A stretch of DNA of 31,678 nucleotides from an uncultured Chromatiaceae bacterium (GTDB lineage: Bacteria > Pseudomonadota > Gammaproteobacteria > DRLM01): contig CAYWIQ010000001.1 of the NCBI GenBank assembly GCA_964458405.1, positions 6,093-37,770 on the forward strand, written 5' to 3'. The notes beneath the pieces are model-generated. The model was not told the DNA's origin, made no database searches, and saw only the letters and a program-made list of their open reading frames with translations. A program made the translations under genes and the position numbers. Below, piece by piece: positions 1-31,678 of this stretch (position 1 is its first letter; every line of letters begins with the position of its first letter).

Positions 1-21
1 CTCTGATGCTGTGAGTGCTAA
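1..21. promoter_or_regulatory. CIRCE element (HrcA operator), left arm cut by the window start
   Basis: Bases 1-21 read CTC-tgatgctgt-GAGTGCTAA. That is the last 3 nt of the left arm, an exact 9-nt spacer and a perfect right arm of the CIRCE consensus TTAGCACTC-N9-GAGTGCTAA, upstream of a heat-shock sigma factor gene. Confidence 0.8.
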
Positions 22-30
22 AATCACATA

Positions 31-57
31 GAACTTTAATAAAAGTACGCTATCATT
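31..57 (+). promoter_or_regulatory. Candidate sigmaE (RpoE/AlgU) promoter of rpoH
   Basis: GAACTT (31-36), N16, TCATT (53-57). The -35 is perfect; the -10 only partly matches TCTGA/TCAAA. SigmaE promoters at rpoH are established in E. coli (P3) and Pseudomonas. Confidence 0.5.
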
Positions 58-71
58 TTGTTTCGGAGTAA

Positions 72-87
72 TGGTGCAGTATTTGCA
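72..87 (+). promoter_or_regulatory. Candidate sigma54 -24/-12 promoter of rpoH
   Basis: TGGTGCAGTATTTGCA has GG-N10-GC spacing and a perfect TTTGCA -12; the -24 (TGGTGC vs TGGCAC) is imperfect. Confidence 0.45.
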
Positions 88-152
88 TATCCTTTAAGGA
101 TATCAATGGCTTGGTGATTAAGCGATTCTCACTGAAGAGGGACCATATCCTG

Positions 153-1010
153 ATGAGCGAAAGAAACAAGAGTTTAGAGCTGGCAATCCCCATGGGCAGT
201 CTCGAAGCCTACTGCCAGGGGGTGTCCCGTATCCCCATGTTAAGCGCGGAGGAGGAAAAGACCTTAGCTCGGCGCTTGAGAGATTTCAATGACTTAGATG
301 CTGCCCGGCGGTTGGTGATGTCCCATCTGCGCTTCGTGGTCCATGTCGCCCGTGGTTATGACGGCTATGGGTTGGCCCAATCCGACCTGATTCAGGAAGG
401 TAATATAGGCTTGATGAAGGCGGTGAAGCGCTTCGACCCGGAGATGAACGTGCGCCTGGTGTCCTTCGCGGTGCACTGGATTCGTGCAGAGATCCACGAA
501 TTTATCCTACGCAACTGGCGCATCGTCAAGGTGGCCACCACCAAGGCCCAACGTAAGCTGTTCTTCAATCTGCGCAGCGCCAAGCAGCGCCTGGGTTGGT
601 TCAGCCGTGACGAGGTGGCGGCGGTGGCCAAGGACCTGGGGGTCAAACCGGAGACCGTGGTGGAGATGGAGGCGCGCATGAGCGGTTATGACGCCTCGTT
701 GGAAGGCGATGCCGATCAGGACGACGAACACGCCTCTTACACGGCTCCTATCACCTACCTGGCCGATATGCGCGCCGATCCCGCGGCGGAGCTGGAATCC
801 GACGAGTGGGAGGCCCATAACAGCGATCGTCTCCATCAGGCCCTGGCCGATCTGGATGACCGCAGCCGTGATATCGTCGCGCGTCGTTGGTTGGCGGAAA
901 ACAAATCCACGCTCCATGAATTGGCCGATCAATATCATGTCTCTGCCGAGCGCATTCGCCAGTTGGAGAGCAACGCCATGAAAAAACTCAAGTCGGCGTT
1001 GGAGGCCTAA
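153..1010 (+). CDS. rpoH: RNA polymerase sigma-32 factor RpoH
   Basis: Sigma70-family regions ([41 protein letters not shown]), RpoH box [10 protein letters not shown]-terminal HTH ([10 protein letters not shown]). I chose ATG 153 (GAGGG upstream) over the ORF-track start at 111. Confidence 0.97.
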
Positions 1011-1690
1011 TCGCCCAAGGTTAGGTACTCAATATTTAGGCAGGCTGCCATACGCTCCGCGGCGAAGCTGGGGAGGTAGGGAATGGTACCCAAGCGCGGC
1101 GCCGGTAGGCGCGCCTCCAGCGCCGCGATGTTTTCTTGAATCTCCAGTGTATCCCCATCGATGATGTTGGCGATCCATCCCCCCACGGTGAGTTGTTGAC
1201 GCAAGACGGCGTCGCAGGTTAATAGACCGTGATTGAGGCAGCCGAGACGGATTCCTATCACGATAATCACCGGCAGGCCCAGCAGCCGTGCAACGTGCGC
1301 CATAGTTTCATGGTCGTTGATCGGTACCTCCCAGCCACCCACCCCTTCGATGAGTAGACAGTCCAGTTCTTCTTCAATGGTCGTACAGGACTCATGCATG
1401 GCCGCGGCGGACAGGCGCAGCCCGGCATGGCGGGCTGCGATATGCGGCGCGATGGGCTCCCGCAGCAGGAAGGGATTGACCGTTTCATAGGGCAGGTGGA
1501 CCGAGGCCTGCTGCATGAGCAGTTCCGCGTCTTCGTTACGCCAGCCGTCAGGGGTGTCATGGGCGCCGCACGCCAAGGGCTTCAGGCCGGCGACACGCAG
1601 GCCGCGGGCCGTCATGGCATGGAGCAGTGCGGCGGTCATCCAGGTCTTACCTACGCCGGTGTCCGTGCCGGTAATGAAGAATCCCTTCAT
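1007..1690 (-). CDS. bioD: Dethiobiotin synthase
   Basis: P-loop [30 protein letters not shown] motifs; last gene of the bio operon. Confidence 0.96.
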
Positions 1691-2592
1691 GAAGTTGCTC
1701 CAGGCGGACGGCGGTGCAGGGTCGTCAGCGGTATGTGGACCTCACCCGCTGGTGGGGTTTTGACGGAAGTTGCAGTGGGTGCCCAAGCCAGGCCATAGAC
1801 CACTTCGAAGGTGGCCGGCAATGTCCCTTGGTGGCGAAGGCGCTCATAGGCGGCGGTCATGGCGCGCAGCCGGCCCTTACCGGTCAGGCCGCGGTTGCGA
1901 CCGCTGACGGCATTGTGCGCCCCCAGCAATTTGAGTTCCTTCATGACCGCATTGGCGTCGCCATAGGTGAGGGTGAAGCGTTCCGCATCCATTACCGGAT
2001 CGGCAAAGCCGCAGCGCAACAAGGCATCGCCGATATCGTGCATGTCGATGAAGGTACTGACATGCACCGCTTGATCGGCCGCTGCCCAGCTGTCGCGCAA
2101 TTCCTTGAGGGTGTCGGGGCCGAAGGTGGAAAACAGCACCATACCGCCCGGTCTGATGATGCGGCGGAATTCGGAAAAGACCCGATCCAGGTCGCCGCAC
2201 CATTGCAAAGTTAGGTTGGAGAAAACCATGTCTGCCGAACGGTCGGTTAAAGGCAGGCTCTCGGCGTCGGCACAGACATGGGATTGGCGTCGTAACAGGC
2301 GTGCCAGGGTGCCTGCGTTACGTTTGGCGCTGAGGAGCATATTGAAGGCCAAATCCAAGGCGATTAGCCGCGCCTGTTTATAACGTTGTGTCAGGTTTTT
2401 GGTGAGATGGCCGGTGCCGGCGCCGATGTCGACGATGGTGCCGGGTTGCAGGCGGATATAGTCCAACCGTTCCAATAAGCGCTTCCCCACTTCACGCTGC
2501 AGTACGGCGACCCGGTCATAATCGGCCGCAGCGCGATCGAAGGATCGGCGCACCCGTTGTTTGTCGATTTGAAAGTCGTCGTTATCCGTCAT
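1687..2592 (-). CDS. bioC: Malonyl-ACP O-methyltransferase
   Basis: N-terminal IDKQRVRRSFDRAAADYD, SAM motif VDIGAGTG, FSNLTLQW, FSTFGPDTLKEL; ATGA overlap with bioD. Confidence 0.95.
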   Translation of the reverse strand: MTDNDDFQIDKQRVRRSFDRAAADYDRVAVLQREVGKRLLERLDYIRLQPGTIVDIGAGTGHLTKNLTQRYKQARLIALDLAFNMLLSAKRNAGTLARLLRRQSHVCADAESLPLTDRSADMVFSNLTLQWCGDLDRVFSEFRRIIRPGGMVLFSTFGPDTLKELRDSWAAADQAVHVSTFIDMHDIGDALLRCGFADPVMDAERFTLTYGDANAVMKELKLLGAHNAVSGRNRGLTGKGRLRAMTAAYERLRHQGTLPATFEVVYGLAWAPTATSVKTPPAGEVHIPLTTLHRRPPGATS

Positions 2593-3353
2593 GGTGTGTT
2601 ATTTAGGAAGTCAATGAGCAAGTCGGTGAACGCCTGCGGGTGGGATAGAAACGGTACGTGGCCCGCGCCCTTGATGATTTCAATCCGTGCCGTGGGCAGC
2701 AGTTGTTGCATAGCCTGAGCGACCGCGGCGGGGACCAGCCTGTCGCGCCCTCCCAGGATAGCCAGGGTGGGACAGGACAGTTCGGCAAAATGGCTGCGTA
2801 AGTCGGCGTTGCGTAATATCGCCAATCCTGCCTCCAGAGATTGTTCCTCAGGCGGTGAACCTAGTAGCAACTCGCGCAACCGCCGTAAGACCTCCCTGTC
2901 CGCCTTGGTTATCTGCAGGCTCAGGAAACGTTCCAGGGTGCCCTGGTAGTCATCGTGCAGTGCCTGGGCAAATCCGGCGAGAACCATGGGCGCCATGGCC
3001 CAAGGCCAATTTTCGTCGCTGACGAAGCGCGGCGAGCTGCCGACCAAGATCAGTTTTGCCACCCGCTGTGGTGCCGTGATCGCCACCTGCGTCGCGATCA
3101 TGCCGCCCAACGACCAGCCCAACCACACGGCATGGGCTGGCGTGCAGGCCGCCACCGTTTCGGCCATGGTCGGTAGATCGAGCTCGGTCCGCGCCGGTGG
3201 TGAACGGCCATGGCCGGGCAAGTCGATGAGTGATACGCGAAATTGTGACGCTAACTGCTCCGCCAGGGTTGTGAATACGCCACCATGCAAGCCCCAGCCA
3301 TGCAGCATCACGATATCGGAGCCCGATCCCATTTGTTGGATGTGTAGGGTCAT
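2589..3353 (-). CDS. bioH: Pimeloyl-ACP methyl ester carboxylesterase
   Basis: Alpha/beta hydrolase: [10 protein letters not shown], nucleophile [17 protein letters not shown]; lies between bioF and bioC. Confidence 0.94.
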
Positions 3354-4498
3354 GCCAGCGTTTCCAGTGCACCCAACAGCCGATCGACATGGGTGTCACT
3401 GTGGGCGGCGGACAGTGTGATGCGCAATCGTGCCGTACCCTTGGGGACGGTGGGGGGGCGGATGGCGCTGACGTAGATGCCGCGTTGCCGCAGTGCCGCG
3501 CTTAGGGCAAGGGCCTGTTGCGCATCGCCCACCAGCAGCGGCTGGATCGCGGTGGCCGACGGCATTACCCGCAGGCCCAATTGCTGCGCACCTTTGCGGA
3601 AGCGGGCGATCAGTGCATGAAGATGTTCGCGGCGCCAGGTTTCTTCCTCCATGACGTGAAGGCTGGCGAGGGTGGCGTGGGCTATGGCAGGCGGCAGGGC
3701 CGTGGTATAGACATAAGACCGTGCCCGCTGAATAAGGAACTCAATCAAATCTTCATCGCCGGCGACGAAGGCGCCGAAGGTGCCGAAGGCCTTGCCCAGG
3801 GTGCCGATCAGGACGGGTACGGCTCCACTGTCTAAGTCATAGTGTTCCAGGGTTCCACGCCCCTTGGCACCCAACACCCCGAGACCGTGGGCATCGTCCA
3901 CCATCAGCATGGCGTCATGCCGTAGGGCGATTTCCGCGAGCTGCGGCAGGGGGGCTAGATCGCCGTCCATGCTGAATACGCCGTCGCTGATAATCATGGC
4001 GGGCGGGGCGGCGTCTTTACCCAGATGCTGTTGCAAGGCGGCGGCGTCGCCATGGGGGTAGCGTCGCAGCCGCGCCCCCGACAGCAGCCCCGCGTCCAGC
4101 AGCGAGGCATGATTGAGGCGGTCTTCCCAGATCCGATCACCGCGTCTCGCCAGCGCCGCCACCGTCCCCAGGTTTGCCAGGTAGCCGCTGGAAAACAGCA
4201 AGGCCCGCGGCCGGCCGGTAAACGCCGCAAGGGATTCCTCCAACGCATGATGGGGGTGCTGGTGGCCGGTCACCAGGTGGGAGGCGCCGCTGCCTGCGCC
4301 GTATGTTTGCGCGCCTTCCATGAGCGCCGCGATTACCCGCGGGTGATTGGCCAGGCCGAGGTAATCATTGCTGCAAAAGGAAAGATAACGCGTGCCGTCT
4401 ACCTCAATCTCTGCGCCTTGCGGGCCGTCGACGACGGTGCGGCTGCGGTAAAGGTGTTGTGTGCGTAGCCGCGCCAGGTCAGCGGCCAGGTCTCTCAT
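3350..4498 (-). CDS. bioF: 8-amino-7-oxononanoate synthase
   Basis: [35 protein letters not shown] lysine motif [15 protein letters not shown]. Confidence 0.97.
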
Positions 4499-5529
4499 GT
4501 GACGGCGTTATCCACCAGCGCGGCACGGCGGCGTTGGGTGTCGCCGCGTGCTTTGACCTTGAGGTCGTCCAACATCGTCAGATCATCATCGACCTGGCGG
4601 CCCTTGGTAGTGAGATAGTCGCCGATCATCACGCCCGAGGCGCCGGCGAAAAAGATCATGGCCTGCAGGTCGCGCAGGAAGTGGCGGCCGCCGGCGATGC
4701 GGATTTCCGCCTTGGGCAGCATGTAGCGGAACACCGCGATCATGTGCAGGATCTCCAGCGGCTGCATAGGCGTCTGGTGTCCCATGGGGGTGCCGTCGAT
4801 GGGATTGAGGAAATTCAGCGGTACCGATTCCACACCCAGCCTGCGCAGGGTTTCCGCCAGTTCGATGCGCTGATCCAAGGATTCACCCATGCCCAGGATA
4901 CCGCCGGCGCATACCCGTAAGCCGGCATCCACGGCGTTGCGGATGGTGTCGATGTTTTCCTGATAGGTATGAGTGGTGCAGACATTATGGAAAAAACTCT
5001 CGGCGGTCTCGAGATTGTGATGATAGTTTTCCATGCCCATTTCCTTGAGCATCACCGCCGTTTGTTTGTCCAGTGCGCCCAGGCTGGCACAACGGCCGAT
5101 GTCGGAGTCTTGCTGCATGGCCGCGAAATAATTCCGTAATTGTGTGCGTTCTTTATCGCTGCGGACGCCCCAGCCCTTGGAGACCACGCCGAAGTCGCTG
5201 GCGCCCCATTGCCGGGCGCGGCGCGCCTGCGTCACCAGTTGTTCGGCAGGGATATAGTTGTATTTCGGTGCGCTGGTTTGATGGTGGCCACTTTGGCCGC
5301 AGAAAGAACAGTTTTCCGAACAGTTGCCGGAGCGCACGTTGGAGATGGCACAGACCTCCACCTCGTCGCCGCGAAAGGTCTTGCGCAGCCGGTCGGCACC
5401 GGCCATCAGCCAGGAAAGATAGTCATGATCGAGGCGGATCATCCACTGTCCTTCCTCGGCGGTCATTTCGCCGCCGGCGAGAATGCGCTGGGTGATGTCG
5501 TCGATGCGTTGGTATACGGTGTTATCCAT
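4495..5529 (-). CDS. bioB: Biotin synthase (radical SAM), atypical auxiliary-cluster ligand set
   Basis: CxxxCxxC (CSENCSFC), [42 protein letters not shown] 5529 (GGAAGG upstream) gives 344 aa; the stop overlaps the bioF start (ATGA). Confidence 0.95.
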
Positions 5530-5647
5530 GTGTGGGGCGACCTTCCGTTCGTGGCAAACAATGGGTTCATAGTCGTCGTCAGGCGGGCTATTATTGGGCG
5601 GGGCCCTCAACGGAATGATGGCTTATCATCCAGACGCCGGATCGTCT

Positions 5648-6415
5648 ATGTCTAAACCCACTGAATATAGTCGGTTTGATTCTTCTGTCAACCTTTCTGC
5701 GATTCAGAAGGTTAACAATCGCCGCAATACTTCTTGGCAATCCTGTCTATTCCCCACCGTGTGTGCGTTGTGCGAGGGCGGCGGCCAGCCGGGGCGGGAG
5801 TTATGCAGCGGATGTGAAAGGGATTTGCCGGTGGTGGCGGTTTCCTGTTGGCAATGCGGCGCACCGTTGTCCATGCCTGGGCTTTGCGGTCGCTGCCAAC
5901 AACATCCACCCGCGTTTACGCGCATCGTGGTGACCTATCATTATTTGCCACCGGTGGATTCGCTGCTCAAGCAGCTCAAGTTCGGCGGCAAGCTCCAGTT
6001 GGCCCGTTTATTAGGTGAATTGATGGCGGATCGCATTATGAGAGAGAACGCCGTGCTTCCGGAGGTGATTTTACCGGTACCGCTCCATGTCAGCCGCCTG
6101 CGTGAGCGGGGGTTTAATCAGGCGTTGGAGCTGGCGCGCCCCATCGCGACGCGATTGAAGGTGCCGTTGGATTGGCGTCACGTGATCCGTACGCGGGCCA
6201 CCGATGCCCAAAGCGATCTGCCCGCTGCGTTACGCGCCCGCAACGTCAAAGGCGCCTTCTCGGTCTTGAAGGGTTTCACGGTAGGCCGGGTTGCCGTGGT
6301 GGATGATGTCATGACAACAGGACACACGGTGAATGAATTGGCATTGACGCTACGGCGGGCGGGGGTGAGCGATATTTCTATATGGGTGTGCGCGCGGGCG
6401 GTATTCGGGCGATAA
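5648..6415 (+). CDS. comF: ComF/GntX family protein (double zinc ribbon + phosphoribosyltransferase domain), DNA-uptake competence
   Basis: CALC...LCSGC...CWQC...CGRC zinc ribbons, PVPLH...RERGFNQA, PRT motif VVDDVMTTGHT. The start is uncertain (5594, 5648 or a later non-ATG start). Confidence 0.9.
   Translation: MSKPTEYSRFDSSVNLSAIQKVNNRRNTSWQSCLFPTVCALCEGGGQPGRELCSGCERDLPVVAVSCWQCGAPLSMPGLCGRCQQHPPAFTRIVVTYHYLPPVDSLLKQLKFGGKLQLARLLGELMADRIMRENAVLPEVILPVPLHVSRLRERGFNQALELARPIATRLKVPLDWRHVIRTRATDAQSDLPAALRARNVKGAFSVLKGFTVGRVAVVDDVMTTGHTVNELALTLRRAGVSDISIWVCARAVFGR
5664..5691 (-). promoter_or_regulatory. Sigma70 promoter of the bioBFHCD operon
   Basis: On the minus strand: TTGACA-N16-TATATT, i.e. 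a perfect -35 and a 5/6 -10, about 135 nt upstream of the bioB start. Confidence 0.7.
5685..5718. promoter_or_regulatory. BirA (biotin repressor) operator
   Basis: cTGTCAACC-N16-GGTTAACAa matches the E. coli bioO architecture TTGTAAACC-N16-GGTTTACAA; one arm contains the -35 of the bio promoter. Confidence 0.85.
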
Positions 6416-6512
6416 GCCTTGTGCTAGACTTTTTCACCTCGCGTTCATCGAGTGCTTGTTAGCCGACAGTACTCAGCTAAAGGATTCTGGATTTTCGTCA
6501 GAGGAGATTTCG

Positions 6513-7076
6513 ATGTCATTACGACAGCTTGTCGCTGCAGCGGCGTGCCTGGTCAGTGTCAGTGCCATGGCTCAAGGTTTCGATATTAATCTGAGTAACA
6601 ATGCCGCCATGCTTACCTATACGTCCGCGCTCGGCCAGCAAGGGTTTGGTCACGGGCAAATGGCCGGATCGGTATTGTTTACCGATAACGATGACTTTCT
6701 GGGCAAGCTAGGCTTTGGTGTGGTGGGCGACGCCGGTAGCGGCTCACCGGGATTGAGCGTAGGTGTCGGTGTGAATGCCTATGGGATAACCACCAATAAT
6801 AACGACGTCGCGGCCCTGGCCTTGAGCGGTAAGTTTGATTATGCGCCGCCGCCGGCACCCCGTTTACGCATCGGCGGCGAGCTTAATCTGGCACCGAGTA
6901 TTGTGACGTTCATTGACGGCGATCACCTCTATGACAGCAGTGCGTATGTCGGTTACGAGATATTTCAAGGGGCGGTTGCCTATTTCGGTTACCGACGGAT
7001 CAAGGTGAGCATCCAAAATCATCCTTCTCAGACGGTGGATTCAGGGGGCTATCTGGGCATTAAGTTTCGGTTTTAA
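6513..7076 (+). CDS. YfaZ-like outer-membrane beta-barrel protein
   Basis: GAGGAG RBS then ATG 6513; signal peptide MSLRQLVAAAACLVSVSAMA; amphipathic beta-strands; terminal Phe (GYLGIKFRF) typical of BAM substrates; mature N-terminus FDINLSNN resembles the YfaZ family. Confidence 0.7.
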   Translation: MSLRQLVAAAACLVSVSAMAQGFDINLSNNAAMLTYTSALGQQGFGHGQMAGSVLFTDNDDFLGKLGFGVVGDAGSGSPGLSVGVGVNAYGITTNNNDVAALALSGKFDYAPPPAPRLRIGGELNLAPSIVTFIDGDHLYDSSAYVGYEIFQGAVAYFGYRRIKVSIQNHPSQTVDSGGYLGIKFRF

Positions 7077-7165
7077 TTAGCATTAAGCGCGGGTTAAGGT
7101 AAAATGCCCGCCAGCCGCTACTATACTGATAAGTAGGGATACCTTTTCAAGGGATTGTGCAGGCT

Positions 7166-7516
7166 ATGCAGGCAGCAAGGCTCACACAAGATTATTCCGG
7201 CTTTTTCCGTCAGCCCGTAGTTTCCAGGAAGGACGGGGGCGCCGATAAATCGCAGACGAATCGCTCACGACCTTCGGTATTGCCCGCTGAGCGGGTGGTC
7301 GAAGGCGAGTTGCTGCGGAATCGTACCAGCGGCGCGGATAATTCCTTAGAGCAGTTTTTGCAACGTGAACGGTTGTCCGAGAGCGCGGCCAATGCCGCCG
7401 ATGGGGCAGCCGGTAACCGGACGGCGCAAACTGCGATCAATGCCTATCTCGACAATGCTGCGATGGCCTCCGGGAAAGGCGGCGGGCATACCCATTCTAT
7501 TGATTACTACGCGTAA
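7166..7516 (+). CDS. Hypothetical small protein with a C-terminal IDYYA tail
   Basis: The only same-strand ORF filling the gap between two genes; AAGGGA about 11 nt before ATG 7166; 116 aa; no family recognised with certainty. Confidence 0.65.
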   Translation: MQAARLTQDYSGFFRQPVVSRKDGGADKSQTNRSRPSVLPAERVVEGELLRNRTSGADNSLEQFLQRERLSESAANAADGAAGNRTAQTAINAYLDNAAMASGKGGGHTHSIDYYA

Positions 7517-7576
7517 CGCGTGTGATTTCCTCCGAGTTACATTACCTCTCATCTCCATTATCGGAAAACCATCGGC

Positions 7577-8053
7577 GTGAATGCTGAACAAGGTGAACGC
7601 GTACGACAATTATTGACAAGGCAGCGTTGGGCGGCGCTGGCGACGCAGTGTCAGGACGGCAGTCCCTCGGTATCGCATGTCGCATATGTCGCGGAAACCG
7701 ATTTCAACGGCTTCTTGCTGCATGTCAGCAAGCTGGCCGCCCATACCCGTAATCTCTTGGCGCGTCCCGCGGTGAGCTTGGCAGTTAGCGAACCCGATAA
7801 CGGCGAGGATGATCCGCAATTGCTGGCGCGTCTTACCATTAACGGGACGGCCTCGGAAATCCCACGTCATTCGGAAGACTATCTCTCAGCACGGCAACGC
7901 TACTTGATGGGGTTGCCGTGGGCCGAGCGCCTGTTTGGTTTCGAGGATTTCGTGTTGGTGAGAGTGTTTCCGCAAACGGCCCGTTTTGTGGGTGGCTTCG
8001 CCCAAACCTTACAATTAACCGCCGAGCAGCTAAGACGTCTTGCTACGTTGTGA
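7577..8053 (+). CDS. Pyridoxamine 5'-phosphate oxidase-like split-barrel protein (HugZ/HutZ/CREG-like)
   Basis: ALAT...GSPSVSHVAY, LLHVSKLAAHTRNL...VSL, LARLTING, DFVLVR, RFVGGFA match the pattern of FMN/heme-binding split barrels. Confidence 0.8.
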   Translation: MNAEQGERVRQLLTRQRWAALATQCQDGSPSVSHVAYVAETDFNGFLLHVSKLAAHTRNLLARPAVSLAVSEPDNGEDDPQLLARLTINGTASEIPRHSEDYLSARQRYLMGLPWAERLFGFEDFVLVRVFPQTARFVGGFAQTLQLTAEQLRRLATL

Positions 8054-8352
8054 TTCGCTAGTCTCACTAACTTTACAATTCGGCATTTATCGAGATGTCG
8101 CTGCCCCGGGCTTTTGCCGGCAGGCTGATGATGAATGTTATAACGTTATCTTTAAGCGCGATCGGCGGTTTTGATATGCGCATTGCTTGTCGCCGACGAT
8201 TGCCGGCGTTTTTGTGCGGTTAAAATTTCTCTAAGGGTGTACCCGATTCCCATAATGTAAAGATACACCAATGAGAGTTGTGTGGCCGATTCTTAGGCTT
8301 TGGTATGAAGGGATTATTGACGCGGCGATGACAGGTGAGAGGTGATGTTGAA

Positions 8353-9321
8353 GTGCAACATGTGGTAGCGGCGGTAATAGTTAATGATGATCAACAGGTG
8401 TTGCTGGCGAAGCGGCCTCAGGATCGTCATCAAGGCGGACTATGGGAGTTCCCTGGCGGTAAGGTAGAGCGTGGCGAGGATGCGCGCGCGGCCCTGGTTC
8501 GAGAACTGTGGGAGGAGTTGGGCGTCGATACCGCTGATGCCCGCCCGCTGATAAAGATCCGTTATGAATACCCGGATAAAGCGGTGTTGCTGGATGTGTG
8601 GCGGGTGACCGCCTTAACCGGCGAGCCTCACGGCCGAGAGGGACAGCCGATTGAATGGGTGGCGGTGGACGACTTGCCCGGCCGTGATTTTCCAGCGGCC
8701 AACAAGCCCATAGTGACCGCCGCGCGGTTACCCGCCATGTGTCTGGTGACACCGGAGCCCGGCGACACAACACTATATCTCGACAGGCTTGCCGCATTAT
8801 TGGCGCAGGGCGTCAAATTGGTTCAGTTCCGAGCCAAGACTGTGAAGAGCGTATCAGCTTATGCGAACCTGGCGCGACAGGTTATTGCGCTTTGCGAAGA
8901 GGCGGGGGCGCGGTTGTTGTTGAATTCGCCGCCCGAGTTGGCTGACGTGGGGAGATGGGGTGCCGGTGGCGTTCATTTGACCAGTGCCGCTTTGATGAAA
9001 CTGGAGCAACGTCCCTTGCCCCGCGGTCAATGGGTGTCGGCCGCCTGTCATTCCAGCCGGGAGCTGGAGCATGCCCATCGAATAGGGGTCGATTTTGTGG
9101 TGGTTGCGCCGGTGCGGGCCACCGCCACCCATCCCGAGGTTCGTCCCCTTGGATGGCAAGCATTGCACCAATTGACGGAACGCGCGTCATTGCCGGTCTA
9201 TGCGTTGGGTGGCATGGCGTTGCAGGACCTCGAAACGGCATGGGCCCACGGCTGCCAAGGCATCGCTTCGATTTCTTCCCTGTGGAACGCCAAGGAGATT
9301 CCCCCTCAGCTGCTTCGCTGA
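8353..9321 (+). CDS. Nudix hydrolase (MutT-like 8-oxo-dGTPase) fused to a thiamine-phosphate-synthase-like TIM barrel
   Basis: Nudix box GGKVERGEDARAALVRELWEELGV, WEFP, FPAANKPI; C-terminal VQFRAK, GVHL, SAACHS, PVYALGG. GTG 8353 has GAGGTG 8 nt upstream (alternative start 8335). Confidence 0.9.
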   Translation: MQHVVAAVIVNDDQQVLLAKRPQDRHQGGLWEFPGGKVERGEDARAALVRELWEELGVDTADARPLIKIRYEYPDKAVLLDVWRVTALTGEPHGREGQPIEWVAVDDLPGRDFPAANKPIVTAARLPAMCLVTPEPGDTTLYLDRLAALLAQGVKLVQFRAKTVKSVSAYANLARQVIALCEEAGARLLLNSPPELADVGRWGAGGVHLTSAALMKLEQRPLPRGQWVSAACHSSRELEHAHRIGVDFVVVAPVRATATHPEVRPLGWQALHQLTERASLPVYALGGMALQDLETAWAHGCQGIASISSLWNAKEIPPQLLR

Positions 9322-9353
9322 GGACCGTGCCGAATCAAATGCGGTCTTCAGTG

Positions 9354-9542
9354 TCAGTGGTGTTGATCGGATGCGGGATCTTGATTAGGGGGCGTCTCTT
9401 CCCCGGGAATGCGATGTTCCTCGCTGGCCCATTTCCCCAGGTCGATTAGTCGGCAGCGCTCGCAGCAAAAGGGGCGCCAGGGGTTTTTATCGTCCCATTT
9501 CACCTTGGCGCCGCAAGTGGGACAACTGACAAGGGTGCTCAT
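9354..9542 (-). CDS. yacG: DNA gyrase inhibitor YacG
   Basis: CPTC...[26 protein letters not shown]; ATG 9542 overlaps the zapD stop (ATGA); 62 aa. Confidence 0.93.
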
Positions 9543-10312
9543 ATCATGCAGCAAGTGAGTAGAAACGAGACATCCTGGGAGGTTTGCACCGCATGGCCGT
9601 CGGCAAGGAATTCCAGGAAGCGGAGGGTGAATCGGTGTCGGCCGCCGCTGACCTCGGCGTAGTAGGGTGCTTCCGCCGGGACCGTTACCCGCACCAGTTG
9701 GCACGGGCTGTTGGGATCGAGCATCTTTTGAAAGAAGCCTTCATGCGCGGTTTCTTGGGACGAATGAGCGCTTTCCCGAACCAGCCGCAATAACAACAGT
9801 ATGGAAAGATGTATAGGTTCGAAGGCCTTGATCCAGCGGTGCAGATCGGCGATGCGGTTTTCCTCGGGCCGTTGCAACCAGAAATGATAACCCGGAAGGT
9901 CGAAATCACAGGTTCCGCCGGGAATGCTGATGCGCTGTTTGATGCTGTTTAAAAACTCGTTTTGCCGCAGCTCCTGGCCGATCTGACCTTGGATGGCATG
10001 CATACGGTCAACTAGTGTATCGAATTCTCCTAGCAGTTTGCTGAGTCGTAAATGGTCGACTCCAGGGGCATGTTCCAGCGCCGCCAGGGTGCTCATTTGC
10101 CGTTCAAGCTCTTTCATGACCTCAGTCTTGAGGTCCGTCCGATTGAAGATATTCAGGATATCGAGAAGGCTGGCCAGCGCATTGCGACTGTCCCACTGGG
10201 TCCGACCCTCAATGCGAGCGAAAAATTCCTTAAATAAGAATTCCAAACGCAAAAAGGTACGTACTCGTTCGTTGAGAGGCTGTTCGTAAGTGACGTTTGG
10301 CACGGACATCAT
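9539..10312 (-). CDS. zapD: Cell division protein ZapD
   Basis: [27 protein letters not shown]-like [27 protein letters not shown]; canonical coaE-zapD-yacG order. Confidence 0.95.
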
Positions 10313-10455
10313 TAAATTTTAGATATCGATGAAGCGGGCTAGTGGCGTGCCCACAAGGTCATGAACCCCGACCCGGGCCCCCTCTCCACACCGGTTTCCT
10401 AGGGTATTAATGCGGGTAGTGTACGGCATTGGGGCGGATGGTGTAAGGGATTTAA

Positions 10456-11073
10456 TCATTTTTCCGGTGGGGATGGTGGTGTGCTGGCCAGTCCCAGGTA
10501 ACGGTGGTGAAGGGTGATAACCTGTTGTTGGAGATGCGCTAAATCTGCATCGTTTACAATGATGTCATCGGCGGCCTGCAGTCGTTCGTTGCGGCTTACC
10601 TGGCTGCGCAGGATGCCCGCCAAGGTGTCCTCATCCATCCCGTCGCGTTCCAGTACCCGTTGCCGCTGCAACGCTTCCGGCGTGTCTATGACCAAGACCC
10701 GGTGGACGCGGGCGGTTGCCCCGCTTTCCAGGAGCAGGGGGATGACCCAGACACAATAAGGGGCTCGCAATGATTGAGAGCGATGTTGCAGCTCGGTATA
10801 GATGCGGGGATGGAGGATGCCCTCTAGGCGACGCCTCTGGACAGAGTCGGAGAATACCCTCCGTTTTAGCCGGGCCCGGTTCAAGCTGCCGTCTGGGAGG
10901 AGTATTTCCGGCCCGAAGGCTTCGGTGATCTCTTTCAGGGCGGGGCTGCCGGCAACCACCAGTTCCCGGGCGAGCTGATCCGTGTCGATCACCGGAATGC
11001 CCAGTTGCGCAAAATATCCGGCCACGGTGGATTTTCCACTGCCGATTCCGCCGGTAAGACCGATGATCAACAT
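10456..11073 (-). CDS. coaE: Dephospho-CoA kinase
   Basis: IGLTGGIGSGKSTVA, LEGILHPRI, IPLLLE, ADDIIVND. Confidence 0.97.
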   Translation of the reverse strand: MLIIGLTGGIGSGKSTVAGYFAQLGIPVIDTDQLARELVVAGSPALKEITEAFGPEILLPDGSLNRARLKRRVFSDSVQRRRLEGILHPRIYTELQHRSQSLRAPYCVWVIPLLLESGATARVHRVLVIDTPEALQRQRVLERDGMDEDTLAGILRSQVSRNERLQAADDIIVNDADLAHLQQQVITLHHRYLGLASTPPSPPEK

Positions 11074-11157
11074 GATTATTGGGGCCTGCTAACGCTATGC
11101 ATTGCAGGACCTAGGGTACGGAGCCGGCGACGACTCCGCAAGCGGGCGCGACTGTCT

Positions 11158-12048
11158 CTAGCCGGGTATTCCCAGTAGGGCGAAGTAACGGTGGGTGATG
11201 GCATCACCCCATAGTAAGGCCAACCACCCGGCCGTCGCCAGGTAGGGGCCGAAGGGGATGGGAATGTTCTTGTCGCGCCCCCTGAACAAGATGAGAGTGA
11301 TGCCCACAATCGCCCCGACGACCGAGGAGAGTATGATGACGATCGGCAAAGACTGCCAACCCATCCACGCCCCCAACATCGCCAGGAGCTTGAAGTCGCC
11401 GTAGCCCATACCTTCTTTGCCGGTGGCCCATTTGAACAGGATATAGACCGTCCACAGGCTGAGATAACCGGCGACGGCGCCGATGATGCTGGAGGTGCTG
11501 TCGGTGAATAGACCTGCAAGACCCAGTAATAGCCCGATCCATAAGAACGGCAAGGTGATATCGTCGGGCAAGAGCTGATGGTCATAGTCGATCAGGGTCA
11601 AGGCGATCAGCGCCCAGGTCAGCAGGAGTGCGCCCCCGGCCGCCCAGCCGAAACCGAAGTGCCAAGCCGTGATTGCGGACAATACAGCGGTGGTGAGCTC
11701 CACTATGGGATAGCGCATGGAGATATGTTTGCCGCACTCGGAACAGCGGCCGCGCAGCCACAGGTAACTGATGATGGGGATATTCTCTAAGGCGGAGATG
11801 GCATGGCCGCAATGAGGGCAGCGCGACCGGGGAACGACCAAGTTGAAGGGTTGTTCTTCATCGGTGGTATGGGGTGCATCGGCAGTGCCAGCCAACTCTT
11901 GGCACTGTTTGCGCCAAGTCCGTTCCATCATTAAGGGTAGACGGTACACAACCACGTTCAGGAAGCTGCCAATCAACGACCCGAAGAGCGCGGCCAGCAG
12001 GGTGAAGCCCCAGAGGTGGCTGGTGAGATAGCCGGCAAAATCGGTCAC
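11158..12048 (-). CDS. pilD: Prepilin peptidase / N-methyltransferase
   Basis: GSFLNVVVYRLP, SRCPHC...GRCSEC zinc site, IDYDHQLLPD, GMGYGDFKL, PFGPYLA. Confidence 0.97.
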   Translation of the reverse strand: MTDFAGYLTSHLWGFTLLAALFGSLIGSFLNVVVYRLPLMMERTWRKQCQELAGTADAPHTTDEEQPFNLVVPRSRCPHCGHAISALENIPIISYLWLRGRCSECGKHISMRYPIVELTTAVLSAITAWHFGFGWAAGGALLLTWALIALTLIDYDHQLLPDDITLPFLWIGLLLGLAGLFTDSTSSIIGAVAGYLSLWTVYILFKWATGKEGMGYGDFKLLAMLGAWMGWQSLPIVIILSSVVGAIVGITLILFRGRDKNIPIPFGPYLATAGWLALLWGDAITHRYFALLGIPG

Positions 12049-12126
12049 GGTGTCCCTATCATGGCGGCGTGCAACAAGTCGCCGGGCGTGATTGCATCCT
12101 TGCTCATGGGTCGTATGAGCGAGCGT

Positions 12127-13347
12127 TTATACGACCTGGCCCATCTTGAAGATGGGTAGATACATGGCGATAACCAAGCCGCCGATAATAACCCCGAGAA
12201 AGGCCATGATCATGGGTTCCATGAGGCTGCTCAGACCATCGACGGCGTTATCCACCTCTTCTTCGTAGAAGTCGGCGACCTTGGACAACATGGCGTCAAG
12301 TGAGCCGGCCTCTTCGCCGATGGCGACCATTTGCACCACCATGTTGGGAAACAGGCCCGACTGGCGCATCGCCATTTGCAGCGTGACACCGGTGGCGACG
12401 TCGTCGCGCATGCGGAGGATGGCGTTGCTATAAATAATGTTACCGGCCGCACCGGCCACGGTGGTCATGGCCTCCACCAGTGGCACGCCGGCGGCGAACA
12501 TGGTGGCCAGGGTGCGGGCATAGCGGGCGATGGCCGCCTTGTTGACGATCGCGCCGAACACCGGAAACTGCAATGTTACCCGGTCGAGAAAATGGTTGAA
12601 CTTGGGGGAGCGTTTCTTGCCCTCGATAAAGGCGAAGATACTGACGCCGATGACTAATAGCATAGCCCACCAGTACTGCTGGGTGAATTTCGACATGTTG
12701 ATGACCATCTGGGTCATGGCTGGCAGGTCGGCGCCGAAGCCTTGGAACAAGGCCTGGAATTGCGGCACGACGAAGTACAGCAGGATGGTGGTGACAATAA
12801 AGGCGGCGATGATCACAGCGGTGGGATAGAACATGGCCTTTTTGATCTTGCCTTTGATCGCTTCCACCTTCTCCTTGTATAGCGCGATCTTGTGCAGCAA
12901 CGTTTCCAGGATACCGGCTTGTTCACCGGCGCGCACCAGGTTGCAATAGAGTTCGTCGAAGTAACGGGGGTGCTTGGCCAGCGCCTCGGATAGGGAGCTG
13001 CCGCCTTCCACATCGGCCTTGATGGTCATGATCAGGGTCTGCATGGATGGGTTGTCATGGCCGCGGCCGATGATCTCAAAGGACTGTACCAAGGGTACGC
13101 CCGAACTCATCATAGTAGCCATTTGGCGGCTGAAGACTGCGATGTCCTTGGGGGTGATCTTCTTGGTCTTGGGGCCGAACAGAGATTTGGGTTTTTTCTT
13201 GACCTTGATGGGATTGATCCCTTGGCGGCGCAATTCCGCCTTGACCATTGTGAGGCTGACCCCTTTGGTCTCGCCTTTGGCCCGGGAACCCTTTTTGTCG
13301 GTTCCTTCCCAGAGATAGATATCTTGATTGAGTGCTTTTTCTGCCAT
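12127..13347 (-). CDS. pilC: Type IV pilus inner-membrane platform protein (GspF family)
   Basis: FSRQMATMMSSGVPL, KIKKAMFYP, MVAIGEEAGSLD, MYLPIF. Confidence 0.97.
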   Translation of the reverse strand: MAEKALNQDIYLWEGTDKKGSRAKGETKGVSLTMVKAELRRQGINPIKVKKKPKSLFGPKTKKITPKDIAVFSRQMATMMSSGVPLVQSFEIIGRGHDNPSMQTLIMTIKADVEGGSSLSEALAKHPRYFDELYCNLVRAGEQAGILETLLHKIALYKEKVEAIKGKIKKAMFYPTAVIIAAFIVTTILLYFVVPQFQALFQGFGADLPAMTQMVINMSKFTQQYWWAMLLVIGVSIFAFIEGKKRSPKFNHFLDRVTLQFPVFGAIVNKAAIARYARTLATMFAAGVPLVEAMTTVAGAAGNIIYSNAILRMRDDVATGVTLQMAMRQSGLFPNMVVQMVAIGEEAGSLDAMLSKVADFYEEEVDNAVDGLSSLMEPMIMAFLGVIIGGLVIAMYLPIFKMGQVV

Positions 13348-13349
13348 GA

Positions 13350-15077
13350 CTACACCGTAATCACACGATTGAGTTCTTCAAGGCTGGTAAGGCCCGCCTT
13401 GACCTTGCGGAGTCCCGAAACCCTGAGATCCGCGATGCCTTCCTTTTTGGCTTGATCCGCCAACATCATTGCGTCGCAATCTTCCATGATCAGTCTACCC
13501 ATGGTTTCCGATATCGGCATAACCTGGTAAATGCCTACCCGGCCCTTGTAGCCGTCGTTGCACTTATCACAACCCATCGCCTTATATACCGTAATGTCGC
13601 TCAGTTCGTCCTCGGAAAAACCTTCCGCCACCAAGGCTTCGGGCGGGACGTAGGTCGCCTGTTTGCAATGGGGACACAAGCGCCGTGCCAAACGCTGGGC
13701 CACAATTAATGATACCGCCGTGGCTATATTAAACGGCGGCACGCCCATGTTGGCAAGTCGATTGAGCGTTTGGGGGGCGTCGTTGGTATGCAGCGTAGAA
13801 AATACCATATGTCCCGTTTGTGCCGCCTTGATGGCGATTTCGGCGGTCTCAAGGTCACGGATTTCGCCTACCATGATGATGTCCGGATCCTGGCGCAGAA
13901 AGGCGCGCAGCGCCGAGGCGAAGGTCAGGCCCACCTTGGTATTGACGTTGACCTGATTGACACCCGGTAGATTGATTTCGGCCGGATCTTCGGCGGTGGA
14001 AATATTGCGATCCTCGCTGTTGAGAATGTTGAGGCAGGTGTATAGCGTCACGGTTTTACCGCTGCCGGTGGGGCCGGTCACCAGCACCATACCATAAGGC
14101 TGATGGACGGCCTGGAGTAACTGCTGTTTTTGGTCTTCCTCGAACCCCAGGACATCCACACCCAATTGCGCGCTGGTGGGGTCGAGGATACGTAATACGA
14201 TCTTTTCGCCATACAGGGTAGGGCAGGTGTTGACGCGGAAATCGATGGCGCGATTCTTGGACAGCGTCATCTTGATGCGGCCGTCTTGGGGGACGCGGCG
14301 CTCGGAGATGTCGAGTCGCGCCATGACCTTGATACGGGCGGATAACTTATTGGCCAAGCTGGTGGGCGGTGCTGCCACTTCCCGCAGAACGCCGTCCTGG
14401 CGGAAGCGTACGCGATACTTCTTTTCGTAGGGTTCGAAGTGGATATCCGAAGCGCCTTTATTGATGGCGTCCAGCATCACCTTGTTGATGAACCGTACCA
14501 CCGGAGTATCGTCCACTTCGGCTTCGGAAACATCCGCGCCGGCTTCTTCCTCGCCGCCGCTGATCTCCAGGTCATCCAGGGAGGCGTCGCCCAGGTCATC
14601 CATGGCGTTCTTGGCTTCGGCGGTCAGTGCCTGTTCGATCATTCGGGTCAAATGGTTTTGCTCGACCACGATGGGCTGGGCATGCAGGCCGGTCTGAAAC
14701 TTGATCTCGTCCAGGACTTGGAAATCGGTGGGGTCGGCGATGCCCACATAGATGTGATTGCCGCGTTTGAACAACGGCAGAGATTGGTGTTTGCGCACCA
14801 GTTTCTCGTCGACCAGATTGACAGCCAGCGCCTCGATATCTATGGCGGTGATATCGAACAATGGAAACCCGAATTCGAGGGCCCCGGTTTCGGCGATGTT
14901 GTAGGCATCCAGGATCCCGCCATCCACCAGTTCAGCGACGAACGAGGAATTTTTCTGGGTCGCCTCTTCTTGCGCGTGCACGGCCTGCTCCTCGGCCAAT
15001 AAGCCGTTGGCCACCAGTTTGCGGGCCAGGCCGCTGAGGTGCGGAGAATGGTCAATCGAGGGGGCAGTATTTGTCAT
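13350..15077 (-). CDS. pilB: Type IV-A pilus assembly ATPase
   Basis: ASDIHFEP, RVPQDGR, Walker A GPTGSGKT, LRQDPDIIMVGEIRD, STLHTN, CPHC...CDKC. Confidence 0.97.
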   Translation of the reverse strand: MTNTAPSIDHSPHLSGLARKLVANGLLAEEQAVHAQEEATQKNSSFVAELVDGGILDAYNIAETGALEFGFPLFDITAIDIEALAVNLVDEKLVRKHQSLPLFKRGNHIYVGIADPTDFQVLDEIKFQTGLHAQPIVVEQNHLTRMIEQALTAEAKNAMDDLGDASLDDLEISGGEEEAGADVSEAEVDDTPVVRFINKVMLDAINKGASDIHFEPYEKKYRVRFRQDGVLREVAAPPTSLANKLSARIKVMARLDISERRVPQDGRIKMTLSKNRAIDFRVNTCPTLYGEKIVLRILDPTSAQLGVDVLGFEEDQKQQLLQAVHQPYGMVLVTGPTGSGKTVTLYTCLNILNSEDRNISTAEDPAEINLPGVNQVNVNTKVGLTFASALRAFLRQDPDIIMVGEIRDLETAEIAIKAAQTGHMVFSTLHTNDAPQTLNRLANMGVPPFNIATAVSLIVAQRLARRLCPHCKQATYVPPEALVAEGFSEDELSDITVYKAMGCDKCNDGYKGRVGIYQVMPISETMGRLIMEDCDAMMLADQAKKEGIADLRVSGLRKVKAGLTSLEELNRVITV

Positions 15078-15234
15078 GTCCGTGGCCTACTATTTCCATG
15101 CAGTCTGTATCGGCGATCGAGGCGGATTTGTTTAGTGACTGCGTCACAGAATCGTGTTTTCCATCAAAGTGTAAAGCCGACGCGGGTAGGGAGATGAGAG
15201 CCGGTGGGGGCGGTGTTTTTCTGCGAATGGTCAT

Positions 15235-15263
15235 AAAAAAACGGGCGCCGAAGCGCCCGTTTT
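15235..15263 (-). terminator. Intrinsic terminator after pilA
   Basis: Minus strand: ACGGGCGC-TTCG-GCGCCCGT followed by a T run; UUCG tetraloop; 16 nt after the pilA stop. Confidence 0.9.
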
Positions 15264-15279
15264 ACTGATGCCGGTTTGA

Positions 15280-15717
15280 TTAGACGCGGCAGTTGGCAGG
15301 TACGTACTTGTCGTCCGCTGCAGCACCCACTGCACACACCCAAGTGATCGCGTCGGTCGGAACCGTGCCCGCGGCGAGGGCAGCACCGCCCGCTTGGGGA
15401 GTCAGGGTGATTGCGATGCTCTTGGCGGCAGCGGTATAAGCAATCGAGATGACGCCGGTGGTGGCATCAACTGAGACGCTGGACACGATAGGAGTAGCGC
15501 TGGGTGCGGTCCAGCCGAGGCTGAGGTCGGCGGCGGCGCTGGAGGCGTTCTCGGCAACGGTGGCCTTGGCGGAATCGGCCAGGCTCAGGCCTTCAGTGAC
15601 CTTGGCGCGGACCAGATAATCTTGATACGCCGGAATCGCGATGGCGGCCAGGATGCCGATGATCGCGACCACGATCATCAATTCGATAAGGGTAAAACCT
15701 TTTTGGGTTGCTTTCAT
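15280..15717 (-). CDS. pilA: Type IVa major pilin
   Basis: GGAG RBS; leader MKATQKG|[27 protein letters not shown] with Glu at +5; C-terminal disulfide loop WVC...ANCRV; 145 aa precursor. Confidence 0.97.
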
Positions 15718-15811
15718 GTGTAATCTCCGTCTATTGACTGTGTGGTTATTGGGTTTAAAACTCTGTTGGCTCCGGACTTGCCGTGGGCCGCCATTGCCGT
15801 GCCTAACTAAA

Positions 15812-15828
15812 GGCAGAATGCATGCCAA
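15812..15828 (-). promoter_or_regulatory. Sigma54 -24/-12 promoter of pilA
   Basis: Minus strand TTGGCATGCATTCTGCC with GG-N10-GC. PilR/sigma54-dependent pilA transcription is established, and pilR lies directly upstream. Confidence 0.85.
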
Positions 15829-15880
15829 TATGAATCACCCGCACCGCACTGGGCCGGGAGCAATGGGAATTCGGTTCGGA

Positions 15881-15900
15881 ATTGTGAACTGCGTCACAAT
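15881..15900. promoter_or_regulatory. CRP/Vfr-type palindrome
   Basis: ATTGTGA-actgcg-TCACAAT: 7-bp perfect arms containing TGTGA-N6-TCACA. Confidence 0.6.
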
Positions 15901-15989
15901 TGTGAGGCCTTCGAGGCGGGCACGCAAGGACCAAACGGGCTGGGAAGAACGGGCAATAGTCCCGGGGCACGCTTGAGGTGAGGGTAAAG

Positions 15990-16040
15990 AGTGACGCAAC
16001 ACGTCACATTGTGACCCGCAGAGTCCGTTGAATGTGACGT
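15990..16040. promoter_or_regulatory. Cluster of GTGAC/GTCAC half-sites, candidate PilR upstream activating sequence
   Basis: GTGAC-N7-GTCAC (15991-16007), GTCAC-ATT-GTGAC (16003-16015) and TGTGACGT (16033-16040), 165-215 bp upstream of the -24 element, a typical enhancer distance. Confidence 0.5.
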
Positions 16041-16075
16041 TTGCACGGAAATAATGGACTTTGGGTACGCAGGGG

Positions 16076-17416
16076 TCAGTCGAGTCCCAATTTCTTAAGG
16101 CGGTAGCGCAGTGCCCGGAAGGTGATGCCCAGCAGCTTGGCCGCTGCCGTCTTGTTATAGCGGGTCTGTTCCAAGGCCTTGAGAATGGTCTCTTTCTCTA
16201 TAGTGTCGAGATAAGGTTCCAGGGCCACTTTGCCGCTGTCGCTATGGGGCGTGGCGGCGGCAGGATTGCTGGGGAGGCGGAGATCGGCTTCTTGGATGAC
16301 ATTGCCCTCACACAACGTGATGGCCCTTTCCAGTATATTCTCCAGTTCCCGCACATTGCCGGGAAAGTGATAACCCTGCAGCGCGGACATGGACTCCTTG
16401 CTCAAACTGGGCGTGGTTATGCCATTTTGCTCCGCCAAGCGTTCCAAAATGTGGTGGGCCAGTATCGGTATATCGTTGCCGCGTTCGCGCAGGCCGGGTA
16501 CATGCAATTCGATGACGTTAATACGATAAAAGAGATCTTGACGGAATTCCCCGTTATCCACCAATGCGGCCAGGTCTTTATGCGTTGCGCTCAAAATGCG
16601 CACATCGATGGGCGTCTCCTTTTGCGCGCCGATGGGCCGCACGGATTTTTCCTGGATGACGCGCAGCAATTTGACCTGCATATGCAAGGGCAGATCCGCG
16701 ACCTCGTCCAGGAACAAGGTGCCGCCGTTGGCGGCCTGGAACAGACCGTCTTTATCGGTGACCGCGCCGGTGAAACTGCCCTTCTTGTGGCCGAAGAATT
16801 CGCTTTCCATGAGTTCGCCGGGGATGGCGCCGCAGTTGACGGGGATGAAGGGCTTGTCGGCGCGCGGTCCCTGATCGTGGATCAGGCGAGCGACCAGCTC
16901 TTTACCGACGCCCGATTCGCCGCTGATATAGACCGGTGCCTGACTGCGCGCCAGTTTGGCGATGGTCTCTTGAATATGTTTGATGGCCTGTGAATCGCCC
17001 AGTAGTCCGGTGTAGGTTTGACGAACGGTCTTGGCTTCCCCGCGCGCCAGCTTGAGTGCGGTGCTCACCAGGTTTCTCAAGACATGCAGATCCACCGGTT
17101 TGGAGACGAAATCGAAGGCGCCGGTCTTCAAGGCGTTGACGGCGGCTTCCATGTTGCCGTGCGCCGTTATGACCGCCACCGGCGTATCGGGGTGTTGTTT
17201 TTGAATGTGATCCACCAGATCGATGCCGTTGCCGTCGGGGAGCCGCATATCGGTGAGACACAGGTCGTAGCGATGCTCCGCCAGCAACGCGCGCGCCTGG
17301 GTGAGATTTTCCGCCGTGGTGGTGGCGACGTCCATGCGGTCCAGGGTCAGTTCCAATAATTCCCGGATGTCGGGTTCGTCGTCGATGACCAAGGCTGTGG
17401 GTCGGGTCTTGCTCAC
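16076..17416 (-). CDS. pilR: Sigma54-dependent response regulator PilR
   Basis: Receiver LVIDDEPDIRELL / LCLTDMRLPDG; AAA+ GESGVGKE, GSFTGA, LFLDEV, RQDLFYR; Fis HTH; GTG 17416 overlaps the pilS stop. Confidence 0.95.
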   Translation of the reverse strand: MSKTRPTALVIDDEPDIRELLELTLDRMDVATTTAENLTQARALLAEHRYDLCLTDMRLPDGNGIDLVDHIQKQHPDTPVAVITAHGNMEAAVNALKTGAFDFVSKPVDLHVLRNLVSTALKLARGEAKTVRQTYTGLLGDSQAIKHIQETIAKLARSQAPVYISGESGVGKELVARLIHDQGPRADKPFIPVNCGAIPGELMESEFFGHKKGSFTGAVTDKDGLFQAANGGTLFLDEVADLPLHMQVKLLRVIQEKSVRPIGAQKETPIDVRILSATHKDLAALVDNGEFRQDLFYRINVIELHVPGLRERGNDIPILAHHILERLAEQNGITTPSLSKESMSALQGYHFPGNVRELENILERAITLCEGNVIQEADLRLPSNPAAATPHSDSGKVALEPYLDTIEKETILKALEQTRYNKTAAAKLLGITFRALRYRLKKLGLD

Positions 17417-19044
17417 GTAATCTGTTTCCTTCTTGGGTCGGCGAAGGTAATGCGAAAACAACCACCGCCATTCACGGCCGGAACATAGTTAAGGCGCGCT
17501 TGGTTAGATTCGCACAGCTCGCGAGAGATATACAAGCCGAGGCCGGTACCTTTAGGCTCCGTGGTAAAAAAAGGCTCGAAAAGATGATCTATGGCCTCGG
17601 CCGGGACGCCGTGACCGGCGTCGATTACATCGAGGAAAGGATTGGGCGAATCCTCGCTGATGCCGCCGCGTATGATCAGGCGTGGTTCGCCGCAGTTTTC
17701 CTGACTGTAGCGGATGCCGTTGTGACAGAGGTTCCACAATACCTGGTTGAGTTGGCTGGGGTCGATGCGCACGATGCAGTCCGCCGGCGTGATGTCGATA
17801 GTGATGTGCCTGTCTTCGATGTTCTGGGTATTGCAGAAAGTGGCAATGAAATCCTGCAGCCACGCCAGCAGCTCAAATTCTTCGGGTTGCGAACGTTGTC
17901 GCCGGCTGAGTTGCAATATGTTCTCCACCATGGCATTCATGCGTTGTGAATGTTGGCGGATGATTTCGGTGAGCCGCAGGTCGGCTGTATTCATCTGCGG
18001 TGATTCCGCCAGCAGTTGTCCCGCGTGGCTGATGGCGCCGAGCGGATTGCGTATCTCGTGGGCGATGCTGGCCGTGAGTCGTCCCAAAGAGGCGAGTTTC
18101 ATTTGCTGCGCCTGTTGCGCGGTCGCGGAGGTATCCTCCAGGAAGATCAAGATGCCGGCCTGGCCCAGTTTGGCGAAGCGCGGCAGTATCTCCGCACTGG
18201 AGGGGGTGGGAAGAAATGCCTGCGGTTCGCGGTCGGGATTCTCTTGCCACAACACTAAATACGCCGCCAGAGGCGGCGAGAGATCGACCAGGCGTTGTTG
18301 ATAAGGATTTTCCAGCGCGCCCAGCAGGTGCCACGCCGATTCATTTATTAACCGCACCCGCTGTTGTAGATCGATGACGATGATCCCTGTCTGCATGCGC
18401 TGTATCACGTATTCGGTAAGCTGTTGCATGTTGGCCAGGTCGACGCCCCGTTGGGCGGCTAGCTCCTCACCCTCGCGGGCGCGCTTCGCCAGGAGATAGG
18501 CCAGGGTCGCTGCAACGAAATAGGTAACGCCCAGGATGCCGGCATGGGTGAAATTGGGGCCGACGGCGACATGGTTCACCCATATGTAGAATTCTTCACC
18601 CAGGACCGCGATGGTGGTGATGGCGGCGAAGAGGATCGCCATCTGAATGGTCATCAGCATGCCGCCCCCCGCCAGGGTGGCGATCAGCAATGTGCCTAGA
18701 CCGCTGCGCACGCCGCCGCTGGCGTACATCAATAAGGTAATGCAAATGATGTCCGCGGGAAGTTGGCTGTAGAGTTGCCAATGAAAGTGCGGCTTGCGCC
18801 AGCGAATTGCCAGCGCGCTGACCAGCCCGAACAATAAATAGACGATGCTGGTATACAGAAACAGCCGCGGGTCTTCACTACCCAGTGGTGATAGATCGAT
18901 ACGGGTGGCGGCGACCAAGGTGAACAGGCCGGCCAGCAGCAAGCGATAGAGATTGAACAGGCTTAACGGCTTCCAGGTCTGGCGGTACGTCGCCGCGGCC
19001 GCCGTCGTTGGAAACGGTATGTTGGTACGGGGCTGGTCATTCAT
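17413..19044 (-). CDS. pilS: Sensor histidine kinase PilS
   Basis: Six-TM-like N-terminus (LFNLYRLLLA...LMYASGGVRSGLG), PAS, H-box AHEIRNPL, N-box NLCHNG, DAGHG and GTGLGL. Confidence 0.93.
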   Translation of the reverse strand: MNDQPRTNIPFPTTAAAATYRQTWKPLSLFNLYRLLLAGLFTLVAATRIDLSPLGSEDPRLFLYTSIVYLLFGLVSALAIRWRKPHFHWQLYSQLPADIICITLLMYASGGVRSGLGTLLIATLAGGGMLMTIQMAILFAAITTIAVLGEEFYIWVNHVAVGPNFTHAGILGVTYFVAATLAYLLAKRAREGEELAAQRGVDLANMQQLTEYVIQRMQTGIIVIDLQQRVRLINESAWHLLGALENPYQQRLVDLSPPLAAYLVLWQENPDREPQAFLPTPSSAEILPRFAKLGQAGILIFLEDTSATAQQAQQMKLASLGRLTASIAHEIRNPLGAISHAGQLLAESPQMNTADLRLTEIIRQHSQRMNAMVENILQLSRRQRSQPEEFELLAWLQDFIATFCNTQNIEDRHITIDITPADCIVRIDPSQLNQVLWNLCHNGIRYSQENCGEPRLIIRGGISEDSPNPFLDVIDAGHGVPAEAIDHLFEPFFTTEPKGTGLGLYISRELCESNQARLNYVPAVNGGGCFRITFADPRRKQIT

Positions 19045-19166
19045 TCCGTGTGACCCGCGACATTGCGCTTATTATCTTCCTAGGGAAAAAATAGTTGTGG
19101 ATTTTACATCGGCGGCAAGGCGATGACCCTGAAGGGGTGCGCTATTTTGGGAAAAGCTATTAGGCA

Positions 19167-19403
19167 TCAGGCCGAGTCGGCTTGTTGGCGGCGATGTTCT
19201 TCGCAACAATAATATTCGCCCCGTTCCTTGATGGCTTCCGCTTCGGGTAGGTGCAGACCGCAGCGGGCGCAGCGGACCATGTTTTGTGTCGATCCCGGTG
19301 GAGGAGGCGACTTTGGTGGATTAAGGAAGCCGAGAATGCGGCGCAGCGCTTGAAGCACCACCCAGACCACAACGCCGATCAGAATCAGTCGAACCAGGTT
19401 CAC
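19167..19403 (-). CDS. PP0621-like small membrane-anchored zinc-ribbon protein
   Basis: N-terminal TM (LVRLILIGVVVWVVL), then MVRCARCGLHLPEAEA...YYCCEEH; GTG start with no clear SD. Confidence 0.8.
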   Translation of the reverse strand: MNLVRLILIGVVVWVVLQALRRILGFLNPPKSPPPPGSTQNMVRCARCGLHLPEAEAIKERGEYYCCEEHRRQQADSA

Positions 19404-19415
19404 GGACGGCGCGTC

Positions 19416-19492
19416 TGGTCGGGGTGAGAGGATTCGAACCTCCGGCCCCTGCCTCCCGAAGGCAGTGCTCTACCAGGCTGAGCTACACCCCG
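19416..19492 (-). tRNA. tRNA-Pro (anticodon CGG)
   Basis: Reverse complement CGGGGTGTAGCTCAGCCTGGTAGAGCACTGCCTTCGGGAGGCAGGGGCCGGAGGTTCGAATCCTCTCACCCCGACCA: 77 nt, cloverleaf, anticodon loop TTCGGGA, GTTCGAATC T-loop, encoded CCA. Confidence 0.98.
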
Positions 19493-19493
19493 A

Positions 19494-20462
19494 TTAGTGA
19501 TCGCGTTTAACGGCAAATGCAGCGAGCGCATACATGGCGTCTTTGTAGGGCGAGGAGGGGATGGCTTCTAGGGCGGCCATGGCCAGTTCGGCCTCCTGTT
19601 GCGCTGCGCGGGCAGTGTACGCGATGGCGCCTGTGGATTCAATCGCCTGAATCACCTCGGTGATGTTATCGCGCCCACCTTCTTCAATGGCCTGGCGGAT
19701 GAAGGCGGATTGAACCGGGTTGCCGTGCTGCATGGCGTAGATGAGGGGCAGTGTGGGCTTACCCTCCGCCAAGTCGTCACCGACGTTCTTACCGATCTGA
19801 TCCGGGGCGGCGCTGTAGTCCAAGACATCGTCGATGAGTTGAAAGGCGGTTCCCAGGTGCATGCCGTAATTGCGCATGGCCAGTCGTTGTTCATTACCCT
19901 TGCCGTTGATCACCGCGCCTAATTCGGCGGCGGCCTCGAATAATTTGGCGGTCTTGGAACGGATGACATTTAAATAGCGTTGTTCGGTGGTGCCGGCGTC
20001 GCGGCAATTGAGGAGTTGCAACACCTCGCCCTCGGCGATGGTATTGGTGGCGTGGGCCATGATTTCCATGACGGCCATGTCACCGACCTCGACCATCATT
20101 TCAAAGGCCCGGGAGTAGAGGAAGTCGCCCACCAGGACGCTGGCCTCGTTGCCCCAGATGGAATTGGCCGTTTCATGACCGCGGCGCAGTTCCGAGGCAT
20201 CGACCACGTCGTCATGGAGCAGGGTGGCGGTGTGGATAAACTCGACGATGGCCGACAGGCAGACATGGTCGCGACCGCCGTAGCCGAAGGCGCGGGCGCT
20301 AAGGAGGACCATAATGGGACGTAAACGCTTGCCACCACTATTAATAATGTATTGGCCCATCTGATTGATCAGGACCACCTCGGATTGCAGTCGGGCGGCG
20401 ATCAGATCGTTGACGGCGTGCATATCGTCCGCGACCAGTGTGTATACAGCCTGGATATCCAT
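19494..20462 (-). CDS. ispB: Octaprenyl-diphosphate synthase
   Basis: GGKRLRP, FARM LLHDDVVD, SARM FQLIDDVLDY, GKNVGDDLAEGKPTLP. Start ATG 20462 (322 aa) or 20468. Confidence 0.97.
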   Translation of the reverse strand: MDIQAVYTLVADDMHAVNDLIAARLQSEVVLINQMGQYIINSGGKRLRPIMVLLSARAFGYGGRDHVCLSAIVEFIHTATLLHDDVVDASELRRGHETANSIWGNEASVLVGDFLYSRAFEMMVEVGDMAVMEIMAHATNTIAEGEVLQLLNCRDAGTTEQRYLNVIRSKTAKLFEAAAELGAVINGKGNEQRLAMRNYGMHLGTAFQLIDDVLDYSAAPDQIGKNVGDDLAEGKPTLPLIYAMQHGNPVQSAFIRQAIEEGGRDNITEVIQAIESTGAIAYTARAAQQEAELAMAALEAIPSSPYKDAMYALAAFAVKRDH

Positions 20463-20559
20463 TGCCATTAGTAAGATAGAATGCGCAGAAGCGTGCATGC
20501 TAGCGATGCCGGCCGCGCTTTGCAATTGGCAAGAGGGGATGTCCCCATTTAACCCGGAA

Positions 20560-20588
20560 TTGACGCTTGCCCGATATGTCGTTAAAAT
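20560..20588 (+). promoter_or_regulatory. Sigma70 promoter of rplU-rpmA
   Basis: TTGACG-N17-TAAAAT followed by a GC-rich discriminator (CCCGCTC), as in stringently controlled promoters. Confidence 0.75.
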
Positions 20589-20659
20589 CCCCGCTCTTTT
20601 TAGCGAGTTAATGGGTTTTCCCCTGCGCTATGTTGGGAAAACTTATGGAGAACAAAGAC

Positions 20660-20974
20660 ATGTACGCAGTAATCGTCACCGGCGGCAAGCAATACCGGGT
20701 CGTGGAAGGCGAAACCCTCAAGGTTGAGCTGCTCCCGGCCGCGGAAGGCAGCACCGTCGAATTGGACCGCGTGCTGATGGTGGGTGAAGGCGCCGACGTC
20801 AAGATCGGGGCACCCTACGTGGAGGGTGGTAAGGTCACCGCCACCGTCAAGTCCCACGGGCGTGGTGACAAGATTCGCATCGTCAAATTCCGTCGTCGCA
20901 AGCACCACCGTAAACAGATGGGGCATCGCCAGCACTATACGGAGTTGCAGATTACCGGCATTTCTGCCGGTTAA
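20660..20974 (+). CDS. rplU: 50S ribosomal protein L21
   Basis: [14 protein letters not shown]...[16 protein letters not shown]; GGAG RBS before ATG 20660. Confidence 0.98.
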
Positions 20975-20988
20975 AATGTCTACATTTG

Positions 20989-21014
20989 TTGTCCTCCCCT
21001 AGCGGGGAGGACAA
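20989..21014. repeat. Perfect 11-bp hairpin between rplU and rpmA
   Basis: TTGTCCTCCCC-TAGC-GGGGAGGACAA, with no U-tract on either strand. Confidence 0.8.
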
Positions 21015-21043
21015 GTAAGTAATACGAGTATGAGGAATTAGCC

Positions 21044-21301
21044 ATGGCACATAAAAAAGCGGGTGGCAGCAGTCGTAACGGGCGTGATTCCCAATCCAAG
21101 CGTTTGGGCGTTAAGCGCTTCGGCGACCAGCAGGTGACGGCGGGAAACATCCTGATCCGTCAGCGCGGCACCCATTTCCATGCGGGTGACAACGTGGGTT
21201 GCGGTCGGGACCACACCTTGTTCGCCCTGGTGGATGGCAAGGTAAAGTTCGAGACCAAGGGTATCAAGCAGCGGACCTTCATCAGCGTGCTGCCCGCCTG
21301 A
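21044..21301 (+). CDS. rpmA: 50S ribosomal protein L27
   Basis: [27 protein letters not shown]...GRDHTLFA. Confidence 0.99.
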
Positions 21302-21344
21302 GTCGCACGTCCGGCCGAACGGCCGTCCTGATGAGTCTTACGTG

Positions 21345-21370
21345 ACCCCGCCCTCGTGGCGGGGTTTTTT
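21345..21370 (+). terminator. Intrinsic terminator after rpmA
   Basis: ACCCCGCC-CTCGT-GGCGGGGT followed by TTTTT. Confidence 0.9.
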
Positions 21371-21400
21371 GTTTCCCCGATTTGATGCATAAAGCTATAA

Positions 21401-22486
<1,086 letters not shown>

Positions 22487-22542
22487 CGGCAGGTATATCG
22501 GTTCGCTTGCGGTAAAGGGCGTGGAGCTTGTAGCTTAACCTC

Positions 22543-23670
22543 ATGCAAACACGACAAGCATTAACCAAGGCGCGCCGTTGGGTGGTAAAAGTAGGGAGTT
22601 CCCTGTTGACTGCCGACGGTCGTGGCCTGGACCATGACTTGATCGCCGCCTGGGCCGAGCAGATCACCGCCTTGCGCGCCCGCCAGGCGGACGTGGTGTT
22701 GGTGTCATCCGGTGCCGTCGCGGAGGGCATGCAGCGCCTGGGCTGGCAGCGTCGCCCCCATGCACTCTTCGAGTTGCAGGCCGCGGCGGCGGTGGGGCAG
22801 ATGGGGCTGATCCAGGCCTACGAATCCTGTTTCAAGTATCACGACGTCCATACCGCGCAAATCCTACTGACCCACGATGACCTGGCCAATCGCCAACGCT
22901 ATTTGAATGCCCATAGCACCTTGCGCACGCTGTTGAAACTGGGTGTTGTCCCGGTGGTGAATGAGAACGATACCGTGGCGGTGGACGAGATCCGTTTCGG
23001 CGACAACGATACCCTGGCGGCATTGGTGGCCAACCTCATTGATGCGGAAGTGTTGGTATTGCTGACCGATCAACCCGGCATGTACGATGCCGATCCCCGC
23101 GCCCATCCCGAGGCGACGCTGATCCGCGAGGCGCGCGCCGATGACCCGGAACTGGCGGCCATGGCCAAGAGCGGTGGGGCGGGTGGTCTGGGTCGCGGCG
23201 GTATGGTGACCAAGGTGCGCGCCGCGGCCAGAGCGGCCCGCTCCGGTGCGGCCACCGTCATTGCCTGGGGGCGCGAACCCGGGATATTGGGGCGCATTGC
23301 CGCCGGTGATGAGGTGGGGACCTTCTTCGTTCCCGCCCGCGAACCCATCGTCGCCCGCAAGCGGTGGTTGGCGGGACAACTGCAATCCAAGGGGCGCTTG
23401 CGGCTCGATGCCGGCGCGGTGCGGGTGTTGCGTCAGGCGGGACGCAGTTTACTAGCAGTGGGGGTGACCGCCGTGGAAGGGGATTTTCAGCGCGGCGAAT
23501 TGGTGGCGTGCATTGGACCCGACGGCGCGGAAGTGGCCAAAGGCCTGGTCAACTACAGTGCGGAAGAGTCACGCAAGATTATGGGACAGCCCAGTGAGCG
23601 CATCGAGGCGGTGTTGGGTTACGTTGATGAACCGGAGTTGATTCACCGCGACAATCTGGTCGTGGAATAG
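22543..23670 (+). CDS. proB: Glutamate 5-kinase with PUA domain
   Basis: [25 protein letters not shown]...FGDNDTL, GGMVTK, C-terminal PUA (LLAVGV...IHRDNLV). Confidence 0.97.
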
Positions 23671-23714
23671 CCGCTGGGGGGCGTGGGGTGCGGGGTTGTG
23701 TCTCTACTGAAAAC

Positions 23715-23744
23715 AAAAAAGCCGGTTCAGACCTGACCGGCTTT
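23715..23744 (-). terminator. Intrinsic terminator after rpsT, possibly bidirectional with proB
   Basis: AAAGCCGGT-N9-ACCGGCTTT, with a six-T run on the minus strand. Confidence 0.8.
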
Positions 23745-23767
23745 CTCGTTGATTGTCGGGTTTGAAA

Positions 23768-24037
23768 TCAGCCGGCCGCCAAGGCGCGTATCCGCTGGTT
23801 CAAACGGCTCTTATGGCGGGCCGCCTTGTTCTTGTGGATGATGCCCTTGCGCGCCATGCTGTCGATGACGGGCGTGGCCGCCTTGAGCGATTCCGTAGCG
23901 CGGTCCTTGTCGCCGCTTTGCGTGGCGATGACGGCCTGCTTGATCGCGGTGCGCACCGTGGAGCGCTGACCCATGTTGTGTTGGCGGCGCTTTTCGGCCT
24001 GCCGGACACGTTTTCTTGCCTGAGACGTATTAGCCAA
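23768..24037 (-). CDS. rpsT: 30S ribosomal protein S20
   Basis: ANTSQARKRVRQ...IHKNKAARHKSRL; TTG start with a GGAG RBS, as in E. coli rpsT. Confidence 0.98.
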   Translation of the reverse strand: MANTSQARKRVRQAEKRRQHNMGQRSTVRTAIKQAVIATQSGDKDRATESLKAATPVIDSMARKGIIHKNKAARHKSRLNQRIRALAAG

Positions 24038-24078
24038 GGAACGACTCCCAAATCTGCTGCTGATACAAAGAGCCGCGT

Positions 24079-24107
24079 ATTCTGTGGGTTTTACCCCGGT
24101 TTGTCAA
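24079..24107 (-). promoter_or_regulatory. Sigma70 promoter of rpsT
   Basis: Minus strand TTGACA-N17-CAGAAT followed by a GC-rich discriminator. Confidence 0.7.
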
Positions 24108-24204
24108 TTCCCGCTCCGTTGGGGCGGATCCTCGCCCGTGGGCGAGGGGACAAGGTAAACTGCATGCATTTTTTTGCGCGAGGGTGGCCGGCTTAGGGAG
24201 GAAT

Positions 24205-25773
24205 ATGGCGAAGGGTTTGCTGAGATCCACGGTCAACGTGAGCGCTATGACGTTGATTTCGCGCGTACTGGGATTCCTGCGCGATATGGTTATCGCCAGG
24301 CTGTTCGGCGCCAGTGCCGCGGCTGACGCCTTTTTCGTGGCCTTCAGGATCCCCAACTTGTTACGGCGGCTGACCGCCGAAGGGGCCTTTTCCCAGGCCT
24401 TCGTGCCGGTGTTGTCGGAATATCGCAGCCGCCATGACGAAGCCCACGTCCGCCATTTGGTGGAACGGGTGTCGGGGACGCTGTTCGTCATCTTGACCGT
24501 GCTGACGGTCATCGGGGTGGTGGCGGCGCCGTTGTTGATCACGCTGTTCGCCCCGGGGTTTATCCACGAGAGCGGCAAGTTTGCGCTGGCAACGGCCCTG
24601 CTGCGCATTACCTTCCCTTATATCTTGCTGATTTCGTTGTCGGCGCTGGCCGGGGCGGTGTTGAACAGTTACGGCCGGTTTGCGGTGCCGGCGCTGATGC
24701 CGGTGTTTTTGAATCTATCGCTCATCGGTTGCGCGCTGGGGTTGGCGCCGCTGCTGGACCAGCCGATCATGGCCTTGGGCTGGGGCGTGTTCATCGGCGG
24801 CGTGTTGCAGTTGACCCTGCAGTTTCCGGCCTTGAAGCGGCTGGGCTTGCTGCGCTGGCCGCGCTGGGGTTGGCGCGATTCGGGTGTGCGGCGGGTATTG
24901 GCGCTGATGTTGCCGGCCGTGTTCGGCGCCTCGGTGTCACAGATCAACCTGTTGCTCAATACCGTGATCGCCTCGTTCATGGCGACCGGGAGCGTGTCGT
25001 GGCTTTATTATTCCGACCGGTTGGTGGAACTGCCGTTGGGGGTGATCGGCGTGGCCCTGGGCACGGTGATCCTGCCCAGCCTGTCGCGCAACGCGGCGGA
25101 ACGCTCGTCCCAGGAGTTTTCCCATACCCTGGATTGGGGAATGCGCTGGGTGATGTTGATCGGTGTGCCGGCGACCGTGGGGTTGATGCTGCTATCCGGC
25201 CCGGTGTTGGCGACGCTGTTTTATTATGGCAAGTTTTCTCATCATGACCTGCAGATGGCCAGTTACAGTCTGATGACCTATTCATTGGGGCTGCTGTCGT
25301 TCATGCAGGTGAAGATCCTCGCCCCGGGTTATTACGCCCGGCAGGATACGCACACCCCGGTGCGTTTCGCGCTGATCGCCATCGCCGTTAATATGGGGTT
25401 CAATCTGGTGGTGGTGGTGCCCATGATCCTGTTGAAGATCCCTGCACCCCATGCCGCGCTGGCATTGGCGACAACGGTGGCAGGTTACGTCAACGTTTGG
25501 CAGCTCTATCACGGTCTACGCCGCGACGGCGTGTATCAGCCCCGCGCGGGATGGGGGAGCCTGGTGGGACGCCTGGCGGCGGCCAACGGCGTGATGGCGC
25601 TGTTGCTGGTAGTGGCGGTACCTGGGTTGGCGCAATGGGCGGCGTGGGGTGCCGCTCAGCGGGTGGTGCATCTCGCCTTATGGATAGGCGCCGCCATGGC
25701 GACCTATGTCGTGGTGTTGCGGATCGTTGGTGTTGATTTACGCGATCTAGTGGGACGCCATCAAAAATCTTAA
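24205..25773 (+). CDS. murJ: Lipid II flippase MurJ (MviN)
   Basis: SRVLGFLRD, DAFFVAFRIPNLLRRLTAEGAFSQAFVP, YYSDRLVELPLG; ATG 24205 after GGAGG. Confidence 0.97.
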   Translation: MAKGLLRSTVNVSAMTLISRVLGFLRDMVIARLFGASAAADAFFVAFRIPNLLRRLTAEGAFSQAFVPVLSEYRSRHDEAHVRHLVERVSGTLFVILTVLTVIGVVAAPLLITLFAPGFIHESGKFALATALLRITFPYILLISLSALAGAVLNSYGRFAVPALMPVFLNLSLIGCALGLAPLLDQPIMALGWGVFIGGVLQLTLQFPALKRLGLLRWPRWGWRDSGVRRVLALMLPAVFGASVSQINLLLNTVIASFMATGSVSWLYYSDRLVELPLGVIGVALGTVILPSLSRNAAERSSQEFSHTLDWGMRWVMLIGVPATVGLMLLSGPVLATLFYYGKFSHHDLQMASYSLMTYSLGLLSFMQVKILAPGYYARQDTHTPVRFALIAIAVNMGFNLVVVVPMILLKIPAPHAALALATTVAGYVNVWQLYHGLRRDGVYQPRAGWGSLVGRLAAANGVMALLLVVAVPGLAQWAAWGAAQRVVHLALWIGAAMATYVVVLRIVGVDLRDLVGRHQKS

Positions 25774-25799
25774 GGGACATTAGCGATGATGCTTACTGC

Positions 25800-25808
25800 T
25801 GTTATACT
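25800..25808 (+). promoter_or_regulatory. Extended -10 promoter element for ribF-ileS-lspA-ispH
   Basis: TG-T-TATACT, 30 nt upstream of the ribF ATG. Confidence 0.5.
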
Positions 25809-25838
25809 GCTGCGTCTAATAGTTGCGGGCACTGTGCT

Positions 25839-26783
25839 ATGGAGTTGATCGATGGGTTGCACAATCTGCGCCCCCGTCATCGCGGCTGCGTAGCGACCAT
25901 CGGTAACTTTGATGGTGTGCATCTGGGACATCAAGCGGTATTGGGTCAGTTGGCGGAACGCGGGGCGGAGTTGGGTCTGCCCACGGCGGTCATTACCTTC
26001 GAACCACACCCCCGGGAATTTTTCGCCCGCGGCGAGGTGCCGCCGCGCCTGAGTCGTTTTCGGGAAAAGATGCAGGCATTGCGGCGCTTCTCGGTGGAGC
26101 GGGTGGTCTGCCTGCGCTTCAATCAGGCCTTGGCGAACATGGCCGCCGCCAATTTTATTGGTGAGCTGCTGGTCGACGGTTTGGGGGTGCGTTACCTGGT
26201 AGTGGGCGACGATTTCCGCTTCGGCAAGGGCCGGCAAGGTGATTTCGCCATGTTGTGCGCGGCGGGGCACGACCACGGCTTCCAAGTGGCGGCCATGCAT
26301 ACCTTCAACGTGGACGGCATGCGCGCCAGCAGTACCCGTATCCGCGAAGCGCTGGCCCGTGACGATTTGGCGACCGCCGAGAAACTGTTGGGGCGGCCGT
26401 ACCGGATGTGTGGGCGGGTGGTGCACGGTGATGAACGGGGACGCTCCATCGGCTTTGCCACCGCCAATGTCCATCTGCATCGCCATAGTTCGCCGGTGAG
26501 CGGCGTCTATGCGGTGGAGTTGTTTGGATTGGAACAAGAACCGCTGAGTGGCGTGGCCAATGTGGGGACGCGACCCACGGTGGGCGGCAGCGAGAGCCGT
26601 CTGGAAGTGCACCTGTTGGATTTCGACGCGGACATATACGGGCGTTACGTGCACGTGGATTTTTTGCGCAAGCTGCGGCCCGAGCGACGCTTCGAATCGC
26701 TGGAGGAATTGGTTGCCCAGATACGCAATGATGCGGAGCAGGCGCGGGCCTTTCACGCAGCGCGGCGCAACGGCGTAAAATGA
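25839..26783 (+). CDS. ribF: Bifunctional riboflavin kinase / FAD synthetase
   Basis: TIGNFDGVHLGHQ, VGDDFRFG, SSTRIR, GRSIGFATAN, NVGTRPT, LEVHL. Confidence 0.97.
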   Translation: MELIDGLHNLRPRHRGCVATIGNFDGVHLGHQAVLGQLAERGAELGLPTAVITFEPHPREFFARGEVPPRLSRFREKMQALRRFSVERVVCLRFNQALANMAAANFIGELLVDGLGVRYLVVGDDFRFGKGRQGDFAMLCAAGHDHGFQVAAMHTFNVDGMRASSTRIREALARDDLATAEKLLGRPYRMCGRVVHGDERGRSIGFATANVHLHRHSSPVSGVYAVELFGLEQEPLSGVANVGTRPTVGGSESRLEVHLLDFDADIYGRYVHVDFLRKLRPERRFESLEELVAQIRNDAEQARAFHAARRNGVK

Positions 26784-26807
26784 GATTATTTTAGTTACGA
26801 GTAAGCG

Positions 26808-29642
26808 ATGGCTGACTATAAAAACACCTTAAACCTGCCGCAGACCGGTTTTCCCATGAAGGCCAATCTCGCCGCCCGCGAGCCGGAAACGCTCAAGGCC
26901 TGGCAGACCATGGGACTCTATCGCCGCCTGCGCGAGACGCGCCAAGGCGCACCCAAGTTTATCCTCCATGACGGTCCGCCCTACGCCAACGGCGAGATCC
27001 ATATCGGTCACGCGGTCAATAAGGTGCTCAAGGACATCATCGTCAAGGCCCGTTCCTTCGACGGCAAAGACGCGCCTTACGTGCCGGGTTGGGACTGCCA
27101 TGGCCTGCCCATCGAATTACAAGTGGAGAAGAAGGTGGGCAAGGCCGGCGTCAAGGTGGACGCCAAGACCTTCCGCCAGGCGTGCCGGGACTATGCCGCC
27201 GTGCAGATCGCCAAGCAGCGCGAAGATTTCGTGCGTCTCGGCGTGCTGGGCGATTGGGAGCAACCCTATCTCACCATGGATTTCCGCTTCGAGGCCAACA
27301 TCGTGCGGGCCCTGGGGCGACTGATCGCCAACGGCCATCTCCACAAGGGGTCGAAGCCGGTGCACTGGTGCACCGATTGCGGCTCGGCCTTGGCGGAGGC
27401 GGAGGTGGAGTACGAGGACAAGACCTCGCCGGCCATCGACGTGCGCTTCACGGTGATGACCGAAGAGGCCTTGCTCGCGCGCTGCGAGCATACGGGCGGT
27501 CACGCCGGTCACGGGCCGGTCGCGGTGGTGATCTGGACCACGACGCCCTGGACGTTGCCCGCCAATCACGGCGTGGCCTTGAATCCCGACCTGGAGTACG
27601 TGGTGGTCCAGGCCGGTAATGAACGGTTGGTGCTCGCTGAGGCGTTGATGAAACAGGCCATGGCGCGTTACGGCATCGAGGATTATCGAGTGGTCGCCAC
27701 CTGTCTGGGCAAGGATCTGGAAGGGTTGAAACTGCAACATCCCTTCTATGCCCGAGAGGTGCCGGTGATCCTCGGCGATCATGTCACCACCGATTCCGGT
27801 ACCGGTGCGGTGCATACCGCGCCCGGTCACGGCCAGGAAGACTATGCGGTGGGCGTGCGCTACGGCCTGCCGGTGGACAATCCCGTGGGCGGTAACGGCG
27901 TGTTTCTACCCGGCACCGAATTGTTTGCCGGCGAACATGTGTTCAAGGCCAACGATCATGTGATCGAGGTGTTGAAGGCCAAGGGCGCGTTGCTGCACGA
28001 AGAGGCGCTGCGCCACAGCTATCCCCATTGCTGGCGACACAAGACGCCCATCATCTTTCGCGCCACGCCCCAGTGGTTCATCAGCATGGAACAACAAGGG
28101 TTGCGCGGCCAGGCCTTGGCCGCCATCCGCAACGTCAGTTGGATGCCGGAGTGGGGACAGGCGCGCATCGAGGGCATGGTGACCAATCGCCCGGATTGGT
28201 GTATCTCGCGGCAGCGCACCTGGGGCGTGCCCATCGCGCTGTTCGTTCACAAGGAGAGCGCTGCGCTCCATCCCCGTACCGCGGAATTGATCGAGGCGGT
28301 GGCGGCGCGCATCGAGCAAGCGGGAATAGACGCCTGGTTCGAACTGGATCCGGCGGAACTGCTGGGCGCCGAGGCGGAGGATTATGACAAGGTCACCGAT
28401 ACCCTGGACGTGTGGTTTGATTCCGGCGTGACCCATGCCTGCGTGCTGGAGCAGCGCCCCGAATTGGGCGGCGTGCCGGCGGCATTATATCTGGAAGGGT
28501 CCGATCAACACCGCGGCTGGTTCCAGTCATCATTGTTGACCGCGGTAGGGATGCGCGGCGCCGCGCCCTATCGCAGTGTGCTCACCCACGGTTTCACCGT
28601 GGATGCCCAAGGGCGCAAGATGTCCAAGTCCTTGGGCAACGTGATAGCGCCGCAAAAGGTGGTGAACAGCTTGGGGGCGGATGTCTTGCGCCTGTGGGTG
28701 GCGGCCACCGACTATCGCGGCGAGATCAGCGTGTCGGACGAAATCCTCAAACGCACCGCCGACGCCTACCGGCGTTTGCGTAACACCGCACGCTTTCTGT
28801 TGGCCAACCTCGACGGCTTCGATCCCGCCCATCACATGCTGGCGCCGGCACAGATGCTGGAGCTGGACCGCTGGGCGGTGGAACGGGCGCGGCGCCTGCA
28901 ACAACAGGTGGTCGACGCCTACGACAGCTACGAATTCCACCAGATCTACCAGCGGGTACACAATTTCTGCGTGGTGGAGATGGGCGGTTTCTATCTCGAC
29001 ATCATCAAGGATCGTCAATACACCACCCAGGCCGACAGCACGGCACGGCGCTCGGCGCAAACCGCCATGTATCACATCATCGAAGCCATGGTGCGCTGGC
29101 TGGCGCCGATCTTGAGCTTTACCACCGAGGAGATCTGGCGCTACATCCCCGGCGAGCGCGCCGAGTCGGTGTTTCTCGAAACCTGGTACGCATTGCCCGC
29201 CGTCTATGACAACGCCGAGACGGCGGACGCCCAACTGGTGCTGTGGCGACAAGTAACCGCGGTGCGCGAGATCGTGGGCAAGGAACTGGAGGCCCTGCGC
29301 ATCGCTGGCGGGATCGGTGCGGGCTTGGAAGCGGAAGTCGAACTCTATTGCGGTCGCGAGTTGCACGATCAATTGCAGCGCTTCGACGATGAGTTGCGCT
29401 TCGTCTTCATCACCTCGGAGGCCCGGGTGCACGGCACCACCGTGGTGCCCGACGAGGCGGCGCATTTTACCCTGCCGTCCGGTGACGAGTTCTGGGTAAC
29501 GGTGGCGCCGTCCGCCAATCCCAAGTGCGTGCGTTGCTGGCACCGTCGCGATGATGTCGGGCGGGATGCCGAGCATCCCGAGTTGTGCGGACGCTGCGTG
29601 GAAAACATCGCCGGCAGTGGTGAAGTGCGGCGCTTCGCCTGA
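26808..29642 (+). CDS. ileS: Isoleucyl-tRNA synthetase (type 1)
   Basis: [39 protein letters not shown]-terminal zinc motif KCVRCWH...CGRC. Confidence 0.99.
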
Positions 29643-30166
29643 TGCGGTTATGGTTAGCGATTGCGGCGGCGGTGATCGGCGTCGACCAGATCACCAAGCA
29701 CCTGGCGGCCGGGCTGTTGCAGGTCAACGAGCCCGCCTCGGTACTGCCCTTTATTAATTTCGATCTGGCCTACAATACCGGGGCGGCTTTCAGTTTTCTT
29801 GCCGACAGCAACGGCTGGCAGCGCTGGTTTTTCGTGGTGTTGGCGGTGGCGGTCAGCGCCATGATCTTCAGGTGGCTACGGCATCTCGACAAGCAAGAGC
29901 GCTGGAGCGGAGTGGCCTTGGCGCTGATCATGGGCGGCGCCTTGGGCAATGCCATCGACCGGGTGATTTTCGGTCACGTTATCGATTTCATCGACTTCTA
30001 CTATACGGCCAAGAGTTGCATGCCGTTGTTTGCGCCGCTGCCCTGGGGCGACGGTTATCAGTGCCATTGGCCGTCCTTCAATCTCGCCGATTCCGCCATC
30101 AGCGTGGGTGCGGTGATCATGGTGGTGGATGCCGTCTTTGGCGCCAAAAAGGCGACCCCAGAATAG
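29642..30166 (+). CDS. lspA: Lipoprotein signal peptidase II
   Basis: DQITK, NTGAAFSFL, GGALGNAIDR, GHVIDFI, FNLAD; TGATG overlap with ileS. Confidence 0.96.
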   Translation: MRLWLAIAAAVIGVDQITKHLAAGLLQVNEPASVLPFINFDLAYNTGAAFSFLADSNGWQRWFFVVLAVAVSAMIFRWLRHLDKQERWSGVALALIMGGALGNAIDRVIFGHVIDFIDFYYTAKSCMPLFAPLPWGDGYQCHWPSFNLADSAISVGAVIMVVDAVFGAKKATPE

Positions 30167-30243
30167 TTAAGGGTAATGGCCGTGTGTTTTTTACGGTGAT
30201 GTAAATCGTTACAATGAGACTTTGTGAAGTGAGTTGTTGATCC

Positions 30244-31182
30244 ATGGAAATCGTGCTTGCCAATCCCCGCGGCTTTTGCGCCGGCGTCGACCGTGCCATC
30301 CACATCGTGGAACGGGCCTTGGAGCTGTTCGACGCTCCCATCTACGTGCGCCACGAGGTGGTCCACAATAAATACGTGGTAGACGGATTGCGGGCCAAGG
30401 GGGTGGGGTTCGTCGACGAATTGGAGGAAGTTCCCGACGGCAACTTGGTGATCTTCAGCGCCCACGGCGTCTCCAAGGCGGTGCGCGAGGAAGCGGCCCA
30501 GCGCGGCCTCAAGGTATTCGACGCCACCTGTCCTTTAGTGACCAAGGTCCATCTCGAGGTGGAGCGTCACCGCCGCGACGGTCGGGAGTGCATCCTTATC
30601 GGTCATGCCGGCCACCCCGAGGTCGAGGGCACCATGGGGCAATGGCAAAAGACCGCCGGCGACGGGCAAATGTACCTGGTGCAGGATGCGGATGAGGTTG
30701 GGAATCTTGAGGTGCGCGATCCCGATAACCTGGCCTTTGTCACCCAGACCACATTATCGGTGGACGATACCGCCGCGGTCATCGACGCCTTGCGCCTGCG
30801 CTTTCCCGCCATCATCGGTCCGCGCAAGGATGACATCTGCTATGCCACCCAGAACCGCCAGGATGCGGTGAAGATGCTGGCGGAGGAATGCGACGTGGTG
30901 TTGGTGATGGGCTCGCCCACCAGTTCCAATTCCAATCGCCTGCGTGAACTGGCCGCCAAGCGCGGCAAGGCCGCCTATCTCATCGACGGCGCCGACGAGA
31001 TTCAGCGGGAGTGGCTGGCGGACAAGCAGCGCATAGGCATTACCGCCGGGGCGTCGGCGCCGGAGGTGCTGGTGCAAGCGGTCATCGCCAAACTGAACGA
31101 GTGGGGCGCGGCGCCGGTTCGCGAGATGCAAGGCCGCGCCGAAAACATCGTCTTTTCCCTGCCCAAAGAACTCAACGGCTAA
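30244..31182 (+). CDS. ispH: 4-hydroxy-3-methylbut-2-enyl diphosphate reductase
   Basis: [64 protein letters not shown]. Confidence 0.98.
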
Positions 31183-31237
31183 TATATACACTCAAGGTTG
31201 GATCAATCTCGGTGAGTCTCCGTCACCGGTGTCGCAG

Positions 31238-31678
31238 TTACCAACATTGGCTGGCGGGCGTGCTGGTACTGTTGCTCACATCGCGCCCATTGCTGGAGGT
31301 CAGCGTATAGGTCCCGCATGCGTCATTACTCTGATCATTTAACGGCACCGCCTGAAGTTGAAAGCAAGGAGCCGTGCCGCAAGCGCTGGCGTCCACCGCC
31401 GCCACACTGACGCCATAGACCGCTTTGCTGCTGGACGGAGTGAAAGTACTGTTCTTGTCGAAGTAGATAGTGGTGCTGGTGGAGGATGTGTAGCCTCGCA
31501 ACTTGTTCATGGCGTCCGCATAGCCTTTATGTTCGAAAAAATATTGTTCCTGGCGATTGGCGGAATCCAGCAAAGCGCTTATTGCCACCGCCCGCTTTGA
31601 TTTTCGTATTTGATCGACATAGGTAGGGTAGGCGATCGAGGCCAGTATCGCGATGATCGCCATGGTCACGATCAAGCC
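31238..31678 (-). CDS. pilE: Type IV minor pilin PilE-like, N-terminus cut by the window end
   Basis: Pilin helix ...LIVTMAIIAILASIAYPTY...RKSKRA...QEQYF; C-terminal D-x-CGTYTL...CW. Convergent with ispH, as in the P. aeruginosa layout. Confidence 0.85.
   Translation of the reverse strand, partial: GLIVTMAIIAILASIAYPTYVDQIRKSKRAVAISALLDSANRQEQYFFEHKGYADAMNKLRGYTSSTSTTIYFDKNSTFTPSSSKAVYGVSVAAVDASACGTAPCFQLQAVPLNDQSNDACGTYTLTSSNGRDVSNSTSTPASQCW

What the first reader, a model, noticed from the sequence alone, without database searches (positions are those of the whole stretch)
4495..5529. BioB with a Type II-like auxiliary-cluster ligand set (candidate 4Fe-5S biotin synthase)
Seen (numbering from ATG 5529): radical-SAM C70/C74/C77; C147, C207 and R277 align with E. 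coli C128, C188 and R260. The C97-equivalent position, 44 residues after the first SAM Cys, is Gly114 (DFGVVSKG vs E. coli RFCMGAAW; codon GGC at 5188-5190). An extra Cys60 sits ten residues before the SAM motif ([13 protein letters not shown] vs E. coli VSTLLSIKTGAC; codon TGT at 5350-5352). Known: canonical BioB sacrifices a [2Fe-2S] cluster held by C97/C128/C188/R260. From memory of the literature, Type II BioBs bind an auxiliary 4Fe-5S cluster, use this upstream Cys, and are reported mostly from obligate anaerobes. Inference: this organism makes biotin with Type II chemistry fed by the BioC-BioH pathway, which suggests a microaerophilic or anoxic niche, or an oxygen-tolerant Type II variant.
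Basis: partly seen in the sequence, partly recalled or inferred. Interest (0 to 1): 0.8.

Follow-up and report, generated by a model that had tools for sequence, protein, structure and literature searches.

The report
Type II-like (Gly-type) biotin synthase
This gene is a real biotin synthase with the residue pattern of the recently described oxygen-sensitive "Type II" (4Fe-5S) enzymes of anaerobes, yet it sits in the ordinary biotin operon of uncultured, oxygen-respiring Gammaproteobacteria related to Candidatus Tenderia.

Summary
Window 4495-5529 (-) encodes a 344-aa BioB with C70/C74/C77, C60, G114, C147, C207 and R277 at the stated codons.

It is closer to the two solved Type II enzymes than to E. 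coli BioB: V. parvula 8vdw 313 bits and 46% identity, B. obeum 8vcw 237 bits, E. coli 168 bits and 29%. It carries every Type II cluster and active-site residue. These are C60=boC52, C147=boC138, C207=boC198, S149=boS140, H170=boH161 and R277=boR268. The non-ligand position is Gly, not Ser.

Lachowicz et al. 2024 already list this as the uncharacterised motif class "Type G", so the ligand set is not new.

What is worth noting is the host. All 80 close relatives are uncultured Gammaproteobacteria, including Ca. Tenderia electrophaga. All keep these residues and the comF|bioBFHCD arrangement. The Tenderia orthologue is transcribed on aerobic biocathodes, and Tenderiales carry cbb3 oxidases. The clade also has invariant substitutions beside the auxiliary-cluster residues.

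Verdict: a new member of a known kind, and a reasonable lead for a Type II-like BioB that works in oxygen-respiring cells. Cluster type and oxygen tolerance are untested.

The parts
4495..5529 (-). bioB: a 344-aa radical-SAM biotin synthase. Radical-SAM cluster C70/C74/C77. Predicted auxiliary-cluster ligands C60, C147, C207. G114 at the E. coli C97 / B. obeum S106 position. S149 and H170 (B. obeum S140 and H161). R277. C184 conserved, role unknown.
   Evidence: TIGR00433 bioB equivalog 371 bits (cut-off 225). Radical_SAM and BATS domains. PDB phmmer: 8vdw 1.7e-92, 8vcw 2.1e-69, 1r30 2.3e-48. Residue mapping. Foldseek: 8vdw TM 0.89/0.94.
3350..4498 (-). bioF, 8-amino-7-oxononanoate synthase. 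It overlaps the bioB stop by 4 nt.
   Evidence: TIGR00858 497 bits (cut-off 426). Downstream of bioB in 78 of 80 related loci.
2589..3353 (-). bioH, pimeloyl-ACP methyl ester esterase
   Evidence: TIGR01738 272 bits (cut-off 207).
1687..2592 (-). bioC, malonyl-ACP O-methyltransferase
   Evidence: TIGR02072 249 bits (cut-off 185).
1007..1690 (-). bioD, dethiobiotin synthase (makes the BioB substrate)
   Evidence: TIGR00347 159 bits (cut-off 83).
5664..5691 (-). Near-consensus sigma-70 promoter-like site, TTGACA-16-TATATT, about 135 nt upstream of the bioB ATG
   Evidence: 11 of 12 matches. A consensus match only; function is inferred.
5686..5717 (.). Palindrome TGTTAACC-N16-GGTTGACA overlapping the -35 hexamer. 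It resembles a BirA (bioO) operator.
   Evidence: A relaxed pattern lies within 300 nt upstream of bioB in 39 of 78 related loci, against 4 hits elsewhere in 1.04 Mb. The BirA assignment rests on my knowledge of the E. coli bioO half-sites and was not tested.

Best explanation
This is the organism's working biotin synthase, the first gene of a bioB-bioF-bioH-bioC-bioD operon that is probably BirA-regulated.

It most likely works like the Type II enzymes of Blautia obeum and Veillonella parvula. The C70/C74/C77 [4Fe-4S] cluster cleaves SAM to make 5'-deoxyadenosyl radicals, which abstract H from C9 and then C6 of dethiobiotin. The sulfur comes from a second, cubane-type cluster held by only three cysteines, C60, C147 and C207, on neighbouring barrel strands. 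The fourth iron of that cluster carries an extra sulfide (4Fe-5S). H170, hydrogen-bonded to S149, helps position or deprotonate that sulfide. R277 stacks on the cluster and does not ligate it.

Gly114 sits where Type II enzymes have a non-coordinating Ser and Type I enzymes have the ligand Cys97. In published terms the enzyme therefore belongs to the 'Type G' motif class, and is functionally a Type II-like enzyme.

Shown here: gene identity, residue equivalences, their conservation, operon context, and closer kinship to Type II than to Type I. Inferred: cluster nuclearity, the fifth sulfide, and the roles of H170 and S149.
For: Identity as BioB:
- TIGR00433 371 bits against a cut-off of 225.
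- Radical_SAM and BATS domains.
- Co-operonic with BioF, BioH, BioC and BioD, all above their equivalog cut-offs.

Type II kinship:
- phmmer gives 313 and 237 bits to 8vdw and 8vcw, against 168 bits to 1r30.
- Identity is 45.8%, 38.6% and 29.2% respectively.
- The AlphaFold model (pLDDT 84.9) matches 8vdw at TM 0.89/0.94 and rmsd 2.1 A, then 8vcw, then 1r30.
- In that model C60, G114, C147/S149, H170, C207 and R277 each lie on successive beta-strands (E57-67, E112-117, E145-149, E168-174, E205-212, E275-279). This matches the published description of the ligands on barrel strands.

Diagnostic residues:
- All of B. obeum C52, C138, C198, S140, H161 and R268 are matched (roles from PMC10813225).
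- E. coli has S43, T130 and N151 at three of these positions.

Conservation: 81 of 81 sequences keep these residues, with synonymous codon turnover.

Tree: the clade is sister to a G-type sequence from a Proteobacteria MAG (P0121). The next neighbours are V. parvula BioB and an A-type sequence, inside the alternative-motif radiation.

Frequency of the pattern: the signature C-CCC-G-C-S-H-C-C-R is the second most common among the 150 nearest 50%-identity cluster representatives. There are 19 such sequences, about 10 of them outside this clade, interleaved with 44 of the Ser version.
Against: - No spectroscopy, metal analysis or activity data exist for any Gly-type BioB.
- The authors of the Type II paper state that, from AlphaFold models, it is unclear how the cluster is coordinated in the G, A and D classes.
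- The clade has invariant, clade-specific substitutions right beside the predicted cluster: D112, S117, K118, W120, R146, N168 and V65. The cluster environment therefore differs from the two solved structures.
- Relatives respire O2. All bacterial Type II enzymes tested, including five from aerobes or facultative organisms, complemented an E. coli bioB mutant only anaerobically.
- My tree is a simple neighbour-joining tree without support values, and it contains a single Type I sequence.
- Model coordinates are not returned by the tool, so Cys-Cys distances could not be measured.
Confidence: 0.72

Rival explanations
1. Oxygen-adapted derivative. The ligand set is the Type II one, but the clade's remodelled second sphere (D112, K118, W120, R146, N168) shields or retunes the auxiliary cluster. 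The enzyme would then work inside O2-respiring cells, unlike the Type II enzymes tested so far. This refines the best explanation and does not exclude it.
For: - At least 80 species-level genomes of one gammaproteobacterial clade carry it in a conserved housekeeping locus. That points to long vertical inheritance, not recent transfer.
- The Ca. Tenderia electrophaga orthologue (77% identical) is transcribed on aerobic biocathodes at logCPM 9.38. That is above bioF at 8.34 and similar to acetyl-CoA carboxylase at 8.81.
- Tenderiales conserve cbb3 oxidases and reduce O2.
- Seven invariant clade-specific substitutions flank the ligand positions.
Against: - cbb3 oxidases point to microaerophily, and cells in thick biocathode biofilms may see very little O2, so an ordinary O2-sensitive Type II enzyme might suffice.
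- A second, Type I bioB elsewhere in these genomes was not excluded, because I could not scan whole genomes.
- Transcript presence is not activity.
- The structural effect of the substitutions is unknown.
- The sister sequence P0121 shares only W120 and R146.
Confidence: 0.3
2. A Type I-style sacrificial [2Fe-2S] enzyme in which the ligand Cys has moved. C60, C147, C207 and R277 would hold a [2Fe-2S] cluster, with C60 replacing C97.
For: - Three Cys plus an invariant Arg are available, and R277 is 81 of 81 in the clade. Arg at this position is less conserved in Type II and in the G, A and D classes.
- Cys at the E. coli S43 position also occurs in eukaryotic Type I BioBs.
- The host lifestyle fits the more O2-robust Type I chemistry.
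Against: - Overall similarity is clearly to Type II.
- The Type I-specific Asn151 is His here and Thr130 is Ser, as in Type II.
- The B. obeum C52S/S106C swap variant kept a 4Fe-4S-like spectrum, so which position carries the Cys does not alone set the cluster type.
Confidence: 0.1
3. Not a biotin synthase but another BioB-like radical-SAM enzyme (HydE, PylB, LipS or ThiH-like), or an inactive relic.
For: BioB-like families are often misannotated. The Ca. Tenderia orthologue is annotated only as 'hypothetical protein'.
Against: - The BioB equivalog score is far above its cut-off, while PylB, HmdB, LipS and LipA all score far below theirs.
- HydE structures match only at about 1e-12.
- The gene is translationally coupled to bioF in a complete bioBFHCD operon.
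- The ORF is intact and under purifying selection in 81 genomes.
Confidence: 0.02

Closest known systems
Type II BioB: Veillonella parvula (PDB 8vdw) and Blautia obeum (PDB 8vcw), Lachowicz et al., JACS 2024 (PMC10813225)
   Same: - Same fold (TM 0.85-0.94).
- 46% and 39% identity.
- Same radical-SAM motif.
- Same three auxiliary-cluster cysteines (C60, C147, C207 = B. obeum C52, C138, C198).
- Same His/Ser pair (H170 and S149 = H161 and S140).
- Same stacking Arg, and the same extra conserved Cys (C184 = C175).
   Different: - Gly instead of Ser at the position that replaces E. coli C97.
- Clade-specific changes next to the cluster: D112 for Arg, K118 for Ser/Ala, W120 for Arg/Lys, R146 for Leu/Ile, N168 for Arg/Ser.
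- The hosts are O2-respiring Gammaproteobacteria, not obligate anaerobes.
- The gene is embedded in a Pseudomonas-style bioBFHCD operon.
'Type G' BioB motif class (Gly at the C97 position), catalogued but uncharacterised in the same paper
   Same: The window protein matches the published PRATT motif in its Gly version (C70...D112-F-G114-V-V-S-K118) and has the Cys at the E. coli S43 position that the paper says also predicts the G, A and D classes.
   Different: - The paper gives no biochemistry or structure for the class, and says Proteobacteria in its data set were Type I only.
- This protein also matches the Ser version of the loose motif in a shifted register (S117), so it could have been discarded there as a double-motif sequence.
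- Many other G-type representatives lack C147 or H170 (signatures such as C-CCC-G-H-S-N). 'Type G' is therefore heterogeneous, and this clade belongs to its Type II-like part.
Type I BioB (E. coli BioB, PDB 1r30; sacrificial [2Fe-2S])
   Same: Same reaction, fold (TM 0.81/0.89) and radical-SAM motif. C128, C188 and R260 equivalents are present. The pathway partners are the same (BioC/BioH/BioF/BioD), and the bioBFHCD operon form is the one described for Pseudomonas aeruginosa (PMC9894557).
   Different: Only 29% identity. No Cys at the C97 position. Cys instead of Ser43, His instead of Asn151, Ser instead of Thr130.
Other enzymes with a [4Fe-4S] cluster carrying a fifth, transferable sulfide (LarE, TudS, TtuA; proposed for LipS1/LipS2)
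   Same: Same proposed principle: a three-Cys cubane with a free iron site that binds sulfide for transfer.
   Different: Unrelated folds and substrates. Apart from LipS1 and LipS2, these enzymes do not use radical-SAM chemistry. This is a mechanistic analogy only, not family membership.

Membership tests
Biotin synthase BioB (TIGR00433 / EC 2.8.1.6) | Whole-protein score above the curated equivalog cut-off | tested here: met
   371 bits against a cut-off of 225.
Biotin synthase BioB (TIGR00433 / EC 2.8.1.6) | Radical-SAM CxxxCxxC motif plus a C-terminal BATS domain | tested here: met
   C70-x3-C74-x2-C77. PF04055 and PF06968.
Biotin synthase BioB (TIGR00433 / EC 2.8.1.6) | Genomic association with dethiobiotin-forming genes | tested here: met
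   bioB-bioF-bioH-bioC-bioD, each above its equivalog cut-off. Conserved in related loci.
Biotin synthase BioB (TIGR00433 / EC 2.8.1.6) | Converts dethiobiotin to biotin | not testable with these tools
   Needs complementation of a bioB mutant or an in vitro assay.
Type II BioB (Lachowicz et al. 2024) | Cys at the E. coli S43 position (B. obeum C52), the third cluster ligand | tested here: met
   C60 aligns with B. obeum C52, V. parvula C91 and E. coli S43. 81 of 81 in the clade.
Type II BioB (Lachowicz et al. 2024) | Ser at the E. coli C97 position (the motif used to define the type) | tested here: not met
   Gly114, invariant in the clade. This places it in the paper's 'Type G'. The Ser is not a cluster ligand in the structures.
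Type II BioB (Lachowicz et al. 2024) | The two remaining ligand cysteines (B. obeum C138 and C198) | tested here: met
   C147 and C207.
Type II BioB (Lachowicz et al. 2024) | Active-site His (B. obeum H161, Asn in Type I) and Ser (S140, mostly Thr in Type I) | tested here: met
   H170 and S149. E. coli has N151 and T130.
Type II BioB (Lachowicz et al. 2024) | Sequence and fold closer to Type II than to Type I enzymes | tested here: met
   Bits 313 and 237 against 168. Foldseek rank 8vdw, then 8vcw, then 1r30. Neighbour-joining tree placement, with no support values.
Type II BioB (Lachowicz et al. 2024) | Auxiliary 4Fe-5S cluster instead of 2Fe-2S | not testable with these tools
   Needs anaerobic purification, Fe and S analysis, spectroscopy or a crystal structure.
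Type II BioB (Lachowicz et al. 2024) | Extreme oxygen sensitivity; hosts are obligate anaerobes or recent recipients by gene transfer | tested here: inconclusive
   Enzyme sensitivity is untestable here. The host criterion looks unmet. All 80 relatives are Gammaproteobacteria MAGs. Ca. Tenderia reduces O2. The locus is vertically conserved.
'Type G' motif class (same paper) | PRATT motif C-x3-C-x2-C-x(30,40)-[HSRGEAKTVD]-[VILMFYWHKTA]-G-[VILMFYWHKTA]-[VAGSTDNRKH]-[VILMFYWHKTAS]-[ASGQKI] | tested here: met
   Matches residues 70-118 in the window and in all 80 relatives. The Ser version also matches in a shifted register (S117) in 60 of the 81.
Type I BioB (E. coli type) | Cys at position 97 as a ligand of the [2Fe-2S] cluster | tested here: not met
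   Gly114. The Cys version of the motif matches none of the 81 sequences, but does match E. coli.
Type I BioB (E. coli type) | Asn at position 151 (99% conserved in Type I) | tested here: not met
   His170. Conservation figure.

The most novel reading that the evidence does not exclude
A whole clade of O2-respiring, chemolithoautotrophic Gammaproteobacteria (Tenderiales and neighbours) uses a 4Fe-5S, non-sacrificial biotin synthase as its only BioB. Its clade-specific shell around the auxiliary cluster (D112, K118, W120, R146, N168) would make it work in the presence of oxygen. That would be a natural oxygen-tolerant Type II-like BioB, which the discoverers of Type II looked for in five aerobic or facultative hosts and did not find.
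Probability: 0.25. Interest if true: 0.75.

Novelty: new member of a known kind. Interest (0 to 1): 0.45.

Why it matters
Type I BioB is generally thought to destroy its own [2Fe-2S] cluster at each turnover. Type II enzymes are proposed to be catalytic, but they were found to be so oxygen-sensitive that they work in E. coli only anaerobically. That limits both their use in biotin production and the idea that they could serve aerobic life.

The published view is that Type II belongs to obligate anaerobes, that its occurrences in aerobes are recent transfers, and that Proteobacteria in the data set were Type I only. This window, with 80 related genomes, shows an old, vertically inherited Type II-like enzyme in the standard biotin operon of bacteria that reduce O2 for a living.

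If the enzyme proves oxygen-tolerant, it would show which second-sphere changes protect a 4Fe-5S cluster, and it would give a catalytic BioB usable in aerobic hosts. If it is as sensitive as the others, it tells us how low the intracellular O2 of these microaerophiles must be. Either way the ligand pattern itself is already in the literature, which limits the surprise.

Tried and rejected
- Exact look-up of the window BioB in the assembly collection found nothing, so the source sample and organism stay unknown.
- Supplements of the Type II paper (the Table S2 and Figure S5 details on Type G) and of the Tenderiales preprint are not held.
- The Ca. Tenderia transcriptome table is cut when stored. 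The absence of another 'biotin synthase' line therefore says nothing about a second bioB.
- The model's coordinates are not returned.
- Two pattern searches failed on syntax and were redone in Python.
- Recent horizontal transfer finds no support in base composition. GC over bioB (0.58-0.60) lies within the range of the surrounding region, and the locus is syntenic across the clade.
- I rejected the upstream TTG (5610) as the start codon. Relatives align from residue 1 of the ATG-5529 product, and a GGAAGG ribosome-binding site precedes it.
- The label 'Kaarinaea lacus' on some relatives looked like a cultured host. It is a cyanobacterium, so those contigs are probably from a co-cultured gammaproteobacterium.
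Full report
**1. What is in the sequence**

Window 4495-5529 on the minus strand is an intact 344-codon ORF.

The protein is a biotin synthase by curated criteria. It scores 371 bits on TIGR00433 against a cut-off of 225, and it has Radical_SAM plus BATS domains.

It is the first gene of a tightly packed operon with 4-nt overlaps, in the order bioB, bioF, bioH, bioC, bioD. Each product scores above its NCBIfam equivalog cut-off: BioF 497 against 426, BioH 272 against 207, BioC 249 against 185, BioD 159 against 83. bioA is not in the window.

About 135 nt upstream of the ATG lies a near-consensus promoter, TTGACA-16-TATATT. Its -35 hexamer overlaps a palindrome, TGTTAACC-N16-GGTTGACA. A relaxed version of that palindrome lies upstream of bioB in 39 of 78 related loci, with only 4 hits elsewhere in 1.04 Mb. 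I read it as a BirA-type operator, by analogy with E. coli bioO. That reading comes from my own knowledge and was not tested.

The rest of the window is ordinary gammaproteobacterial housekeeping. It holds an rpoH-like sigma factor, comF/gntX, yfaZ, a mutT-thiE fusion, zapD, coaE, a type IV pilus cluster (pilC/pilB/pilA-like genes with a PilS/PilR-like two-component pair), ispB, obg, proB, murJ, ribF, ileS, lspA and ispH. GC over bioB is unremarkable.

**2. Which kind of BioB**

Against all PDB sequences the best matches are the two Type II structures. V. parvula 8vdw gives 1.7e-92 (313 bits) and B. obeum 8vcw gives 2.1e-69 (237 bits). E. coli 1r30 gives 2.3e-48 (168 bits). Identities over aligned columns are 45.8%, 38.6% and 29.2%.

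An AlphaFold2 model (mean pLDDT 84.9, pTM 0.87) finds the same order by Foldseek:

| Structure | TM-score | rmsd |
|---|---|---|
| 8vdw | 0.89/0.94 | 2.1 A |
| 8vcw | 0.85/0.89 | not noted |
| 1r30 | 0.81/0.89 | not noted |

The paper that defined Type II is Lachowicz et al., JACS 2024 (PMC10813225). It states that the 4Fe-5S cluster of B. obeum BioB is held by C52, C138 and C198, with R268 stacking on it. S106 replaces E. coli C97 and C52 replaces E. coli S43. H161 (Asn in 99% of Type I) is important for catalysis, with S140 as its partner.

My alignment reproduces that numbering and maps every one of these residues onto the window protein:

| Window | B. obeum | E. coli |
|---|---|---|
| C60 | C52 | S43 |
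| G114 | S106 | C97 |
| C147 | C138 | C128 |
| S149 | S140 | T130 |
| H170 | H161 | N151 |
| C207 | C198 | C188 |
| R277 | R268 | R260 |

In the model each of these residues sits on a successive beta-strand of the barrel. This fits the published description of the ligands.

The only departure from the Type II definition is Gly instead of the non-ligand Ser.

**3. That departure is already catalogued**

The same paper sorted 23,268 UniProt BioBs by the residue at this position into Type I (Cys), Type II (Ser), Type G (Gly), Type D and Type A. It notes that the G, A and D classes also tend to have the Cys at position 43. It says their cluster coordination is unclear from AlphaFold models and that structures 'are of further interest'.

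The window protein matches the published PRATT motif in the Gly version at residues 70-118. It also matches the Ser version in a shifted register (S117). It could therefore have been set aside in that study as a double-motif sequence.

Among the 150 nearest 50%-identity cluster representatives in 1.84 billion proteins, the full signature with Ser occurs 44 times. The same signature with Gly occurs 19 times, 9 of them sequences I added from this clade. The two are interleaved in a neighbour-joining tree. Other G-type sequences lack C147 or H170, so 'Type G' is a mixed bag. This protein belongs to the part that is Type II in everything but the Ser.

**4. Where it occurs**

A scan of one genome per GTDB species found 101 relatives. 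The best 80 (69-93% identity) are all metagenome-assembled Gammaproteobacteria. Their labels include Candidatus Tenderia sp., Chromatiaceae, Chromatiales, Ectothiorhodospiraceae, Thiotrichales or no lower rank. They come from groundwater, biocathodes, hydrothermal deposits and sediments.

All 81 sequences keep C60, G114, C147, S149, H170, C184, C207 and R277, with synonymous codon variation at each position. The order comF | bioB-bioF-bioH-bioC-bioD is kept wherever the contig is long enough.

Outside this clade nothing exceeds 47% identity. The nearest outsider is P0121, from 'Proteobacteria bacterium CG1_02_64_396'. It is also G-type and sits in a different bioB-orf-bioF context.

The clade includes Candidatus Tenderia electrophaga itself. 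Tel_00655 (ALP51768.1), annotated 'hypothetical protein', is 77% identical to the window protein. It lies in the same pilBCD, coaE, zapD, mutT/thiE, yfaZ, comF | bioBFHCD neighbourhood as the window. The window organism is thus a relative of Tenderia, though I cannot name it.

**5. Lifestyle of the hosts**

Ca. T. electrophaga is the dominant electroautotroph of an aerobic, O2-reducing biocathode (PMC5371394). In that study's Table S3, Tel_00655 has logCPM 9.38. That is higher than the adjacent bioF (8.34) and similar to acetyl-CoA carboxylase biotin carboxylase (8.81).

The Tenderiales preprint reports conserved cbb3-type oxidases, 'typically associated with microaerophilic respiration' (10.1101/2022.05.06.490989).

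By contrast, the Type II paper reports three things:
- Standard Type II is exclusive to obligate anaerobes.
- The exceptions look like recent transfers, and Proteobacteria in its data set were Type I only.
- All bacterial Type II enzymes tested, including five from aerobic or facultative hosts, complemented E. coli only anaerobically.

A clade-wide, syntenic, transcribed Type II-like bioB in O2 respirers is therefore the part of this finding that goes beyond the literature I could search. No later paper on Type II or Type G BioB in aerobes turned up.

**6. A further difference, seen here**

I compared the clade with 90 Type II-like representatives. Several residues invariant in the clade are rare or absent elsewhere, and they cluster next to the ligand positions:
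- D112 (Arg in 60 of 90, and in E. coli)
- S117 (Thr in 73 of 90)
- K118 (Ser in 79 of 90)
- W120 (Arg or Lys)
- R146, directly before C147 (Leu, Ile or Val)
- N168, two residues before H170 (Arg in 67 of 90)
- V65 (Ala in 69 of 90)

The sister sequence P0121 shares only W120 and R146. In the pairwise alignments W120 pairs with E. coli W102, but not in the large alignment.

I cannot say what these changes do. They look like a coordinated re-charging of the shell around the auxiliary cluster, and they are the obvious candidates if the enzyme tolerates more oxygen.

**7. Mechanism proposed, and its rivals**

- **Best explanation (0.72).** A Type II-like enzyme with a three-Cys cubane auxiliary cluster (C60, C147, C207) bearing a transferable sulfide, with H170 and S149 assisting. 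Gene identity, residue equivalence, conservation and kinship are shown. Cluster type and residue roles are inferred.
- **Refinement (0.3, not exclusive).** The clade's second-sphere changes adapt it to O2-respiring cells.
- **Rival (0.1).** A [2Fe-2S] cluster on C60, C147, C207 and R277. This is disfavoured by His170, Ser149 and overall similarity. The B. obeum C52S/S106C swap variant also kept a 4Fe-4S-like spectrum.
- **Rival (0.02).** Not BioB at all. This is contradicted by the scores and the operon.

**8. Verdict**

The ligand pattern is a known, named but uncharacterised motif class, so this is a new member of a known kind and not a new kind. What remains interesting has three parts: the host clade, the evidence of expression under aerobic cultivation in a close relative, and the remodelled cluster surroundings. 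Together they make a concrete, cheap experiment worthwhile, namely complementation with and without O2.

The main gaps:
- There is no biochemistry.
- Whole genomes were not scanned for a second, Type I bioB.
- The tree has no support values and only one Type I sequence.
- The model gave no atomic distances.

Noticed in passing
window 5664-5717: A near-consensus promoter (TTGACA-16-TATATT) has its -35 hexamer overlapping the palindrome TGTTAACC-N16-GGTTGACA, which looks like a BirA operator. A relaxed form lies upstream of bioB in 39 of 78 related loci, with 4 hits elsewhere in 1.04 Mb.
   Followed up: partly
window 5594-6415 (+): The long TTG-started comF/gntX ORF runs over the bioB promoter and operator. 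The family match starts only at residue 55, and homologues in relatives are called at 130-250 aa. The true comF start is therefore probably near 5700-5760.
   Followed up: partly
window 4978-4980 (Cys184, NVCTTH): A seventh cysteine is invariant in all 81 clade members and present in both Type II crystal-structure sequences (B. obeum C175), but is Ile165 in E. coli. In the parts of the Type II paper I read it is not named as a ligand. Its role is unknown.
   Followed up: partly
window residues D112, S117, K118, W120, R146, N168, V65 of BioB (about 5025-5337): These substitutions are invariant in the clade, lie beside the auxiliary-cluster ligands, and are rare or absent in 90 other Type II-like representatives. 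This suggests a remodelled second coordination sphere.
   Followed up: partly
P0354 / L086:10001-11038 (Ca. Tenderia electrophaga Tel_00655, ALP51768.1): The orthologue in the closed Ca. Tenderia electrophaga genome is annotated 'hypothetical protein', although it is a clear BioB next to bioF. It is well transcribed on aerobic biocathodes (logCPM 9.38).
   Followed up: yes
P0070, P0084, P0318, P0326: Several BioBs of this gammaproteobacterial clade are labelled 'Kaarinaea lacus' at NCBI. That is a Nostocales cyanobacterium, so these contigs (up to 175 kb) are probably from a co-cultured gammaproteobacterium in a non-axenic culture assembly.
   Followed up: partly
L082:9056-9445: In the nearest outgroup ('Proteobacteria bacterium CG1_02_64_396'), a 129-aa ORF with no Pfam hit sits between the G-type bioB and bioF. 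The sulfide donor of Type II BioB is unknown, so this could be worth a look.
   Followed up: no
window 8335-9321 (+): A fused NUDIX (MutT-like) and thiamine-phosphate synthase-like (TMP-TENI) protein, conserved at the same place in relatives including Ca. Tenderia.
   Followed up: no
window 7577-8053 (+): A PNPOx/CREG-fold protein with a weak HutZ-like match (59 bits, far below the cut-off of 225), conserved between yfaZ and the mutT-thiE fusion in relatives. Function unclear.
   Followed up: no
window 70-118 of BioB; all 81 clade sequences: The published PRATT motif is loose enough that 60 of the 81 clade sequences match both the Gly version (at G114) and the Ser version (at S117, a shifted register). 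Motif-only typing of this clade is therefore ambiguous.
   Followed up: yes
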